Shown: positions 1 through 6,087 of the stretch, in pieces
Layout of the letters: each line of letters begins with the position of its first letter
How positions within the stretch are numbered: position 1 is the first letter of the stretch
Source: Escherichia phage alpha3
Length of the DNA stretch: 6,087 nt
Sequence record: NC_001330.1
Strand: one strand, 5' to 3'
Made by a program: the position numbers and the translations under genes
The notes under the pieces: generated by a model
Told to the model about the DNA's origin: nothing
The model's input: only the letters and a program-made list of their open reading frames with translations
Databases searched by the model: none

Positions 1-26
1 TTGTTGACATTCCCTAAACCCTTATG

Positions 27-65
27 AGACTCTTGCTTCAACGAAACGAAGTAGGAGTCTTTTTT
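27..65 (+). terminator. Candidate stem-loop plus T-run immediately downstream of gene H (across the circular junction)
   Basis: Seen in sequence: 27-39 (agactcttgcttc) pairs with 48-60 (gaagtaggagtct), a 13-bp stem including 2 G-U pairs, with an 8-nt loop (40-47) followed by TTTTT (61-65). The stem is AU-rich, so it is probably weak. The right arm contains the AGGAG ribosome-binding site of the ORF starting at 66. Confidence 0.3.
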
Positions 66-209
66 ATGAAACCAGCTCATCGCCTCTATCATCCTGTGCT
101 TGGTTCTTGGTTGTTTAAGTGCCCCGTTTATGTTCGTTATGAGTCCCTTCATCACGGTCGCCTCATTAAGGTTCGTGCTGTTCGTGACCTTTCCCGCGTC
201 AGCAGTTGA
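66..209 (+). CDS. Hypothetical small basic protein (47 aa; 61 aa if the upstream in-frame ATG at 24 is used), H-A region ORF1
   Basis: ATG at 66 preceded by AGGAG (53-57) with an 8-nt spacer. Product MKPAHRLYHPVLGSWLFKCPVYVRYESLHHGRLIKVRAVRDLSRVSS is rich in R/K/H. About half the codons end in T (hand count ~25/47), matching the bias of the known genes. Stop TGA 207-209 overlaps the TTG at 206 of the next ORF. No homolog recognised. Confidence 0.4.
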   Translation: MKPAHRLYHPVLGSWLFKCPVYVRYESLHHGRLIKVRAVRDLSRVSS

Positions 210-433
210 TTGCCAATCCTAAAAATTGCTTTGACGTTGTCATTGCTGAGATTGACGTTACTCACCTTTCTGTCACTTGGTATGATTTTGAAGCTGAAGA
301 GTATGCTGAGTGTGATTCCGGCACTATGGAGCTTGTTGTTTCTCAGGTAAATTCTGGCGAGGTTATTCGCTCATCTGAAGACCTGTTTGTTGATGTTGAT
401 GATATGGAATGGCCTTATGAAATTGCGGAGTAA
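206..433 (+). CDS. Hypothetical acidic protein (75 aa from TTG 206; 35 aa if it starts at ATG 326), H-A region ORF2
   Basis: Open frame from TTG 206 (TTGA overlap with the ORF1 stop) to TAA 431-433. Product is strongly acidic (many D/E, e.g. DLFVDVDDMEWPYEIAE). Frame-specific T-ending codons are about 41/75 by hand count, versus about 10/41 in the +1 frame of the same stretch. No clear ribosome-binding site before 206 or 326, so the start is uncertain and translation may be coupled to ORF1. Confidence 0.4.
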   Translation: MIANPKNCFDVVIAEIDVTHLSVTWYDFEAEEYAECDSGTMELVVSQVNSGEVIRSSEDLFVDVDDMEWPYEIAE

Positions 434-436
434 GTC

Positions 437-526
437 ATGGAAACTGTTATCGGAAAATTTATTGCTCTGGCTATTGTTGCTCTTATGCTGTATGGAATTG
501 CCTGTTTGATTCGGAGGTTTCCGTGA
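437..526 (+). CDS. Hypothetical 29-aa hydrophobic peptide (single predicted transmembrane helix), H-A region ORF3
   Basis: ATG 437 preceded by GGAG (427-430) with a 6-nt spacer, 3 nt after the ORF2 stop. Product METVIGKFIALAIVALMLYGIACLIRRFP, stop TGA 524-526. About 15/29 codons end in T. Too short for the supplied ORF track. No homolog recognised. Confidence 0.35.
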   Translation: METVIGKFIALAIVALMLYGIACLIRRFP

Positions 527-699
527 AATATTTTAGTTTGGTAGATGAACATTATGCTTACTGCCCTGATACAAGGATTTTGCACATTACTCGTAGTCGT
601 GTTTCTGACCCTCGGTATGAGCGTCGCTTTCTTACTGATGAGGAGCATTTTGCACTTTTGGATTGGTTAAAAAATCGCCCAACTTACATTAATTCTTGA
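523..699 (+). CDS. Hypothetical 58-aa protein with GTG start, H-A region ORF4
   Basis: GTG 523-525 overlaps the ORF3 stop (GTGA) and is preceded by GGAGG (513-517) with a 5-nt spacer. Product (M)KYFSLVDEHYAYCPDTRILHITRSRVSDPRYERRFLTDEEHFALLDWLKNRPTYINS. About 33/58 codons end in T. Stop TGA 697-699 lies inside the -35 hexamer of the gene A promoter. Not in the supplied ORF track. Confidence 0.4.
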   Translation: MKYFSLVDEHYAYCPDTRILHITRSRVSDPRYERRFLTDEEHFALLDWLKNRPTYINS

Positions 700-725
700 C
701 AGACCTTTAAAATACCCTCTATATT
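696..725 (+). promoter_or_regulatory. Sigma70-type promoter for gene A (pA analog)
   Basis: Perfect -35 TTGACA (696-701), 18-nt spacer, -10 TATATT (720-725), about 35 nt upstream of the A start codon. Position matches pA in the phiX174 H-A spacer. Predicted start site around 732-733. Confidence 0.6.
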
Positions 726-755
726 GCCCTCATAGTTTCACTACGAGGGCTTTTT
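726..755 (+). terminator. Rho-independent terminator-like hairpin in the H-A spacer / gene A leader (TH analog)
   Basis: GCCCTC (726-731) pairs with GAGGGC (745-750); an inner 3-bp helix 733-735/741-743 is possible; followed by TTTTT (751-755). The right arm contains the gene A ribosome-binding site GAGGG (745-749). Confidence 0.5.
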
Positions 756-758
756 CGC

Positions 759-2243
759 ATGGCTACTGAAATCTTCTCTGATGTTGTTAAGTCTGTTTGG
801 TCGCACGCTACGGCTAAGCATGCTCATCTTCGTATGGCTGTTCAGGTTGATAATCGTAGTCGCCTCCTTTCTGACCTCGTTTATCAGTTGGAAAAACGCC
901 TTTCTGAAGAGACTCATTTGGATGATGAGACTCTTGCCATTTATGAATCTCAGACTGCCCTTCTGGAAGACCATATGGCACTGGTTCGGAAGTGTGCTGC
1001 CCAACTTGATAATAGTAACACTATAGACCACCGTACCCCTTTGGATGCCGAATGTGTTTTCCTGTTTGAAATGATTTGCCCGGGTGTTCGCTACGGTAAA
1101 ACGTTAAATTCTCTTTGGACTAAGTATGTTGTTCAATGGCCTGAGAAGTTAATCCGTCAGGAGTTAGACATGGTTAAGCCTTTATCCTTTAAGGATGAGG
1201 TTGCCAAGTACATGGAGAAGATGCAGGAAAAAACACGCAAAAATCGCATGACTCAGAAAGTTATTAATGAGATGCGTATTGCTCACCAAAAAGGCTGGTT
1301 CTTCGTATTTGATACGTTAACCCTTGCTGATGACCGTTTGCAGGCTTTTAATGAAAACCCCAATGCTCTTCGTGATTATTTCAGGACTGTTGGTCGAGCT
1401 GTTCTGCGCGCTGAAGGTCGTTCGGTCAAGGATTCCTACAACGACTGCTATCGCTATCTTTGTGTGCCGGAGTTTGGAGGTCAGCACGGCCGTCTTCATT
1501 GGCACGTTGTGCATATGGTGCGGACTCTTCCTTTGGGAAGTCATGACCCTAATTTCGGTCGCAAGGTACGTAATTATCGCCAGATTAACTCGTTCCGTGG
1601 CATGTGGCCTTATGGCTTCACGCAACCGATAGCTGTTCGCTATCAACATGACGCTTATTCCCGCAAAGGTTGGCTGTGGCCTGTTGACAAAACAGGAAAA
1701 GCAATGCAGAGTAAGCCGTATCAGGCGGTCGCATGGTATGTGACCAAGTATGTAGCCAAGCAATCTGACCAGCGTCAGAAAGCTATTACCGAGAGACAAA
1801 AGAAATGCAAGAATCCATTAATGGCAATCTGTCTGAAGAAAGAATTTCGGGTACGCAGCAGTCGGAAACTCGGAATGGAGCTCCCGTCAATGGCTCATCT
1901 GAGCAACAAGGTACTTCTGGAACTGAGCCGAATCAGCTTCGATTCCAGTCCTCTGTATCAGATAGTGAAAGAGAACGCCAAAAAGCAATTGACCTTGAAC
2001 ATCGGCGCGCTGCCTTTGCACGTCATTTTGGATGTGCGCCCGGAAGTGAGAAGCATGTTGAAAACTATTCGTCGTTTGATGAAAAAGACACCCGAGTTCA
2101 ATTGGCAGAGTTCTATCGCTTCAATGACGGTCACTTTAAAAAATGGGGATATTTCTGATGAAGCACGTCAATACATTATTGATGCAGGAATTACGCCTAC
2201 TGATTTGCGAGCTAAAGCGACTCAGACTTTCGGCGGTAAGTGA
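759..2243 (+). CDS. A: Replication initiation protein A (rolling-circle nickase/ligase), 494 aa
   Basis: Strong similarity to phiX174 protein A as recalled (FVFDTLTLADDRL, NPNALRDYFR, CVPEFG..GRLHWH, and the active-site tyrosine pair in YVTKYVAK). GAGGG ribosome-binding site 9 nt upstream. The in-frame stop at 708-710 excludes a longer N-terminus. Contains gene B, the (+) origin and the start of K. Confidence 0.93.
   Translation: MATEIFSDVVKSVWSHATAKHAHLRMAVQVDNRSRLLSDLVYQLEKRLSEETHLDDETLAIYESQTALLEDHMALVRKCAAQLDNSNTIDHRTPLDAECVFLFEMICPGVRYGKTLNSLWTKYVVQWPEKLIRQELDMVKPLSFKDEVAKYMEKMQEKTRKNRMTQKVINEMRIAHQKGWFFVFDTLTLADDRLQAFNENPNALRDYFRTVGRAVLRAEGRSVKDSYNDCYRYLCVPEFGGQHGRLHWHVVHMVRTLPLGSHDPNFGRKVRNYRQINSFRGMWPYGFTQPIAVRYQHDAYSRKGWLWPVDKTGKAMQSKPYQAVAWYVTKYVAKQSDQRQKAITERQKKCKNPLMAICLKKEFRVRSSRKLGMELPSMAHLSNKVLLELSRISFDSSPLYQIVKENAKKQLTLNIGALPLHVILDVRPEVRSMLKTIRRLMKKTPEFNWQSSIASMTVTLKNGDISDEARQYIIDAGITPTDLRAKATQTFGGK
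1002..1031 (+). other. Viral-strand (+) origin of rolling-circle replication, 30-bp protein A recognition/nick site
   Basis: CAACTTGATAATAGTAACACTATAGACCAC matches the phiX174 origin (CAACTTG/ATATTAATAACACTATAGACCAC as I recall it) apart from a few changes in the AT-rich centre. Predicted nick between G1008 and A1009. It encodes AQLDNSNTIDH of protein A. Confidence 0.8.
1221..2243 (+). CDS. A*: A* (internal in-frame restart product of gene A); start codon uncertain (ATG 1212, 1221 or 1248)
   Basis: By alignment the phiX174 A* start (MKSRRGFAIQ) falls on EKTRKNRMTQ here. The nearest in-frame ATG is 1221, with GGAG at 1214-1217 but only a 3-nt spacer. ATG 1248 has no ribosome-binding site. Confidence 0.3.
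   Translation: MQEKTRKNRMTQKVINEMRIAHQKGWFFVFDTLTLADDRLQAFNENPNALRDYFRTVGRAVLRAEGRSVKDSYNDCYRYLCVPEFGGQHGRLHWHVVHMVRTLPLGSHDPNFGRKVRNYRQINSFRGMWPYGFTQPIAVRYQHDAYSRKGWLWPVDKTGKAMQSKPYQAVAWYVTKYVAKQSDQRQKAITERQKKCKNPLMAICLKKEFRVRSSRKLGMELPSMAHLSNKVLLELSRISFDSSPLYQIVKENAKKQLTLNIGALPLHVILDVRPEVRSMLKTIRRLMKKTPEFNWQSSIASMTVTLKNGDISDEARQYIIDAGITPTDLRAKATQTFGGK
1805..2158 (+). CDS. B: Internal scaffolding protein B, 117 aa, encoded inside gene A in another frame
   Basis: Acidic/Q-rich N-terminus and a C-terminus QLAEFYRFNDGHFKKWGYF that matches phiX174 B (PAEFYRFHDAEVNTFGYF). Stop TGA 2156-2158 overlaps the K start. Confidence 0.9.
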   Translation: MQESINGNLSEERISGTQQSETRNGAPVNGSSEQQGTSGTEPNQLRFQSSVSDSERERQKAIDLEHRRAAFARHFGCAPGSEKHVENYSSFDEKDTRVQLAEFYRFNDGHFKKWGYF

Positions 2244-2319
2244 CCCGGATTTTTCTCAGGAGAAAATTCATGCTGAGCTCGACTCGCTACTATGCAAGTT
2301 ATCGCGCCACTTTGACTAA
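2158..2319 (+). CDS. K: Protein K (small non-essential protein), 53 aa, overlapping the end of A and the start of C in the third frame
   Basis: ATG 2158 overlaps the B stop (TGATG), as in phiX174. Product MKHVNTLLMQELRLLICELKRLRLSAVSDPDFSQEKIHAELDSLLCKLSRHFD resembles phiX174 K (KQELLLLVYELNRSGL...LAQLEKLLLCDLS). Below the size cutoff of the ORF track. The upstream in-frame ATG at 2143 is an alternative start. Confidence 0.75.
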   Translation: MKHVNTLLMQELRLLICELKRLRLSAVSDPDFSQEKIHAELDSLLCKLSRHFD

Positions 2320-2476
2320 GCAGTTGATGTTTCTTACAAAAGCTGACTTTACCAATGATGATGAGAAATGGCTTAATGCCTTTGGTAATCTTCTCCGTCA
2401 GTGGTTTCAGATTGAAGACTGGAAAGGCAATCATAAAAAATTGCTTGACGATCTGAAAAAACGTGATTATCTTTGA
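2270..2476 (+). CDS. C: Protein C (DNA maturation / stage III replication switch), 68 aa from ATG 2270
   Basis: RRKFMLSSTRYYASYRATL...DDEKWLNAFGNLLRQWF matches phiX174 C (MRKFDLSLRSSRSSYFATF...DEEKWLNMLGTFVKDWF). AGGAG (2258-2262) with a 7-nt spacer. The track's GTG 2240 start (GTGA overlap with the A stop) is the alternative. Confidence 0.85.
   Translation: MLSSTRYYASYRATLTKQLMFLTKADFTNDDEKWLNAFGNLLRQWFQIEDWKGNHKKLLDDLKKRDYL
2445..2473 (+). promoter_or_regulatory. Candidate pD promoter inside the 3' end of gene C
   Basis: -35 TTGACG (2445-2450), 17-nt spacer, -10 TATCTT (2468-2473). It sits at the position homologous to the phiX174 pD element (TTGACA...TACTATCT) and about 30 nt upstream of the D start. 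Confidence 0.45.
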
Positions 2477-2502
2477 CCCGAATCTTACATAAGGAGTTAC
2501 CT

Positions 2503-2955
2503 ATGAATATTGTTTCTGATGTTAATTACGCTACTTCCGTTGCTGCTCTTCGCATGTTGCAGGCTAGTGCTGTTTTGGATGTTACTGAGGAAGATTTCGA
2601 TTTTCTGACTGGTGATAAGATTTGGATTGCTACCGACCGTAACCGTGCGCGTCGTTGTGTTGAGGCTTGTGTTTATGGAACGCTGGACTTTGTTGGATAT
2701 CCTCGCTTTCCTGCTCCTGTTGAGTTTATTGCTGCCGTCATTGCTTATTATGTTCATCCCGTCAATGTACAAACAGCATGCCTCGTTATGGAAGGCGCGG
2801 AGTTTAGCGAAAACATTATCAATGGCGTCGAGCGCCCGGTTAACGCCGCTGAGCTCTTCGCGTACACCCTGCGTATTAAAGCAGGATTCAAAGAAACTGT
2901 AATGGATGCCGAGGAAAATGCTCGTCAGAAATTACGCGCAAATGGACTGAAGTGA
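2503..2955 (+). CDS. D: External scaffolding protein D, 150 aa
   Basis: Near-identity over long stretches with phiX174 D (ASAVLD.TE.DFDFLT..K.WIATDR.RARRCVEACVYGTLDFVGYPRFPAPVEFIAAVIAYYVHPVN). AAGGAG (2491-2496) with a 6-nt spacer. The track ORF begins at an upstream TTG 2473. Confidence 0.95.
   Translation: MNIVSDVNYATSVAALRMLQASAVLDVTEEDFDFLTGDKIWIATDRNRARRCVEACVYGTLDFVGYPRFPAPVEFIAAVIAYYVHPVNVQTACLVMEGAEFSENIINGVERPVNAAELFAYTLRIKAGFKETVMDAEENARQKLRANGLK
2675..2902 (+). CDS. E: Lysis protein E (MraY inhibitor), 75 aa, overprinted in the +1 frame of D
   Basis: MERWTLLDILAFLLLLSLLLPSLLIMFIPS is almost identical to the phiX174 E transmembrane domain (MVRWTLWDTLAFLLLLSLLLPSLLIMFIPS), including the conserved proline. 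GAGG (2662-2665) 9 nt upstream. The track extends it to GTG 2612. Confidence 0.9.
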   Translation: MERWTLLDILAFLLLLSLLLPSLLIMFIPSMYKQHASLWKARSLAKTLSMASSARLTPLSSSRTPCVLKQDSKKL

Positions 2956-2956
2956 T

Positions 2957-3031
2957 ATGAAGAAAGCACGTCGTTCTCCTAGTCGTCGTAAAGGTGCTCG
3001 CCTCTGGTATGTAGGCGGTTCTCAGTTTTAA
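2957..3031 (+). CDS. J: DNA-binding/packaging protein J, 24 aa, highly basic
   Basis: MKKARRSPSRRKGARLWYVGGSQF, starting one base after the D stop (TGAtATG). This is the short J form typical of G4/alpha3-type phages. Not in the ORF track because of its size. Confidence 0.85.
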   Translation: MKKARRSPSRRKGARLWYVGGSQF

Positions 3032-3035
3032 TTAT

Positions 3036-3054
3036 GGGCCCTTCGGGGCCTTTT
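3036..3054 (+). terminator. J-F intergenic hairpin with UUCG tetraloop plus T-run (TJ-like terminator / RNA stability element)
   Basis: GGCCC (3037-3041), TTCG loop, GGGCC (3046-3050), with a flanking G-U pair 3036/3051, then TTTT (3051-3054). Confidence 0.5.
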
Positions 3055-3066
3055 AAGGAAATTCAA

Positions 3067-4362
3067 ATGTCTAATGTACAAACTTCCGCTGAACGTGAAA
3101 TTGTTGACCTCTCTCATCTTGCCTTTGACTGTGGCATGCTTGGTCGTCTGAAGACTGTTTCATGGACTCCTGTTATCGCTGGCGATTCCTTTGAGCTTGA
3201 TGCTGTTGGTGCTTTGCGTCTTTCCCCTCTGCGTCGTGGTTTAGCTATTGATTCTAAGGTTGATTTTTTCACCTTCTACATTCCGCATCGTCATGTTTAT
3301 GGCGACCAGTGGATTCAGTTTATGCGTGATGGTGTTAATGCTCAGCCTCTGCCTTCTGTTACTTGCAATCGCTATCCGGACCATGCTGGTTATGTAGGTA
3401 CTATTGTTCCTGCAAATAACCGTATTCCTAAGTTTTTGCATCAGAGCTATCTGAACATTTACAATAACTATTTCCGTGCCCCGTGGATGCCTGAGCGTAC
3501 CGAGGCCAACCCGTCTAATCTTAATGAGGATGATGCTCGTTATCGCTTCCGTTGCTGCCACCTTAAAAATATTTGGTCTGCTCCGCTGCCTCCGGAAACC
3601 AAATTGGCTGAAGAAATGGGTATTGAAAGCAATTCCATTGATATTATGGGTTTGCAAGCCGCTTATGCGCAGCTTCACACTGAGCAGGAGCGTACTTACT
3701 TTATGCAGCGTTACCGTGATGTTATCTCCAGCTTTGGCGGTTCAACCTCCTATGATGCCGATAACCGACCGTTGCTTGTTATGCACACCGACTTCTGGGC
3801 TTCCGGTTACGACGTTGACGGTACCGACCAATCTTCCCTTGGACAATTCTCTGGTCGAGTCCAGCAGACGTTTAAACACTCAGTGCCGCGATTCTTCGTG
3901 CCTGAGCATGGTGTCATGATGACTTTGGCTCTGATTCGCTTCCCGCCTATCAGTCCGTTGGAGCACCATTATCTTGCTGGTAAGTCTCAGTTAACCTATA
4001 CCGACCTTGCTGGCGACCCGGCTCTGATTGGTAACTTGCCTCCTCGCGAGATTAGTTATCGAGATCTGTTCCGTGATGGTCGTTCTGGTATTAAGATTAA
4101 AGTTGCCGAGTCTATTTGGTATCGTACTCATCCTGATTACGTTAACTTTAAGTATCATGATTTGCATGGATTCCCGTTCCTTGATGATGCGCCTGGTACA
4201 TCTACTGGTGATAATCTTCAGGAAGCTATCCTTGTTCGTCATCAGGACTATGATGCTTGCTTCCAGTCTCAGCAGTTGCTACAGTGGAACAAACAGGCTC
4301 GCTATAACGTTAGTGTTTATCGCCATATGCCTACTGTACGTGATTCCATTATGACCTCTTAA
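3067..4362 (+). CDS. F: Major capsid protein F, 431 aa
   Basis: Extensive similarity to phiX174 F (MSN.QT.AER...DLSHL.F..G..GRL.T...TPVIAGDSFE.DAVGALRLSPLRRGLAIDS.VD.FTFY.PHRHVYG...QLLQWN...RDSIMTS). AAGGA (3055-3059) with a 7-nt spacer. The upstream in-frame ATG 3034 used by the track lies inside the hairpin and is not the start. Confidence 0.95.
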   Translation: MSNVQTSAEREIVDLSHLAFDCGMLGRLKTVSWTPVIAGDSFELDAVGALRLSPLRRGLAIDSKVDFFTFYIPHRHVYGDQWIQFMRDGVNAQPLPSVTCNRYPDHAGYVGTIVPANNRIPKFLHQSYLNIYNNYFRAPWMPERTEANPSNLNEDDARYRFRCCHLKNIWSAPLPPETKLAEEMGIESNSIDIMGLQAAYAQLHTEQERTYFMQRYRDVISSFGGSTSYDADNRPLLVMHTDFWASGYDVDGTDQSSLGQFSGRVQQTFKHSVPRFFVPEHGVMMTLALIRFPPISPLEHHYLAGKSQLTYTDLAGDPALIGNLPPREISYRDLFRDGRSGIKIKVAESIWYRTHPDYVNFKYHDLHGFPFLDDAPGTSTGDNLQEAILVRHQDYDACFQSQQLLQWNKQARYNVSVYRHMPTVRDSIMTS

Positions 4363-4367
4363 TTCAT

Positions 4368-4383
4368 GGGCCTTCGGGCCTTT
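4368..4383 (+). terminator. F-G intergenic hairpin with UUCG tetraloop plus T-run (TF-like)
   Basis: GGCC (4369-4372), TTCG loop, GGCC (4377-4380), then TTT. Near-duplicate of the J-F module. Confidence 0.45.
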
Positions 4384-4395
4384 AAGGATTTATCT

Positions 4396-4959
4396 ATGTA
4401 TCAGAATTTTGTCACTAAGCATGATACTGCCATTCAGACTTCCCGTTTTTCTGTTACTGGCAATGTTATTCCTGCTGCTCCTACTGGTAATATTCCTGTC
4501 ATCAATGGTGGTAGTATTACCGCTGAGCGTGCTGTTGTTAATCTTTACGCTAATATGAATGTTAGCACTTCTTCTGATGGTTCTTTCATTGTTGCTATGA
4601 AGGTTGATACTTCTCCGACTGACCCTAATTGTGTCATCTCTGCTGGTGTTAACCTTAGTTTTGCTGGTACCTCATACCCGATTGTTGGTATTGTTCGTTT
4701 TGAGTCTGCTTCTGAACAGCCTACTTCTATTGCTGGTAGTGAAGTTGAGCATTACCCAATTGAAATGTCTGTTGGTTCTGGTGGTGTTTGTTCTGCTCGC
4801 GATTGTGCTACTGTTGATATTCATCCTCGTACTTCTGGTAATAATGTTTTTGTTGGTGTGATTTGTTCTAGCGCTAAATGGACCTCCGGTCGTGTGATTG
4901 GTACCATCGCTACGACTCAGGTTATTCATGAATACCAAGTCCTTCAGCCGCTTAAATAA
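4396..4959 (+). CDS. G: Major spike protein G, 187 aa
   Basis: The N-terminus [11 protein letters not shown] and the C-terminus (RFESAS...[12 protein letters not shown]...VLQPLK) are similar to phiX174/G4 G (MFQTFISRHN...RFESS...PRTPGNNVYVG...CLQPLK). AAGGA (4384-4388) with a 7-nt spacer. The track's upstream ATG 4366 lies in the hairpin. Confidence 0.92.
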
Positions 4960-4984
4960 AAGGCTGCCGCACTCCCGGTTAGAT

Positions 4985-5069
4985 GCCTGCCCAGTGTAGG
5001 GCAGACCGAGCCGTACGGAGATACCCGATAAACTAGGAACGTGGAAGGCGTTAGCCGCCTTCCCTCCTG
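4985..5069 (+). other. Putative complementary (-) strand origin: primase (DnaG) recognition region in the G-H spacer
   Basis: The 135-nt G-H spacer contains a 6-bp hairpin CTGCCC/GGGCAG (4987-5004, loop AGTGTA), the palindrome CCGTACGG (5011-5018), and an 8-bp hairpin GGAAGGCG/CGCCTTCC (5043-5063, loop TTAGC) followed 4 nt later by CTG (5067-5069). G4-type origins are hairpins with a 5'-CTG-3' primer start on their 3' side. Confidence 0.45.
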
Positions 5070-5094
5070 CTAAGCCCAAAAAGGAGTTACAGCG

Positions 5095-6087
5095 ATGTTA
5101 GGTGCCGTTGTTGGTGGCATTGCCTCAGCCTTAGCTAGTGGTGCCGCTTCGAAATTATTTGGAGGCTCTCAGCGTGGAGTTTCTGTTATGCAGCAAGGTG
5201 CCGAGTCTGCCGGATTGACTAACGGCGGCGGCGCCATTTCTATGGATAATGACCAAGGTATTCAGTCTGCTATTCAAGGCTCGAATGTTCCTCCTGCTGG
5301 TCAGCTTCCTGAGTCTCAGAACTCTGGTGTTATGGCTGATGCTGGTAACATGCTTCGTAATGCTGGAAAGTCTTTGCTTGACGGAACTATTCAGGCTGGT
5401 TCTGATAAAGTTAAGCAAGCACTTATTGATAAGTTGATTGGAGGTAATGATGCTAAAGACCGAGGAAAGGCAACCCGCGATTACTTGGCTGCGGCCTTCC
5501 CTGAGCTCAACCCATGGGAACGTGCTGGAGCTGGTGCTTCCACTGCCGGGTTAGAATCTTCTGCTCAGAATCAGCAGAAAGAGATGCTGAAGATGCAATT
5601 GGATAATCAGAAAGATATTGCAAAAATGCAGATGGATAACAATTTGCAGATTGCTGGTATTCAGTCTGCCACTTCTCGTCAAAATACGAAGGATTCTGTT
5701 TATGCCCAGAATGAGATGCTTCAGTATAATCAACGTGAGTCGCAGGCACGCGTTGCGTCTATCCTCGCCAACACTGACCTCACGACTAAACAGGCTACCC
5801 ATGAAATCATGAGGATGGCCCTTACCCGTGCTCAGGAGACTGGTCAGCATTTGACTAACTCTCAGATTATGGCTTTGGAGAAAAAGGTCTATGCAGAAAT
5901 TGGAAAAATTCATCAAGATACTCAAAACTCTCGCTATGGTAGCTCTCAAGTTACTGCCGCTGCGAAAGATGTTACGAATATGATTACCGATGCCGCTTCA
6001 GGTGCTTCTGATTGGGTTTCTCAGCAGTGGAATTCGTTCTTTAAGGATGGTAAGTCCAACGGTATTTCCCTTAATACCAGAAAATAA
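5095..6087 (+). CDS. H: Minor spike / DNA pilot protein H, 330 aa
   Basis: Glycine-rich hydrophobic N-terminus MLGAVVGGIASALASGAASKLFGG (phiX174 H: MFGAIAGGIASALAGGAMSKLFGG), a conserved central block (RDYLAAAFPEL, IAGIQSATSRQNTKD, VYAQNEML) and the C-terminus KDGKSNGISLNTRK. AAGGAG (5081-5086) with an 8-nt spacer. The stop is the last codon of the window. Confidence 0.95.
   Translation: MLGAVVGGIASALASGAASKLFGGSQRGVSVMQQGAESAGLTNGGGAISMDNDQGIQSAIQGSNVPPAGQLPESQNSGVMADAGNMLRNAGKSLLDGTIQAGSDKVKQALIDKLIGGNDAKDRGKATRDYLAAAFPELNPWERAGAGASTAGLESSAQNQQKEMLKMQLDNQKDIAKMQMDNNLQIAGIQSATSRQNTKDSVYAQNEMLQYNQRESQARVASILANTDLTTKQATHEIMRMALTRAQETGQHLTNSQIMALEKKVYAEIGKIHQDTQNSRYGSSQVTAAAKDVTNMITDAASGASDWVSQQWNSFFKDGKSNGISLNTRK

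Follow-up and report, generated by a model that had tools for sequence, protein, structure and literature searches.

A stem loop behind gene H of bacteriophage α3, a probable counterpart of the T_H/pA region of φX174

Positions 1–68 of the bacteriophage α3 sequence probably represent the α3 counterpart of the composite element of φX174 that combines the terminator T_H, the promoter pA and a ribosome binding site (RBS). The element would serve as a partial terminator, as a stabilizer of mRNA 3' ends and as a mask over the RBS of the open reading frame that follows, termed ORF1 here. Bacteriophage α3 is a coliphage of the Microviridae (Bullavirinae, Alphatrevirus). The window analyzed is the whole circular genome of 6087 nt (NC_001330.1), which is linearized right behind the gene H stop codon; TAA at positions 6085–6087 is the final codon of the sequence and position 1 follows it. 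On the circular genome the element sits between this stop and ATG 66–68, and the stem loop starts at a distance of 26 nt from the stop on the + strand. Identity to the resequenced α3 genome (DQ085810.2) is 99.6% over the first 800 nt of NC_001330.1, and the 1989 gene H record of α3 (M25640) shows 100% identity across an overlap of 586 nt. The features of the element are as follows.

5095–6087, + strand: gene H, minor spike or pilot protein (open reading frame list; the H coding sequence of M25640 ends just ahead of position 1)
4–9, + strand: TTGACA, a perfect -35-type hexamer (TTGAC(A/T) in 21 of 21 α3-like versions; offset as in G4 pA)
10–21, + strand: spacer, variable at each position and constant in length (21 versions)
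25–33, + strand: TG (25–26), A and GACTCT (28–33), a candidate weak extended -10 in the 5' arm (alignment with G4, invariance)
26–39, + strand: 5' arm of the hairpin, untranslated, with the lower part 27–34 almost invariant (folding, relatives)
40–47, + strand: loop A40–C47 of 8 nt, AACGAAAC, variable among relatives (folding, 21 versions)
48–61, + strand: 3' arm of the hairpin (folding, relatives)
53–57, + strand: AGGAG, the ORF1 Shine-Dalgarno (SD) sequence, fully paired with C30–U34 (RBS annotation of M25640 at its positions 1253–1257)
60–65, + strand: T6 run, a would-be terminator U-tract and also the SD-to-ATG spacer (consensus scan, relatives)

Structure of the stem loop and the ORF1 ribosome binding site

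The stem consists of 13 pairs between A27–C39 and G48–U60, including the two G-U pairs U33·G54 and G35·U52, and G26·U61 provides a 14th pair. A first-pass annotation of this DNA had described the 13 bp stem with two G-U pairs and an 8 nt loop, and both are present in addition to the outer G·U pair. The T-run that it placed at positions 61–65 is also present, as T6 at 60–65. Five of the 14 pairs are G-C, which is only a moderate G+C content. The hairpin has an RNA MFE of -20.1 kcal/mol; 200 dinucleotide shuffles gave -7.2 ± 2.0 kcal/mol (z = -6.5), and 0 of the 200 are as stable. When every overlapping 45-nt window of the + strand is ranked by folding (n = 6087, genome mean -7.0, sd 3.4), the hairpin takes second place in the genome and leads the non-coding windows, and no other top-ranking hairpin has a T-run behind it. 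It is also the sole strong + strand terminator-like match in a consensus scan for promoters and terminators over the entire 6087-nt sequence. The terminator-like appearance claimed earlier is thus borne out by a stable 14-bp stem, an 8-nt loop and T6, located downstream of gene H on the transcribed strand. A search of positions 1–900 against Rfam gave no family match, even at E ≤ 1.

The fold is a property of the sense RNA, at -20.1 kcal/mol, and the complement of the hairpin reaches only -11.8 kcal/mol. Folded as DNA, the + strand gives a weak hairpin of -7.2 kcal/mol (z = -2.9), since three pairs that are G·U in RNA become G·T.

The ORF1 SD sequence AGGAG (53–57) is inside the 3' arm, 8 nt ahead of ATG 66. 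The ribosome_binding_site annotated in M25640 corresponds to these same positions, in agreement with the earlier claim that the hairpin overlaps the RBS. Partition-function calculations were carried out on RNAs with different 5' ends. The cost of exposing AGGAG is 14.0 kcal/mol on a read-through RNA, versus 2.7 kcal/mol on an RNA that starts at 36–44. The first-pass annotation had proposed that translation of ORF1 is gated by hairpin melting. The SD sequence does lie in the stem, but the block was understated, with an opening cost of about 14 kcal/mol versus about 2.7. De Smit and van Duin reportedly established a quantitative relation between the stability of an RBS hairpin and translation. 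By this general relation a cost of 14 kcal/mol would represent a nearly closed gate for ORF1 translation and not a dimmer. The initiation hairpin of the coat gene of the RNA phage MS2 is an SD-sequestering translational operator, where translation should drop steeply as the stem becomes more stable. The α3 hairpin is similar to hairpins of the MS2 type in that its SD sequence is wholly within a stable stem. It differs in that there is no sign of a regulator protein or of a coupling partner at the α3 element, and in that the relief proposed here is by an alternative transcript 5' end and not by the action of a ribosome or protein.

Conservation in α3-like phages

Isolates in GenBank (13) and metagenomic genomes supplied 21 distinct versions of the post-H element for comparison. 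Each of the 21 versions folds into a hairpin (-14 to -21 kcal/mol) whose 3' arm contains AGGAG. The -35 box is variable at one of six columns and the lower 5' arm (27–34) at one of eight, compared with 12 of 12 columns in the spacer (p = 7e-4 and p = 1e-4, respectively, by Fisher tests that are crude in that phylogeny is ignored). The hexamer GACTCT is invariant in all 21 versions and TG at 25–26 is present in 20. The distance from TTGAC(A/T) to GACTCT is 18 nt in every version. Part of the invariance of the 5' arm could be due to a promoter role or a role at the level of DNA instead of pairing.

Pairing in the post-H stem has been kept in evolution, with some compensatory change. In the 15 closer genomes the stem has no pair that is altered on both sides. 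In the lineage L032–L035, the upper stem and the loop have been swapped for an unrelated insert of approximately 31 nt, and two pairs adjacent to the junction, G·U and C-G, are replaced by U-A and G-C (or G·U). With divergent metagenomic lineages added, 94.9% of the cells in the lower-stem alignment are paired and two pairs show double-sided changes. The covariation score of the lower stem, with the arms taken by means of conserved anchors, is 0.187, compared with 0.068 in shuffles, and 0 of 500 shuffles reach it; the compensatory changes derive from one or two events only. All slid registers of the alignment fall to 42–58% paired.

Of all parts of the element the T-run is conserved least; in about half of the 21 versions it is broken or shorter. 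α3 shares the tail TCTTTTTT (T5–T6) with roughly half of the versions. Interrupted tails are present in ID21 and ID32 (TCTTTGCTT, TTTGCTT), in WA13 and WA45 (TCTTTATT, TTTATT) and in NC28 (TCTTTATC, TTTATC). The phiK tail is TCTTTT, with four T only, and that of L032 and L033 is TCTCTC, where the T-run has been lost, yet a hairpin of -18 kcal/mol is kept. The pairing of the SD sequence, and not the U-tract, is the fixed feature across the α3-like phages. Since the U-tract is least conserved, termination may not be the most strongly selected feature. The φX174-like clade (at least 95% identity) is too uniform for calibrating T-run variability. Some variation of the T-run is normal in this phage family, as the accepted counterpart in G4 has just TTTT-C.

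Comparison with φX174 and G4, and possible functions

The H–A region of φX174 is 63 nt and has the order TAA, 10 nt, TTGACA, 17 nt, TTTCAT, hairpin, T6 and the gene A ATG. The element is at positions 3918–3980 and its hairpin is GCCTCCAA-ATC-TTGGAGGC, with GGAGG in the 3' arm. In φX174 there are four Rho-independent terminators, one of which, T_H, is located in the H–A gap. It is reported to stop about 70% of transcription, with a 0.29-fold net change over pA–T_H (bioRxiv 10.1101/2020.03.05.979765). The efficiency of T_H has also been quoted as about 90% (PMC11527146).

The φX174 and α3 elements share the location behind gene H, a perfect TTGACA, an SD-bearing 3' arm, T6 and ATG. From the 3' arm through ATG, GGAGTCTTTTTTATG of α3 matches GGAGGCTTTTTTATG of φX174 at 14 of 15 positions. 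In both phages the SD sequence is computed to be masked on read-through RNA and free if the RNA starts inside the hairpin; the cost of opening the gene A SD of φX174 is 9.8 kcal/mol on read-through RNA versus 4.1 kcal/mol from the annotated start. The stem differs in that it has 14 bp in α3 versus 8 in φX174, is more stable and reaches over the -10 position. The next gene is the unannotated ORF1 in α3 and not gene A, α3 has a second copy of the module before gene A, and the α3 start is predicted, whereas that of φX174 is annotated. The pA start site in the φX174 RefSeq record (3962) is the seventh base of the 8-nt 5' arm. A pA transcript carries two of the eight bases of this arm, so that pA RNAs should be unable to form the T_H hairpin; one modelling paper, by contrast, lets T_H act on pA transcripts.

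The G4 element consists of TAA, 3 nt, TTGACT (4–9), 18 nt, TAATAT (28–33), a hairpin (34–53), TTTT, C and ATG. The two hexamers are at coordinates identical to those in α3, with the same 18-nt spacer, and the G4 hairpin resembles that of α3 in its loop of 8 nt and in the SD sequence, here GGAGG, within the 3' arm. In G4 a good -10 sequence, TAATAT, is outside a short 6-bp hairpin that is followed by four T only; in α3, GACTCT is inside a 14-bp hairpin that is followed by T6.

The α3 element has the location behind gene H, TTGAC(A/T), and an SD-bearing hairpin with T-run and ATG. The gene served differs, as the gene next to this copy (copy 1) is ORF1 and gene A starts at 759. Since copy 1 serves ORF1 and gene A is behind copy 2, copy 1 is an ortholog or paralog of the module and not a gene A leader. 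An element of the T_H type is of a published, known kind, and the α3 setting is slightly unusual in that the module is duplicated. The first-pass annotation overlooked this known type of element, and it also overlooked that ORF1 is a gene of 122 codons. It had presented a choice between a terminator, with the downstream genes in need of a promoter of their own, and a leaky structure with expression by read-through. The question of how these genes are expressed was apt, but the choice is a false one because the φX174 homologue does both, in that T_H blocks transcription and also overlaps promoter pA. A search of the accessible literature on α3 transcription or the H–A region of α3-like phages found no such report and no RNA-end data; an earlier notice of the element in Kodaira et al. 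1992 is possible.

A promoter may be embedded in the element. The conserved -35 hexamer and the fixed spacing, within a spacer that varies freely, are promoter-like. GACTCT matches the -10 consensus at two of six positions, A at position 2 and T at position 6, which are the two most critical bases of the consensus. The invariance of GACTCT is equally accounted for by its pairing with the SD sequence. The consensus scan of the α3 genome detected no promoter at TTGACA 4–9 and GACTCT. As a control, the mapped pA of φX174 was equally missed by the scan, so the negative result carries little weight. The earlier view that TTGACA has no usable -10 agrees with the scan and with the two matches out of six, but to dismiss the site is unsafe since φX174 pA fails the same scan and the hexamer coordinates are identical in G4. 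A weak promoter consisting of TTGACA, 18 nt and TG-n-GACTCT, which would start transcripts at about A40, is proposed only tentatively. This predicted start of the copy 1 transcript is at the first base of the loop and parallels that of φX174. A reading as a sigma-32-type promoter, TTGACA...CCCTTAT, was discarded on visual inspection, since the two boxes are much too close together.

Termination in α3, its efficiency and the translational block are what we infer from here on. On the abundant late F-G-H transcripts, the hairpin at 26–61 with its U-run would stop a large share of the polymerases in a Rho-independent manner, and the terminated late mRNAs would keep a protective 3' hairpin. On RNAs that read through, the SD sequence of ORF1 would stay locked in the stem. 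The three-gene cassette ORF1–3 would thereby be insulated from late expression. RNAs that begin at about A40 would be without the 5' arm and might, as a more doubtful part of the scheme, escape both termination and the masking of the RBS. If this is correct, a single 60-nt element would close the RBS of ORF1 on late RNA and open it on the RNA started by the element itself.

The hairpin could instead be mainly a translational mask or insulator, by way of CUCUU (30–34) paired with AGGAG (53–57), with termination incidental or weak. The T-run would then be mostly an A/U-rich spacer between SD and ATG, and possibly a standby site for the ribosome (S1). Such a mask is the best fit to the pattern of conservation, where the SD-pairing stem is invariant and the T-run is most variable and is lost in L032 and L033. 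It also agrees with the 14 kcal/mol needed to open the SD sequence, and in some relatives the conserved TT(A/G)TG (22–26) can pair with AUGAA of the start codon and lengthen the helix. However, a textbook combination of hairpin and T5–T6 is present in α3 itself and in roughly half of the versions, and the homologous hairpin of φX174 has been measured as a terminator (bioRxiv 10.1101/2020.03.05.979765; PMC11527146). Masking and termination are mutually compatible roles, and a structure where masking is the main role and termination is incidental is rather unlikely.

A function in DNA has some precedent in φX174, where binding of a limiting host replication factor was once suggested for the H–A region (PMC3606162). 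In α3, the TTGTTGAC box or the hairpin might bind such a factor, or the single-stranded DNA might form a functional structure. Substitutions in the φX174 H–A region during experimental evolution exceed chance and some are parallel, which favors this possibility, but they fall in the terminator signal as well (PMC3606162). The conservation of TTGTTGAC, which is without a proven explanation, also points in this direction. The folding data argue the other way and make a role in DNA quite improbable: with three G·T pairs the hairpin is weak as DNA (-7.2 kcal/mol, z = -2.9), the sense RNA folds far better than its complement, and the G·U, G-C and A-U exchanges obey the rules of RNA. It is barely credible that copy 1 is a decaying, non-functional remnant of the duplication that brought in the cassette, in which only the SD sequence and ATG are still in use. 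Such a remnant would agree with a -10 sequence that has decayed to GACTCT from a hexamer resembling the TAATAT of G4, and with the erosion of the T-run in several lineages. Yet the untranslated 5' arm shows no drift, as it varies at one of eight columns versus 12 of 12 in the spacer, pairing was restored after replacement of the upper stem, and stability is kept in 21 of 21 versions.

A counterpart of T_H that combines partial termination with masking of the RBS would, by the hairpin itself, extend the φX174 terminator to the α3 group. A design rule of the family is possible, whereby a hairpin terminates the upstream RNA and masks an RBS and a promoter within the hairpin escapes both; this would rest on one annotated start, that of φX174, together with predicted ones.

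The ORF1–3 cassette and the second copy of the module

In α3-like phages there are two copies of the module, with ORF1–3 between them. The duplicated module and the unannotated cassette are more interesting by-products of the analysis than the hairpin. The features downstream of copy 1 are as follows.

66–433, + strand: ORF1, 122 codons in resequenced α3, split here into 66–209 and 206–433 (relatives, dN/dS)
437–526, + strand: ORF2, 29 codons, a hydrophobic peptide conserved in all relatives (relatives, independent metagenome gene calls)
523–699, + strand: ORF3, 58 codons, strongly conserved with a median dN/dS of 0.08 (relatives, metagenome gene calls)
696–761, + strand: copy 2, with TTGACA (696–701), an 18-nt spacer and TATATT (720–725) (promoter match 11 of 12)
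726–750, + strand: bulged hairpin of copy 2, -14.2 kcal/mol, followed by T5 (751–755) and ATG 759 (folding)
745–749, + strand: GAGGG, the gene A SD sequence in the 3' arm of copy 2 (sequence, folding)

NC_001330.1 is without one C in a run of C near position 192 when compared with DQ085810.2. Because this C is missing, ORF1 is split into open reading frames of 47 and 75 codons in different frames. ORF1 is a single open reading frame of 122 codons (66–434) in 13 of 13 genomes, the resequenced α3 and 12 further relatives. The variable columns of ORF1 by codon position are 43/34/96 and the median dN/dS is 0.18; it is a real gene under purifying selection. Relatives of ORF1 are confined to microvirus contigs of about 6 kb, and to α3-like microviruses only. 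An upstream in-frame start at ATG 24, which would give a 61-aa open reading frame, was rejected. It has no SD sequence, it is ATT in phiK and GTG in L025, L032–L035 and L040, and indels in the loop and T-run shift its frame relative to ATG 66 in many relatives.

All three open reading frames are annotated, as hypothetical proteins, in the record of phage Lilleven, and independent gene calls on metagenome contigs recover ORF1–3. They are unannotated in the records of the Rokyta series, St-1, phiK and resequenced α3, and a 2026 paper on one α3-like phage lists genes A–K only and none of ORF1–3 (PMC13029530). Searches of Pfam, PHROGs, NCBIfam and PADLOC gave no credible match for the ORF1–3 proteins. 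The AlphaFold model of ORF1 is confident, with a pLDDT of 89.5 and a pTM of 0.81, but no PDB neighbor of the model was found, so that the fold looks novel. ORF1–3 show no similarity to protein A or to the φX174 and G4 genomes. The possibility that ORF1 is a displaced N-terminal piece of protein A was rejected, as ORF1 has no similarity to A proteins or to these genomes.

The α3-like phages are models for experimental evolution and candidates for phage therapy, and the three conserved genes between H and A are mostly unannotated. The cassette is placed between the strongest terminator-like hairpin of the genome and the gene A promoter. Whether its RNA comes by read-through or from a start in the hairpin would tell when and how much ORF1–3 protein is made.

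Copy 2 has the same order of parts as copy 1, and in both the SD sequence is in the 3' arm. The bases ahead of the two -35 boxes are also alike (AATAATTGTTGACA and ATTAATTCTTGACA). TTGACA and TATATT of copy 2 represent the best promoter-like site in the α3 genome by consensus scan. The predicted start is at approximately A732, just past the 5' arm of the copy 2 hairpin, and opening of the gene A SD sequence costs 11.7 kcal/mol on read-through RNA versus 3.8 kcal/mol on an RNA that starts at 732. The copy 2 hairpin has compensatory changes in relatives, where CATAG/CTACG is replaced by CAAAG/CTTTG. The stronger hairpin is in copy 1 and the better -10 sequence in copy 2, which looks like a division of labor between the copies after duplication. 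One could speculate further that, with the module duplicated around ORF1–3, copy 1 acts as a strong terminator and RBS lock and ORF1 is made only from the embedded non-canonical promoter, a scheme that is possible but doubtful.

Phage NC35 has a natural deletion of 29 nt (703–731 in α3) that removes the spacer, the -10 sequence and the 5' hairpin arm of copy 2. The consensus scan shows no consensus promoter left between H and A in NC35. The essential gene A must thus draw on transcription that comes through the cassette or on some makeshift promoter. At the deletion junction there is TTGACA, 17 nt and GACTTT, which resembles the arrangement in copy 1.

Open reading frames between genes H and A

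The interval between genes H and A (positions 66-699) contains three conserved open reading frames:

66-434, ORF1, 122 aa, median dN/dS 0.18
437-526, ORF2, hydrophobic, 29 aa, median dN/dS 0.23
523-699, ORF3, 58 aa, median dN/dS 0.08

ORF1-ORF3 are not annotated in the records of the Rokyta series, St-1, phiK or the resequenced α3 genome (DQ085810.2), nor are they annotated in a 2026 paper on an α3-like phage (PMC13029530). ORF1 is found only in α3-like microviruses and matched no family. Its AlphaFold model is confident, with a pLDDT of 89.5; no PDB neighbour of this model was found.

Comparison of the window with DQ085810.2 shows that the window lacks one C in a C-run near ~192, and because of this missing base ORF1 is in two frames. 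There are also two G/C substitutions, at positions 335 and 338. This probably represents an error in the older α3 sequence. A similar split of ORF1 is present in the St-1 record.

Variation around the hairpin downstream of gene H

The stem loop that follows gene H (positions 26-61) carries the ORF1 Shine-Dalgarno sequence in its 3' arm. In one lineage of metagenomic α3-like genomes (L032-L035), the upper stem and loop are replaced, and ORF1 (positions 1201-1665; 689-1153 in L033) has a 32-residue insertion right behind the first three codons (MKP), which gives a length of 154 aa. Both changes adjoin the conserved lower stem, Shine-Dalgarno sequence and ATGAAACC junction. Just 5' of the hairpin, the conserved sequence TT(A/G)TG (positions 22-26) is able to pair with the AUGA of the ORF1 start (positions 66-69) across the T-run, and pairing is preserved under A24G, i.e., as G·U. 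The MFE structures of NC3, NC28 and the dog-faeces genome include this extension, which may also sequester the ORF1 start codon.

Other hairpins in the genome

Hairpins are also present at the following locations:

3037-3055, after gene J, short GC-rich hairpin, GGGCCCTTCGGGGCC followed by TTTT
4368-4383, after gene F, short GC-rich hairpin, GGGCCTTCGGGCC followed by TTT
4960-5094, G-H intergenic region, long non-coding segment containing several strong hairpins

The hairpins after J and F are likely counterparts of φX174 T_J and T_F; both were missed by the consensus terminator scan because their T-runs are short. The G-H hairpins, e.g., GGAAGGCG...CGCCTTCC at 5043-5063 and another around 4985-5005, have no T-run. 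A G4-type primase-dependent complementary-strand origin is present in α3, St-1 and phiK, and in α3 it may be located at 4960-5094.

Transcription starts and hairpins upstream of gene A

In the φX174 RefSeq record, the transcription start annotated at 3962 falls within the 5' arm of the T_H hairpin (positions 3956-3974), so that transcripts from the promoter pA should be unable to form T_H. In a recent modelling paper, T_H is nevertheless taken to terminate the transcripts that start at pA (PMC11527146). In α3, a second module precedes gene A:

696-761, module 2, promoter, hairpin, T-run and ATG

Its hairpin (positions 726-750) shows compensatory base changes across relatives. The predicted transcription start, ~A732, is just past the 5' arm; the gene A Shine-Dalgarno sequence would thus be masked in read-through RNA but accessible in transcripts from the promoter. 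Phage NC35 (L007, positions 640-771) has a natural 29-nt deletion, equivalent to window positions 703-731, that removes the spacer and -10 of the gene A promoter together with the 5' arm of the hairpin. No consensus promoter is left between H and A in NC35, and the deletion yields TTGACA, 17 nt and GACTTT immediately 5' of the gene A start.

Follow-up and report, generated by a model that had tools for sequence, protein, structure and literature searches.

Three small, conserved and neglected putative genes, not four, in the H-A 'spacer' of coliphage alpha3

The DNA under study, a stretch of 6,087 nt referred to here as the window, is coliphage alpha3 in its old 6087-nt record and is 99.6% identical to alpha3 DQ085810.2 across positions 1–760. 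With the end of gene H at 6087 and the start of gene A at 759, the designation of 1–758 as the H-A spacer in a first-pass annotation made from the letters of the window is borne out. Comparison with related genomes indicates that this 'spacer' holds three small, conserved and neglected putative genes, and not the four-ORF cassette previously proposed: ORF-I (66–433, 122 amino acids), ORF-II (437–526, 29 amino acids) and ORF-III (523–699, 58 amino acids), all on the + strand. In the window as read, ORF-I is split into 66–209 and 206–433, and all four same-strand ORFs that had been listed (66–209, 206–433, 437–526 and 523–699) are indeed present. The order H, ORF-I, ORF-II, ORF-III, A is constant in all alpha3-like genomes examined, including metagenomic contigs, and all of these contigs, as well as 13 of the 14 GenBank relatives, keep the ORFs. 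Starts and stops overlap or lie a few nucleotides apart and the downstream Shine-Dalgarno sequences reside inside the upstream ORFs, as is expected of an operon. Also the three Shine-Dalgarno sites that had been placed 5–8 nt before the starts are found there, namely AGGAG at 53–57 (8 nt before ATG 66), GGAG at 427–430 (6 nt before ATG 437) and GGAGG at 513–517 (5 nt before GTG 523).

With respect to coding, the estimate that about half of the codons end in T proved accurate, T occupying the third position in 0.52, 0.54, 0.50 and 0.56 of the codons of the four ORFs as read, compared with 0.38–0.70 in the known genes; this bias is specific to the frame, the shifted frames giving 0.20–0.32, with the exception of the +2 frame of the third ORF (437–526), where it reaches 0.47. 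The dN/dS ratios are 0.24 for ORF-I, 0.41 for ORF-II and 0.14 for ORF-III, and the upper limits of their bootstrap intervals (0.31, 0.77 and 0.24) are all below 1. The corresponding values for the essential genes A, D, F, G and H are 0.054, 0.10, 0.20, 0.47 and 0.135. For ORF-I (CI0.95 = [0.18; 0.31]) and ORF-III (CI = [0.08; 0.24], 22 sequences) the low ratio is confined to the proposed frame, the other frames giving 1.0–1.8 over the whole ORFs (1.2–1.8 for ORF-I, and up to 5.1 in its N-terminal half). Variable sites at the first, second and third codon positions number 43/34/96 in ORF-I and 12/7/30 in ORF-III, the codon-usage log-odds are positive in the proposed frames only, and indels across the cassette, including all seven indel blocks of ORF-I, are in frame or preserve the junctions. 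ORF-I and ORF-III, each intact in 22 sequences, thus combine a preserved ORF, low dN/dS in a single frame, a start codon with a Shine-Dalgarno sequence and the codon usage of a gene under purifying selection. As far as can be judged from sequence comparison, the analysis shows ORF-I, ORF-II and ORF-III to behave as three protein-coding genes under purifying selection, and the earlier view of the region as compact, real coding and not spacer is upheld by ORF preservation, frame maintenance and synonymous-biased substitution in 22–25 genomes.

Next to no credence is due to the contrary reading of 66–699 as non-coding spacer or as a cis-acting replication or packaging element, e.g., the complementary-strand origin, with ORFs that are by-products of a T-rich genome: the canonical annotation leaves the region empty, stop codons are few in T-rich sequence, and an alternative-frame Leu-rich ORF (387–509) and a minus-strand ORF (415–648) persist as well, but the codon log-odds of these two are negative or zero and substitutions follow the + strand frames, with codon periodicity and a strong synonymous bias in a single frame, while all indels respect the frames, tiling of the whole of 66–699 by ORFs of at least 28 amino acids arose in 0 of 2000 mononucleotide shuffles, Rfam gave no hit, and the GC-rich, conserved G-H spacer (4960–5094) is the better candidate for a complementary-strand origin.

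The division of ORF-I in the window can be traced to a run of C at 193–195 (+ strand). Positions 189–198 read CTTT-CCC-GCG, and in an alignment with 14 relatives the CCC of the window is CCCC in every other genome, that is, in the resequenced alpha3 (DQ085810.2) and in all 13 other GenBank relatives. Adding this C fuses the first two ORFs into a single one of 122 amino acids. Because the window is short of one C, the TTGA 'coupling' at 206–209 is an artefact, in contrast to the other two stop/start junctions of the first-pass annotation, TAA/ATG (431–439) and GTGA (523–526), which hold; likewise, the ORFs, ribosome-binding sites and codon bias of the proposed cassette are there, but the gene count falls to three. 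Four separate coupled ORFs, the first (66–209) joined to the second (206–433) via the TTGA overlap, are what the letters of the window spell, and the alpha3 gene H record M25640, an independent record from the same laboratory, is identical to the window over 1–586. However, such an arrangement is very improbable, as the extra C and a single ORF of 120–154 amino acids are found in the resequenced alpha3, in the 13 other GenBank relatives and in the nine metagenomic contigs with ORF-I; TTG 206, the claimed second start, has no ribosome-binding site; the fused protein forms one compact fold in the AlphaFold2 model (pTM 0.83); and two further differences from DQ085810.2 lie close by, G versus C at 335 and 338, which look like old gel-reading errors. 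By this comparison a one-base error in the alpha3 reference sequence is probable. ORF-I is split in St-1 and the window only, in both by a single-base difference in a homopolymer run, and these frameshifts may be sequencing errors and not evidence for dispensability.

Intact ORF-I, present in 22 genomes with 120–154 codons, starts at an invariant ATG (66) and is preceded by GGAG in 20/20 genomes, the leading A of the AGGAG being kept in 18 of them. An ATG at 24 was rejected as start because in most relatives indels in a T-run shift it out of the ORF-I frame. The product is predicted to be soluble, with a basic N-terminal half (pI 10.4) and an acidic C-terminal half (pI 4.05), and the AlphaFold2 model, built from just 19 sequences, has a pLDDT of 91.4; it is predicted to be a cytoplasmic protein, with a confidently predicted fold for which no family or fold match was found. 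The segment 330–390 (about codons 81–105, a predicted helix at 85–97 and the loop after it) is hypervariable: amongst 14 alphatreviruses it has the highest diversity of any 60-nt window genome-wide (pi = 0.363), on a par with that of the spike protein G and of a loop in the coat protein F, and the local dN/dS is 0.45–0.55 compared with 0.02–0.11 in codons 1–65.

ORF-II follows the ORF-I stop (TAA, 431–433) after a gap of 3 nt, and in one metagenomic contig (L023) the TAA abuts the ATG directly. Its Shine-Dalgarno sequence GGAG (427–430) resides in the last codons of ORF-I and is an RBS feature in M25640, as is the AGGAG of ORF-I. The predicted product, METVIGKFIALAIVALMLYGIACLIRRFP, is a single-pass membrane peptide with a basic C-terminal tail, the Kyte-Doolittle mean being 2.78 over residues 8–25, and has the hydrophobic span and charged flank expected of a small membrane protein. 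The case for ORF-II as a putative coding sequence rests on universal preservation, on the type of substitution and on the behaviour of its junctions. It is found in 22/22 loci covering its region, with residues 1–21 nearly invariant, and the changes comprise 13 synonymous codon variants (including GAA/GAG, CTG/TTG and ATC/ATT) and the conservative replacements I/V, F/L, A/V, A/S and L/F. Five different C-terminal tails occur, each with 2–3 basic residues and all ending at the start of ORF-III.

It has to be considered, however, that ORF-I and ORF-III might be the sole genes and that 437–526 might be kept as an RNA or ssDNA element or as a coupling spacer, the ORF being incidental. ORF-II has only 29 codons, dS in 437–526 is 0.21 versus 0.44–0.75, and although dN/dS is 0.41 (CI = [0.20; 0.77], 22 sequences), on 13 genomes the ratio does not discriminate between frames (0.36 in frame, 0.32 in frame +1). 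Against this stand an ORF intact in 22/22 genomes, second codon positions that are the most conserved (11/3/10 variable sites), changes that are largely synonymous or conservative, and five unrelated 3' ends each providing an ORF of 28–30 codons with a basic tail and a stop at the ORF-III start. By simple counts, third-position variability (10/29) is below that of ORF-III (30/57), and Rfam gave no match. In addition, the nucleotide diversity of ORF-II is no outlier within the genome and is therefore no evidence of its own for a separate element at the nucleotide level. An incidental ORF-II is thus considered quite improbable.

ORF-III begins with GTG in the window, where start and ORF-II stop overlap (GTGA, 523–526), and with ATG in NC29, ID32 and three metagenomic contigs (L023, L024 and L028). 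The GTGA or ATGA overlap is found in 21/22 genomes, a 1-nt gap replacing it in ID32, and junction indels of +3 and +2 nt leave both ORFs intact and adjacent. The Shine-Dalgarno sequence GGAGG (513–517) lies inside the end of ORF-II, and all variants have an AGGA/GGAG core 4–9 nt upstream of the start. The length is 56–58 amino acids in 21/22 genomes, phiK having an extended form of 70, and the stop TGA (697–699) falls within the -35 hexamer of the promoter preceding gene A. The product is predicted to be a beta-plus-helix protein (AlphaFold2 pLDDT 76.8). OmpR/ToxR-type winged-helix DNA-binding domains serve as a comparison only: neither a helix-turn-helix with recognition helix and C-terminal wing nor a Pfam Trans_reg_C match was found, and ORF-III was not assigned to this class.

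The cassette is bounded by control elements. In phiX174 there are 63 nt between H and A, which contain no ORF but only promoter pA and a hairpin. The interval is about 690 nt longer in alpha3-like phages, the additional sequence lying between the stop codon of H and the -35 hexamer of pA. The promoter pA analogue of alpha3 (696–725, +) consists of TTGACA, 18 nt and TATATT; with 11/12 matches it is the best of the genome, and its -35 and -10 are conserved around a variable spacer, as in the layout of phiX174 pA. It is followed, just before gene A ATG 759, by the hairpin GCCCTCATAG...CTACGAGGGC with TTTTT (726–755, +; -14.2 kcal/mol), for which compensatory changes are seen in four metagenomic contigs, L018, L023, L029 and L031 (GCCTTCAAAG...CTTTGAGGGC). 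This is the counterpart of the phiX174 H-A terminator hairpin, which contains the gene A ribosome-binding site and in which the annotated pA transcription start is located; phiX174 and alpha3 696–761 share the order TTGACA, 17–18 nt, -10 hexamer, GC-rich hairpin, T-run and gene A ATG.

The layout of the phiX174 H-A control region is repeated in alpha3 positions 1–68, before ORF-I. Directly after the gene H stop lies the segment TTGTTGACA (1–9, +) with a perfect -35-like TTGACA at 4–9, placed after the H stop like the phiX174 pA -35; TTGTTGAC[A/T] is found in 22/24 genomes, NC29 having TTATTGACA and the St-1 record TGTTGACA. The TTGACA may act as the -35 element of a weak cassette promoter resembling pA; a promoter scan returned no acceptable -10 for it, GAGACT (26–31) having just 3/6 matches. 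A hairpin of 14 bp (26–65, +; 26–39 pairing with 48–61, loop 40–47, T-run 62–65) is terminator-like in structure and the sole strong + strand site of this kind in a genome scan. Its RNA fold has -20.1 kcal/mol (z = -4.8, 0/200 shuffles equally stable), 93.7% of cells are paired across 20 genomes compared with 44–57% for slid partners, two pairs show compensatory changes, and the 5' arm core GACTCT (28–33) is invariant. The 3' arm holds the ORF-I Shine-Dalgarno sequence, and this conserved, predicted hairpin would mask the ORF-I ribosome-binding site. The T-run, TTTT in alpha3, is interrupted in ID21, ID32, WA45, NC28 and four metagenomic contigs (L023, L026, L029 and L031), and a terminator role is therefore doubtful in many relatives. 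Strong inhibition of initiation would be expected from a hairpin of -20 kcal/mol over a Shine-Dalgarno sequence, and this fits poorly with the strong purifying selection on ORF-I.

With tblastn against 50,697 phage records, both cassette proteins searched were found in each of the 25 records of Alphatrevirus and in none of the others. No homologs beyond alpha3-like microvirus contigs were retrieved by a profile search of 1.84 billion representatives or a word-indexed search of 5.8 billion proteins, and blastn of the cassette against 5,426 E. coli genomes was negative; none of the databases searched yielded a donor. For all three proteins, scans with Pfam, PHROGs, NCBIfam and PADLOC returned no hit that reached or approached the threshold. 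Matches to PDB sequence profiles did not exceed chance level, and an Rfam scan gave nothing relevant. An anti-restriction role was also considered, but the site counts in alpha3 (0 EcoKI, 1 EcoBI) are uninformative.

Taken as a whole, 66–699 is probably an Alphatrevirus-specific three-gene accessory operon, with ORF-II as a predicted peptide of the inner membrane. The cassette would be transcribed as the 3' tail of long mRNAs running through gene H, with transcription ending at the hairpin and T-run at 726–755, while the hairpin at 26–61 would attenuate transcription and/or bury the ORF-I Shine-Dalgarno sequence, so that the proteins would be made in small amounts; ORF-II and ORF-III would be translated by coupling. 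The membrane peptide, the spike-like diversity of the ORF-I patch, the restriction to one clade and the frameshifted ORF-I in the long-passaged St-1 stock tentatively suggest that the products might be non-structural host-interaction factors at or near the inner membrane, perhaps in superinfection exclusion, host takeover or counter-defence, and that they might be dispensable in laboratory culture. In particular, the confidently predicted but unmatched fold of ORF-I, together with a patch whose variability matches that of the receptor-binding spike, points to a possible unrecognised host interaction.

An alternative hypothesis, which we consider unlikely, assumes that the cassette has its own promoter, the post-H segment being a second copy of the phiX174-type pA/terminator module. 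Transcripts starting in the 5' arm of the hairpin (around 33–39) would be unable to form it, would escape termination and would leave the ORF-I Shine-Dalgarno sequence free, making the cassette an autonomous promoter-to-terminator unit similar to a phage moron, and this would explain how a gene under strong selection can have its ribosome-binding site buried. In line with this, TTGAC[A/T] follows the H stop in 24/24 genomes, in contrast to the ~12 variable nt after it, the elements of the phiX174 H-A spacer come in the same order, with a transcription start annotated within the hairpin, and GGAG[G/T]CTTTTTTATG is 14/15 identical between the gene A start of phiX174 and the ORF-I start of alpha3. 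However, apart from this motif the modules are only weakly similar in sequence: alignment with the phiX174 spacer is scarcely above shuffles (p ~0.05), and alignment with alpha3's own pA region not above them. Duplication of the pA module was therefore set aside as an origin, its layout fitting but its alignment statistics being weak. Furthermore, GAGACT, at 16-nt spacing, matches TATAAT at 3/6 positions and is absent from the scan output, and its conservation is equally explained by pairing with the ribosome-binding site. A more far-reaching version is less likely again: that the cassette is an autonomous module from such a duplication and encodes a membrane system for superinfection exclusion or counter-defence, with ORF-II as anchor, ORF-III as partner and ORF-I as hypervariable effector. 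If true, the system would help alpha3-like phages to grow on E. coli strains closed to phiX174 and G4 (B, K-12 and wild strains), and no host-interaction or 'arms-race' gene set would have been described in the Bullavirinae before it.

Bullavirinae are usually described with 11 genes and no accessory content, and phiX174-type phages are the textbook case of a fully annotated genome of 11 genes. If the three-gene operon is accepted, one of the three genera has three more conserved genes, orphans with no known relatives, that have been left out of reference records and even of 2026 papers. Owing to this omission about 10% of the genome has been treated as non-coding in work on alpha3, St-1, WA13, NC28 and relatives, which affects experimental evolution, phage therapy and generative genome design. 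As the system is small and genetically easy to manipulate, direct functional testing is feasible.

The notion that this content was undescribed does not stand, since the cassette, although omitted from the reference annotations, is already known as a locus. GenBank M25640 has four ribosome-binding sites marked in the spacer; a region with 'putative genes' in alpha3-like phages is mentioned by Chantranupong & Heineman 2012 (PMC3324380), with reference to Rokyta et al. 2006; and in Lilleven (MK629527) three ORFs are annotated as hypothetical proteins (QBZ71502–QBZ71504; UniProt A0A4D6DYX2), whose CDS 5397–5765, 5769–5858 and 5855–6031 equal window positions 66–433(+1), 437–526 and 523–699. Their 'extra region' is the same locus with the same three ORFs. 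The reference records DQ07987x, DQ085810, GQ149088 and X60323 contain the canonical genes alone, as does the gene list of a 2026 paper on a new alpha3-like phage (PMC13029530). In the searchable literature, with Rokyta et al. 2006 and Kodaira et al. 1992 represented by citing papers and GenBank features, no analysis of function or selection of the cassette was found; the ORFs are merely noted or auto-annotated in the readable sources, none of which deals with selection, control elements, structure or function.

A general comparison is with phage morons, a class first defined in temperate tailed phages and not in lytic ssDNA phages. With regard to a promoter of its own, a feature of morons, the cassette has the conserved TTGACA at 4–9, for which no convincing -10 was found. 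Its composition does not deviate, as the GC content is 0.42 compared with 0.45 for the genome and the T-rich third positions (0.5–0.56) match the phage's own genes; with base composition and codon usage like those elsewhere in the genome, nothing points to a recent acquisition from a foreign source. As with morons, however, the cassette is confined to one clade, phiX174 lacking it at the corresponding junction; terminator-like hairpins lie on both sides of it, its small predicted proteins include a membrane peptide, and it is probably dispensable.

Judged from sequence comparison, positions 66-699 of the spacer between genes H and A are a real, conserved accessory operon of three genes that is confined to Alphatrevirus. 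As gene H stops at 6087 and gene A begins at 759, positions 1-758 do constitute the H-A spacer, and the first-pass annotation, which had read a coupled cassette of four ORFs there, is accurate for the window sequence as it reads. All four ORFs (66-209, 206-433, 437-526 and 523-699) were found, as were three Shine-Dalgarno motifs (53-57, 427-430 and 513-517), which lie 8, 6 and 5 nt, respectively, before their start codons. About half of the codons end in T, as had been claimed, with third-position frequencies of 0.50-0.56 in frame and of 0.20-0.32 in the shifted frames, except for the +2 frame of the ORF at 437-526 (0.47); the corresponding values for genes A, F, G and H are 0.38-0.70. A complete ORF tiling of 66-699 was obtained in 0 of 2000 shuffles. 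The original alpha3 sequence has the same length as the window (6087 nt), the older alpha3 record M25640 is 100% identical to it (match 1-586), and alpha3 DQ085810.2 is 99.6% identical to its first 760 bases.

The number of genes had to be revised by aligning the H-A region with that of 14 distinct relatives (resequenced alpha3, NC3, Lilleven, St-1, ID62, MG945254, NC35, ID21, WA45, WA13, phiK, NC28, NC29 and ID32). At 193-195 the window has CCC, in contrast to CCCC in all 14 relatives including resequenced alpha3, and adding the missing C merges the ORFs at 66-209 and 206-433 into one ORF of 122 aa (ORF-I, 66-433), which is followed by ORF-II (437-526) and ORF-III (523-699). It follows that the TTGA "overlap" at 206-209 is an artefact of a one-base omission, and the supposed second start lacks a ribosome-binding site. 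At 335 and 338, moreover, the window has G where its closest relatives, including DQ085810.2, have C (VV versus LL in ORF-I). Old gel reads typically show G-for-C differences of this sort; the missing C and both G residues are probably mistakes in an old alpha3 entry that is still in use as reference sequence. In St-1 (GQ149088, genome L008) a different base is missing, the TTT run at ~226-232 (window ~229-231) being short by one T, which divides ORF-I into ORFs of 108 and 68 aa; either an error of sequencing explains this, or ORF-I has truly been lost from a laboratory phage with a long passage history.

Patterns of substitution show that ORF-I and ORF-III are genes. Pooled Nei-Gojobori estimates from 13 GenBank genomes gave a dN/dS of 0.19 for ORF-I (0.067 in its N-terminal half) and of 0.081 for ORF-III, with 1.0-5 in the other two frames of both; for the non-overlapped parts of genes A, D, F, G and H the values are 0.054, 0.10, 0.196, 0.47 and 0.135, respectively. 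Variable sites at codon positions 1/2/3 number 43/34/96 in ORF-I and 12/7/30 in ORF-III, and a log-odds score for codon usage, with genes A, F, G and H as training set, exceeds 0 in the proposed frames only. In a set of 22 sequences, dN/dS (bootstrap 95% CI) was 0.24 (0.18-0.31) for ORF-I, 0.41 (0.20-0.77) for ORF-II and 0.14 (0.08-0.24) for ORF-III, and the seven indel blocks in ORF-I are all in frame, one being an insertion of 32-34 codons after codon 3. The frame test for ORF-II is weak on the 13 GenBank genomes. ORF-II is very probably a gene too, being intact in 22/22 loci with residues 1-21 nearly invariant and many of its substitutions synonymous or conservative. It has five unrelated 3' ends, each with a basic tail and a stop exactly at the start of ORF-III; the junction reads GTGA or ATGA (ID32 has a 1-nt gap), and indels of +3 and +2 nt at this point leave the end of ORF-II at the ORF-III start. 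With ORFs preserved, indels in frame and substitution biased towards synonymous sites among relatives, the coding interpretation holds. A Leu-rich alternative-frame ORF at 387-509 (+) and a 77-aa ORF at 415-648 (-) also persist in relatives; they have negative or zero codon scores and look like by-products of T-rich membrane-segment codons.

In a tblastn search of 50,697 phage records, ORF-I and ORF-III were present in 25/25 Alphatrevirus records and in none outside Alphatrevirus. Protein searches yielded 19 and 12 clusters, every one on ~6-kb microvirus contigs, an HMM scan of 1.84 billion representatives matched only microvirus proteins, and nothing similar to the cassette was found in E. 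coli genomes. On the contigs fetched, the order is throughout H, ORF-I, ORF-II, ORF-III, A, with lengths of 120/122/129/154 aa for ORF-I, 29/30 aa for ORF-II and 56/58 aa for ORF-III. The farthest HMM match, protein P0030, lies on contig L023, which carries the most divergent ORF-I (820-1209, 129 aa; 50% DNA identity to alpha3) among better conserved neighbours (H 82%, ORF-III 92%, A 78%), a pattern that points to mosaic evolution or to very fast divergence of ORF-I alone. The insertion after ORF-I codon 3, which is acidic and gives the 154-aa form, belongs to one sub-lineage (contigs L019 4122-4586, L021 2008-2472 and L022 2811-3275), in which the upstream hairpin has its loop enlarged by 17-18 nt.

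No match for ORF-I, ORF-II or ORF-III was found in the family libraries. ORF-II is predicted to be a single-pass membrane peptide. In protein P0022 (contig L032, 298-534; 78 aa) its membrane segment is fused in frame to ORF-III, which would hint at a joint action of the two; since contig coverage is only 2.2x, the fusion may be an assembly error. Within ORF-I, codons ~81-105 (window ~330-390) are the 60-nt stretch with the highest diversity in the whole genome (pi 0.363 among 14 alphatreviruses), on a par with spike protein G and a loop of F, with a local dN/dS of 0.45-0.55 versus 0.02-0.11 in the N-terminal half.

The suggestion that this content was undescribed does not survive. M25640 marks four ribosome-binding sites in the spacer, three of which are the motifs at 53-57, 427-430 and 513-517, the Lilleven annotation lists all three ORFs as hypothetical proteins, and Chantranupong & Heineman 2012 (PMC3324380) cite Rokyta et al. 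for putative genes in the extra region of alpha3-like phages, where none of their own adaptive mutations was located; thus, putative genes were already on record. Canonical genes alone appear in the DQ, GQ and X records and in a 2026 paper describing an alpha3-like phage, and a study of phiX174 "annotation completeness" used alpha3-group genomes only for the conservation of phiX174 ORFs. The operon is therefore mentioned in the literature, yet absent from the reference annotation; new here are the corrected gene count, the evidence for selection, the anatomy of the control elements, the predicted structures and the hypervariable patch.

A 14-bp hairpin at 26-61, 3' of H (-20.1 kcal/mol, z -4.8), holds the ORF-I Shine-Dalgarno motif in its 3' arm. 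Among 20 genomes, 93.7% of cells are paired, two pairs covary, and the 5' arm, which is non-coding, has an invariant core, GACTCT. The hairpin scores as a terminator in alpha3 because a T-run comes next; this run is broken in many relatives, so that the conserved role may be masking of the ribosome-binding site or stabilisation of the RNA. In the preferred reading, transcription of the cassette would occur by read-through from H-containing mRNAs and end at 751-755, with low-level translation in which ORF-II and ORF-III would be coupled. Alternatively, the cassette might have a weak promoter of its own 5' of ORF-I, resembling pA, the promoter before gene A in phiX174, with transcripts beginning within the hairpin and so freeing the ribosome-binding site. 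TTGACA at 4-9 is a perfect -35 hexamer and TTGAC[A/T] is retained in 24/24 genomes, 22 of which have TTGTTGAC[A/T] (window 1-9) right behind the H stop codon, followed by ~12 variable nt; however, a credible -10 is lacking, and the alignment speaks only weakly for such a promoter.

The phiX174 H-A spacer consists of TAA, 9 nt, TTGACA, 17 nt, TTTCAT, a hairpin (GCCTCC...GGAGGC) within which the annotated pA start falls, TTTTTT and ATG. Alpha3 696-761 is arranged alike, with TTGACA, 18 nt, TATATT (together the pA counterpart at 696-725), a hairpin at 726-750 with compensatory changes among relatives, TTTTT and ATG at 759. TTGACA/TATATT is the best promoter match of the genome (11/12), and its -35 hexamer contains the ORF-III stop codon. 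Given the shared order of elements, alpha3-like genomes therefore correspond to the phiX174 layout with ~690 nt added between the stop codon of H and pA. In phiK (genome L015, 694-734; window 696-701) the -35 is TTGGCA, not TTGACA, so that the ORF-III stop codon is lost and ORF-III is lengthened to 70 aa. NC35, a viable isolate, has lost 29 nt (genome L011, 703; window 703-731) and with them the spacer and -10 hexamer of pA as well as the terminator hairpin's 5' arm; its gene A transcription would then have to come from upstream, via the cassette.

A G4-type complementary-strand origin has reportedly been described for alpha3, St-1 and phiK (Sims et al. 1979). We take it that this is probably the G-H spacer (4960-5094), and the H-A region is therefore unlikely to be the origin. 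The G-H spacer is GC-rich and 135 nt long, with two strong hairpins (CTGCCC..GGGCAG and GGAAGGCG..CGCCTTCC) and low diversity (pi 0.038 at 5011-5070, 14 genomes). Elsewhere, NC29 (genome L017, ~2480-2712) has ~190 nt more between genes C and D than its relatives, and its gene D starts at 2713, not at ~2520.

Follow-up and report, generated by a model that had tools for sequence, protein, structure and literature searches.

A conserved 29-codon frame in the H-A region of coliphage alpha3: a probable small gene and candidate membrane micro-protein in possibly dual-coding DNA

The stretch of DNA analysed here (the window) comprises 6087 nt of coliphage alpha3 (Microviridae, Bullavirinae, Alphatrevirus). 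It contains, between genes H and A, a 29-aa open reading frame, ORF2 (METVIGKFIALAIVALMLYGIACLIRRFP; 437..526, plus strand), which, judged from its variation among related phages, is very probably a real gene. We give a probability of about one half to the fuller reading that ORF2 is a genuine small gene of an Alphatrevirus-specific accessory cassette, that it encodes a membrane micro-protein made by coupled translation, and that it occupies dual-coding DNA.

[quoted passage not shown] A long H-A 'intergenic' region sets the alpha3-like phages apart from phiX174 and G4. Besides A, B, K, C, D, E, J, F, G and H, the alpha3 genome contains only a cassette in this region. Record DQ085810.2 matches window positions 1-760 at 99.6% identity, and the older partial record M25640 does so at 100%. 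The cassette consists of ORF1 (122 aa), ORF2 (29 aa) as the middle gene, and ORF3 (58 aa), which are joined stop to start, by TAA-3 nt-ATG at the one junction and by GTGA or ATGA at the other. In sequence searches this trio was confined to the alpha3 genus. Its upstream boundary is formed by a terminator-like hairpin with a T-run (26..61, plus strand) directly after gene H, the 3' arm of which contains the Shine-Dalgarno motif of ORF1; its downstream boundary is a near-consensus σ70 promoter-like site, TTGACA-18-TATATT (696..725, plus strand), before gene A. In NC35 the -10 box of the gene A promoter is missing. Because the cassette lies downstream of the terminator-like hairpin, its expression could be low.

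Both neighbours of ORF2 show an ordinary coding signature. ORF1 (66..433, plus strand), whose TAA stop at 431-433 ends 3 nt before the ORF2 ATG, has diversities of.143/.099/.316 at the three codon positions. It is split into 24..209 and 206..433 in the window, an old sequence in which a C is missing near position 193; in 12 genomes, DQ085810.2 among them, it has its full 122 aa. An AlphaFold2 model predicts a beta-rich domain (pLDDT 91), for which a search retrieved no structural neighbour. ORF1 is apparently truncated in St-1, and at least part of the cassette may therefore be dispensable. ORF3 (523..699, plus strand) has corresponding diversities of.058/.023/.185. It starts with a GTG that shares bases with the stop of ORF2 (GTGA), and its Shine-Dalgarno sequence GGAGG (513-517, plus strand) lies inside ORF2 codons 26-27. 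In a second group of relatives the ORF2/ORF3 junction is rebuilt and the overlap is ATGA. Comparison of the ORF3 structure model (pLDDT 73) with the PDB yielded no significant match.

The elements that the sequence-only reading had described at this place are all found in the DNA: ORF2 starts with ATG at 437 and ends with TGA at 524-526, the upstream TAA (431-433) precedes its start by 3 nt, and a GGAG (427-430, plus strand) within the last codons of ORF1 is separated from the ATG by a 6-nt spacer. That reading had also called the frame missed by the ORF track. It is indeed absent from that track, solely because it falls below the length threshold, but automated gene callers routinely call it in public assemblies. 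In Lilleven it is annotated as a CDS for the 29-aa hypothetical protein QBZ71503.1, and M25640 annotates GGAG 427-430 as ribosome_binding_site and does likewise for sites before ORF1 and ORF3. Five conserved frames in the H-A region of the alpha3/WA13-like clade were described in Rokyta 2006, as relayed by Wichman & Brown 2010 (PMC2935103). As far as that account goes, they share with ORF2 the extra H-A region and the restriction to the same clade, the ORF2 frame being conserved in alpha3-like phages and absent from phiX174- and G4-like phages. An independent count of conserved plus-strand frames of at least 25 aa in the H-A region gave exactly five, with stops at 434, 510, 527, 671 and 700 in DQ085810.2, and from this count we infer that ORF2, the frame ending at 527, is one of the five that are summarised there. 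[quoted passage not shown] Neither PMC2935103 nor PMC3324380 contains expression evidence, a function or a frame-by-frame selection analysis for the H-A frames. Since ORF2 was already annotated and had already been reported as a conserved frame, its novelty is low, and its detection here is the rediscovery of an annotated hypothetical ORF.

A single-helix membrane architecture had been ascribed to the peptide, and both Kyte-Doolittle hydropathy and summed Hessa-scale energies support a single-pass micro-protein. The predicted transmembrane core comprises the 18 hydrophobic residues 8-25 (FIALAIVALMLYGIACLI; 458..511, plus strand). Its mean Kyte-Doolittle value is 2.8 over 17 residues and its summed Hessa insertion energy of -3.3 kcal/mol is close to that of the transmembrane segment of alpha3 gpE. 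The only proline of ORF2 is its last residue, and the helix is proline-free. A comparable hydrophobic stretch is present, though, in seven of the 19 small plus-strand ORFs in the window and in two of the seven ATG-initiated ORFs of 25-60 aa that have a Shine-Dalgarno motif. As the genome is T-rich and hydrophobic small ORFs are common in it, the hydrophobicity of ORF2 alone is weak evidence and not above chance; what raises ORF2 above chance is its conservation in relatives. The basic C-terminus, RRFP, emphasized in the sequence-only reading is present in alpha3, but its significance is limited. The tail differs among relatives (RRFP, SRTLK, DRTLR and, in ID32, SRT), and Arg27 (AGG) belongs to the GGAGG/AGGA Shine-Dalgarno sequence of ORF3. 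To judge from these sequences, the basic C-terminus appears to be largely imposed by that Shine-Dalgarno sequence and by the A-rich bases before the ORF3 start, and the conserved Arg27 and the basic tail can be by-products of the ORF3 initiation region.

Conservation of the frame and of its ribosome-binding site in relatives had been named beforehand as a test of the peptide, and the frame turned out to be kept in about 30 sequences and the site in most of them. We compared the H-A region of 14 other GenBank alpha3-like genomes; further sets consisted of ten complete genomes and of contigs from Logan, ENA, IMG/VR and JGI. Cluster sizes point to hundreds of alpha3-like contigs in Logan and ENA. 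ORF2 is intact, with 28-30 aa and with its ATG and frame kept, in all of the ~30 distinct alpha3-like sequences, i.e., in 15 GenBank genomes and in every additional Logan, ENA, IMG/VR and JGI contig, and the frame ends at the same stop column in 13-14 of 14 GenBank genomes. None of the 20 nucleotide state changes found in codons 1-25 of the first 22 distinct sequences affects codon position 2; in an enlarged set that includes the divergent tail of contig L057 the proportion is 5 of 34. Replacements in residues 1-21 are of the I/V, F/L, A/V and M/I types, and positions 22-23 at the C-terminal edge are more variable (S/A/T/V/Y and R/C). Contig L057, which likewise keeps the ATG and the frame of an intact ORF2, is particularly divergent from alpha3, with amino-acid identities of 86% for H, 80% for A and 35% for ORF1. 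Its ORF2 residues 1-21 are nevertheless 100% identical to those of alpha3, with four synonymous differences in the DNA, and its ORF1 ends 0 nt before the ORF2 ATG (junction TAAATG). The Shine-Dalgarno sequence of ORF2 is GGAG in most relatives, GGGG in NC3 and L021, GGAA in L049, and absent from L057. The coupling geometry is retained in both types of ORF2/ORF3 junction. A tblastn search with ORF2 against 50,697 phage records found matches in 25 alpha3-like records only.

Codons 1-24 of ORF2 are also covered by an ORF in the +1 frame (417..509, plus strand; MKLRSKSWKLLSENLLLWLLLLLCCMELPV), which is a candidate second coding frame. The ORF listing gives it as 387..509, starting from a TTG, and its ATG417 is invariant. 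The frame is open in 14 of 14 GenBank genomes and its stop falls in one column (window 507-509). M25640 annotates a ribosome-binding site (GGA, 406-408) ahead of ATG417; no good Shine-Dalgarno motif is present for this frame.

In ten complete genomes, diversity at the third positions of codons 2-21 of ORF2 is 0.020, compared with a codon-matched expectation of ~0.237 (P<5e-5), which makes the synonymous sites ~12-fold less variable than expected and puts them below all 1436 twenty-codon windows of singly-coding genes (mean 0.246); like all constraint statistics given here, these values rest on ~25 codons and on 10-30 related, recombining genomes, in which sites and sequences are not independent. 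Synonymous variants of ORF2 occur less often than replacements (Mann-Whitney p=0.004) and are mostly singletons, and first-position variants (I/V, F/L) are common. The constraint is periodic at 3 nt: first positions of ORF2 are variable at 8 of 21 codons and at high frequency, positions 2 and 3 are frozen, and the variable sites correspond to wobble positions in the +1 frame, whose second positions coincide with the third positions of ORF2. Diversity is low across roughly 391-495, which includes the end of ORF1, and the 3 nt between ORF1 and ORF2, which are part of the +1 frame, form the most variable spot. When the known D/E and A/B overlaps were subjected to the same test they gave the same picture, with third-position diversities of.010 vs.289 for the E frame and 0 vs.275 for the B frame, as compared with.020 vs.236 for ORF2; the F and H controls did not.

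The +1 frame in turn bears marks of ORF2. Diversity at its wobble positions (position 3) is 0.128 vs 0.282 expected, i.e., about half (P=2e-4). First positions of its Leu codons have a diversity of 0 compared with 0.171 expected (P<1e-4), and this remains so at P=0.004 with local diversity halved; these positions are frozen because ORF2 needs a T at position 2. Likewise, where a transition leaves the +1 peptide unchanged, it is seen at 8 of 12 sites if benign for ORF2 and at only 1 of 8 sites if radical (Fisher one-sided p=0.025). Taken together, such patterns provide evidence for protein-level selection on ORF2 that would be separate from selection on the overlapping frame. Under any uniform reduction of local diversity each single-frame model fails at the ~0.004-0.03 level. 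We rejected the idea that the low diversity is due solely to a local sweep or to recombination, as neither frame alone can be fitted with one scaling factor. Because neither ORF2 nor the +1 frame by itself accounts for the constraint, dual coding fits best, and constraint in both frames is the best reading that the sequence variation in codons 1-24 suggests. It is tempting to speculate that 437-509 represents an uncharacterised nested overlapping pair, in which ORF2 and the +1 frame specify hydrophobic peptides of ~30 residues that are both made from one stretch of 70 nt and both under purifying selection; for this more demanding proposal our confidence stays clearly below an even chance. Two point mutations would separate the frames: 452 G>T converts Gly6 of ORF2 to a stop (GGA>TGA) but leaves a Ser codon of the +1 frame synonymous (TCG>TCT), and 448 T>A introduces a stop into the +1 frame (TTA>TAA) and is synonymous in ORF2 (GTT>GTA, Val).

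The most direct challenge to ORF2 comes from the +1 frame itself. If only this frame, ending at 509, were functional, ORF2 would be open as a by-product, because the Leu-rich +1 frame (TTN/CTN) forces NTN, and thus hydrophobic, codons in the ORF2 frame. The frozen synonymous sites of ORF2 agree with such a model, as do the pN/pS ratios (0.11-0.17 in the +1 frame vs 0.36-0.42 in the ORF2 frame), the peptide core of the +1 frame, which 11 of 25 distinct DNA sequences encode in identical form, and the rare second-position changes of ORF2 (V4A, A12V), which leave the +1 peptide unaltered; once local diversity is halved, positions 2 and 3 of the +1 frame also fit expectation. The model does not explain, however, why +1-silent changes that are radical in ORF2 are avoided, nor why the Leu first positions are over-frozen for a single frame (P=0.004-0.018 with reduced diversity). 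Furthermore, the +1 frame has no proper Shine-Dalgarno sequence, and its sole fixed start, ATG417, sits in the conserved Tyr-Glu codons of ORF1. The variable ORF1-ORF2 spacer yields S/L and K/N changes in the +1 frame, and changes that are silent in ORF2 cause L>P, S>L, W>L and P>L replacements in the +1 frame of the viable isolate Lilleven and of L057. We thus consider exclusive use of the +1 frame unlikely. Equally improbable in our estimation is the converse, namely that ORF2 is the sole coding frame and that a nucleic-acid element constrains its synonymous sites. Candidates for such an element include a structure in RNA or ssDNA, a site bound by a protein or a 'reduction'-type sequence acting in replication. 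The extension of low diversity into the end of ORF1 would be compatible with it, and in alpha3 base pairing is possible between the ORF2 start and the region where ORF3 starts (CAUGGAAAC with GUUUCCGUG). This pairing is broken in the majority TTCCCG variant, though, and absent from ATGA-type junctions. RNA folding of the region gave a z-score of 0.18 (single sequence), the RNAalifold consensus of 29 sequences was weak and lacked convincing covariation, and Rfam had no match for the region. RNA structure as the cause of the frozen synonymous sites was rejected on these grounds, but mainly because the constraint is 3-periodic, with ORF2 first positions varying and positions 2 and 3 frozen. An unstructured element would not give a 3-nt period either, which again leaves constraint in both frames as the best reading.

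Two further alternatives concern the product of ORF2 and its very existence. The sequence-only reading had offered type I toxins, holin-like or lysis-modulating peptides and superinfection-exclusion factors as models. Size and hydrophobicity of ORF2 indeed resemble those of TisB-class toxins and small phage membrane factors, and its occurrence in a single genus is often seen for accessory host-interaction genes. A role in membrane damage or lysis, be it as a type I-like toxin, as a holin- or antiholin-like modulator of gpE or as a superinfection-exclusion factor, is nonetheless doubtful. The toxin version finds neither an antisense promoter nor a toxin-antitoxin context nor a family match; alpha3 is known to transcribe one strand only, and a search of positions 1-900 for minus-strand promoters returned just one weak promoter-like site (243-216). 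The holin or lysis-modulator version is at odds with the missing endolysin partner, the length of 29 aa, which is well under that of known holins, the proline-free helix and the dissimilarity to gpE. Superinfection exclusion receives no backing from Pfam, PHROGs, NCBIfam or PADLOC, in which the ORF2 peptide had no significant match (best PHROG matches: phrog_4546, of unknown function, E=0.024; phrog_12443, E=0.27). Moreover, ST-1 evolved a shortened lysis time with no mutation in the H-A extra region (PMC3324380). Least credible of all is the proposition that neither small frame is expressed and that the DNA only links ORF1 to ORF3 as a conserved stretch without translation, the open frames being accidents of T-rich composition. 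It draws on the high base rate of hydrophobic small ORFs and on the 41-aa hydrophobic ORF 545..670, whose frame is conserved as open with no sign of selection. Non-coding DNA would not, however, show a 3-periodic constraint equal to that of the D/E and A/B overlaps, nor would it be expected to keep the ATG, the frame and the stop-start junctions in ~30 sequences and in two junction architectures.

Several other candidates in the region were discarded. The ORF 545..670 is treated as spurious because the third positions of the overlapping ORF3 vary normally there. For the minus-strand ORF 415..648 the codon-position pattern is non-coding, its position 2 coinciding with the most variable sites. 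A programmed +1 frameshift from ORF1 into the +1 frame was considered, and inspection of the sequence revealed no slippery motif at GAG-TAA. A host origin of the H-A region was rejected, as blastn of bases 60-700 against 5,426 E. coli genomes found no match. Word-indexed searches with ORF1 and ORF3 retrieved no homologue outside the genus, and a HMMER profile search of 1.84 billion representatives produced three matches, all of the same family and none from outside the genus. A search for lysin domains in the cassette proteins was negative. Since no cassette protein had a detectable relative outside the genus in these searches, the neighbourhood of ORF2 gives no functional lead.

Based on these data we propose that ORF2 is translated via coupling to ORF1 termination and with the help of its own GGAG, and that its product would insert into the inner membrane as a single helix. 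According to the positive-inside rule, the short N-terminus METVIGK would be outside and the basic tail inside. The peptide may act as a non-structural accessory factor that makes helix-helix contact with a host or phage membrane protein, as bacterial micro-proteins do, and is probably neither a pore-former nor a holin or lysis protein. The same DNA would most likely encode a second hydrophobic peptide of ~30 aa in the +1 frame, giving a nested pair like A/B and D/E. Expression of the cassette probably occurs by read-through of the late transcript or from a weak promoter at the conserved TTGACA (4-9). Among the points against this proposal are that, on substitutions alone, the +1 frame looks dominant, and that the Shine-Dalgarno sequence of ORF2 is not universal.

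Bullavirinae are textbook minimal phages, and the annotation of phiX174 has been declared complete by synthesis (PMC6883844). The alpha3 genus carries ~700 extra bases with genes that have had no assigned function since the conserved frames were reported in 2006. The evidence for selection turns putative H-A genes into testable ones, namely ORF1, ORF2, ORF3 and probably the +1 frame, but not 545..670. What our study contributes is evidence that tells selected from unselected frames among the five, a nested-overlap signature, and the frame-separating mutations 452 G>T and 448 T>A. If the nested pair were true, a fourth overlap and two membrane micro-proteins would be added to a classical phage family with a supposedly closed gene list, and if the ORF2 peptide acted on a host membrane protein it would be among the smallest phage host-interaction factors.

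The B-in-A and E-in-D overlaps are the closest precedents for the DNA arrangement, as they show the same signature as the ORF2/+1 pair, with third positions of the embedded frame frozen and wobble of the other frame reduced. The relation of ORF2 to the +1 frame corresponds to that between B and A, and E provides an example of a hydrophobic-helix partner as in the ORF2/+1 pair. By contrast with A/B and D/E, both candidates here are ~30 aa long and hydrophobic, and the +1 frame has no clear start signal. Protein E (2675..2902) resembles ORF2 also in being a small phage protein with a transmembrane helix, N-terminal in E, from the same genome. It differs in its conserved transmembrane-helix proline and its long basic C-terminal domain, both missing from ORF2, and in being embedded out of frame in gene D at a different locus; a BLASTP comparison of ORF2 with gpE gave no alignment.

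Holins have at least one transmembrane domain followed by a charged cytoplasmic C-terminal domain and are typically 60 aa or more in length, whereas ORF2 has 29 aa and a variable 4-residue tail and belongs to a genome without an endolysin. In length and hydrophobicity ORF2 is similar to type I toxins, among them TisB (29 aa), Ibs and Ldr. Helices of the TisB type, however, are amphipathic and charged, while that of ORF2 is uniformly apolar, and ORF2 is part of a coupled three-gene phage operon rather than of an antisense RNA/toxin-antitoxin layout. The inovirus proteins pVII and pIX (32-33 aa) are likewise tiny hydrophobic proteins of ssDNA phages whose genes have overlapping stop-start junctions and weak ribosome-binding sites, and in their tiny hydrophobic type and stop-start junctions they are like ORF2. 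But pVII and pIX cap the virions of filamentous phages, whose assembly takes place at the membrane. Microviruses build their capsids in the cytoplasm, and F, G, H and J are the only proteins in the solved alpha3 virions.

Bacteria have single-pass membrane micro-proteins that act as regulators of larger membrane proteins, for example KdpF (29 aa), PmrR (29 aa), MgtR (30 aa), AcrZ (49 aa) and MgrB (47 aa). They have no sequence relationship to ORF2, which comes from a lytic ssDNA phage. Yet ORF2 is like them in size, in its single hydrophobic helix with short charged ends and in having no recognisable domain. By analogy with these proteins, micro-protein-like regulation of a larger membrane protein would be the most likely mode of action of ORF2.

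In the window, a single C is missing from a run near position 193 when compared with the re-sequenced alpha3 genome (DQ085810.2; site at approximately 190-195), and as a consequence the 122-aa ORF1 (66..434 in the corrected sequence) is broken into two frames, 24..209 and 206..433. A further deviation is found at positions 334-339, where the window reads CTTGTTGTT and all relatives read CTTCTTCTT. Both the missing C and the CTTGTTGTT reading are probably errors of the old sequence. Some alpha3-like relatives (L017/L018; ENA ERZ17996440, Logan SRR11183723) possess an ORF1 of 154 aa which is N-terminally extended by 32 residues (MKPLTSSEI...). In phage St-1 (L006; GQ149088), a 1-nt deletion within ORF1 at approximately position 228 results in a truncated product of 94 aa; ORF2 and ORF3 are intact. 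If this deletion is genuine and does not stem from faulty sequencing, St-1, a laboratory phage, can do without ORF1.

The cassette region of the divergent alpha3-like contig L057 (Logan SRR20337160, 820-1475) encodes an ORF1 homologue with an identity of only 35%. Residues 1-21 of its ORF2 are 100% identical, ORF3 shares 93% identity, and the values for H and A are 80-86%. Judged from these sequences, the low identity of ORF1 would reflect either very rapid evolution of this gene or a mosaic cassette.

A promoter-like site precedes gene A. In NC35 (L007), 29 nt covering its -10 box (TATATT) are absent (window 703-731), which implies that gene A may be transcribed from further upstream, that is, through the ORF1-3 cassette. 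Directly 3' of the gene H stop an invariant TTGACA is located at positions 4-9, and together with GAGACT at 26-31 (spacer of 16 nt) it could form a weak promoter. Downstream of TTGACA, a terminator-like hairpin is predicted at positions 26-61 whose 3' arm sequesters the Shine-Dalgarno motif of ORF1 (AGGAG, 53-57); it could act as a switch between termination and ORF1 translation.

The G-H intergenic region (4961-5094), in which complementary-strand synthesis of alpha3, St-1, and phiK starts from a primase-dependent origin, is GC-rich and contains several hairpins, e.g., GCCTGCCCAGTGTAGGGCAGA and GGAAGGCGTTAGCCGCCTTCC. No Rfam model matches this region.

Two additional frames overlap cassette genes. 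A hydrophobic ORF of 41-43 aa, located out of frame within ORF3 (545-670), remains open in all 14 genomes compared and presumably belongs to the 'five conserved reading frames' attributed to Rokyta 2006 by citing papers. It is probably a composition artefact because the third positions of ORF3 vary normally across this segment. The other is a second conserved open frame at positions 417-509, +1 relative to ORF2 (437..526), which covers ORF2 codons 1-24 completely. Substitution patterns indicate that ORF2 and this putative +1 frame are both under constraint, at a level comparable to that of the known D/E and A/B overlaps.

Follow-up and report, generated by a model that had tools for sequence, protein, structure and literature searches.

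The segment just upstream of gene A in Escherichia phage alpha3 raises the question of how one short stretch of DNA can serve at once as promoter, transcription terminator and ribosome-binding site, and of what such sharing would mean for the expression of the gene. In the window, i.e., the whole 6,087-nt stretch of DNA analysed (NC_001330.1), a sequence-only reading had proposed that RNA initiated at the promoter pA lacks the left arm of a terminator hairpin, while RNA arriving from upstream carries both arms and is terminated or left translationally silent for gene A. The answer reached here is that positions 696-761 are probably the alpha3 ortholog of the phiX174 pA-TH element, namely a sigma-70 promoter that shares sequence with an intrinsic terminator. 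The layout is a copy of that published element and, as such, is real, conserved and already known. Its parts are as follows.

696-701, + strand: pA -35 hexamer TTGACA, at the top of the promoter list
702-719, + strand: pA spacer of 18 nt
720-725, + strand: pA -10 hexamer TATATT, an 11/12 consensus match together with the -35
726-731, + strand: hairpin left (5') arm GCCCTC, doubling as the GC-rich pA discriminator (-6 to -1)
732, + strand: predicted pA transcription start, an A (-10 plus 7 nt), at the position equivalent to phiX174 3962
733-743, + strand: inner 4-bp stem UAGU/ACUA with loop UUC, which stays in pA transcripts and is weak alone
745-750, + strand: hairpin right (3') arm GAGGGC, with the gene A Shine-Dalgarno (SD) sequence GAGG at 745-748
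751-755, + strand: T5 tract adjoining the stem and serving as U-tract of the intrinsic terminator
759-2243, + strand: gene A (replication initiator), ATG 759-761, annotated gpA in DQ085810

All coordinates proposed earlier are correct in the alpha3 genome window. A scan of the whole window made for this work returned pA as the sole promoter match of at least 10/12 on either strand, about 0.10 matches of at least 11/12 being expected per window from first-order Markov shuffles, and the promoter scan gave no other promoter-like site on the + strand of window 1-760. The element lies in the gap between two coding sequences, the TGA at 697-699 inside the -35 being the stop codon of a 58-aa ORF (523-699) and the gene A ATG following at 759. 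Among alpha3-like genomes, the -35 has no variants except in phiK (TTGGCA), and the -10 is conserved across the clade with a variant TATAGT in ID32. Regarding the start site, previously placed around 732-733, A732 is predicted as the equivalent of the annotated phiX174 start, a placement by orthology that agrees with the earlier one.

The outer stem of the hairpin pairs GCCCTC 726-731 with GAGGGC 745-750, five of the six pairs being G-C, and is separated by an A732/C744 mismatch from an inner stem pairing 733-736 with 740-743. The minimum free energy of the hairpin 726-750 is -14.2 kcal/mol, with z-scores of -5.15 in a 41-nt frame and -6.81 in a 31-nt frame, and none of 200 shuffles was as stable. 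As in an intrinsic terminator, the stable GC-rich stem ends at 750 and the T5 begins at 751; since this U-tract is just 5 nt long and followed by CGC up to the ATG, termination there is probably partial. The hairpin is missing from a simple terminator scan, the rule of which is an uninterrupted stem and a loop of 3-8 nt, because the mismatch gives the outer stem a 13-nt loop. GAGG 745-748 is the sole SD-like sequence 5' of the gene A ATG and sits inside the 3' arm, which bears out the claim that the right arm carries the gene A ribosome-binding site with the T5 next to it.

Thermodynamic predictions distinguish the two RNA species. Opening the SD would cost 12.9-13.8 kcal/mol in alpha3 RNA containing the hairpin, compared with 1.8 kcal/mol if the RNA starts at 732; over five lineages, the predicted costs are 9.4-13.8 kcal/mol with the hairpin versus 1.8-4.6 kcal/mol for RNA starting past the left arm. 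Leaders initiated at pA are predicted to be less structured than shuffles (z +1.71 in alpha3, +1.17 in phiX174). Masking of the ribosome-binding site in read-through RNA, as proposed from the sequence, is thus supported by modelling, and the difference in predicted opening cost argues for selection on the pairing.

The known counterpart is the overlapping promoter/terminator pA-TH of the phiX174 H-A intergenic region (Logel and Jaschke, 2020). In the phiX174 RefSeq record, transcription starts at 3962, 7 nt past the -10 TTTCAT (3950-3955), i.e., within the 5' arm (3956-3963) at the first base after GCCTCC, and GGAGG 3969-3973 lies within the 3' stem. RNA-seq in phiX174 gave a net 0.29-fold change in transcription, a drop, across pA-TH, which according to its authors "resets" the transcriptional current, and TH has the best hairpin score among the four phiX174 terminators. 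Both phages share the series of TTGACA, 17-18 nt, -10, GC-rich hairpin with SD in the 3' arm, T-run and ATG, as well as a start just past a 6-nt 5' arm, the alpha3 start being deduced. They differ in (i) the -10, near-consensus TATATT in alpha3 versus TTTCAT with a TRTG extension in phiX174, (ii) the stem, interrupted (6+4 bp) versus 8 bp, (iii) the T-run, T5 plus CGC versus T6, and (iv) the position, after the 58-aa ORF and 696 nt past H in alpha3 versus directly after H in phiX174. Sanger et al. 1977 is reportedly a further source for phiX174 pA-TH. The G4 H-A junction has the same architecture as alpha3, with TTGACT at 4-9, TAATAT at 28-33, GCCTCC/GGAGGC, T4 and ATG at 59; the gene preceding the element is H, as in phiX174.

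Direct abutment of the -10 (720-725) on the left arm (726-731), the central observation of the sequence-only reading, is retained in relatives. A gap of 0-1 nt separates the -10 from the left arm in 11 of the 12 examined alpha3-like genomes (the exception being NC35) and likewise in six phiX174-like genomes, four G4-like genomes and one divergent microvirus, the lineage of which shares the pA-TH layout with just 52% protein A identity. The order -35, -10, hairpin, SD in the 3' arm, T-run and ATG is common to all compared Bullavirinae, i.e., three genera and the divergent lineage, but NC35. As judged from these sequences, the abutment is not a matter of chance, because it is kept across alpha3-, phiX174- and G4-like genomes and the divergent microvirus. 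Between genera, the stem differs by two compensatory pairs (GCCTCC/GGAGGC in phiX174 and G4 versus GCCCTC/GAGGGC in alpha3), which supports selection on pairing. Within the alpha3 clade, the left arm has only two variants, both C>T and retaining G.U pairs; these C>U stem changes appear together with a closed A.C mismatch, so that fold energies stay within -13.8 to -15.8 kcal/mol. The inner pairs 732/744 and 733/743 have changed on both sides, while the right arm GAGGGC is invariant apart from GAGGAC in NC35; the T-tract varies from T4 to T6 in alpha3 relatives and from T3 to T4 in G4-like phages. Taken alone, covariation inside the alpha3 clade is a weak indication: 17 of 500 shuffles reach its score, and by other measures it is indistinguishable from shuffles. 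The phiX-like sequences were drawn from GenBank phage records; an IMG/VR search for phiX174-type A proteins returned no loci, and a collection scan with GCCTCC-N(3-13)-GGAGGCTTTT returned no new microvirus lineages. Since that scan matched more than 120 unrelated phage terminators, the GCCTCC/GGAGGC stem motif by itself is generic.

Put together, these features suggest the following course of events. Going by phiX174 and the standard spacing from -10 to +1, polymerase initiating at pA would start around A732, already past the 5' arm, so that pA RNA would be unable to form the hairpin; it would not terminate at the T5 and would have an unstructured leader with the SD exposed. Polymerases coming from upstream would carry the mRNAs of H and of the three small ORFs between H and A, and their RNA, having both arms, would fold into a hairpin of about -14 kcal/mol at the U-tract, where a fraction would terminate. 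Termination at TH has been demonstrated for phiX174, and by analogy it can be inferred for read-through RNA at the alpha3 hairpin. Transcripts escaping termination would keep the SD in the stem and, because it is buried there, should be poorly translated for A, an expectation of thermodynamic origin. The net outcome would be that pA, rather than the strong upstream transcription of the capsid genes, chiefly determines the expression of gene A, keeping the toxic A and A* proteins low.

The core of this logic, as proposed from the sequence, is the accepted mechanism and probably holds for alpha3 by phiX174 orthology, with masking supported by thermodynamics. The term "late transcription" needs correction: microviruses have no early or late transcription classes, all their promoters being constitutive and their terminators leaky. 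Nor does a late operon end at the hairpin 726-750, since a stronger terminator-like hairpin and three conserved small ORFs come first in the 758-nt alpha3 H-A region:

4-68, + strand: second module, directly past the H stop, with TTGACA 4-9, a 14-bp hairpin 26-61, SD AGGAG 53-57, T6 and ATG 66
66-699, + strand: three conserved small ORFs of 122 aa (split in this window), 29 aa and 58 aa

The hairpin 26-61 is terminator-like (14 pairs, -20.1 kcal/mol, z -4.96) and bears AGGAG 53-57 within its 3' arm, the ATG at 66 opening a conserved ORF; searched against PHROG, the small ORFs between H and A gave no matches. Module 4-68 is conserved in the alpha3 clade, its phiK equivalent, TTGACA-16-TAGACT, being promoter-like at 10/12. 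The hairpin 26-61 is the first barrier for transcripts leaving gene H and may already remove most of them, which counts against the pA-TH reading; the mRNAs of the small ORFs would be the read-through transcripts that meet the hairpin 726-750. Whereas G4 has one module, its -35 at the same offset from the H stop as the first TTGACA (4-9) of alpha3, alpha3-like phages have two (4-68 and 696-761) flanking some 630 nt of extra genes. It is doubtful, though worth stating, that these represent a reusable promoter/terminator/SD-masking cassette occurring twice in alpha3-like phages, together with acquisition of the block and a pA sensitive to ppGpp/DksA; through the GC-rich discriminator formed by the 5' arm, with C at -5, pA could respond to ppGpp/DksA or to the levels of the initiating NTPs. 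If so, each gene block would be translated only from RNA of its own promoter, blind to read-through, and the extra 630-nt block would have been gained with the cassette or by its duplication. Comparison of module 1 (4-68) with module 2 (690-761) gave a few pairs at p of about 0.002 and most non-significant, and a repeat finder left the two unpaired, so that common origin is not established.

Saturation mutagenesis of phiX174 bears on the best-surviving rival explanation. Of the mutations in the 5' stem, 13% were detrimental, versus 63% of those in the 3' stem, an asymmetry for which the ribosome-binding site in the 3' stem is a sufficient explanation, and, with so few detrimental 5'-stem mutations, the pairing seems to contribute little to fitness. 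The hairpin could have been selected solely as a 3'-end terminator and stabiliser of upstream mRNAs, and its 3' arm solely as ribosome-binding site, with abutment and SD masking mere by-products of a 59-nt gap and of no regulatory effect on A. The neutrality of most 5'-stem mutations fits this explanation, as do the role of phiX174 terminators as mRNA stability elements and the generic GCCTCC...GGAGGC-T-run phage terminators, directly followed by ATG in some unrelated contigs. The natural isolate NC35, in which one 29-nt deletion removes spacer, -10 and left arm, is viable, and its sequence shows the whole promoter and left-arm unit to be apparently dispensable, which also counts against the pA-TH reading; yet NC35 retains the SD and the T-run, precisely the combination that the pA-TH model predicts to be viable, A being expressed from unmasked read-through RNA. 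Selection for a terminator only would allow the hairpin anywhere in the gap, but four lineages keep the 0-1 nt abutment, and with it a start site just past the 5' arm, although their spacer, loop and stem sequences have changed, and pA transcripts that contained the hairpin would self-terminate; a passive origin is accordingly unlikely.

It is considerably less probable still that the hairpin acts in the (+) ssDNA, in replication, packaging or reduction/superinfection inhibition, and not in RNA. Folded as ssDNA, the hairpin is also stable, at -7.7 to -8.6 kcal/mol with z about -5, a 495-nt phiX174 fragment spanning the H end, H-A gap and A start inhibits superinfecting phage, and the 64-nt H-A gap was hit repeatedly in chemostat evolution. 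However, the reduction-effect determinants identified so far map to the coding part of H, an adjoining T-run and an SD inside the hairpin belong to the level of RNA, and the drop in phiX174 transcription at this place is real; furthermore, C>T stem variants give G.U in RNA and a weaker G.T in DNA, and in the 758-nt alpha3 region the hairpin stays with pA and gene A, not with H. Finally, pA could start upstream of 726, or another upstream promoter could be used, the hairpin then prematurely terminating the mRNA of gene A itself and damping its translation. In favour of this, phiX174 has little gene A mRNA, which is moreover unstable, and A and A* are required in low amounts and toxic if overexpressed. 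Promoter geometry and the start site of phiX174 nevertheless make it scarcely credible, and it is rejected: the -10 ends at 725, so that sigma-70 initiation 6-8 nt further on cannot precede 726, the annotated phiX174 start falls within the 5' arm, 1-760 offers no other promoter-like site on the + strand, and neither an antiterminator pairing nor, at E≤1 in window 1-900, an Rfam family was found.

Beyond the microviruses, the pA-TH element recalls other systems. In IS200, a terminator and stem-loops occluding the ribosome-binding site protect against impinging transcription, and the "fold-back inhibition" of IS10 is likewise a protection of an insertion sequence from impinging transcription. 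As proposed for alpha3, RNA entering from outside there brings along an upstream stretch by which it is terminated or its ribosome-binding site is buried, while RNA from the own promoter begins inside this stretch or beyond it and can be translated. They have no sequence homology with alpha3 and belong to another biological context; unlike them, alpha3 has one hairpin doing both jobs, the 5' arm of which is the promoter discriminator. A terminator hairpin sequestering the SD is also a feature of leader attenuators and riboswitch expression platforms, but there one transcript picks alternative folds on a signal, whereas in alpha3 the outcome would be fixed by the originating promoter. An attenuator or riboswitch leader was itself rejected, as no alternative antiterminator pairing was found, longer folds showing one hairpin only, and window 1-900 gave no Rfam match, hence no recognised aptamer, at E≤1.

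The idea of uncoupling is already in the phiX174 literature and no new question is opened by it. What is added here is (i) the presence of the layout in three genera, between which the stem has changed in a compensatory way, (ii) a predicted SD accessibility about 10 kcal/mol apart between the two RNA isoforms, (iii) the natural loss of -10 and left arm together in NC35, and (iv) a second, similar module in alpha3-like phages, all of use in annotating the genomes of alpha3-like phages and in refactoring or synthetic-phage work. For the biology of these phages, the pA-TH element would explain how, on a circular template and in a phage devoid of regulators, a toxic low-copy replication protein is uncoupled from the heavy transcription of the capsid genes.

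The alpha3 genome (Microviridae, Bullavirinae, Alphatrevirus; 6087 nt) is linearised in the window directly 3' of the gene H stop codon, and its identity is 100% to M25640 and 99.7% to the resequenced alpha3 record DQ085810.2. The final 63 nt upstream of gene A, located 696 nt from H, hold the gene A promoter (pA) and a hairpin overlapping the Shine-Dalgarno sequence (SD) of gene A, for which every coordinate proposed in the sequence-only reading (pA, hairpin, T-run, SD and ATG) proved correct on inspection of the sequence, namely:

696-701, plus strand: pA -35 box, TTGACA (11/12 together with the -10 box)
720-725, plus strand: pA -10 box, TATATT, with an 18-nt spacer to the -35 box
726-731 with 745-750, plus strand: base-paired outer stem of the hairpin, GCCCTC (left arm) with GAGGGC (right arm)
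733-736 with 740-743, plus strand: inner stem of 4 bp, beyond an A.C mismatch
745-748, plus strand: gene A SD, GAGG, in the right arm, serving the ATG at 759
751-755, plus strand: T5, adjoining the stem end without a gap
759-2243, plus strand: gene A, with its ATG at 759

When both strands of the window were scanned, pA ranked first among promoters and was the sole match of at least 10/12, matches of at least 11/12 being expected by chance about 0.1 times per window (Markov shuffles). The hairpin folds at -14.2 kcal/mol (z -5.2 to -6.8), a value equalled by 0 shuffles, and it was not listed by a simple terminator scan of the window only because of its interior mismatch. Neither an Rfam family nor an antiterminator fold was found at the element. 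The left arm doubles as the pA discriminator (-6 to -1), which is GC-rich with a C at -5 in alpha3, phiX174 and G4. Considering the contacts between sigma region 1.2 and the discriminator, such a sequence would predict short-lived open complexes, and a sensitivity of pA to ppGpp/DksA is possible. Elsewhere in the window, a promoter-like TTGACG-17-TATCTT (2445-2473), just 5' of gene D, is probably pD, and short GGCC(C)-UUCG-(G)GGCC hairpins followed by T-runs in the J-F gap (3037-3054) and the F-G gap (4369-4383) are probably the equivalents of TJ and TF, respectively.

Of the 12 alpha3-like genomes examined, 11 show this layout ahead of gene A, as do phiX174 and five more phiX-like genomes, G4 and three more G4-like genomes, and a divergent contig with an A protein just 52% identical to that of G4; the gap from -10 to stem is 0-1 nt in every genome having it. 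The two reference cases read as follows:

phiX174: TTGACA 3927-3932; TTTCAT 3950-3955; GCCTCCAA/TTGGAGGC 3956-3974; T6; ATG 3981
G4: TTGACT 4-9; TAATAT 28-33; GCCTCC/GGAGGC 34-53; T4; ATG 59

In phiX174, this overlap of pA with the terminator hairpin (TH) is already published: transcription measured across it changes 0.29-fold net, and the authors view the element as "resetting" the transcriptional current ahead of gene A (Logel and Jaschke, 2020). A 2026 saturation-mutagenesis preprint gives identical -35 and -10 coordinates for phiX174 pA, notes an overlap of the TH 3' stem with the gene A ribosome-binding site, and reports that mutations were detrimental in 63% of cases in the 3' stem but only 13% in the 5' stem. 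Such a difference would be expected with laboratory fitness dominated by the ribosome-binding site, not by pairing. The phiX174 RefSeq record annotates the transcription start at 3962, i.e., 7 nt past the -10 box and the first base following GCCTCC; by analogy, its positional equivalent in alpha3 would be A732, in line with the start predicted earlier. In chemostat-evolved phiX174 (L025-L027, region 3950-3970), 1-2 nt insertions occur in the TH loop (AAATCTTG+TG; AAA>AAAA), and the -10 box shows a T>C substitution (TTTCAT>TCTCAT). The source paper reported an excess of parallel substitutions in the 64-nt H-A gap, and the phiX174 element is under selection at high multiplicity of infection.

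Between genera, two pairs of the stem differ, both compensated (GCCTCC/GGAGGC vs. GCCCTC/GAGGGC) with the SD kept in both versions. Within the alpha3 clade, the only changes in the outer stem are C>U, yielding G.U pairs, and both sides have changed at the inner pairs 732/744 and 733/743. Where a genome has a G.U pair, its A.C mismatch is closed as well, which holds the fold energy at -13.8 to -15.8 kcal/mol. Covariation within this clade is weak by itself, 17 of 500 shuffles reaching the score. Purely passive compaction could explain why promoter and hairpin abut, but leaves unexplained that the abutment persists through sequence turnover in four lineages. The hairpin might conceivably act as single-stranded DNA, its DNA form being stable and the phiX174 H-A junction lying inside a "reduction sequence" fragment, but the T-run, SD content, RNA-seq drop and C>U variants indicate a role as RNA instead. 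Promoter geometry rules out a self-attenuator, as does the start annotated for phiX174. In phage contigs at large, GCCTCC...GGAGGC hairpins with T-runs are very common (at least 120 matches, e.g., the unrelated IMG/VR contigs L067, L074, L079 and L102), and several of the matches listed have an ATG within a few bases 3', so that an SD placed inside the 3' arm of a terminator also occurs beyond the microviruses.

The region between H and A, nominally intergenic, opens with a module (4-68) matching the pA/hairpin design and contains three conserved ORFs (66-699), namely:

4-9, plus strand: -35-like TTGACA, directly after the H stop
26-31, plus strand: -10-like GAGACT, 16 nt from TTGACA, overlapping the hairpin 5' arm
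26-61, plus strand: 14-bp hairpin, -20.1 kcal/mol
53-57, plus strand: SD AGGAG in the hairpin 3' arm, then T6 and ATG 66
66 to ~434, plus strand: ORF of 122 aa, intact in DQ085810.2, split in the window
437-526, plus strand: ORF of 29 aa, hydrophobic
523-699, plus strand: ORF of 58 aa, whose stop codon falls within the pA -35 box

In phiK, the -10 of this upstream module is TAGACT (promoter score 10/12), and its T-run is degraded in WA13, ID32, ID21 and NC28. Sequence comparison of the two modules did not establish paralogy; the least ordinary reading still standing, a duplicated, reusable "self-insulating" cassette, appears unlikely. The 122-aa and 58-aa ORFs display a clear third-codon-position excess of variation, which was not found for the 29-aa ORF despite its conserved sequence. 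The phage Lilleven record lists all three as hypothetical proteins, those of alpha3 and phiK leave them unannotated, and a PHROG search gave 0 matches for them. A C-run at ~193-196 (in 190-210) reads CCC in the window vs. CCCC in DQ085810.2, splitting the 122-aa ORF into 66-209 and 206-433. Among the 13 other alpha3-like records examined, 12 have this ORF uninterrupted, and St-1 carries a shorter version of 94 aa. The missing C is probably a sequencing error of the original alpha3 record. Read-through RNAs reaching the 726-750 hairpin are the mRNAs of these ORFs. The earlier proposal of insulation from late transcription does not hold in that wording, since transcription in microviruses lacks a late class and uses constitutive promoters and leaky terminators alone.

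Computed from constrained partition functions, opening the SD costs 12.9-13.8 kcal/mol in alpha3 RNAs with the left arm vs. 1.8 kcal/mol in the RNA starting at 732, a gap amounting to ~6-12 kcal/mol in phiX174, G4, ID32 and the divergent lineage, and leaders initiated at pA are less structured than shuffled controls. Together, these results suggest that in alpha3 pA-initiated RNA would be neither terminated at the hairpin nor masked at its SD, while RNA from upstream would be partially terminated at 726-750 and, upon escaping, poorly translated for A; TH termination and the pA start site have been demonstrated for phiX174 only. The natural isolate NC35 (L006, 700-730) bears a 29-nt deletion (alpha3 703-731) taking out the pA spacer, -10 box and left arm, with the right arm changed from GAGGGC to GAGGAC; neither a promoter-like site on scanning its H-A region nor a residual hairpin on folding was found. 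This joint loss fits the model, read-through RNA serving an unmasked SD, and shows that the element is dispensable.

At the sequence level, the alpha3 element carries every feature of the pA-TH family; it is of an already known kind, in a classical model phage family, and no surprise to the specialist. Functionally, it resembles the IS200/IS10 shielding of transposase genes from impinging transcription.

Follow-up and report, generated by a model that had tools for sequence, protein, structure and literature searches.

A phiX174-type 30-mer within gene A as the viral-strand origin of phage α3

In ori(+), the viral-strand origin of phage phiX174, the right-hand block is the part bound by protein A, as established by the reported work of Baas, Fluit, van Mansfeld and Jansz. 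Heidekamp, Baas and Jansz reportedly mapped, in 1982, the cleavage of α3 RFI DNA by the phiX gene A protein to the 30-nt origin sequence of α3. Cleavage and religation in phiX174 occur at G4305/A4306 within the 30-nt ori+ (bioRxiv 10.64898/2026.07.25.740675), and the GenBank record of this phage annotates its rep_origin at 4306, which is the 8th base of the 30-mer. An AlphaFold 3 model, as distinct from an experiment, proposes that the duplex is opened at the AT-rich region (bioRxiv 10.64898/2026.07.25.740675). We examined the corresponding site in a window of 6,087 nt, the whole stretch of phage α3 DNA that was analysed, which matches DQ085810.2 with 99.9% identity over 100%. Positions 1002-1031 are almost certainly ori(+), at which rolling-circle synthesis of the α3 viral strand starts, with a mechanism assigned by homology to phiX174. 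That the α3 ori(+) lies within the gene of its own nicking protein is textbook biology and already known.

The 30-mer and the initiator gene that contains it

The phiX174 30-mer has a single match with up to three mismatches in the window, on the + strand at 1002-1031, where 28/30 bases are identical, and it was matched by none of 200 dinucleotide-preserving shuffles (Table 1). The two bases that depart from phiX174 and G4 are a T>A change at window 1012 (30-mer position 11) and an A>G change at window 1015 (position 14), equivalent to T4309A and A4312G (I110N and N111S) in phiX174. The initial annotation had described the site as a variant of the phiX174 origin that differs only in the AT-rich spacer, and this description holds, as the shared bases occupy homologous codons of a homologous gene and both differences fall in positions 11-17; the left nick-site block (positions 3-10) and the right block (positions 20-27) are unaltered, as it had also stated. 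The α3 spacer is 6/7 A+T and equal in length to the phiX174 spacer, which is 7/7 A+T in positions 11-17, and the core of the right-hand 'key' block, positions 18-27/28, CACTATAGAC(C), is the same as in phiX174 over window positions 1019-1029. The exact 10-mer CAACTTGATA is present in a single copy in the α3 genome. Its near-matches (≤2 mismatches), considered as secondary recognition-like sites, numbered 7 against 6.5 expected and were attributed to chance. An Rfam search of the whole window gave no family match.

The 30-mer is read in frame 1 of the ORF at 759-2243, where codons 82-91 encode the peptide QLDNSNTIDH, so that the origin is indeed embedded in the gene A coding sequence, that is, in the codons of a Phage_GPA/HUH protein. 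Protein A matches the Pfam profile PF05840 Phage_GPA with 198.3 bits (cut-off 31.4, E=2.1e-58, residues 51-339), and PF23343 REP_ORF2-G2P with 37.5 bits. On sequence grounds, the HUH motif, the YxxxY tyrosine pair and the Phage_GPA profile place protein A in the HUH endonuclease initiator family; the phiX174 equivalents of H247/H249 and Y327/Y331 are His263/His265 and Tyr343/Tyr347, respectively (bioRxiv 10.64898/2026.07.25.740675). The origin is in frame with gene A, within its N-terminal part and 5′ of the A* start, and the frame is the same in 9/9 lineages checked. Since it is located upstream of the likely start at Met172, A* would be made without the origin-encoded peptide.

Table 1. Position of the origin, its blocks and the features of gene A in the window.
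Feature	Position	Strand	Evidence or remark
ori(+), 30-nt viral-strand (rolling-circle) origin of α3	1002..1031	+	CAACTTGATAATAGTAACACTATAGACCAC; unique match of the phiX174 30-mer, clade conservation
Left (recognition) block CAACTTGATA	1002..1011	+	Exact match; homologous to phiX174 4299-4308
A+T-rich spacer ATAGTAA (30-mer positions 11-17)	1012..1018	+	Carries both α3-clade substitutions (1012 T>A, 1015 A>G)
Right (protein A binding, 'key') block CACTATAGACCAC (30-mer positions 18-30)	1019..1031	+	Identical to phiX174
Gene A, replication initiator (HUH endonuclease)	759..2243	+	494-codon ORF; annotated gpA in DQ085810.2; Pfam match
HUH metal-binding motif H247-W248-H249 (GRLHWHVVH)	1497..1505	+	H247/H249 invariant across clades
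Catalytic tyrosine pair Y327-V-T-K-Y331 (AWYVTKYVAK)	1737..1751	+	Y327/Y331 invariant across clades
Met172 (NEMRIAH), likely in-frame internal A* start	1272..1274	+	St-1 A* annotated 1271-2242, its start being homologous to window 1272; M172 invariant

The position of the cut in α3, as well as the steps of the reaction, we infer by homology with phiX174. The nick would separate G1008 from A1009, whose 5′ phosphate would become joined to protein A. The placement proposed earlier, CAACTTG/A, agrees with the phiX174 cleavage site and with its rep_origin, and is correct because the latter corresponds to the 8th base of the 30-mer. Protein A, with its HWH metal site and two catalytic tyrosines, would bind the right-hand block on supercoiled replicative-form DNA, after which the A+T-rich spacer would open and the + strand of the left block would be cut (CAACTTG/ATA), one tyrosine becoming bonded to A1009. 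The free 3′-OH would then act as the primer for host-driven strand displacement and, after one round, the second tyrosine would cut the regenerated origin, with the displaced strand being religated to a circle. With the site placed in gene A codons 82-91, the DNA requirement dictates the peptide QLD..NTID, and internal freedom is confined to the spacer, where two changes at second codon positions, both nonsynonymous (Ile>Asn and Asn>Ser), have become fixed in the α3 clade. This is a classic case of a protein whose own coding sequence contains the cis-acting replication signal on which it acts, to which the α3 instance adds nothing new.

Natural variants and the two spacer substitutions of α3

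Among eight natural variants from phiX174-like (Bullavirinae) genomes, the length was fixed and positions 1, 3-10, 18, 20-27 and 29 were invariant, the invariance of positions 3-10 and 20-28 being imposed by the search pattern in the metagenomic variants L066, L102 and L103, and the variable positions were 2, 11-17, 19, 28 and 30. The sequence of positions 11-17 depended on the lineage, yet it remained 5-7/7 A+T and constant in length. The motif was found at the homologous place in all of the 22 protein-A-encoding IMG/VR contigs, which had been identified by origin-independent peptide patterns. With a pattern allowing 5-11 spacer bases, only the canonical spacing occurred in contigs encoding protein A. 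A variable spacer length in nature was considered and rejected, as every non-canonical spacing lay in a contig without a protein A homologue and was judged to be due to chance, for which about 50 matches are expected with 17 specified bases (our own rough estimate). In summary, the map of natural variation over eight lineages consists of two frozen blocks at a fixed spacing and a free but A+T-rich 7-nt middle, in agreement with the recognition/spacer/binding structure drawn from earlier mutational work. A simple signature, ACTTGATA-N9-CTATAGAC lying in the reading frame of gene A, serves to locate ori(+) in recently discovered members of the Bullavirinae, among them Pectobacterium phage Mimer, and the sole DNA similarity to phiX174 reported by the authors of Mimer is probably the ori(+) site.

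The α3 version could be a lineage-specific specificity variant, in which the spacer changes and the Ile>Asn/Asn>Ser replacements are co-adapted with the α3 protein A and function less well with phiX174 or G4 partners, although we consider this unlikely. The α3 variant is fixed in 17/17 distinct α3-like genomes and the canonical form in phiX-, G4-, L105- and Mimer-type genomes, and Baas is said to have found in 1987 that N-terminal changes in protein A compensate for some phiX ori mutations, which counts in favour of co-adaptation. The spacer sequence also matters in a given background, since synonymous mutations at phiX174 A codons Q107-D115, which colocalise with ori+, are detrimental, including those at the spacer codons I110, N111 and N112 (bioRxiv 10.64898/2026.07.25.740675). 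Hence, the freedom of the spacer is incomplete in the phiX174 background, and its exchange for the α3 spacer may not be neutral. However, the spacer differs in almost every lineage while its A+T-richness and length are kept, which better fits a requirement for composition and length, and the cleavage of α3 RFI by the phiX gene A protein that Heidekamp et al. reportedly observed implies that nicking, at least, is cross-compatible. We give slightly less weight still to the more specific proposal that the two fixed substitutions, by recoding two residues and making a 5-bp inverted repeat, constitute a co-adapted origin/initiator pair; if this were true, one would expect a partial replication or packaging incompatibility of Alphatrevirus with phiX174/G4-type phages in mixed infection.

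The inverted repeat made by the α3 substitutions, ATAGT-AAC-ACTAT (window 1012-1024), bridges the spacer and the binding block, and it is very improbable that the two changes were selected for such a hairpin, used in the single-stranded form of the DNA, e.g., in termination or packaging. In place of the phiX mismatches 11-23 (T·T) and 14-20 (A·C), the two substitutions give Watson-Crick pairs. The folding energy is -1.4 kcal/mol for the α3 30-mer, 0.0 for that of phiX174, and 0 and -0.3 for the two single mutants, and few double substitutions fold equally well (3.5% overall and 6% of those within the spacer). However, the observation is post hoc and the hairpin is marginal (z = -1.04, with 24/200 shuffles folding equally well), there is no excess of structure in the 90-nt context (z = 0.06), and none of the other variants folded, which reach 0 to -0.3 kcal/mol, is comparable (Mimer, whose positions 1-27 equal those of phiX174, was left out); in L101, positions 14-20 and 15-19 are unpaired. 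The 5-bp hairpin looks coincidental and was rejected as the reason for the two substitutions, since it is weak, does not differ significantly from shuffles and was seen in none of the other lineages that were folded.

Conservation of the origin at the DNA level

No 30-nt window of gene A is more conserved than the origin, which ranks 1/561 in the α3-phiX, α3-G4 and phiX-G4 comparisons, with identities of 93%, 93% and 100%, respectively, compared to 55-71% for the whole gene. Its third codon positions are matched between clades in 10/10 cases, against 42-55% (0.42-0.55) gene-wide, and the amino acids flanking the origin peptide are unconserved between clades. When 150 nt around the site were searched by blastn, G4-like records aligned exactly over query positions 61-90, which correspond to the 30-mer, and phiX174-like records over positions 52-92. 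Within the α3 clade (17 distinct α3-like genomes), 0/30 origin sites vary compared to 186/348 codons of the A-only region, and, outside the double-coding portion of gene A, the sole 10-codon window without variation starts at codon 82. The invariance of that specific window has a P of ~5e-4, but 7.7% of shuffles yield an invariant 10-codon run somewhere in the A-only region, so that the within-clade test alone is no more than moderately strong. The initial annotation had made its reading depend on the conservation of the 30-mer in close relatives; the 30-mer is identical in all α3-like genomes examined, and the reading stands.

Taken from these comparisons of sequence, selection is on the DNA of the origin and not on the peptide. 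The opposite reading, that the conservation reflects selection on the protein A peptide QLD(x)(x)NTIDH rather than a DNA element, draws on the invariance of Q82, L83, D84, N87, T88, I89, D90 and H91 in a six-sequence protein A alignment, but is effectively refuted by the freezing of all ten third positions between clades, including those of Leu (6 codons), Thr (4) and Ile (3), by the detrimental effect of synonymous mutations at these codons in phiX174 (bioRxiv 10.64898/2026.07.25.740675), by the lack of conservation of the residues on either side of the peptide, and by distant lineages that alter the peptide (RLDNTCTIDH, RLDKNNAIDQ, QLDILGTIDQ) and keep the DNA blocks.

Comparison with described origins

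The hairpin-loop HUH Rep origins, such as those of CRESS-DNA viruses, the geminivirus nonanucleotide and pT181-type plasmids, have the same chemistry as the α3 type, with an HUH endonuclease, a tyrosine-5′-phosphate link, and rolling-circle initiation and termination at one site. The α3 origin differs from them in having no stable stem-loop that presents the nick site: its 90-nt context folds like shuffles (z = 0.06), and the only local hairpin (-1.4 kcal/mol) is specific to α3 and situated 3′ to the nick. Recognition in the α3 type is of two sequence blocks flanking an A+T-rich spacer, on supercoiled duplex DNA.

The origins of a divergent Bullavirinae-like set (Mimer and the IMG/VR contigs L066, L090, L101/L069, L102 and L103) share with α3 the ACTTGATA and CTATAGAC blocks, their fixed spacing and the A+T-rich middle, and likewise lie in frame within gene A, even though protein A is just 31-49% identical in the contigs. 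They differ from α3 in their spacers (ATACATG, TTAATCT, TATTAGG, AAAATAA, TAAAATA), at position 2 (A/G), at position 19 (A/C/G), and at positions 28 and 30, which are variable; the Mimer origin has positions 1-27 in common with phiX174. Closer to α3, the other Alphatrevirus origins (St-1, phiK, NC3, WA13, ID21, ID32, NC28, NC35, WA45, ID62, NC29, Lilleven, MG945254 and three IMG/VR contigs) carry a 30-mer that is base-for-base the same, at the same gene A codons, with wobble differences in the flanks, e.g., CGT ACC CCT TTG GAT versus CGC ACC CCG TTG GAC.

The ori(+) of G4 (Gequatrovirus) has the phiX174 30-mer and is thus 28/30 identical to that of α3, differing at the same two spacer positions, and it has the same architecture and place in gene A, although in G4, whose protein A is longer, it lies at about codon 148. 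The phiX174 ori(+) itself (J02482 4299-4328, nick G4305/A4306) shares with α3 the blocks, the length, the frame and the initiator family, and, like that of α3, is located in the N-terminal third of gene A, 5′ of the A* start. At the spacer, the α3 protein A has Asn-Ser instead of the Ile-Asn of phiX174, and the origin occupies codons 82-91 in α3 compared to 107-116 in phiX174, because the N-terminus of the α3 protein A is shorter.

The 30-mer in gene A and its phiX174 counterpart

A search of the window with the phiX174 30-mer, allowing up to three mismatches, found a single site, CAACTTGATAATAGTAACACTATAGACCAC at 1002-1031 on the + strand, which departs from the query at two bases; no such match appeared in any of 200 dinucleotide-preserving shuffles. 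The variant of the phiX174 origin that the initial annotation had placed here is present as claimed, and it is the sole site. As had also been stated, the 30-mer lies within the protein A coding sequence; it is in frame, starting with the first base of gene A codon 82, and encodes QLDNSNTIDH, compared to QLDINNTIDH in phiX174. Both differences, at 30-mer positions 11 and 14 (T>A at window 1012 and A>G at window 1015), are nonsynonymous and fall on second codon positions (Ile>Asn and Asn>Ser, respectively). The exact 10-mer CAACTTGATA occurs once in the α3 genome, where looser matches to it occur at the chance rate, with no excess.

All the sequence-level features that define a phiX174-type origin were tested and were found in α3. 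The site is the already known viral-strand origin, ori(+), of α3, at which site-specific nicking was reportedly established in 1982. In the GenBank phiX174 record J02482, the rep_origin ("origin of viral strand synthesis") is at 4306, the eighth base of the phiX174 30-mer (4299-4328), and cleavage and religation in phiX174 take place at G4305/A4306 within the 30-nt ori+ (2026 preprint on the complete mutagenesis of phiX174, bioRxiv 10.64898/2026.07.25.740675). By homology, the α3 nick would lie between G1008 and A1009, in agreement with the position at which it had been drawn.

When the whole window was compared with GenBank phage records by megablast, the α3 record DQ085810.2 (6089 nt) was 99.9% identical over 100% of the query, followed by St-1, Lilleven, phiK and other Alphatrevirus phages (84-92%). 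The two α3 entries differ by four substitutions and two single-C indels (at 195/196, 335, 338, 2449, 3544 and 4378/4379), probably sequencing corrections, none of which is in or near the origin. Gene A is annotated in DQ085810.2 where the window has the ORF 759-2243. The stretch from gene H to gene A (window 1-758) is unusually long, and the records of α3, St-1 and phiK annotate no gene there; it contains several short ORFs, and three hypothetical proteins are annotated in the H-A intergenic region of the Lilleven record. Window 4959-5091, in the α3 G-H intergenic region, matches the G4 F-G intergenic region (76%, 134 nt, E = 1e-20), the site of the G4 primase-dependent complementary-strand origin. 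From this similarity, α3 seems to have a G4-type ori(-), located between a different pair of genes than in G4. Rfam gave no match anywhere in the window and no family for 4959-5091.

Natural variants of the blocks and the spacer

The phiX174 origin is organised as a recognition block, an A+T-rich spacer and a binding block (Baas, Fluit, van Mansfeld, Jansz), assigned here to 30-mer positions 1-10, 11-17 and 18-30, respectively. When IMG/VR was searched with a cross-clade protein A alignment, using peptides far from the origin (DCY[QR]Y[FL]C and GWLWPVD), the origin motif was found at the homologous place in all 22 protein-A contigs. A DNA pattern anchored on both blocks, with 5-11 spacer bases allowed, gave three further protein-A-encoding contigs, all three with the canonical spacing. 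Non-canonical spacings were confined to contigs that encode no protein A homologue, as would be expected of chance matches.

Variants of the 30-mer origin and catalytic motifs of protein A (L-numbers denote genomes or contigs compared)
Feature	Window position	Sequence or description
30-mer, phiX174 / G4 / L105		CAACTTGATATTAATAACACTATAGACCAC
30-mer, α3 clade	1002-1031 (+)	CAACTTGATAATAGTAACACTATAGACCAC
30-mer, L090		CAACTTGATATATTAGGCACTATAGACCAA
30-mer, L101 / L069		CGACTTGATAATACATGCACTATAGACCAT
30-mer, L066		CGACTTGATATTAATCTCCCTATAGACCAT
30-mer, L102		CGACTTGATAAAAATAACGCTATAGACCAG
30-mer, L103		CGACTTGATATAAAATACACTATAGACCAG
30-mer, Mimer		CAACTTGATATTAATAACACTATAGACAAG
HWH motif	1497-1505	HUH metal-binding motif of protein A
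YVTKY tyrosine pair	1737-1751	catalytic tyrosines of protein A

Among the eight variants, positions 1, 3-10, 18, 20-27 and 29 are invariant, the invariance at 3-10 and 20-28 being imposed by the search pattern in the IMG/VR contigs L066, L102 and L103, and positions 2, 11-17, 19, 28 and 30 vary. The length of the 30-mer is constant, five to seven of the seven bases at 11-17 are A+T in all variants, and the gene A reading frame is the same in all variant lineages. As read from these alignments, the map of natural variation matches the organisation into recognition block, spacer and binding block, and both α3 changes fall in positions 11-17, the spacer to which the initial annotation had confined them.

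L066, L090, L101/L069, L102 and L103 (4.9-5.5 kb, all from IMG/VR) are divergent Bullavirinae-like metagenomic genomes, with a protein A that is 31-49% identical to that of α3 or phiX174. Each has a spacer of its own and keeps the two blocks, their spacing and the frame. Pectobacterium phage Mimer is a recently described isolate of a new Bullavirinae genus. According to its authors, it matches phiX174 at the nucleotide level over one 38-bp stretch only, which the Mimer paper leaves uninterpreted. In record ON872163.1 (L106), the Mimer 30-mer is at position 3749 on the minus strand, in frame in gpA, and differs from that of phiX174 at positions 28 and 30 only; the 38-bp match is probably ori(+). 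The Mimer record divides gpA among several CDS.

Constraint on the origin within gene A

Four lines of evidence point to a constraint at the origin that acts on the DNA and not on the protein. In a blastn search of all phage records with 150 nt centred on the site, α3-like phages aligned along the full length, while the alignment was reduced to exactly the 30-mer (query 61-90) in G4-like records and to query 52-92 in phiX174-like records. When gene A of α3, phiX174, G4 and others was aligned by codon, the origin ranked first of 561 10-codon windows in each of the α3-phiX, α3-G4 and phiX-G4 comparisons, with nucleotide identities of 0.933, 0.933 and 1.0, compared to 0.565, 0.553 and 0.709 for gene A overall. 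Third codon positions are identical at 10/10 in the origin (0.45, 0.42 and 0.55 overall, in the same order), and the flanking amino acids are unrelated between the clades (RKCAA/RTPLD, YNVLP/RPEGD, YDVLG/KPLGN).

No loss of the 30-mer was seen in close relatives: the identical variant is in 15/15 α3-type sequences examined, as well as in three metagenomic α3-like contigs, and the canonical 30-mer is in 8/8 phiX/G4-type genomes examined. Of the 348 codons outside the gene B overlap, 186 vary among 17 α3-like gene A sequences, and this non-B part holds exactly one invariant 10-codon window, from codon 82 (P ~5e-4 for that specific window; 7.7% of shuffles contain an invariant window somewhere). 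In phiX174, nine consecutive protein A codons, Q107-D115, homologous to α3 codons 82-90, have detrimental synonymous mutations that colocalise with ori+ (2026 preprint). Within gene A, the longest stretch without variation in the α3 clade is elsewhere, 33 nt at window 1956-1988, within the overlap with gene B (1805-2158), which is read in a different frame, and is likely due to this double coding.

A 5-bp inverted repeat, ATAGT-AAC-ACTAT, is found inside the origin (window 1012-1024), and each α3 substitution turns a mismatch into a Watson-Crick pair (1012 with 1024, 1015 with 1021). The predicted hairpin is weak, with a folding energy of -1.4 kcal/mol for the α3 30-mer, compared to 0.0 for phiX174 and 0 and -0.3 for the single mutants; few double substitutions of the phiX 30-mer reach this stability (3.5% of all, and 6% of those in the spacer). 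It does not differ significantly from shuffles, of which 24/200 are at least as stable, a comparable hairpin is absent from the other lineage variants folded, and L101 lacks the homologous pairs. Hence, it is probably coincidental, and would survive only as part of a co-adapted pair of α3 origin and α3 protein A, to which we assign a low probability. Such co-adaptation is kept in consideration by the detrimental effect of synonymous changes in the phiX174 spacer codons I110, N111 and N112 (2026 preprint), homologous to window 1011-1019, where natural lineages differ. These changes imply that the spacer is constrained within a given background, though it differs between lineages, and this suggests that spacer tolerance depends on the genetic background.

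Protein A and the proposed reaction

The α3 protein A matches the Pfam family Phage_GPA with 198 bits (cut-off 31.4), and its HWH and YVTKY residues are invariant across three clades; phiX174 protein A is an HUH endonuclease, with His263/His265 and Tyr343/Tyr347 (2026 preprint). The origin lies upstream of A*, since the A* start annotated in St-1 has its α3 counterpart in a conserved internal methionine, Met172 (window 1272). The presence, architecture and constraint of the origin, as well as the catalytic equipment of protein A, are shown by the present analysis.

The best-supported account of initiation has five steps, which for α3 we infer from phiX174. Protein A would bind the right-hand block on supercoiled RF DNA, and the A+T-rich middle would then open; an AlphaFold 3 model, which is a model only, has base pairs disrupted there (2026 preprint). 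The + strand would be cut at G1008/A1009 with the formation of a tyrosine-5'-phosphate link, the 3'-OH would prime displacement synthesis, and the second tyrosine would cut the regenerated site, with circularisation of the displaced strand. The 90-nt context of the origin has no excess of structure over shuffles (z = 0.06), and for this reason the α3 site is dissimilar to hairpin-loop HUH origins; it is identical to phiX174 and G4 at 28/30 positions and fully identical to St-1, phiK and all other Alphatrevirus phages.

Follow-up and report, generated by a model that had tools for sequence, protein, structure and literature searches.

The A/B/K/C region is a textbook block of overlapping genes in the coliphage alpha3, a relative of phiX174 with an annotation that has been public for decades. 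In phiX174 (NC_001422.1) and G4 (NC_001420.2), gene K starts on the last base of the B stop codon (B ends and K begins at position 51 in phiX174 and at 1638 in G4), and the A stop and C start codons overlap in an ATGA, a second point that is read in three frames. Pavesi earlier analysed overprinting in alpha3, phiX174, and G4 (as cited in PMC8227390). The DNA analysed here, which we call the window, is a stretch of 6,087 nucleotides from Escherichia phage alpha3 (NC_001330.1). It is 99.9% identical to DQ085810.2, in which A, B, K, and C are annotated at the window coordinates plus 1; genome-wide, the two records differ by two 1-nt indels and four substitutions, and the only difference in the A/B/K/C block is 2449 C>T, which is silent in C. 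The sister records phiK (X60323.1) and St-1 (NC_012868.1) have the same gene frames and overlaps as alpha3, phiX174 and G4 share its gene order, its frames, and the A, B, and C families, and the block aligns across 15 alpha3-clade sequences with no gaps. Based on these comparisons and on the family assignments below, we consider with a probability of about 90% that alpha3 carries the canonical Bullavirinae early-gene block, encoded on one strand with A and A* in frame 0, B and then C in frame 2, and K in frame 1.

All four genes were found at their annotated coordinates and in their expected families. Gene A (759-2243, plus strand, start position modulo 3 = 0), the replication initiator, runs from ATG to TGA over 494 aa and matches Phage_GPA (PF05840) with an E value of 2.1e-58 and 198.3 bits, against a gathering cut-off of 31.4; A is also annotated in DQ085810.2, and the block studied covers its last 439 nt. 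Gene B, for the internal scaffolding protein (1805-2158, plus strand, modulo 3 = 2, thus in the +2 frame of A), encodes 117 aa, of which residues 10-117 match Phage_B (PF02304; 1.3e-49, 168.1 bits, cut-off 27), with a further match to phrog_1473 (4.5e-51); its ATG is kept in 15 of 15 clade sequences. Gene C, annotated in GenBank as acting in DNA maturation (2270-2476, plus strand, modulo 3 = 2), encodes 68 aa and matches Phage_C (PF12025; 8.3e-10, 38.8 bits, cut-off 25) and phrog_1465 (1e-31). Gene K (2158-2319, plus strand, modulo 3 = 1, in the +1 frame relative to A and the +2 frame relative to C) encodes 53 aa assigned to phrog_8511; its first 86 nt (2158-2243) lie over A, the next 26 nt (2244-2269) belong to no other gene, and the last 50 nt (2270-2319) lie over C, so that K bridges the end of A and the beginning of C as it does in phiX174 and G4. 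A preliminary description of this DNA had placed B wholly inside A, K across the A/C junction, and the four genes in three frames, and all of its coordinates hold on re-examination. It had not listed A*, the product of an internal in-frame start of A (1272-2243, plus strand), whose ATG we read from the sequence and which is annotated in the St-1 RefSeq record at 1271-2242, equivalent to window position 1272 after a 1-nt offset in gene coordinates; with this start, the block would yield five polypeptides. The gene map as such is ordinary and was already known from public annotation.

How easily such overlaps arise depends on the frame. Third codon positions are 48% T, a bias that leaves fewer stops in the +1 frame, which K uses over A, and more in the +2 frame, which B uses: the stop density is 0.03 in the +1 frame and 0.10 in the +2 frame, against 0.06 for either under uniform codon usage. 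The idea that overprinted genes arise readily under the codon bias of this genome is thus correct for the +1 frame, where stops are halved, and wrong for the +2 frame, where they are roughly doubled. The open frame of B exists against the codon bias, and it is improbable by chance: 0 of 1000 synonymous recodings of A with phage codon usage left the +2 frame open over 129 codons, and under uniform usage the probability was 0.002. In its own frame, B has a pN/pS of 7.6 in the N-terminal half and 0.75 in the C-terminal half. The same depletion of +1 stops is seen in gene D, where the +1 stop rate is 0.027, compared with 0.076 under uniform codon usage, and where gene E (2676-2903 in DQ085810.2) is, like K over A, a +1 overprint; E lies entirely within D, in contrast to the terminal or bridging overlap that K forms with two genes.

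The B/K junction is the pentanucleotide TGATG (2156-2160, plus strand), in which the B stop TGA (2156-2158) and the K start ATG (2158-2160) have base 2158 in common, as the preliminary description had noted and as in phiX174 and G4. Since base 2158 also belongs to a codon of A, it is the sole nucleotide read in all three frames. The junction is TGATG in 13 of the 15 clade sequences and TAATG in the other 2, so that the B-stop/K-start overlap is kept in every one, and K starts on the B stop in the context ggatatttcTGATG in alpha3, phiX174, and five G4-clade genomes. A weak Shine-Dalgarno-like motif, GGGGA (2145-2149, plus strand), precedes the K ATG by 8 nt and may serve in its initiation. It is invariant in 15/15 sequences, at positions that the codons of A and B also constrain, and phiX174 and G4 have cGGAt or tGGAt at its place. 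An in-frame ATG at 2143, likewise absent from the preliminary description, would give a K of 58 aa (MGIFLMKHV...), and 16 nt (2143-2158) would then be read in all three frames. All 15 clade sequences have this ATG, no stop interrupts the frame from 2140 onward, and the St-1 RefSeq record NC_012868.1 annotates K from the equivalent position; the conservation of 2143-2157 is uninformative, however, because A and B both read these bases. We consider the upstream start unlikely, given that this ATG is lacking in phiX174 and G4, where K starts at TGATG, that the PHROG model and hhalign both take the methionine at 2158 as residue 1, and that the sequence preceding 2143 (cactttaaaaaATG) contains no purine-rich motif, in contrast to the GGGGA 8 nt before 2158.

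The similarity of K to its counterparts is much less evident than that of the other genes. The match to phrog_8511 (9.5e-40) covers residues 1-53 of a 53-position model, and PHROGs is alone in matching K, for which Pfam and NCBIfam returned no model. Against phrog_1713, the family of the phiX174 and G4 proteins, E is 0.033, and cross-family matches within PHROG give E values of 0.03-0.08. BLASTP aligned alpha3 K with phiX174 K at 45% identity over 47 residues with 10 gaps (pairwise E = 0.001) and gave no alignment with G4 K, probably owing to composition adjustment on the leucine-rich N terminus, as a MAFFT alignment makes a similarity of the form TLLMQELrLL..EL.R visible. When phiX174 K was searched by tblastn at E<=10 against the full set of phage records, no alpha3-clade record was among the 40 matches listed. 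Homology emerged in profile-profile comparison: hhalign aligned the alpha3 K group with the phiX174/G4 K proteins at E = 1.5e-5 and a probability of 80%, collinear from residue 1. Together with synteny, this result supports homology of alpha3 K with phiX174/G4 K, detectable at profile level. The suggestion that K is recognisable by similarity therefore stands for profiles and gene order and is weak for pairwise searches, which are marginal; the protein alignment that had been proposed as a check did find similarity, but only narrowly. Conservation of the A and C frames, encoded by the very same bases, also confounds any such similarity.

This confounding is part of the view that the K frame is a nonfunctional by-product, kept open by the depletion of stops in the +1 frame and resembling phiX174 K because A and C are conserved. 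The frame does remain open in 87% of synonymous recodings over A and in 64% over C, so an open frame is expected by chance and the support for K has to come from its substitution pattern. We analysed this pattern in 14 distinct alpha3-clade sequences. The synonymous diversity of A falls 7-fold exactly over K, from a pS of 0.232 to 0.033, and variable third positions of A number 3 of 27 in the A/K overlap against 160 of 348 in A-only sequence (Fisher p = 4e-4, a value obtained from 27 codons in genomes that are 92-96% identical, with sites taken as independent and phylogeny ignored). The pN/pS of the K frame is 0.20 overall, compared with 1.9 in A-only sequence read in this phase, and it drops to 0.046 in the spacer that K alone occupies, where the variable sites include five synonymous third positions and no second positions of K codons. 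The same test in the G4 clade replicated the signal (2/26 versus 27/92, p = 0.02). All 15 sequences keep the K open frame and its ATG. Two of the 15, ID21 (62 aa) and MG945254 (60 aa), have lost the stop, which adds 7-9 residues, so that the C terminus of K is loosely constrained. The comparative evidence indicates that K is a genuine gene, subject to purifying selection in nature and no mere side effect of the frames of A and C.

Evidence from other phages bears on both sides of this question. With phiX174 templates, mass spectrometry revealed a K peptide (PMC6883844), and the annotation of KF044310.1, a G4-clade phage, notes that K is nonessential and that the burst size is 3- to 6-fold lower when K is absent. 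On the other hand, saturation mutagenesis of phiX174 found K nonsense variants, and missense variants that affect K only, to be neutral in laboratory assays, with no fitness cost (bioRxiv 10.64898/2026.07.25.740675). Ribosome profiling, which had been suggested as a further check, was searched for in the literature on phiX174-like phages and none was found; purifying selection on the K frame would be indirect support for the protein being made. Altogether, although the neutral nonsense variants, the variable stop, and the marginal pairwise similarity are what a nonfunctional frame would give, we disfavour this reading and hold it to be quite improbable. An AF2 model of K has helices at residues 2-26 and 34-52 with a pLDDT of 75, which predicts a small product of helix-loop-helix type, folded as a helical hairpin.

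A different source for the low synonymous variation of A at 2161-2240 would be an element acting at the nucleotide level, such as an RNA or single-stranded DNA structure or a signal for translation or packaging. The ribosome-binding site of C follows closely downstream of this region, and with 27 codons only, the cause of the constraint is not assignable with certainty. RNA structure as the cause was rejected: the fold of 2140-2275 has a z score of -0.95 relative to shuffled sequences, with 32 of 200 shuffles folding equally well, no covariation backs the consensus fold, and Rfam has no match in the window. Moreover, the substitutions are frame specific. Those at 2178, 2199, and 2200 are silent in K and change amino acids in A, and K second positions in the spacer carry none, which makes a structural element an unlikely source of the pattern; we regard a nucleotide-level element of any kind as very improbable. 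Selection on the K protein is the reading we prefer. The pN/pS of A rises from 0.06 in A-only sequence to 0.67 in its last 27 codons over K, so that the K frame (0.20) appears more constrained than the A tail within the overlap.

Downstream, alpha3 departs from phiX174 and G4. Where these have the ATGA that overlaps A and C, alpha3 has GTGA, followed by an 18-nt insertion (2244-2261, plus strand, in a three-genus DNA alignment that leaves the boundaries ambiguous by a few bases), and its A and C have no mutual overlap. The insertion coincides with the 6-residue gap in the hhalign and MAFFT alignments and adds six codons to K that encode its loop; with a shorter tail, alpha3 K has 53 aa versus 56. 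The alignments indicate that this insertion, which is specific to the alpha3 clade, removed the A/C overlap and created the 26-nt stretch read as K only, in which a putative ribosome-binding site of C also lies. The latter is AGGAG (2258-2262, plus strand), 7 nt before the C ATG and assigned from its consensus and spacing; it falls in K codons Q34-E35 and is invariant in 15/15 sequences. The alpha3 C start lies four codons further into the homologous sequence than that of phiX174 and G4, with this AGGAG of its own, and C has 68 aa compared with 86 and 84 aa in phiX174 and G4. A C protein of 78 aa starting at GTG 2240, in the GTGA that overlaps the A stop, would preserve the coupling provided by ATGA in phiX174 and G4; this GTG is in the C frame, is positionally homologous to the phiX174/G4 C start, and occurs in all 15 sequences. 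Its conservation is accounted for by the conserved Lys-stop of A (AAG TGA), and ATG 2270 is preceded by a perfect AGGAG at 7 nt. In addition, 5 of the 8 variable sites in 2244-2269 are second positions that would change amino acids in the extension, and the Phage_C model, whose positions 8-66 of 68 correspond to residues 8-66 of C, matches the 68-aa form residue for residue. On the substitution pattern and the Pfam register we reject GTG 2240 as scarcely tenable and place the start of C at ATG 2270 instead of at the GTG in the ancestral ATGA position.

B would be initiated internally on an A-containing mRNA. Ribosomes that terminate on B at TGATG would restart at the overlapping ATG, so that translation of K would be mainly coupled to that of B, and the weak GGGGA 8 nt upstream may aid the restart. 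C would be translated independently from its own strong AGGAG. A promoter scan by consensus was uninformative: it detected nothing like P_B ahead of gene B and gave three sites versus 1.8 expected in shuffled sequences, among them a weak promoter-like TTGACG-17-TATCTT (2445-2473, plus strand) within the 3' end of C and ahead of D. In the phiX174 mutagenesis preprint, promoter pD is located at this place, within gene C (bioRxiv 10.64898/2026.07.25.740675).

We tentatively propose, with less than even confidence, that K is the dominant constrained frame over the relaxed last ∼27 residues of A and that selection on K recurs in two genera despite the dispensability of K in phiX174 under laboratory conditions. 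If so, the role of K would be condition dependent in natural hosts and missed by standard fitness assays, and the 18-nt insertion of the alpha3 clade would have been tolerated because it lies within the K loop. The block itself matters little for genome biology, and its practical value is calibration. In judging shadow ORFs in the alpha3 genome, a long open +1 frame means little, whereas a long open +2 frame is informative. A brief application of the substitution test suggests that the unannotated ORFs of the H-A region merit their own evaluation. Substitution patterns within the clade, namely, the suppression of synonymous variation in the host gene and the pN/pS of the candidate frame, separate real overprinted genes, of which K is an example, from shadow ORFs.

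When annotated phage records were searched by megablast with the full window, the best match was DQ085810.2, Escherichia phage alpha3 (Bullavirinae, Alphatrevirus), which covers 100% of the window at 99.9% identity; next came St-1, Lilleven, and phiK at 90 to 92%, and then more phages of the alpha3 clade at 83 to 86%. Direct translation placed gene A at 759-2243 (plus strand, frame 0), B at 1805-2158 (plus strand, frame 2; nested entirely within A), K at 2158-2319 (plus strand, frame 1), and C at 2270-2476 (plus strand, frame 2), in agreement with every coordinate and frame of the preliminary description. Bases 2156-2160 indeed read TGATG. Base 2158 ends the B stop codon, opens the K start codon, and lies within the A codon GAT; no other nucleotide is read in each of the three frames. 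K shares 86 nt with A and 50 nt with C, and 26 nt belong to it alone. A fifth polypeptide missing from that description, A*, begins at an in-frame start at 1272, placed via the St-1 annotation. Family searches of the block matched Phage_GPA (2e-58), Phage_B (1e-49), and Phage_C (8e-10) in Pfam and phrog_1473, phrog_8511, and phrog_1465 in PHROGs, establishing the family memberships together with the gene map. The same arrangement is annotated in DQ085810.2 (A, 760-2244; B, 1806-2159; K, 2159-2320; C, 2271-2477), where all coordinates are higher by one owing to an indel of one nucleotide at position 192 of the window, and in the phiK record; the St-1 RefSeq record differs from the alpha3 record in adding A* and in beginning K at an upstream in-frame ATG. 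The overlap is a correctly read, annotated feature that was already known. The two alpha3 records are further separated by two G>C changes (335 and 338), a C>T change at 2449 that leaves the C protein unaltered and falls within the -35 hexamer of a P_D-like site, a C>G change within F (3544), and an indel of one nucleotide in the hairpin region between F and G (4378), all of which may be sequencing corrections between the older and the newer record.

From the sequence and from what is generally known of bacterial translation, we propose that B would be made by internal initiation, C from its own strong ribosome-binding site, and K by termination-reinitiation at TGATG, assisted by GGGGA, a weak motif lying 8 nt before the start. 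K may start at 2158, or also at 2143, a choice that conservation cannot decide because the stretch between the two is also read by A and B. K has been annotated for long, and an annotation note for a phage of the G4 clade states that it is not essential and that it influences burst size. A K peptide was detected by mass spectrometry with phiX174 templates (PMC6883844), and phiX174 variants with nonsense changes in K, or with missense changes affecting K alone, were neutral in the assay of a saturation mutagenesis study from 2026 (bioRxiv 10.64898/2026.07.25.740675). Earlier analyses of overprinting in phiX174, alpha3, and G4 exist (Pavesi, as cited in PMC8227390).

The statement that K is recognizable by similarity holds at the level of profiles but is marginal in pairwise comparison. 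No model in Pfam or NCBIfam matches K, and in PHROGs the alpha3 protein sits in its own family of 53 residues, from which the phiX174/G4 K family (phrog_1713) is reached only at an E value of 0.033. BLASTP aligned alpha3 K with phiX174 K (45% identity over 47 residues, ten gap positions, pairwise E = 0.001) but gave no alignment with G4 K, and a tblastn search of 50,697 phage records with phiX174 K (E ≤ 10) had no record of the alpha3 clade among the 40 matches listed. Comparison of a profile of nine K sequences of the alpha3 clade with one of six from the phiX/G4 clade gave an E value of 1.5e-5 and a probability of 80%, with 46 collinear columns from residue 1 and a six-residue insertion in alpha3. 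Similarity in the K frame is confounded, since this DNA also codes for the conserved end of A and for the beginning of C. The TGATG start and its context, ggatatttcTGATG, are common to the three genera represented by alpha3, phiX174, and G4. Homology of alpha3 K to the K proteins of phiX174 and G4 is thus well supported, and formal alignment does find, if only narrowly, the similarity on which the preliminary description relied.

The junction of A and C shows a rearrangement specific to alpha3. In phiX174 and G4, the A end and the C start overlap as ATGA, whereas alpha3 has GTGA at the same place, followed by an 18-nt insertion (∼2244-2261) relative to both. In the K alignments this insertion corresponds to a gap of six residues, and in the protein it falls within a predicted loop between two K helices (AlphaFold2: residues 2-26 and 34-52, mean pLDDT 75). 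It also contains most of an AGGAG (2258-2262) located 7 nt upstream of the C ATG at 2270, which aligns to codon 5 of phiX174 C (RRKF-MLSS versus MRKF-DLS). We also considered a start of C at GTG 2240, which shares the C frame. Eight sites vary within 2244-2269; if C began at this GTG, five of them would fall on second codon positions and alter the protein. When these sites are read as K, five are synonymous third positions and no second position varies. Pfam Phage_C moreover aligns residue for residue to the 68-aa C. GTG 2240 was accordingly rejected, and the C start is established at ATG 2270. The description of an insertion rewiring the A/K/C junction is a modest new point that published alpha3 comparisons may already contain.

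The preliminary description further held that overprinted genes arise readily under the codon bias of this genome, in which T occupies 47.6% of third codon positions. We recoded each gene synonymously 1000 times with either the phage's own or uniform codon usage. The stop rate of the +1 frame was ∼0.03 with own usage versus ∼0.06 with uniform usage, and that of the +2 frame was ∼0.10 versus ∼0.06; the claim is therefore correct for the +1 frame and reversed for the +2 frame. The K frame stayed open in 87% of recodings over A (+1) and in 64% over C, while the 129-codon open run containing B (+2 of A) was obtained in 0/1000 recodings with own usage and with P = 0.002 under uniform usage. The bias thus makes +1 ORFs cheap, among them K over A, E over D, and long unannotated +1 ORFs in F and G, and makes +2 ORFs such as B costly. 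This opposite effect on the two frames is a modest new point. Unannotated plus-strand ORFs of 85 to 147 aa lie inside F, G, and A (3476-3919, 4028-4354, 4604-4861, and 1324-1632), all in the +1 frame of the host gene, where T-rich third positions deplete stops. Runs of such length are expected by chance in the recodings (e.g., F +1: observed, 154; mean, 117; P = 0.075), and these are probably shadow ORFs. In B itself, own-frame pN/pS is 2.7, similar to the value for a +2 frame of A without annotation (3.3); the N-terminal half (1805-1978) reaches 7.6, which matches or exceeds what an unannotated shadow frame of A shows, and the C-terminal half 0.75. It follows that B shows constraint of its own only in the C-terminal half, and its N-terminal sequence appears to be almost entirely dictated by A.

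Other unannotated ORFs lie between H and A. A 1-nt deletion in the C run at 192, relative to DQ085810.2, splits a 122-aa ORF in window 24-433 (24..209 and 206..433). This ORF (DQ085810.2 66-434, ATG at 66) is intact in 9/10 genomes of the alpha3 clade and frameshifted in St-1, has a pN/pS of 0.40 versus 1.1 to 1.6 in the other two frames, and matched nothing in Pfam or PHROGs; the alpha3 record leaves it without annotation, and the Lilleven record lists it as a hypothetical protein. ORF 437-526, present in 10/10 genomes with a pN/pS of 0.35, a value that is not decisive, would encode a 29-aa hydrophobic peptide, METVIGKFIALAIVALMLYGIACLIRRFP, and its stop overlaps, as GTGA, the GTG start of ORF 523-699 (58 aa). 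The latter is kept in 9/10 genomes, and its pN/pS of 0.11, versus 1.1 to 1.9 in the other frames, is a clear coding signature; neither ORF had a family match. M25640.1 places ribosome-binding sites at window 53-57, 427-430, and 513-518. GC-rich hairpins occur between J and F (gggcccttcggggcc, 3036-3052) and between F and G (gggccttcgggcc, 4366-4380), and the gap separating G from H holds a long stretch rich in GC (4960-5094); by their position, these are probably terminators or origin-related structures.

Selection on K was assessed in an alignment of 759-2476 from 15 alpha3-clade sequences (92 to 96% identity, no gaps), with statistics on 14 distinct sequences because one phage is represented twice, by the window and by DQ085810.2. 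The K ATG, the overlap with the B stop, and the open K frame are present in 15/15 sequences, the overlap reading TGATG in 13 and TAATG in 2. In ID21 and MG945254, T>G at 2317, silent in C, changes the K stop TAA (2317-2319) to GAA, and read-through of 9 and 7 codons yields proteins of 62 and 60 aa; the C terminus of K therefore tolerates extension. Third positions of A codons vary at 160/348 sites where A is read alone, at 37/117 in the A/B overlap, and at 3/27 in the A/K overlap (Fisher p = 4e-4 versus A-only), and synonymous diversity (pS) in A is 0.232 in A-only sequence and 0.033 in the A/K overlap. The K-frame pN/pS is 0.20 for the whole of K and 0.046 in the K-only spacer, compared with 1.9 for the same phase in A-only sequence. 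In the overlap, the A-frame pN/pS is 0.67, versus 0.06 elsewhere in A, and sites 2178, 2199, and 2200 alter the A protein yet are silent in K, so that the K frame is more constrained there than A. RNA structure as an explanation of this constraint was unsupported: the fold of 2140-2275 had a z score of -0.95 versus shuffles, the consensus fold showed no covariation, and Rfam gave no match. Five genomes of the G4 clade carry the same signal (2/26 versus 27/92, p = 0.02), in tests that, as in alpha3, use few sites from closely related genomes and ignore phylogeny. These comparisons establish selection on the K frame and add a modest new point, namely, quantitative evidence that K is under purifying selection in two genera though it is dispensable in the laboratory.

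Follow-up and report, generated by a model that had tools for sequence, protein, structure and literature searches.

Does bacteriophage alpha3 make A*, the shortened product of its gene A and, if so, at which codon does the protein start? In-frame internal initiation within gene A is textbook knowledge for phiX174 and G4, and the 1992 alpha3 genome paper reportedly lists A* among the 11 genes common to alpha3, phiX174 and G4. As judged by the public records, annotators have already left the start open: an A* feature is missing from 22 of the 24 alphatrevirus records that we found, the two exceptions both being records of St-1. A literature search returned nothing on alpha3 A* and no experimental evidence, and a 15-billion-protein collection holds no exact entry for any of the five candidate A* proteins that we consider here. 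The first-pass annotation of this locus had described the A* start as ambiguous on the basis of three in-frame ATGs. The ambiguity itself persisted in every test that we applied – the start of alpha3 A* is not assignable from sequence, and none of the in-frame ATGs has a convincing ribosome-binding site – but the list of candidates was incomplete, as it missed the ATGs at 1170 and 1272 and the GAGG motif upstream of 1212.

The window, i.e. the whole stretch of DNA that we analysed, is the 6,087-nt genome of alpha3, a coliphage of the Microviridae (Bullavirinae, Alphatrevirus). Positions 700–2,300 are 100% identical to DQ085810.2, and the annotation of this identical region gives the gene order as A, B nested in A, then K, C and D. 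Two features define the transcript and the protein:

Positions 696–725, plus strand: strong promoter-like sequence, a P_A-like sigma-70 promoter (TTGACA-18-TATATT).
Positions 759–2,243, plus strand: gene A, replication initiator of 494 aa, exact match to CAA42874.1/NP_039590.1/P25243, family PF05840.

The gene A product matches Pfam PF05840 (Phage_GPA) over residues 51–339 with an E-value of 2.1e-58, and also PF23343 (E = 2.9e-9). The HUH histidines H247 and H249 are invariant among the gene A proteins of a 27-sequence alignment, and conservation in it is 90% or higher for Y327, K330, Y331 and K334; the catalytic role of H247/H249 and Y327/Y331 we assume by carrying it over from phiX174. The P_A-like site is the sole promoter-like site between 650 and 1,900, and no internal promoter that could give a leaderless or short-leader A* mRNA was detected between 760 and 1,900. 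The template for any A* would thus be the gene A mRNA, as it is in phiX174.

Five ATGs in the zone are in the frame of gene A (1170, 1212, 1221, 1248 and 1272), three of which – 1212, 1221 and 1248 – had been correctly read as in-frame Met codons by the first-pass annotation. Together with the motifs around them, these are:

Positions 1,159–1,163, plus strand: AGGAG, Shine-Dalgarno (SD)-like, 6 nt 5′ of ATG 1170.
Positions 1,170–1,172, plus strand: ATG of M138, in frame with A, SD AGGAG with a 6-nt spacer, product of 357 aa.
Positions 1,197–1,200, plus strand: GAGG, part of the coding sequence for the conserved KDE(V) motif, 11 nt 5′ of ATG 1212.
Positions 1,212–1,214, plus strand: ATG of M152, in frame with A, GAGG 11 nt upstream, product of 343 aa.
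Positions 1,214–1,217, plus strand: GGAG, followed by AAG and then by ATG 1221 (3-nt spacer).
Positions 1,221–1,223, plus strand: ATG of M155, in frame with A, 3 nt past GGAG, product of 340 aa.
Positions 1,224–1,247, plus strand: A-rich tract CAGGAAAAAACACGCAAAAATCGC, coding for QEKTRKNR, weakly structured by prediction.
Positions 1,227–1,229, plus strand: GAA (E157), 9 nt past GGAG, the codon homologous to the A* initiator ATG of phiX174 and G4.
Positions 1,248–1,250, plus strand: ATG of M164, in frame with A, no SD, follows the A-rich tract.
Positions 1,272–1,274, plus strand: ATG of M172, in frame with A, no SD, the counterpart of the codon at which gpA* is annotated to begin in St-1 (1271 in that record).

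Neither GTG nor TTG occurs in frame with A within 1,140–1,300. The peptide MVKPLSFKDEVAKY would be part of a short form that starts at 1170. The clustering of Met codons is itself only weakly unusual: in a protein with 17 internal Mets, finding 3 Mets within 13 codons anywhere has a probability of 0.57, and finding 5 within 35 codons anywhere has a probability of 0.21, with the values dropping to 0.009 and 0.007, respectively, when the segment is fixed beforehand at the site.

Only ATG 1170 combines a canonical SD with canonical spacing. As a reference for spacing we sampled 70 genes of E. coli K-12, in which the distance from GGAG to the start is 4–11 nt with a mode of 6–7 nt, and none of 33 instances has a spacer of 3 nt; for any 4-mer SD core in the same sample, 3 of 78 are at 3 nt. 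The alpha3 genes with a recognisable SD have spacers of approximately 6–9 nt. Among the candidates, the spacer is 3 nt at 1221 and 11 nt at 1212, and while it is 6 nt at 1170, the SD there is not conserved. Therefore, while the GGAG 3 nt before 1221 is present exactly as first described, the support for 1221 that its mention implied is weak. At ATG 1248 and ATG 1272 we detected no 4-mer SD core within 20 nt upstream, in agreement with the initial description of 1248 as devoid of a ribosome-binding site.

The relation of the zone to the established A* starts was examined using two independent MAFFT alignments of A proteins, one of 19 and one of 27 sequences. In both, the annotated A* Met of phiX174 (nt 4497, Met173) is found opposite E157 of alpha3 with no gaps nearby, just as the first-pass annotation had placed it, and the A* Met of G4 (698) occupies the same column. 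Alpha3 and all the alphatreviruses that we examined have GAA (E157) in this column, and a start codon is present there in none of them; the nearest alpha3 ATGs are located 2 and 5 codons upstream. The sequence of the A* site is ctGGAGGcctccactATG in phiX174 and ttGGAGGAGtcaactATG in G4, and the alpha3 GGAG (atG GAG aag) is codon-for-codon homologous to the SD elements of phiX174 (ctGGAGGcc) and G4 (ttGGAGGag). Alpha3 keeps the homologous SD core but has GAA instead of a start codon 9 nt downstream, and the nearest ATGs are either too close to GGAG (3 nt) or too far from the upstream GAGG (11 nt); the corresponding spacer in phiX174 is 8–9 nt, and the motif is GGAGG rather than GGAG. In G4 the SD is both strong and well spaced (GGAGGAG plus 6 nt), whereas alpha3 has no such element for the homologous position. 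The N-terminus of A* is MKSRRGF in both G4 and phiX174, and the homologous segment of alpha3 reads EKTRKNR. In other respects the systems are alike: the proteins belong to the same PF05840 family, the zone is likewise located at the start of the conserved core, phiX174 A* and the alpha3 candidates retain the HUH and tyrosine catalytic core as well as the C-terminus, and there is no separate promoter. The length of A* is 341 aa in phiX174 and G4 as judged by the annotated coordinates, compared with 340 aa for the alpha3 1221 product.

The closest relative with an A* annotation is St-1 (GQ149088/NC_012868), in which the protein is identical to that of alpha3 through the zone. The annotated St-1 gpA* start corresponds to alpha3 1272, the least plausible of the five candidates as regards SD, model score and the conserved residues that it would keep, and gpA* was assigned in St-1 by homology and not from protein evidence (PMC3324380). 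This sole public A* annotation in the alpha3 clade is probably wrong. More distant parallels exist: in Ff phages, gene X is produced from an internal in-frame start in the rolling-circle initiator gene II and yields a shorter replication-modulating protein. A similar arrangement is described for the Rep/Rep′ pair of plasmid pIGRK (PMC6854812). Both families are unrelated in sequence to gene A, and the analogy is one of mechanism only.

Conservation was assessed in 20 alphatrevirus DNAs (15 from GenBank, 3 from IMG/VR and 3 metagenome contigs, with the duplicate alpha3 copy removed). All five Mets are invariant in all 20, as well as in the 15 listed members of the 214-member 90% cluster. As alphatrevirus A proteins are at least 95% identical, with the next relatives at most 51% identical, we rejected Met conservation as a means of discriminating between the candidates. 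The SD-like motifs are more variable: CAGGAG precedes 1170 in 13 of the 20 alphatreviruses (CAAGAG in 6, CATGAG in St-1), GGAG precedes 1221 in 15 (GGAA in the other 5), and GAGG precedes 1212 in 19. Every one of the 20 genomes retains at least one of the SD cores at 1159 and 1214, a pattern behind which there are only 2–3 mutational events. Since the SD cores of 1170 and 1221 are each polymorphic, a synonymous-site signal was also rejected as evidence.

Beyond the alphatreviruses, an A* Met of the phiX type is present in 8 of 27 diverse Bullavirinae-like A proteins, all of them phiX/G4-like. Outside the alphatreviruses the column of M152 always contains L or V; the M138 column is hydrophobic elsewhere (Y/F/I/V/M), and so is the column of M172, which aligns with a Met of phiX174 and G4 (NAMRQAH) and contains Met in 13 of 27 sequences. 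Met is found at the M155 column in 6 of 27 lineages. Inspection of the DNA of the five distant ones among these revealed no SD upstream of this Met, and we therefore rejected its recurrence across lineages as support.

To score the candidates we used a simplified thermodynamic ribosome-binding site model of our own, whose terms are hybridisation to the anti-SD, a spacing penalty of the Salis type, the start codon and the cost of unfolding the region from −35 to +35. The model is crude – it mis-scores the true gene A start at 11 kcal/mol – and the rankings are indicative only:

ATG 1170: 3.3 kcal/mol in alpha3, mean of 6.1 over 20 alphatreviruses.
ATG 1212: 3.6 kcal/mol in alpha3, mean of 3.3 over 20 alphatreviruses.
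ATG 1221: 4.7 kcal/mol in alpha3 without SD and 9.2 if GGAG is forced, mean of 3.7 over 20 alphatreviruses.
ATG 1248: 7.6 kcal/mol in alpha3, mean of 6.9 over 20 alphatreviruses.
ATG 1272: 11.0 kcal/mol in alpha3, mean of 8.7 over 20 alphatreviruses.
Controls: 4.6 kcal/mol for phiX174 A* (a proven site) and 0.5 for G4 A*.

On the clade average 1212 and 1221 are the best, 1170 is third, and 1248 and 1272 are poor; GGAG adds nothing to ATG 1221. Compared with 151 other plus-strand ATGs the five candidates fall at the 23rd–91st percentile, and none is unusual. Nor does the model single out A, K, E or J, which are real genes with weak expression.

Predicted RNA accessibility sets 1221 apart. In all 20 alphatrevirus genomes the region from −15 to +12 is more open around this ATG than around the other four, with a mean log10 P(unpaired) of −2.5, followed by 1212 (−4.1), 1272 (−4.9), 1248 (−5.0) and 1170 (−7.3), the last being the most structured start region of all. 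In alpha3 the openness of ATG 1221 is in the top 2.4% of 165 plus-strand ATGs, beside the starts of genes B, F, G and J. However, when codons 130–185 were synonymously recoded, 81% of the recoded sequences were at least as open at 1221 as the real one, and this test detected no selection for openness at any of the candidates. The openness of 1221 thus stems from the Lys/Glu/Gln-rich peptide and not from codon choice.

No solved structure of an A homologue exists; we placed the candidates on an AlphaFold2 model of the A protein (mean pLDDT of 84). In the model, M138 is located in a loop (residues 136–146), and M152, M155, M164 and M172 all lie in one long helix (147–177) that runs into strand 181–189, the first of the catalytic core; the phiX174/G4 A* start falls midway along this helix. 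All five starts are upstream of strand 181–189, H247/H249 and Y327/Y331, so that each of the products would keep the core and the C-terminus and lose the N-terminal domain. Starts at M152 or M155 keep the invariant R160 and the near-invariant R167, as do the A* proteins of phiX174 and G4. The M164 product lacks R160, and the M172 product lacks both arginines and retains only 6 residues of the helix.

From the codons, motifs, homology, conservation and predicted accessibility described above we infer both that initiation may take place in this zone at all and which ATG it would use. The zone 1170–1272 would be the alpha3 counterpart of the internal in-frame initiation zone of microvirus gene A, which in phiX174 and G4 yields A*, the replication initiator minus its N-terminal third. 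In the model that we favour, at somewhat below an even chance, A*, if made, begins at ATG 1221 and/or ATG 1212. The 30S subunits would load on the P_A-driven gene A mRNA in the open A-rich stretch at approximately 1,206–1,247 and initiate at ATG 1221 (M155) and/or 1212 (M152), which are 9 nt apart, giving products of 340 and 343 aa. These would keep the last two thirds of helix 147–177, R160, H247/H249 and Y327/Y331, and would be the closest equivalents of phiX174/G4 A*. The homologous GGAG, the best clade-mean model scores, the openness of the region and the retention of R160 and R167, which only starts at or before M155 allow, all argue for this assignment. The non-canonical spacers, the null effect of GGAG in the model, the replacement of GGAG by GGAA in 5 of the 20 relatives and the origin of the openness in the encoded peptide argue against it.

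Initiation at ATG 1170 (M138), giving a 357-aa A* that starts in the linker before the long helix, is in our estimate unlikely. It would explain the 6-nt spacer of AGGAG, which is at the E. coli mode and within the range of the alpha3 gene starts, and M138, located in the predicted 136–146 loop, would be a natural domain boundary; furthermore, 1170 has the best model score both in alpha3 (3.3) and in Lilleven. However, the SD loses its first G in 7 of the 20 relatives, where the score worsens to 6.8–9.9, the start region is the most structured of the five, the product would exceed the A* of phiX/G4 by 16 aa, and the hydrophobic nature of the M138 column elsewhere suggests that this Met may be structural. 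Far less probable still is a start at ATG 1272 (M172), the codon chosen in St-1 GQ149088 and NC_012868, or at ATG 1248 (M164). The former aligns with a Met of phiX174 and G4 in a column that is Met in 13 of 27 sequences, and the latter follows the A-rich tract, but neither has an SD core within 20 nt, their mean model scores are the worst (8.7 and 6.9, respectively), and their products lose the invariant R160, with M172 losing R167 and most of helix 147–177 as well. The equivalent of M172 in phiX174 and G4 is internal to A* and is not its start, and the St-1 annotation, being homology-based and made without protein data (PMC3324380), adds little weight.

Finally, alphatreviruses may make no discrete A*, the phiX-type start having been innovated or retained only in the phiX174/G4 lineages. 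The ATGs would then be Mets of an amphipathic helix lying beside SD-like strings that arise from Glu and Gly codons. We regard this as rather doubtful, yet several observations are consistent with it: Met in the A* column is confined to the phiX/G4-like minority (8 of 27 A proteins), about a quarter of random ATGs are not surpassed by any of the alpha3 candidates, each SD is dispensable in some relatives, the Rokyta-series records annotate A* in G4-like and phiX-like phages but never in alpha3-like ones, and in phiX174 the protein is described as unessential (PMC13386984). Against it, the real low-expression genes A, K, E and J score no better, so that a weak site may still be used; one or both of the 1159 and 1214 SD cores are present in each of the 20 genomes, although only 2–3 mutational events underlie this; and the 1992 genome paper is said to count A* among the alpha3 genes.

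The start of alpha3 A* is a small and already recognised annotation gap, and what is at stake is chiefly the tidiness of annotation: the alpha3 records carry no A*. The first-pass annotation saw the importance of A* in the shut-off of host DNA synthesis, which is part of the picture but dated, as A* is described as unessential and as a factor that paces DNA synthesis with packaging and contributes to packaging fidelity (PMC13386984). Because A* is unessential in phiX174, the consequences are modest. Nevertheless, a mapped start or a proven absence would tell whether A* is common to all three classical microvirus clades, and its universality bears on the roles proposed for the protein, both in DNA packaging, for its pacing and fidelity, and in host replication shut-off. 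Of slight novelty is the restriction of the phiX-type start to the phiX/G4 lineages, so that A* may not be a universal protein. That this start is lineage-specific, with the alphatreviruses and most metagenomic Bullavirinae-like lineages lacking a phiX-type A*, we consider improbable. If true, alpha3, whose genome is the largest of the three classical clades, would pack its DNA in order either without A* or with a mix of weakly initiated isoforms; the description of A* as ‘strongly conserved’ would have to be qualified, and alpha3 would provide a natural A*-less system for studying the proposed role of the protein in packaging fidelity.

As judged by a simplified thermodynamic model of initiation (scores in kcal/mol, lower being better), the most favourable internal ATG in the gene A frame lies near the 3' end of the gene, at 2055–2057 (M433), where it is preceded by GGAAGTGAGAAGC. 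The site scores 0.49 kcal/mol, the top predicted value among internal A-frame ATGs and in the 6th percentile of all ATGs in the genome, and initiation here would yield a 62-aa C-terminal peptide within the A/B overlap; the favourable prediction at M433 is probably due to chance. The true gene A start, at 11 kcal/mol, is among the genome's worst by the same model, which is consistent with low expression of A. The start region, including its GAGGG Shine-Dalgarno motif, is sequestered by the hairpin CCCTCATAGTTTCACTACGAGGG (729–751).

Upstream of gene A, the H–A intergenic region (1–758) is long and contains open reading frames:

24–209, ORF of 61 aa
206–433, ORF of 75 aa
523–699, ORF of 58 aa

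Putative genes in the H–A region that are common to alpha3-like phages and missing from phiX174 have been described in the St-1 genome paper (PMC3324380). The window is the original alpha3 sequence (6087 nt), while DQ085810.2 is the resequenced version (6089 nt); gene A starts at 759 in the former and at 760 in the latter, and given this one-base shift, the two records must differ by one or more indels 5' of gene A.

Two GC-rich hairpins of almost the same sequence, each with a TTCG loop and followed by a T run, are located further downstream and resemble the hairpins that act between genes as terminators or stability elements:

3037–3054, hairpin GGGCCCTTCGGGGCC-TTTT, after gene J
4368–4383, hairpin GGGCCTTCGGGCC-TTT, after gene F

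A* is not the only product with inconsistent start sites inside the alpha3 clade, as the annotation of gene K shows. In the K frame an upstream ATG at 2143 opens a 58-aa ORF; the DQ085810.2 annotation places the K start at the equivalent of 2158, and the St-1 annotation uses the upstream ATG (St-1 position 2142).

Finally, in the gene A of L034, a distant Bullavirinae-like lineage (metagenome contig SRR12597834_315), residue 164 is encoded by an in-frame ATG located 8 nt downstream of a GAGG that arises from conserved KDE codons. In the 27-sequence alignment this ATG maps one codon 5' of the column of alpha3 M152 (the candidate A* start at 1212), and column 329 holds Met in 6 of the 27 lineages. 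In other lineages, an ATG of the L034 type could act as an alternative site of internal initiation.

Follow-up and report, generated by a model that had tools for sequence, protein, structure and literature searches.

Gene E of coliphage alpha3 very probably encodes a single-gene lysis protein, or 'protein antibiotic', of the phiX174 E family, with start signals of its own, a helix that would act on MraY and a selected tail that would be held by SlyD. Residues 35-67 of this tail are clearly conserved, and in alpha3-like as in phiX174-like phages they are subject to purifying selection; residues 68-75 are not.

Gene E within gene D

The window analysed here, a stretch of 6,087 nt, is the complete alpha3 genome. 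A megablast search against phage records returned a full-length match of 99.9% identity, DQ085810.2, followed by other alpha3-like phages (St-1, Lilleven, phiK, NC3, WA13, ID21 and others) at 83-92%. At the equivalent coordinates DQ085810.2 is annotated with gene D at 2503-2955 and gene E, gpE 'cell lysis protein', at 2675-2902, and the D/E DNA is base-for-base the same in the NC_001330.1 stretch, in DQ085810.2 and in a 6087-nt IMG/VR copy. The gpE of alpha3 in that record (AAZ38963.1) is the same gene, the protein being 100% identical with no difference within E. The public annotation already records the gene, its 75-aa length and what it does, so none of these is new. The arrangement of the region, with all features on the plus strand, is as follows.

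2503..2955, +: gene D, external scaffolding protein, 150 aa, overprinted by E (Pfam PF02925 at 254.9 bits; annotation)
2662..2665, +: GAGG Shine-Dalgarno for E, inside D codons, 9 nt upstream of the ATG
2675..2902, +: gene E, lysis protein, 75 codons plus TAA, translation MERWTLLDILAFLLLLSLLLPSLLIMFIPSMYKQHASLWKARSLAKTLSMASSARLTPLSSSRTPCVLKQDSKKL (PF04517; DQ085810.2 annotation; PDB matches)
2675..2776, +: E residues 1-34, short periplasmic N-terminus and transmembrane helix, the probable MraY-binding part
2735-2737, +: Pro21 codon, ccg (from the sequence)
2777..2875, +: E residues 35-67, basic cytoplasmic tail, the putative SlyD-binding and stabilising segment (PF04517; wobble suppression)
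2876..2899, +: E residues 68-75 (LKQDSKKL), the sole truly divergent part (phiX174 alignment; wobble rate)
2900..2902, +: TAA stop of E, across the D codons GTA-ATG (Val-Met), 16 codons ahead of the phiX174-equivalent stop
2948..2950, +: next E-frame stop, TGA, 5 nt before the D end and at the same position as the phiX174 E stop

The sequence-only reading had recognised 2675-2902 as lysis gene E overlapping D, and the DQ085810.2 annotation, PF04517, the PDB matches and the +1 frame all bear this out. The E start lies 172 nt into D, which places E in the +1 frame, with the third position of each D codon serving as the second position of an E codon. A layout of this kind, with E inside D in the +1 frame under its own ribosome-binding site, is common to 21 relatives; the GAGG and the E ATG, at the same spacing, are invariant in all 21 Bullavirinae compared, and phiX174 E is likewise a +1 overprint on D with the same ribosome-binding site and ATG. 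In WA13-like phages, G4 and phiX174 the D protein has 152 aa; in alpha3, St-1, phiK and Lilleven it has 150, the gene lacking two codons near its N-terminal end, and the E offset is consequently 172 rather than 178 nt, with the frame unchanged. The Lilleven record (MK629527.1) annotates D without the overlapping E, J, B and K, and yet an intact 75-aa E, ending KKP, is found at 1917-2144 in the +1 frame of D; the record is an example of automated annotation that misses overprinted genes.

The open frame itself was rejected as evidence for E, in that the frame stays open for at least 75 codons in 18% of the versions of D reshuffled synonymously. It is homology that makes E real far beyond chance. 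With the Pfam model PF04517, whose cut-off is 25 bits, alpha3 E scores 86.1 bits (E = 1.5e-24) over positions 1-40, the whole length of the model, and among PDB chains E is matched by 8G01_B, the ID21 E protein (residues 2-74, E = 1.9e-26), and by 8G02_B, the phiX174 E protein (E = 3.7e-25). Its identity to the E proteins solved on MraY is 67-72%. By every sequence criterion tested, alpha3 E belongs fully to the phiX174 E family.

A longer product is conceivable, as the listing of open reading frames gives 2612-2902, a 96-aa frame that starts at GTG and is in the same frame as E. This frame is hardly credible as the true product and was rejected: all 21 relatives keep the ATG at 2675 and the GAGG that lies 9 nt before it, every curated annotation begins E at this ATG, and the solved E chains match the 75-aa form from its residue 2 onwards.

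Several observations concern the genome outside D and E. The NC_001330.1 stretch appears to be the older, 6087-nt version of the alpha3 sequence. Against the resequenced DQ085810.2, which has 6089 nt, it shows six differences, four substitutions and two indels of 1 nt (positions 192, 335, 338, 2449, 3544 and 4378), none of them in D or E. By frame arithmetic, the difference at 2449 falls in gene C and is synonymous (GAC to GAT), and that at 3544 changes a codon of coat protein F from CGC to GGC. A short GC-rich hairpin, GGGCCCTTCGGGGCC with TTTT after it, is present in both the J-F (3036-3056) and the F-G (about 4365-4385) intergenic space, and one of the indel differences falls within the F-G hairpin. 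The J-F hairpin was not flagged by a simple terminator scan (the F-G site is outside the region scanned), and Rfam returned no family match. The long H-A intergenic region, 1-758, is absent from phiX174 and G4 and holds several small open reading frames, for example 206-433 (75 aa) and 523-699 (58 aa).

The transmembrane helix and the probable host partners of E

The transmembrane domain is phiX174-like and retains the proline of the LLPSL motif, as the sequence-only reading had noted: residues 1-30 are identical to those of phiX174 E at 27 of 30 positions, Pro21 is present, and the leucine-rich N-terminal helix sequence LAFLLLLSLLLPSLLIMFIP is the same in both phages. Across 19 E proteins, 21 of the first 29 residues are invariant. 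An AF2 model, made from an alignment of 19 sequences, has a single long helix at residues 6-54, with pLDDT 79-92 for the helix in residues 1-34; in this monomer the tail is at pLDDT 43-61 and the mean is 65. The model is consistent with a tail that becomes ordered only on a partner, and proves nothing. A Foldseek search of the PDB with the AF2 model of alpha3 E gave no match.

The phiX174 E protein is reported to be a membrane protein whose N-terminal helix inhibits MraY, with Pro21 essential and the mraY mutation F288L conferring resistance (PMC5039524). Cryo-EM of the 'YES' complex, which unites E. coli MraY with E and SlyD, shows E in the active site of MraY (PMC12506998). SlyD is described as binding the nascent soluble domain of phiX174 E (PMC10688784) and as required for the stability of E (PMC4825663). 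The PDB entry 8G01 is the YES complex formed by MraY, the E protein of ID21 and SlyD (PMC10914600). A short E is thus directly known to assemble with MraY and SlyD, ID21 E being a 76-aa protein from an Alphatrevirus.

From these homologues we infer the MraY target, the SlyD binding and the membrane topology of alpha3 E. In the proposed mechanism, E would be translated from its own GAGG and ATG embedded in the D message, and residues 1 to about 34 would insert as an N-out/C-in transmembrane helix, kinked at Pro21. In E. coli MraY this helix would bind in the groove beside TM9 and block lipid I synthesis, so that the growing cell would burst at septation, while the basic cytoplasmic tail (35-67) would be captured by the host chaperone SlyD, stabilising E. 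The tail segment 35-67 would, in this mechanism, be a functional sequence kept by selection and not a by-product of D, and only the last 8 residues, together with the 16 codons lost to the earlier stop, would be dispensable. Lysis through inhibition of MraY, a trait of the family that goes with resistance through mraY F288L or MraY overproduction, is likely for alpha3 E, judging from its 67-72% identity to the MraY-bound proteins.

ID21 E resembles alpha3 E in genus and in its short form (76 versus 75 aa), with 54 of 75 residues identical (72%) in a gapless match over 2-74, and the two share an SSSRxPCVL motif and a basic C-terminus. It differs from alpha3 E in having His3 (Epos-type), Leu30 and Gln45, and its stop lies one codon later and is formed from other D codons. 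ID21 E co-purifies with SlyD in 8G01; alpha3 E would be expected to bind SlyD as well. The Epos mutants of phiX174 E that bypass SlyD carry R3H and L19F (PMC4825663). Since alpha3 E keeps both Arg3 and Leu19, the residues altered in these mutants, it is predicted to be SlyD-dependent. A 2024 study (PMC11126076, Fig. 8 legend) cloned the alpha3 E gene and recorded lysis curves in hosts lacking slyD or dnaJ, and the one result stated in the text of that source is that ID52 E lyses slyD knockouts. With ID52 E claimed to lyse without slyD, dependence on SlyD is not universal in the E family.

Both Epos residues also occur naturally. His3 is found in WA13, ID21, G4, ID8, ID11, FL76, ID204, WA6, WA2, PJNS002 and SECphi17, Arg3 being retained in alpha3 (codon at 2681-2683), and Phe19 is found in G4, PJNS002 and SECphi17. 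The last two of these, a Salmonella phage (PJNS002, PQ479935.1) and an Escherichia phage (SECphi17, LT960607.1), hold intact E-frame open reading frames in D, of 91 and 95 aa, that lack Pro21 and are unannotated in the records; they read LLLSLFLLLSLTTFI where phiX174 and alpha3 read LLLSLLLPSLLIMFI. To judge from the proteins and the geometry of the frames, in which the third D base is the second E base, a D-synonymous Ala wobble change would give this Pro21-to-Leu replacement. Although Pro21 is reported to be essential in phiX174 E, PJNS002, which is without it, forms plaques (PMC12328618).

Length and homology of the tail

At 75 aa, alpha3 E is indeed shorter than the 91-aa phiX174 E, as had been claimed from the sequence, and the difference in size is due to an earlier stop, the TAA at 2900-2902. 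This stop lies 16 codons ahead of the ancestral stop position, and residues 76-91 of phiX174 E have no counterpart in alpha3. Read-through of the TAA would yield a protein of 91 aa. In phiX174, NC37, FL76 and ID204 the E stop lies 5 nt ahead of the D stop.

The early stop is shared by the relatives of alpha3. E is 75 aa, with TAA at codon 76, in alpha3, St-1, phiK and Lilleven, and 76 aa, with TGA or TAA at codon 77 from the D codons CTG-AGC, in NC3, WA13, WA45, ID21, ID32, NC28, NC35, ID62 and NC29. All 13 Alphatrevirus E proteins examined are therefore of 75 or 76 aa, which is the normal state of the whole genus and no peculiarity of the alpha3 genome. Elsewhere in the subfamily E measures 91 aa (phiX174, NC37, FL76, ID204), 96 aa (G4, ID11), 103 aa (ID52, NC6, WA6) or 105 aa (ID8, WA2).

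Beyond the transmembrane domain, the sequence-only reading had described the remainder of the protein as divergent, with a tail different from that of phiX174. This description fails for residues 31-67, of which 22 of 37 are identical to phiX174 E without gaps (W39, K40, K46, M50, R55, L56, P58, L59, S62, R63, P65, C66 and V67 among those shared in the tail), and it stands for residues 68-75, where one of eight is identical. The Pfam model PF04517, 'Microvirus lysis protein (E), C terminus', covers residues 35-74 of alpha3 E end to end, and a MAFFT alignment of 22 E sequences (21 distinct phages, alpha3 having been entered twice, as the stretch and as DQ085810.2) has no gap before position 76. 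Residues 35-75 carry a net charge of about +7. The homology of alpha3 E extends over residues 1-72, and its tail, on these alignments, is homologous to that of phiX174 but shorter.

An alignment with the E proteins of G4 and alpha3 had been proposed as a check. The alpha3 comparison is circular, as alpha3 E is the same protein. The G4-like proteins (G4, 96 aa; ID52, 103 aa; ID8, 105 aa) are like alpha3 E in gene position and in a near-identical transmembrane domain (24-28 of 30 residues), but they are longer and extend past the end of D, and their tails are identical to that of alpha3 at only 12-15 of 37 positions over residues 31-67, with R55, R63, P65 and C66 lost.

Tests for selection on the tail in three lineages

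Because the third position of a D codon is the second position of an E codon, each D-synonymous wobble change replaces an E residue. Fitch parsimony steps were counted at D third positions, using only columns in which the D residue is invariant and its codon degenerate, on a neighbour-joining tree built from D itself, and sites under E were compared with D-only sequence by the Mann-Whitney test. The results, in steps per site, were as follows.

15 alpha3-clade sequences: D-only 1.43 (5') and 1.20 (3'); E1-34 0.45 (p = 0.0002); E35-67 0.56 (p = 0.003); E68-75 1.50
Alpha3 clade plus two phiX174-type sequences: D-only about 2.0; E1-34 0.58; E35-67 0.72 (p = 0.0004); E68-75 1.50
11 G4-like genomes: D-only 1.46; E1-34 0.69 (p = 0.0004); E35-67 1.57 (p = 0.66); E68-75 2.25

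In the alpha3 clade a permutation test with two-fold and four-fold sites as separate strata gave p = 0.004 for E35-67, a result that, like the alpha3-clade rates above, is to be read as coming from 27 sites in 15 related genomes with a tree from the same gene. The wobble base is invariant in 15 of 15 alpha3-clade sequences at the four-fold D codons under S37, A41, S52, R55, L56, P58, S61, R63, P65 and C66; in the G4-like phages eight of these ten vary, those under L56 and P58 being the exceptions. Avoidance of stop codons is not the cause of this invariance, since five of the ten codons (GGC, CCG, GCC, GCG and ACC) are incapable of making an E-frame stop. Pairwise, the wobble differences between WA13 and phiX174 are suppressed in the E tail (3/29 versus 18/46, p = 0.008), and the comparison of alpha3 with phiX174 for the tail alone is not significant (7/26 versus 20/45, p = 0.2); the tail signal arises from the tree-based count over 15-17 genomes. 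A scan of viral contigs with alpha3 D recovered mostly copies of the same reference genomes and three near-identical metagenome contigs.

It had also been claimed from the sequence that only the transmembrane domain is needed, leaving the tail free to drift under the constraint of the D frame. On such an account the whole tail would be a neutral read-out of D that changes with D wobble, and some of the data agree with it: E68-75 evolves at the neutral rate, its wobble rate in the alpha3 clade being equal to that of D-only sequence; in the 11 G4-like phages E35-67 accumulates 1.57 steps per site against 1.46 for D-only sequence, so that selection on this segment is not detectable there, unlike in alpha3; and the length of E ranges from 75 to 105 aa across the subfamily. 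For the tail as a whole the account is nonetheless improbable. With or without phiX174, the alpha3-like phages have 0.56-0.72 steps per site in E35-67 as against 1.2-2.1 (p = 0.003 to 0.0002), ten four-fold D codons are invariant in 15 alpha3-clade genomes while most vary in the G4-like phages, and Pfam models the C-terminal segment of E as a conserved family domain. The claim of free drift thus holds for E68-75 and for the G4-like tails, and is contradicted for E35-67 in alpha3-like and phiX174-like phages, where wobble is suppressed almost as strongly as in the transmembrane domain.

The pattern in E35-67 could also come about without selection on E, through a recombination tract or some other signal that overlaps it. 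The low wobble diversity would then reflect a feature peculiar to alpha3-like and phiX174-like genomes, such as a recent tract of this kind, an RNA structure or codon-level selection on the highly conserved core of D, and to this the near invariance of the D protein over the stretch, the horizontal transfer among these phages in literature cited in PMC3324380, the small sample and the use of a tree built from D lend some weight. Against it, the G4-like phages, whose D protein is just as conserved, vary freely in the same D codons, which argues against a D-level constraint; the suppressed stretch runs from the E start codon to a point short of the E stop; and the suppression is also seen between genera, in the comparison of WA13 with phiX174. 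Rfam and promoter/terminator scans of the D/E region revealed nothing to explain the constraint, with no Rfam match and no convincing terminator. We regard such a cause outside E as unlikely, and favour selection on the E tail itself.

The variable tail positions 35, 38, 42 and 45 were also considered as a sign of helical periodicity; p was 0.04 for a range chosen afterwards and 0.11-0.18 for other ranges, and no claim is made.

The difference between lineages permits a tentative extension. Conservation of E35-67 in Alphatrevirus and Sinsheimervirus and its neutrality in Gequatrovirus might mean that alpha3- and phiX174-type E proteins depend on a SlyD-binding tail from which the G4-type has escaped, in which case the 75-aa alpha3 E would be a minimal SlyD-dependent form with residue 67 as its functional end. 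The lineage-specific constraint is in keeping with the lysis of slyD knockouts that has been claimed in print for E of the G4-like ID52.

As a discovery alpha3 E carries little weight, the gene being annotated and a near-identical short E having been solved with its target; the measured lineage-specific constraint on the E tail is one small increment. The view that only the transmembrane domain matters and the tail drifts fails for alpha3-like and phiX174-like phages, and it is the geometry of the overlap with D that makes this measurable. The natural 75- and 76-aa forms suggest that everything past about residue 67 of E is dispensable, which may be of use in engineering E for the production of bacterial ghosts or as a scaffold for MraY inhibitors.

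Follow-up and report, generated by a model that had tools for sequence, protein, structure and literature searches.

The J-F and F-G spacers of Escherichia phage alpha3 each contain a short GC-rich hairpin capped by a UUCG tetraloop and placed between a stop codon and the next Shine-Dalgarno sequence (SD). By analogy with phiX174, these hairpins most likely belong to a group already described, the leaky hairpins that terminate transcription and stabilise late mRNA in Bullavirinae. We consider it probable that both act as leaky rho-independent terminators and as 3'-end stabilisers, the alpha3 equivalents of T_J and T_F. The duplicated F-G copy and a probable missing base in the old sequence are modestly new. 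The analysis addresses the hairpins, their conservation and covariation, the similarity of the modules, the gene starts and the origin homologue directly, and takes termination, stabilisation and stoichiometry from homology to phiX174.

The window, which is the whole stretch of DNA that was analysed (6087 nt), comprises the entire genome of Escherichia phage alpha3 (Microviridae, Bullavirinae, Alphatrevirus). Over the queried stretch it matches the resequenced alpha3 genome, DQ085810.2, at 99.9% identity. Genome-wide the two differ at only six places, one in the F-G stem and the remaining ones at window positions 192/193 (an indel), 335, 338, 2449 and 3544. Gene coordinates were transferred from the DQ085810.2 annotation (offset +1).

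Architecture of the two modules and the starts of F and G

The features of the two spacers and of the surrounding genes are as follows.

2445..2473, + strand: pD-like promoter upstream of D (promoter scan), with no further promoter-like site on the + strand ahead of F, G and H
2957-3031, + strand: gene J, with its stop codon at 3029-3031, 4 nt before the J-F hairpin
3034..3036, + strand: upstream ATG in the J-F spacer, not an initiation codon and without an SD; its G is the outermost stem base
3036..3051, + strand: J-F hairpin GGGCCC-UUCG-GGGCCU, arms 3036-3041 and 3046-3051, loop 3042-3045
3051..3054, + strand: U-run TTTT after the J-F hairpin, read from the sequence
3055..3059, + strand: Shine-Dalgarno AAGGA of gene F, 7 nt before the ATG at 3067
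3067..4362, + strand: gene F, major capsid protein, 431 aa (DQ085810.2 annotation, PDB chain start)
4360-4362, + strand: F stop codon, 5 nt before the F-G hairpin
4366..4368, + strand: upstream ATG in the F-G spacer, not an initiation codon; in frame with G in the window version only
4368..4381, + strand: F-G hairpin GGGCC-UUCG-GGCCU, arms 4368-4372 and 4377-4381, loop 4373-4376
4381..4383, + strand: U-run TTT after the F-G hairpin, read from the sequence
4384..4388, + strand: Shine-Dalgarno AAGGA of gene G, 7 nt before the ATG at 4396
4396..4959, + strand: gene G, major spike protein, 187 aa (DQ085810.2 annotation, PDB chain start)
5095-6087, + strand: gene H (DQ085810.2 annotation)

The architecture described by the sequence-only reading, an ATG, a stem closed by C(UUCG)G, a T-run and AAGGA 7 nt before the start codon, is present as stated in both spacers, with the UNCG tetraloop and its closing pair at 3041-3046 and 4372-4377. 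The J-F stem consists of five G-C pairs and an outer G-U pair, and the F-G stem, as it stands in the window, of four G-C pairs and a G-U pair. Based on RNA folding, the bare hairpins have energies of -11.7 (J-F) and -8.4 kcal/mol (F-G), with z-scores of -3.0 and -2.5, and in a context of ~45 nt the z-scores are an unimpressive -1.4 and -1.2. Short GC hairpins are badly tested by shuffling, and we therefore relied on comparative evidence instead. The motif CTTCGG occurs at only two sites on the + strand, each within a hairpin whose stem has 4 or more Watson-Crick pairs, and at least two hairpins of that kind were found in 0.35% of 2000 dinucleotide shuffles. A chance origin of the pair was rejected based on these shuffles and on the gapped match between the spacers. 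A cmscan search of the whole window against Rfam (E<=1) returned no relevant family match, the single hit being at chance level and elsewhere. No description of the alpha3 hairpins was found in the accessible literature.

The two modules had been called near-identical, and this is correct once single-base indels are allowed: 28 of 32 columns of the alignment between the J-F and F-G spacers are identical, with four 1-nt gaps. Without gaps it does not hold, the pair being 76% identical over 25 nt, which is not outstanding and was ranked among chance repeat families (D10). When the J-F spacer is aligned locally, with gaps, to the rest of the genome, the F-G spacer at 4360-4388 comes out first, with a score of 40. 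Shuffled controls scored 19.1±2.0 (maximum 28, none of 300 reaching the observed value), and the second-best real match scored 19. The idea of a repeated cis element is thus borne out, as neither module has a better match in the genome than the other, and in close relatives they form the top direct repeat. The copies in L018, L019 and L064 have 25 identical bases in common and agree at 94% over 31 nt, and they are the best direct repeat of the genome. The L018 copies lie at 1463-1493 and 2793-2823.

The F-G stem differs between the two versions of the alpha3 sequence. In DQ085810.2 (positions 4378-4383, corresponding to 4377-4381 of the window) the 3' arm carries one extra C, giving GGGCC-ttcg-GGCCC, in which the outer G-U pair is converted to G-C and all five pairs are perfect. 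The same GGGCC/GGCCC stem is found in the closest relatives, L017-L019, L064, phiK, St-1 and Lilleven. Because these relatives have the longer GGCCC arm, the window, which is the older sequence, probably lacks one C in the F-G hairpin. When the extra C is included, translation from the ATG at 4366 gives MGLRAL-stop, in a frame other than that of G.

Mechanically called open reading frames in the window, 3034..4362 and 4366..4959, begin at the upstream ATGs. The sequence-only reading warned that these in-frame codons mislead ORF callers, which is true of both frames in the window. For F-G the frame is lost in DQ085810.2, so that this artefact depends on the sequence version. It further placed the true starts of F and G at the downstream ATGs, in agreement with the deposited alpha3 capsid chains (PDB 1M06, 1M0F and 1RB8), in which F starts MSNVQT and G starts MYQNF; all homologous capsid chains have the same start. 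If the upstream ATGs were used, the hairpins would encode N-terminal extensions (MGPSGPFKEIQ- for F and 10 residues for G). That both codons are in frame in the window and open the longest ORFs would agree with such a use, which is nonetheless effectively refuted: in addition to the chain starts, neither ATG is preceded by an SD, the ATG has no counterpart in WA13, NC3 or phiX174, in Lilleven it lies in another frame and a stop follows it, the G codon is out of frame in resequenced alpha3, and spacer lengths differ by non-multiples of 3. In phiK, St-1 and Lilleven the AUG of the F-G spacer lengthens the stem through pairing with CAU. We conclude that neither the ATG at 3034 nor that at 4366 is used and that both are there incidentally. 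For annotation, the ORFs from 3034 and 4366 are artefacts, and the true starts are 3067 for F and 4396 for G.

Conservation, covariation and possible duplication among relatives

Both spacers were read in 24 further genomes (from GenBank, IMG/VR and metagenomes), with J-F only for Mimer, L029, L062 and L065. Scans of viral contigs with the F protein and the F alignment returned mostly genomes already in the set, and a scan with a pattern of the SD and the F N-terminus drew in unrelated cyanophage-like contigs. A metagenome scan with a J C-terminus pattern yielded four contigs, none of them at odds with the other genomes. Among alphatreviruses, all 20 genomes with both spacers read have a C(UUCG)G hairpin at each junction. 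At J-F, a hairpin was seen without exception among the Bullavirinae-type genomes that we examined: phiX174, G4, ID52, ID2-like genomes, L029, Mimer and the four metagenome contigs. The J-F hairpins outside the alphatreviruses include the following.

phiX174: GGGGC-UUCG-GCCCC
ID2-like genomes: GGGGC-UUCG-GCCCC
ID52: GGGGGC-UACG-GCCCCC
G4: GUGGGAC-CGCG-GUCCCAC
Pectobacterium phage Mimer: GGGGC-GAAA-GCCCC
L029: GGGGG-CUUGU-CCCCC
L065 (metagenome contig NFYY01001704.1): AGGGGC-UUUG-GCCCCU, with the stem intact

The order of J stop, hairpin and F SD is the same in all genomes. The SD TAAGGA is kept in nearly all relatives, phiX174 having TGAGGA and L065 GTAGGAG, and a U-run straight after the stem is retained in most. 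The F-G spacers of phiX174, G4, ID52, the ID2-like genomes and L029 are 80-136 nt long and contain origin-type hairpins and no UUCG module. Mimer, in which F and G are just ~10 nt apart, is the exception among the non-alphatreviruses.

To evaluate covariation we used 23 distinct hairpins, aligned on the loop and scored over a defined 7-pair helix. Across them 84.5% of cells are paired, compared with 71.2±2.3% after shuffling (0 of 500), and the covariation score is 0.338 compared with 0.121 (0 of 500), with its peak at slide 0, the true register. Anchoring the alignment on the loop and the structure favours structure, and the raw sequences leave little other reading. Pair 7-14 is C-G in 11 hairpins, G-C in 11 and A-U in 1, and is unpaired in none; pair 6-15 is G-C in 20 and C-G in 3. 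St-1 has A-U where others have G-C. In NC28 and MG945254 the stem GGGGC/GCCCC has flipped to GGGCC/GGCCC within an otherwise WA13-like F-G flank, a change that the flanking sequence marks as a genuine double substitution. Stems not maintained by compensatory changes in relatives had been named as an outcome that would refute the reading; compensatory changes do maintain them in the J-F and F-G spacers, and the reading therefore stands against this test.

The loop is usually UUCG, with UACG (of the UNCG family), GAAA (GNRA), CGCG, UUUG and CUUGU as the others. The loops of L065 (UUUG), L029 (CUUGU) and G4 (CGCG) indicate that UUCG is favoured and not obligatory, and the variety across stable families implies that what is at stake is the stability of the loop and not a binding sequence. 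A comparable layout was seen in L035 and L058, two IMG/VR contigs unrelated to microviruses, which have a CUUC-UUCG-GAAG hairpin, an A-run, a GGAG SD and a 34-aa ORF (MSNLQTRASR...). The order of hairpin and then SD therefore recurs in unrelated phages.

The J-F element is taken to be ancestral because it is present throughout the subfamily, and the F-G copy is restricted to alphatreviruses. Stem type is commonly the same at the two junctions within a genome: WA13-type genomes have GGGGC twice, and the alpha3-type genomes and NC28 (L012) have GGGCC twice. MG945254 (L014) has mixed stem types. This agreement within genomes suggests exchange between the copies or between co-infecting phages, and the sequences as a whole suggest duplication followed by occasional exchange. 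Duplication is not strictly separable from convergence combined with sequence exchange, since the functional constraints common to the two sites (stop codon, GC stem, UUCG, U-run and SD) give no clean separation. A broader reading, which we regard as tentative, is that the series of stop, hairpin, U-run and SD is a copyable 'punctuation cassette' that was duplicated from J-F to F-G in alphatreviruses, where the landing site would be the origin junction of other microviruses and the copies would have been homogenised by intragenomic or inter-phage exchange. As part of the same tentative proposal, the F-G copy may also clamp the end of F onto the G SD and so couple translation of F and G, both of them 60-copy proteins.

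Function of the hairpins and alternative readings

Host RNA polymerase makes microvirus mRNA in the sense of the viral strand. Both modules would accordingly be RNA hairpins in the polycistronic late mRNA, in + strand sense. The GC stem capped by C(UUCG)G would fold on transcription and, with the short U-run, would lead a fraction of RNA polymerases to release the transcript, the remaining polymerases continuing into F, then G, then H. Transcript abundance would step down D,J > F > G > H, which would fit 240 D, 60 J, 60 F, 60 G and 12 H. Terminated RNAs would end in a very stable hairpin acting as a shield against 3' exonucleases, and in read-through RNAs the hairpin would lie immediately upstream of the Shine-Dalgarno of the next gene. 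The F-G copy would be an alphatrevirus-specific paralogue of the ancestral J-F element, or an exchanger with it.

Based on the promoter scan, the only promoter-like sites on the + strand are at 696 (pA) and 2445 (pD), with none after 2473. Without a promoter-like site after pD, expression of F, G and H needs read-through, hence the sites must be leaky. The pA-like promoter at 696 (TTGACA-18-TATATT, 11/12) is followed at once, within 696-761, by a hairpin at 726-750 and TTTTT at 751-755, which ends 4 nt before the ATG of gene A (759). The same order of promoter and then terminator is found at pA-T_H of phiX174 (bioRxiv 10.1101/2020.03.05.979765). Just 3' of the H stop (6087, wrapping to 1), positions 26-66 form a 14-pair hairpin followed by six T's. 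This is the sole canonical intrinsic-terminator call on the + strand in the terminator scan, and it is probably a strong terminator that closes the late transcription unit. The long H-A region (1-758) contains small ORFs, among others 24-209, 206-433 and 523-699, and its counterpart in phage Lilleven has annotated hypothetical proteins.

The accepted model of phiX174 transcription comprises three promoters and places a weak rho-independent terminator in each of four spacers: T_J in J-F, T_F in F-G, T_G in G-H and T_H in H-A. T_J, T_F and T_G each stop just 20-40% of transcription, and termination efficiency is uncorrelated with folding energy (Logel and Jaschke, bioRxiv 10.1101/2020.03.05.979765). 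Zhao et al. 2012 (PMC3335065), citing Hayashi and Hayashi, give a read-through of T_J of ~68% of transcripts at 37 °C and state that transcripts ended at T_J are the most stable and that disrupting the T_J structure speeds mRNA decay. The stepwise drop of transcripts agrees with the protein copy numbers of 240 D, 60 F, 60 G and 12 H (PMC3003669). A 2026 preprint on saturation mutagenesis of phiX174 lists the same four hairpin terminators, with overlapping ribosome binding sites, and finds only 14.6% of terminator substitutions detrimental (bioRxiv 10.64898/2026.07.25.740675), which implies a modest fitness effect in the laboratory. In one model fit to phiX174 RNA-seq the termination strength of T_J is near zero (PMC11527146), and the share of termination may therefore be small relative to stabilisation.

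The earlier proposal of a terminator or mRNA 3'-end stabiliser gains support from the alignment of the J-F hairpin with the T_J spacer of phiX174. Both alpha3 modules have a GC-rich stem-loop on the mRNA-sense strand (five G-C pairs and one G-U at J-F, four to five G-C pairs at F-G), 4 nt past the J stop and 5 nt past the F stop. A canonical U-tract of at least 5 U in 8 is absent from the two sites, which have UUUU and UUU, and the consensus terminator scan calls neither. An approximate terminator score, comparative only since it combines an approximate formula with modern energies, is near the threshold for the alpha3 modules and near 0 for J-F, at least as high as that of phiX174 T_J and far below that of a strong terminator. 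The U-runs and the score fit a weak terminator and not a canonical one. We keep the terminator reading, despite the short U-tract, because of the homology to phiX174 T_J.

The hairpins might instead be only barriers of stability and processing, which, once an endonuclease has cut further downstream, hold up 3'-to-5' exonucleases (PNPase, RNase II) and thereby give the D-J, D-F and D-G segments differing half-lives, with no useful termination. We consider this unlikely, but it has more in its favour than the short U-runs and the missing terminator call: the near-zero fit of T_J to phiX174 RNA-seq (PMC11527146) and the absence of correlation between folding energy and termination efficiency in phiX174 point the same way, and extra-stable tetraloops (UUCG, UACG, GAAA) would suit a role in stability. 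Set against it are the step measured by qPCR and RNA-seq across T_J and T_F in phiX174, 20-40%, or 32% at 37 °C rising to 66% at 42 °C, and the U-run kept right after the stem in most relatives. A mainly translational role, in which the hairpin fixes the structure just upstream of the SD as a standardised leader, appears less probable still. At F-G, the hairpin would on this account nucleate a helix of the G SD with the final codons of F (ACCUCUUAA), so that G is translated mainly when the ribosome finishing F opens the helix, which would couple F and G 1:1. Such coupling would suit two proteins required in equal numbers, and the distances from hairpin to SD (3-4 nt) and from SD to ATG (7 nt) are constant. 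The predicted probability of pairing between the G SD and the F stop region is 0.55-0.77 in phiK, St-1, WA13 and NC28 and ~0.3 in alpha3. The extra helix contributes just ~1-3.5 kcal/mol, however, and coding and the SD already constrain its two strands, which makes conservation of the helix uninformative and leaves no possible covariation test. The counterpart pairing at J-F is weak and AU-only, and in phiX174 and G4 the G gene is expressed behind long F-G spacers of unrelated sequence. Within 4354-4390 of the window, the end of F (ACC UCU UAA; ACCUCUUAA) resembles the 16S anti-SD, and in the folding model it pairs with the G SD (UUAAGGA), enclosing the UUCG hairpin; such predicted pairing could couple G to F translation.

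As the viral strand has the sense of the mRNA, the same hairpins could also form in single-stranded viral DNA and act there in complementary-strand priming, in packaging or protein J binding, or in SSB exclusion, and the F-G spacers of phiX174 and G4 do bear origin structures at the level of DNA. The Mimer loop GCGAAAGC is also a very stable DNA mini-hairpin. We nevertheless regard a DNA-level role as very improbable. Spacer G-H of alpha3 (4957-5097) has 85% column identity to the F-G spacer of G4 and is also homologous to that of ID52, and both of these F-G spacers carry an annotated complementary-strand origin and primer site. By this homology the origin cassette, with its downstream SD, is at a different gene junction in alphatreviruses, G-H and not F-G, which places the (-) origin at neither hairpin. 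A (-) strand origin role of the hairpins was rejected on this ground. In addition, the loops come from families whose stability is specific to RNA (UUCG, UACG), G-U pairs close both alpha3 stems, and the place, always between a stop codon and an SD, is that of a transcription-unit feature. The predicted DNA hairpins, at -6.0 (J-F) and -4.2 kcal/mol (F-G), are about half as stable as the RNA hairpins.

On the leaky terminator and stabiliser reading, the Bullavirinae as a whole appear to have kept the chain of weak hairpin terminators by which phiX174 fixes its late-gene transcript ratios, and to have built it from extra-stable tetraloops. With the complementary-strand origin at another junction, alphatreviruses use the same module twice. 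These results are useful for gene-expression models and for synthetic refactoring of microvirus genomes, and raise no new question.

Comparison with known hairpins and with phiX174

C(UUCG)G and other UNCG hairpins have reportedly been described in phage intercistronic regions (Tuerk and colleagues in 1988) and in E. coli intrinsic terminators (d'Aubenton Carafa and colleagues in 1990). Our own literature search for UUCG hairpins as intercistronic terminators found nothing relevant. The alpha3 hairpins resemble this class in the UUCG loop, the C-G closing pair and the short GC stem between cistrons, with UACG and GAAA as variants. UNCG hairpins are a structural class and not a homologous family, and membership is by itself mute on termination versus stabilisation.

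The position of the F-G hairpin, after F and before G, is that of phiX174 T_F, and its job in stepping down transcription is presumably the same. The two have no sequence relationship. The F-G spacer of phiX174 is 110 nt long, and its T_F hairpin overlaps a PriA-type complementary-strand origin, whereas the alpha3 spacer of 33-34 nt holds only a copy of the J-F-type module. No homologue of the F-G module was found in the F-G spacers of phiX174 or G4, which makes it a positional analogue only. The label T_F is applied to it based on position and on its resemblance to the J-F element.

The correspondence with T_J is closer. The alpha3 J-F hairpin aligns with the only hairpin in the J-F spacer of phiX174, at the same junction and without gaps, and compensatory substitutions are found across the subfamily, as expected of orthologues. 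The function of T_J has been measured in phiX174, and the role of the alpha3 hairpin is assigned by homology. Both are placed in the order of J stop, hairpin and F SD, in spacers of 36 nt (phiX174) and 35 nt (alpha3), and both have a C(UUCG)G loop on an all-GC stem of 5-6 bp (GGGGC-UUCG-GCCCC and GGGCCC-UUCG-GGGCCU). One to two stem pairs are flipped in alpha3 relative to T_J, and a continuous series of relatives with compensatory changes joins the two hairpins. The U-run is better in alpha3 (UUUU) than in phiX174 T_J (UUACUU).

Follow-up and report, generated by a model that had tools for sequence, protein, structure and literature searches.

Introduction

Transcription of the phage phiX174 is punctuated by four rho-independent terminators, TJ, TF, TG, and TH, located after genes J, F, G, and H, respectively. 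TJ, TF, and TG are leaky, blocking 20–40% of transcription as measured by RNA-seq, with a read-through of 68% determined for TJ by qPCR, and TH is the strongest of the four. Folding energy is uncorrelated with measured terminator efficiency in this phage, and disruption of TJ speeds mRNA decay (Hayashi, Hayashi & Muller 1983 as cited in PMC3335065). Hairpins of the form (X)nCUUCGG(Y)n are described as common in phage intergenic regions, with varied functions (Tuerk et al. 1988 as cited in PMC8948821, PMC2811024); in T4, the transcript of gene 32 has been reported to be stabilized by a CUUCGG hairpin at its 5' end. The extra stability of the UUCG tetraloop depends on 2'-OH groups.

Here we describe a short hairpin between genes F and G of Escherichia phage alpha3 (Microviridae, Bullavirinae, Alphatrevirus) and compare it with these systems. 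The window is the whole genome record NC_001330.1 (6087 nt), which matches a second alpha3 record, DQ085810.2, at 99.9%; the genes follow the order A-B-K-C-D-E-J-F-G-H, every one of them on the + strand. The hairpin carries no annotation in the GenBank records. No Rfam family matched at the gathering score over positions 2950-4480, where the two hits obtained were at chance level (E = 3 and 9.9) and neither fell at 4366-4395. We regard it as new, or at least unannotated, within a well-known class, and Kodaira et al. 1992 may already describe it.

Results

A hairpin and ribosome-binding site in the F-G spacer, and a sister copy in the J-F spacer

The genes flanking the spacer and the elements within it are as follows.

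3031, + strand: end of gene J
3067-4362, + strand: gene F (coat protein), annotated at 3068-4363 in DQ085810.2 (offset +1) and listed as an open reading frame from 3034 or 3067 to 4362
4360-4362, + strand: stop codon TAA of F
4368-4372, + strand: 5' arm GGGCC, beginning 5 nt past the F stop
4373-4376, + strand: UUCG tetraloop with closing pair C4372-G4377 (cUUCGg)
4377-4381, + strand: 3' arm GGCCU, in which U4381 forms a G-U pair with G4368; one C fewer than in every relative
4381-4383, + strand: short U run UUU, directly 3' of the stem
4383-4388, + strand: Shine-Dalgarno sequence UAAGGA of gene G, 7 nt 5' of ATG 4396
4396-4959, + strand: gene G (major spike protein), with ATG at 4396-4398; annotated at 4398-4961 in DQ085810.2 (offset +2)
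5095-6087, + strand: gene H

The F-G spacer is 33 nt long in NC_001330.1 (33-34 nt across records) and reads TTCATGGGCCTTCGGGCCTTTAAGGATTTATCT. Its hairpin is of the cUUCGg (UNCG) type, with a UUCG loop closed by a C-G pair on complementary arms of the RNA-sense strand; in this record the stem comprises four G-C pairs and a terminal G-U pair, and the minimum-energy RNA fold of the spacer is this single hairpin, at -8.4 kcal/mol. After a further 2-3 nt comes the ribosome-binding site of G, which is rich in purines, matches the anti-Shine-Dalgarno sequence, lies 7 nt ahead of the annotated start of G, and is unpaired in the consensus structure.

A sister module occupies the J-F spacer.

3032-3066, + strand: J-F spacer with the sister module
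3036-3041, + strand: 5' arm GGGCCC
3042-3045, + strand: UUCG loop
3046-3051, + strand: 3' arm GGGCCU
3054-3059, + strand: UAAGGA, followed by the start of F at 3067

The J-F hairpin (3036-3051) folds at -11.7 kcal/mol in NC_001330.1. A gapped alignment of both spacers gives 80% identity, with none of 2000 shuffles scoring as high, and an ungapped repeat finder also coupled 3028-3052 with 4359-4383 (family D10), so that the likeness of the two modules is not due to chance. The earlier note's proposal of a second hairpin and Shine-Dalgarno module in the F-G spacer, with arms, loop, and UAAGGA all in place, is thus borne out. The CTTCGG hexamer occurs twice in the alpha3 genome when both strands are counted, both times on the + strand and once in each short spacer, a number not above chance (2.34 expected).

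Conservation and covariation in Bullavirinae

The module was present in both spacers of every Alphatrevirus genome examined (12 GenBank records plus IMG/VR contigs), with a stem of either GGGCC/GGCCC or GGGGC/GCCCC and a UUCG loop that was invariant in all J-F and F-G modules. Elsewhere in the subfamily, the J-F hairpin is GGGGC-UUCG-GCCCC in phiX174, has a UUCG loop in G4-like phages (UACG in one), and is GUGGGAC-CGCG-GUCCCAC in G4. TAAGGA was kept in all relatives. RNAalifold, applied to the F-G region of 12 genomes, retained only the 5-bp hairpin helix and left the Shine-Dalgarno sequence unpaired. A single-sequence fold had offered an outer helix (AAUUC 4361-4365 with GGAUU 4386-4390) that would mask the Shine-Dalgarno sequence; it was absent from the 12-genome consensus, and we rejected it.

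We assessed covariation among 22 distinct 20-nt Bullavirinae modules, a set of related sequences in which J-F and F-G spacers were pooled. Paired states filled 83.8% of cells, and five of the seven pairs had changed on both sides. The covariation score was 0.340 compared to 0.124 ± 0.027 in shuffles, and it collapsed when the partners were slid; none of 500 shuffles reached it, a count that is not a probability because the sequences are related and pooled. Pair 7-14 was C-G in 11 modules, G-C in 10, and A-U in one. The C-G/G-C flip also occurs inside otherwise WA13-type F-G flanks (NC28 and MG945254 versus ID21 and others), where it is a real compensatory change. The U tract following the stem is not conserved: F-G spacers of phiK, St-1, and Lilleven continue as ...CCCAUUAAGGA, and J-F spacers of the WA13 clade as ...CCCCUAUAAGGA.

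Locus searches starting from a single protein returned close relatives only, and an alignment query reached further. One divergent Bullavirinae-like contig (IMGVR_UViG_3300005306_000004, 5241 nt; F protein 65% identical) has, at bases 360-400, a J-F hairpin of GGGGG-CUUGU-CCCCC without the UUCG loop, followed by TTAATGGA in place of TAAGGA. This contig has a long F-G spacer that differs from its counterparts in alpha3, phiX174, and G4.

Comparison with the phiX174 terminators

The closest described counterpart of the alpha3 F-G hairpin is phiX174 TJ, in which GGGGC-UUCG-GCCCC is followed by ...GAGGA, compared to GGGCC-UUCG-GGCC(C) followed by UAAGGA in alpha3. Both elements share the same order of stop codon, hairpin, Shine-Dalgarno sequence, and start codon, on the same strand and in the same transcription unit. 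TJ is located between J and F, the position taken in alpha3 by the copy at 3032-3066, whereas the F-G copy lies one gene further downstream; the F-G hairpin is a paralog of the alpha3 J-F module, which is itself the positional homolog of TJ. With TF, the F-G hairpin shares its position between F and G and, presumably, a role as a leaky terminator, but the two are not homologous: the F-G spacer of phiX174 is 110 nt long and contains, instead of a UUCG hairpin, a long A/T-rich hairpin that overlaps ori(-) and the PriA site.

Like canonical rho-independent terminators of E. coli, the F-G element is a G+C-rich stem-loop located 3' of a coding region (5 nt past the F stop) and directly before U residues. 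Unlike them, it has just three U before an interruption (UUUAAGGA, 3 T in 8), and a consensus terminator scan requiring at least 5 T in 8 called neither the F-G nor the J-F hairpin; any termination at the F-G site is therefore expected to be weak. The experimentally defined TJ (UUACUUGA) also falls short of 5 T in 8, so this threshold does not exclude weak termination.

Three further features of the alpha3 genome resemble the transcriptional frame of phiX174.

696-725, + strand: match to a PA-like promoter upstream of gene A (TTGACA-18-TATATT, 11/12, sigma-70-like)
2445-2473, + strand: match to a PD-like promoter upstream of gene D (TTGACG-17-TATCTT, sigma-70-like)
26-61, + strand: strong terminator-like hairpin (14 pairs, then TTTTTAT) shortly past gene H on the circular map

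The hairpin at 26-61 has the form of a canonical intrinsic terminator and is the probable equivalent of phiX174 TH, closing the transcription unit to which the F-G spacer belongs. Promoter-like matches in the alpha3 genome as a whole were no more numerous than the shuffle expectation. Because this frame, with its PA- and PD-like promoters, its terminator at 26-61, and its UUCG hairpins after J and F, mirrors that of phiX174, we read the F-G hairpin by analogy as a weak terminator and 3'-end stabilizer.

On balance, and with moderate confidence, we propose that the F-G hairpin acts as a leaky intrinsic terminator and mRNA 3'-end stabilizer adjoining the ribosome-binding site of G; a termination or stability function, as suggested in the earlier note, appears the most plausible one given the parallel with phiX174 TJ. 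In the late polycistronic mRNA D-E-J-F-G-H, the F-G spacer would fold into the short, G+C-rich, cUUCGg-capped hairpin, a minority of polymerases would halt there, and G and H mRNA would be stepped down relative to F. In transcripts ending at or trimmed back to the hairpin, 3'-to-5' exonucleases would be blocked and the upstream F message stabilized, and in read-through transcripts the unpaired UAAGGA past the hairpin would serve as the ribosome-binding site of G. Both termination and stabilization are proposed for alpha3 solely by analogy with phiX174. Since the U tract is unconserved, termination may be very inefficient, and the hairpin may act mainly as a stabilizer or in some other way. Functions independent of a U tract, such as shielding the message from exonucleases, insulating the ribosome-binding site, or stabilizing a processed 5' end, may weigh as much or more.

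The same layout in unrelated phages

We scanned IMG/VR with exact patterns consisting of the hairpin followed by TAAGGA within 6 nt. The GGGCC form was found in 23 stretches, seven of which (10 sites) came from alpha3-group genomes, and the GGGGC form in at least 120 stretches. An identical 13-14-nt hairpin followed by UAAGGA thus recurs in more than 140 viral contigs at the least, among them large contigs that presumably belong to dsDNA phages and are unlikely to be ssDNA. Among the matches listed, 114 of the 137 non-Bullavirinae sites had an open frame of at least 50 codons ending no more than 40 nt 5' of the hairpin and an ORF of at least 50 amino acids starting 3-12 nt past TAAGGA. At these 114 listed sites, which represent 76 distinct N-termini, the upstream stop was usually 5-9 nt from the hairpin and the downstream start mostly 5-8 nt past TAAGGA. 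The scan pattern forces the Shine-Dalgarno sequence, but neither the upstream stop nor the downstream start. The recurrence of the module accords with the published account of CUUCGG hairpins as frequent between phage genes.

The alpha3 F-G element shares with the CUUCGG hairpins described from phages a C(UUCG)G loop on a short complementary stem, an intergenic location, and the sense strand; this class is defined by structure, not by a single function, so membership tells little of mechanism. We also considered the modules as markers of capsid genes and set this idea aside, since a PHROGs scan of eight downstream proteins from unrelated contigs gave functions that were mixed or without annotation. 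In a series of environmental IMG/VR contigs of 4-15 kb (L040-L156), a recurrent GGGGCUUCGGCCCC with a U-rich linker and UAAGGA precedes small Ala/Thr-rich proteins that begin with MPNTK, MANTK, or MSNTK, two of which match phrog_18251.

We considered two other roles at the RNA level. The hairpin could be a translational insulator that presents the ribosome-binding site, shielding the Shine-Dalgarno sequence from long-range pairings, parting termination on F from initiation on G, and setting an independent rate for G. As such a role would have it, the hairpin in alpha3, and likewise at the 114 of 137 unrelated sites among the matches listed, always follows a stop codon by 5-9 nt and precedes UAAGGA by 0-6 nt, with the caveat that the association of hairpin and Shine-Dalgarno sequence is partly by construction because the search pattern demanded TAAGGA beside the hairpin. 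The unpaired Shine-Dalgarno sequence in the consensus fold, and the retention of hairpin and loop even where the U tract is not kept, also agree with insulation, but the experiments on the phiX174 J-F element, as far as they are cited in the sources used here, concern only termination and mRNA stability. We consider insulation rather unlikely as the principal function, and it is compatible with the hairpin being a terminator and stabilizer.

Alternatively, an endonuclease might cleave the spacer, leaving the G-H message with the hairpin as a guard at its 5' end. The roles known for CUUCGG hairpins are varied and include 5' stabilization in T4, and both alpha3 modules precede abundant structural genes, F and G. 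Set against this, we identified no cleavage site or RNase motif, the literature surveyed gave no evidence for processing in Bullavirinae, and the hairpin begins a mere 5 nt past the F stop. We judge a processing signal of this kind improbable.

Stem length and a probable one-base error in NC_001330.1

The earlier note counted 4 bp with a flanking G-U pair in the F-G stem against 5 bp in the J-F copy, and took this as a hint of divergence between the copies, or of tuning for different strengths of termination. The count is right for NC_001330.1, and a stem of four G-C pairs is peculiar to that record. Alignment of NC_001330.1 with DQ085810.2 revealed four substitutions and only two indels.

335: G/C substitution
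338: G/C substitution
2449: C/T substitution
3544: C/G substitution
193: indel, CCC versus CCCC
4379: indel, GGGCC versus GGGCCC

At both indels a C is absent from a C run in NC_001330.1, a pattern that looks like gel-compression errors in the older record. In DQ085810.2 the F-G stem is GGGCC/GGCCC, with five G-C pairs and a folding energy of -10.8 kcal/mol. The extra C is shared by this re-sequenced genome and by each of the nine relatives examined, close or more distant, including three environmental alpha3-like genomes (L158-L160; F protein 97-98% identical), phiK, St-1, and Lilleven, and in the genomes that carry it the F-G hairpin has at least five G-C pairs and folds at -10.8 to -12.9 kcal/mol. 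The 4-bp stem of NC_001330.1 therefore probably reflects either one base missed in sequencing or a deletion private to this record, and the natural stem probably has five G-C pairs.

Tuning of the two copies to different strengths is, in our estimation, very improbable. The free energies of both hairpins, whose calculation the note had proposed, do differ in its direction within NC_001330.1 (-8.4 kcal/mol for F-G versus -11.7 for J-F), but the difference hangs on the single missing C, which is present in DQ085810.2 and all relatives; once it is restored, the F-G hairpin reaches -10.8 kcal/mol. The order flips in phiK, St-1, and Lilleven, in which a flanking AUG...CAU lengthens the F-G stem to seven pairs (-12.9 kcal/mol) and makes it stronger than the J-F hairpin of the same genomes (-7.5 to -12.0 kcal/mol). 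With no consistent rule among the relatives that J-F is stronger than F-G, the tuning or divergence reading is unsupported, and folding energy is in any case no predictor of how efficient the phiX174 terminators are.

A further consequence of the missing C is that the G ORF of NC_001330.1 gains a false N-terminal extension (197 amino acids versus 187). We rejected ATG 4366-4368 as an alternative start of G, as it is in frame with G only in this record and has no Shine-Dalgarno sequence 5' of it. The 197-aa ORF (4366-4959) is spurious: with the extra C of DQ085810.2, ATG 4366 opens just six codons (ATG GGC CTT CGG GCC CTT TAA), and the unrelated phages with the same module have no ATG at the matching position. 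An ATG at 3034, before the J-F hairpin, likewise gives an apparent extension of F (442 amino acids versus 431), which remains in frame in alpha3 and in the environmental genome L158 but not in phiK.

Agreement between the two copies within a genome

In 14 of 15 Alphatrevirus genomes, both copies of the module had the same stem type (GGGCC/GGCCC or GGGGC/GCCCC). In NC28, which is one of these 14, both stems are alpha3-like although the F-G flanks are WA13-like. The F protein of this genome (modules at 3054-3085 and 4370-4406) places it in the WA13 clade, yet it has an alpha3-like J-F spacer and GGGCC stems in both modules; MG945254 has a GGGGC stem in J-F and a GGGCC stem in F-G. The spacers of these two genomes suggest recombination or gene conversion. 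It is conceivable, if doubtful, that the J-F and F-G modules of one genome evolve together by gene conversion or template switching between 35-nt cassettes or, more broadly, that a portable cassette of stop, hairpin, and ribosome-binding site is exchanged among phages rather than reinvented. Concerted evolution is hinted at only weakly, as the independent events are few and recombination is known in the group.

RNA or single-stranded DNA

The + strand serves as both the virion strand and the mRNA sense, and covariation alone therefore cannot separate a function of the RNA from one of the DNA. The evidence favors the RNA level: the strict UUCG loop fits an RNA tetraloop whose stability depends on 2'-OH groups, the predicted DNA folds are modest, large contigs that presumably come from dsDNA phages often contain the identical module, and the homolog of the G4 origin is located in the G-H spacer. 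The G-H spacer of alpha3 (4960-5094) is homologous to the F-G spacer of G4, which carries a primase-dependent complementary-strand origin (83% mean column identity in a two-sequence alignment), placing the alpha3 origin one spacer further downstream and leaving the F-G spacer with the hairpin and ribosome-binding site only. That the + strand hairpin is instead used in packaged or entering DNA, for replication, packaging, or protein binding, is extremely unlikely in view of these points, even though a DNA hairpin is predicted to form (-4.2 to -6 kcal/mol) and the F-G spacers of phiX174 and G4 carry the complementary-strand origin.

Discussion

The F-G hairpin itself, which we read as a leaky terminator and 3'-end stabilizer, matters little beyond annotation. 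Our comparison brings to light a likely one-base error in NC_001330.1 and cautions that one-pair differences between stems in a single record are not to be taken as regulatory tuning. The survey of viral contigs measures how stereotyped the succession of stop codon, cUUCGg hairpin, UAAGGA, and AUG is across phages, and this layout may help the annotation of terminators and ribosome-binding sites and supply parts for synthetic biology. For the alpha3-group phages, the two modules provide probable equivalents of TF and TJ, which would make the transcription model of phiX174 transferable to Alphatrevirus.

Follow-up and report, generated by a model that had tools for sequence, protein, structure and literature searches.

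What does the 135-nt spacer between genes G and H of phage alpha3 do, and can its role be read from the sequence and from its relatives? The window, that is, the whole stretch of DNA that was analysed, is the 6087-base record NC_001330.1, and the spacer occupies 4960-5094 of its + (viral) strand, between the G stop codon TAA at 4957-4959 and the H start codon ATG at 5095. A sequence-only reading had proposed that it holds an origin of the G4 type, the textbook minimal system of bacterial priming in which DnaG primase acts with SSB on folded single-stranded DNA. We propose with high confidence that complementary (minus)-strand synthesis in alpha3 starts from an origin at positions 4960-5077 of the + strand, which belongs to the G4 oric family and is primed by primase only. 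This identification is correct and not new, as an alpha3 origin between G and H is already known, and the alpha3 copy was among the first origins to be sequenced.

The sequence and gene map on which this rests are consistent between records. The window aligns with DQ085810.2 over its full length at 99.9% identity and matches M25640.1, an earlier record of the alpha3 H gene, at 100%; its mismatches to DQ085810.2 fall at six positions (192, 335, 338, 2449, 3544 and 4378), two of which, 192 and 4378, are single-base deletions in the window, and none lies within 4960-5094. Gene coordinates were transferred from existing annotation and adjusted for these two indels, placing gene A at 759-2243, J at 2957-3031, F at 3067-4362, G at 4396-4959 and H at 5095-6087. 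The spacer had been described as 135 nt devoid of any open reading frame, which holds for its length and for the + strand, where no frame spans it, but not for the - strand, where a frame at 4672-5079 overlaps it; this frame is unlikely to be coding because relatives differ by single-base indels in the spacer. The ribosome-binding site of gene H, AAGGAG at 5081-5086 on the + strand (194-199 of M25640.1, mapped by offset), is part of the spacer and lies outside the origin core.

All of the features first noticed in the spacer are present where they had been placed. These are a perfect 8-bp hairpin, GGAAGGCG/CGCCTTCC, at 5043-5050/5056-5063 with a 5-nt loop (hairpin I), a perfect 6-bp hairpin with a 6-nt loop, whose arms CTGCCC and GGGCAG occupy 4987-4992 and 4999-5004, the palindromic stretch CCGTACGG (5011-5018), and a CTG at 5067-5069 that begins at the fourth base past the larger hairpin. 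By themselves, the hairpins are only weakly above chance. Folded as single-stranded DNA the spacer reaches -23.1 kcal/mol (z = -1.88), with 7 of 200 shuffles equally stable, while a perfect hairpin of at least 8 bp appears in 35% of whole-genome dinucleotide shuffles and the 12 perfect 6-bp hairpins observed are at chance level (9.0 +/- 3.7 in dinucleotide shuffles). Hairpin I is the only perfect hairpin of at least 8 bp in the window and lies inside its second most stable 40-nt segment; the most stable one in the genome (-11.3 kcal/mol, GGTGCCG...CGGCGCC) is at 5197-5236, inside the glycine-rich part of gene H. Fold z-scores and hairpin counts are thus insufficient as sole support, and the decisive support is homology and conservation.

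We aligned the equivalent spacers from 21 phages, of which 14 belong to the genus Alphatrevirus and 7 to Gequatrovirus. Comparison with the published G4 origin, which the sequence-only reading had named as a check, revealed similarity over the whole length: the alpha3 G-H spacer (135 nt) and the G4 F-G spacer (136 nt) are identical in 82% of columns when aligned as a pair, with the same viral-strand polarity. The G4 reference record annotates an 'RNA primer of replication' at 3970-3997, the primer thus starting at nucleotide 3997, and an 'origin of compl. strand synthesis' at 3998; the G4 CTG at 3996-3998 falls on the alpha3 CTG at 5067-5069, and the G4 hairpin GGACGGCG/CGCCGTCC on alpha3 GGAAGGCG/CGCCTTCC. 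Across the origin core (4960-5077, + strand) alpha3 and G4 are about 76% identical, compared with 54-70% for their genes, and a family profile searched with nhmmer scores E=1e-44 for alpha3 and 3e-36 for G4, finding one copy of the element in each. The core consists of two blocks homologous to G4 oric, 4960-5027 and 5043-5077, and in each of them the alpha3 and G4 groups share 81% identity. They are separated by a variable segment of 15 nt (5028-5042, + strand) in which identity between the groups drops to 35% and length is kept to within 1 nt.

Within the 14 alphatreviruses, mean pairwise identity is 91% for the spacer and 75-77% for the adjoining 300 nt of genes G and H, and 74% of spacer columns are invariant compared with 22-28% of third codon positions in the flanks. 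A non-coding spacer that is more constrained than the genes adjacent to it is a cis-acting element. The distribution of this constraint also bears on whether the spacer is simply a long leader of gene H, serving ribosome binding and translational control, with hairpins that arose by chance. Such a leader would fit the presence of AAGGAG in the spacer and the weak single-sequence hairpin statistics, but the end nearest the ribosome-binding site is the least conserved part (40% identity between the groups), both conserved blocks are situated further upstream, and the same module in G4 precedes another gene, G. We therefore give this explanation next to no credence.

The variable segment coincides in position with a middle hairpin of G4, CGGAGA/TCTCCG, for which alpha3 has no counterpart. 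As this hairpin is also missing in the G4-like phages NC6, ID52 and ID8, it does not define the family. Every other testable defining feature of the G4 oric family is found in alpha3. Spacer-wide homology, a compensatory change in hairpin I and the alignment of the two CTG triplets together support the proposed reading of the G-H spacer as a G4-type complementary-strand origin.

The position of the module relative to gene G differs between the two genera. It lies between G and H in 14/14 aligned Alphatrevirus records, and likewise in the metagenomic alpha3-like contigs that keep the context of the region, whereas in 7/7 Gequatrovirus genomes it lies between F and G, so that gene G is on its other side. 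This agrees with the location that the sequence-only reading had given for the alpha3/St-1 group, G-H rather than F-G as in G4. In both genera the module fills all 134-136 nt between the TAA of the preceding gene and the ATG of the following one. A literature search for a statement of the 'between G and H' location turned up the mini-hairpin review PMC13037366 alone. The negative-strand origins of St-1 and phiK share the G-H position with alpha3, are 94-95% identical to it across the spacer, and have the same hairpin I, the same GCGTTAGC loop and the same CTG; they differ from alpha3 by point changes only, among them a C-G pair at 4965:5003 (T-A in alpha3) that leaves a T.G wobble in their proximal 6-bp hairpin.

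The complementary-strand signal of phiX174, a primosome assembly site for PriA (protein n'), is located in the F-G spacer; there primase and SSB do not suffice, and a primosome of several proteins is required. It has the same role in the life cycle, to start the complementary strand on incoming viral single-stranded DNA, and it too adjoins gene G; a site of this type in alpha3, dependent on the full primosome, would also be in keeping with a structured intergenic region in a microvirus. There is no sequence relationship between the two: the phiX174 F-G spacer gave neither a blastn-short nor a profile match to alpha3, a comparison to be read in light of primosome assembly sites being weakly defined by sequence, and phiX174 contains no match to the origin profile. 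Together with the strong homology to an origin that uses primase only, this makes a phiX174-type site in alpha3 extremely improbable.

Hairpin I (5043-5063, + strand), with its 8-bp stem and TTAGC loop, stands directly 5' of the predicted start site on the viral strand. Its bases pair with P=0.99 in the predicted fold, and its stem is perfect in 21/21 aligned phages, where the one variable pair, 5046:5060, undergoes a compensatory exchange from A-T, as in alpha3, to C-G, as in G4; the + strand is also the mRNA sense, so that covariation alone cannot separate a role in DNA from one in RNA. The apex of the hairpin carries a mini-hairpin motif, GCGTTAGC at 5048-5055 (+ strand), which fits the GCGNNAGC/GCGNAGC consensus; the G4 hairpin has a GCGNNAGC apex as well. 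Among relatives the loop varies only at the N positions of GCGNNAGC or GCGNAGC, which are filled by TT, CA, TA, AA, T or A. A 2026 review describes this motif for the G4, St-1 and alpha3 origins (PMC13037366) and gives the hairpin I loop of alpha3/St-1 as GCGTTAGC, exactly the letters at 5048-5055 of the window; as the source for the alpha3/St-1 hairpin it cites Sims, Capon and Dressler 1979 (its ref. 36). The initiation triplet for primase, 5'-CTG-3' at 5067-5069 on the + strand, is invariant in 28/28 sequences, a set made up of the 21 aligned phages and seven further sequences with plasmid relatives among them, and the flanking CCCT.CTGC.AAGCC, identical in G4, is likewise invariant as sequence.

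The same hairpins might instead act at the RNA level, by terminating transcription of the G message or stabilising its 3' end, in which case the likeness to G4 would reflect that function, comparable to the terminators of phiX174 after J, F, G and H. The + strand being the mRNA sense, the GC-rich hairpin I lying 84 nt past the G stop and the presence of terminator-like hairpins in other alpha3 spacers (J-F, F-G and after H) would all suit this explanation. Neither hairpin of the G-H spacer is followed by a T run, however, the sequence after hairpin I being CTCCTGCTAAG, and a terminator and promoter scan found nothing in 4960-5094, and a Rho-independent terminator was dropped on these two grounds. 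Furthermore, the homologous G4 sequence is annotated as primer template and origin, the invariance of CTG and of CCCT.CTGC.AAGCC is not something that a terminator requires, and plasmid copies of the module lie on the strand opposite all annotated genes. An RNA-level role as the explanation of the module is, in our judgement, very unlikely. An Rfam covariance-model scan of the whole window returned no relevant family and, in the spacer, no match at E<=1, as would be expected for an element that acts as DNA.

The J-F and F-G spacers had been held to contain no structure comparable to that of the G-H spacer, which requires amendment. Both carry a GC-rich hairpin with a TTCG loop followed by a T run, a structure that is terminator-like and not origin-like. 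The two spacers (J-F, 3032-3066; F-G, 4363-4395) are near-copies of one another, with a GGGCC(C)-TTCG-GGGCC hairpin, the T run, and AAGGA just before the next gene. Each resembles a Rho-independent terminator that has a UUCG tetraloop and is joined directly to the ribosome-binding site of the gene that follows. The consensus terminator scan missed them because their T run is only 3-4 long.

Upstream of hairpin I, covariation points to a different pairing from the one first noticed. The 6-bp CTGCCC/GGGCAG hairpin (4987-5004, + strand), which we term proximal, had been put forward as part of the origin; its 3' arm is shared with a distal helix in which CTGCC at 4964-4968 pairs with GGCAG at 5000-5004, and the two compete. 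The distal helix, flanked by GG at 4962-4963 and CC at 5006-5007, would close an upstream stem-loop at 4962-5007 of the + strand. It shows compensatory pairs at 4965:5003 (T-A/C-G) and 4966:5002 (G-C/A-T), the A-T variant of the latter occurring in different sub-lineages (Lilleven, NC28 and one plasmid), and is Watson-Crick in 27/28 sequences. The 5' arm of the proximal hairpin, CTGCCC, is nearly invariant, and changes of the 3' arm in relatives give T.G or G.T wobbles only, never a compensatory change; plasmid pRes13 has another sequence in place of the proximal arm and retains the distal helix alone. As the tolerated T.G and G.T wobbles would be mismatches on the minus strand, the constraint acts on the + strand. 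We conclude from this pattern of substitution that the conserved upstream stem is the distal helix of the G4 type, with the proximal hairpin as a competing alternative, and that covariation favours for GGGCAG the partner at 4964-4968, not (or not only) the proximal arm. G4 likewise forms its upstream stem from a distal GC-rich helix, of 7 bp compared with 5 bp in alpha3, which is its minimum-energy fold (P=0.99), whereas the predicted fold of alpha3 favours the perfect proximal hairpin (-23.1 vs -20.0 kcal/mol, P=0.93). An inward extension of the distal stem (4969-4973/4993-4997) found no support outside the alpha3 group.

The palindrome at 5011-5018 (+ strand) was rejected as a functional feature since it is broken in several relatives, its counterparts being CCATACGG in phiK, CCTTACGG in ID62, CCGTACAG in WA45, CC-TACGG in the G4 group and CCGAACAG in the plasmids. 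Judged from these counterparts it is probably incidental. The overlapping TACGGAGATAC is conserved as sequence.

A model for the use of the alpha3 origin may be built on the G4 system. In G4, SSB coats the viral single-stranded DNA while secondary structure leaves about 30 nt SSB-free, primase and SSB alone suffice, and synthesis starts at the T of a CTG located 3' of the stem-loops, yielding a primer of up to 28 nt that is extended by Pol III (PMC6783573). By analogy, host SSB would coat the incoming single-stranded circle of alpha3, on which the stable hairpins of the origin would remain folded and so keep a short landing site clear of SSB. DnaG of E. coli, acting without the primosome (PriA/DnaB/DnaC), would recognise this fold together with the 5'-CTG-3' just 3' of hairpin I, and the RNA primer would start opposite T5068 and copy back through hairpin I. 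The primer is expected to begin with pppA opposite T5068, with AGGAGGGAAGG as the RNA 5' end; transferring the G4 annotation by alignment places its predicted template at 5041-5068, with the primer itself in the - sense and reading 5'-AGGAGGGAAGGCGGCUAACGCCUUCCAC-3' if it is 28 nt long as in G4. Pol III holoenzyme would then extend it round the circle, producing the replicative form, which is double-stranded. Judging by its title, the 1979 paper of Sims et al. that PMC13037366 cites reported priming by DnaG and SSB for St-1, phiK and alpha3. We infer the priming event in alpha3 and its start nucleotide from the biochemistry of G4 together with this title and the way in which the paper has been used; what we computed here is the homology to the G4 origin, the conservation, the covariation of two stems, the invariance of CTG, the single copy and the G-H position. 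Counting against the model are the missing middle hairpin of G4, the preference of alpha3's own upstream sequence for the proximal fold rather than the distal one of the G4 type, the unexceptional single-sequence statistics of the hairpins and the double use of the + strand as DNA and mRNA sense.

Searches of plasmid collections and of E. coli genomes also turned up full-length homologues of the module, carried by small E. coli plasmids of two families. The copies lie on the - strand of CP057337.1 (9.7 kb; 1066-1201, 83% identity) and NZ_CP062859.1 (8.0 kb; 7008-7143, 74%), both small non-mobilizable E. coli plasmids, and of the 8.8-kb contig JAEWGQ010000432.1 (L149; 2691-2813, about 73%). The last is labelled as part of an Actinomycetes MAG and is 87-90% identical to NZ_CP062859.1, which suggests that it is probably mis-binned. 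The plasmid copies sit in gene-free DNA, and all three share with alpha3 the distal helix, the mini-hairpin motif (as GCGAAGC or GCGCTAGC) and the CTG region. They differ from alpha3 in that the stem of hairpin I is irregular or, in L149, lost altogether, leaving the GCGCTAGC mini-hairpin, which is separated from the CTG that follows by 4 nt rather than 11. By sequence they are candidate ssi signals, and we take the primase-dependent ssi signals described on plasmids to be of the G4 type. As a class, such signals are already known from plasmids (Nomura et al. 1991, as cited in PMC6854812). One of the plasmids with a copy, pRHB29-C22_2, has genes for a resolvase, a small terminase like that of Sf6 and an AlpA-like HTH protein, a combination that recalls phage satellites.

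Wider scans added few relatives. A scan of viral contigs with TCCCTNCTGCNAAGCC gave 120 stretches, nearly all of them chance matches, and a profile search left the known phages and one alpha3-like contig; a genome-contig scan gave 39 stretches, a single plasmid relative among 38 chance matches from GC-rich genomes, and a metagenome scan gave five, of which three were alpha3-like contigs and the other two matched by chance within coding sequence. One could speculate, and we do so with considerable doubt, that the upstream half of the origin is bistable and that the module is a primase-recruiting cassette swapped horizontally between microviruses and small enterobacterial plasmids encoding AlpA, TerS and resolvase. 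If this were the case, the choice made by GGGCAG at 4999-5004 between 4964-4968 (distal) and 4987-4992 (proximal) might set the phasing of SSB or the access of primase.

For alpha3 itself the analysis adds nothing new, and its interest lies in confirming that a genuine cis-acting element of DNA can be recovered from sequence letters alone and in the comparison of relatives, whose additions are modest. The comparison defines the constrained parts of the module (two blocks, the CTG, the mini-hairpin motif and the distal stem), shows that it keeps its stop-to-start boundaries whether it precedes gene G, as in one genus, or follows it, as in the other, and identifies close copies on cryptic plasmids.

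Several further observations concern other parts of the window. The single-base deletion at 4378 sits in the GC hairpin of the F-G spacer and is perhaps an old sequencing compression; it brings an ATG at 4366 in frame with G, giving a 197-aa open reading frame that is absent from the newer record, in which the annotated G start corresponds to 4396 in the window. Directly after the H stop, a 14-pair hairpin followed by TTTTTT (26-61) resembles a terminator and is probably the terminator after H. The non-coding region between H and A (1-758) measures 758 nt, one eighth of the genome, and is far longer than that of phiX174 or G4. Within it, 34 nt upstream of gene A, lies a promoter-like site close to the sigma-70 consensus (696-725, TTGACA-18 nt-TATATT, 11/12 matches), and a GC hairpin at 726-750 comes next.
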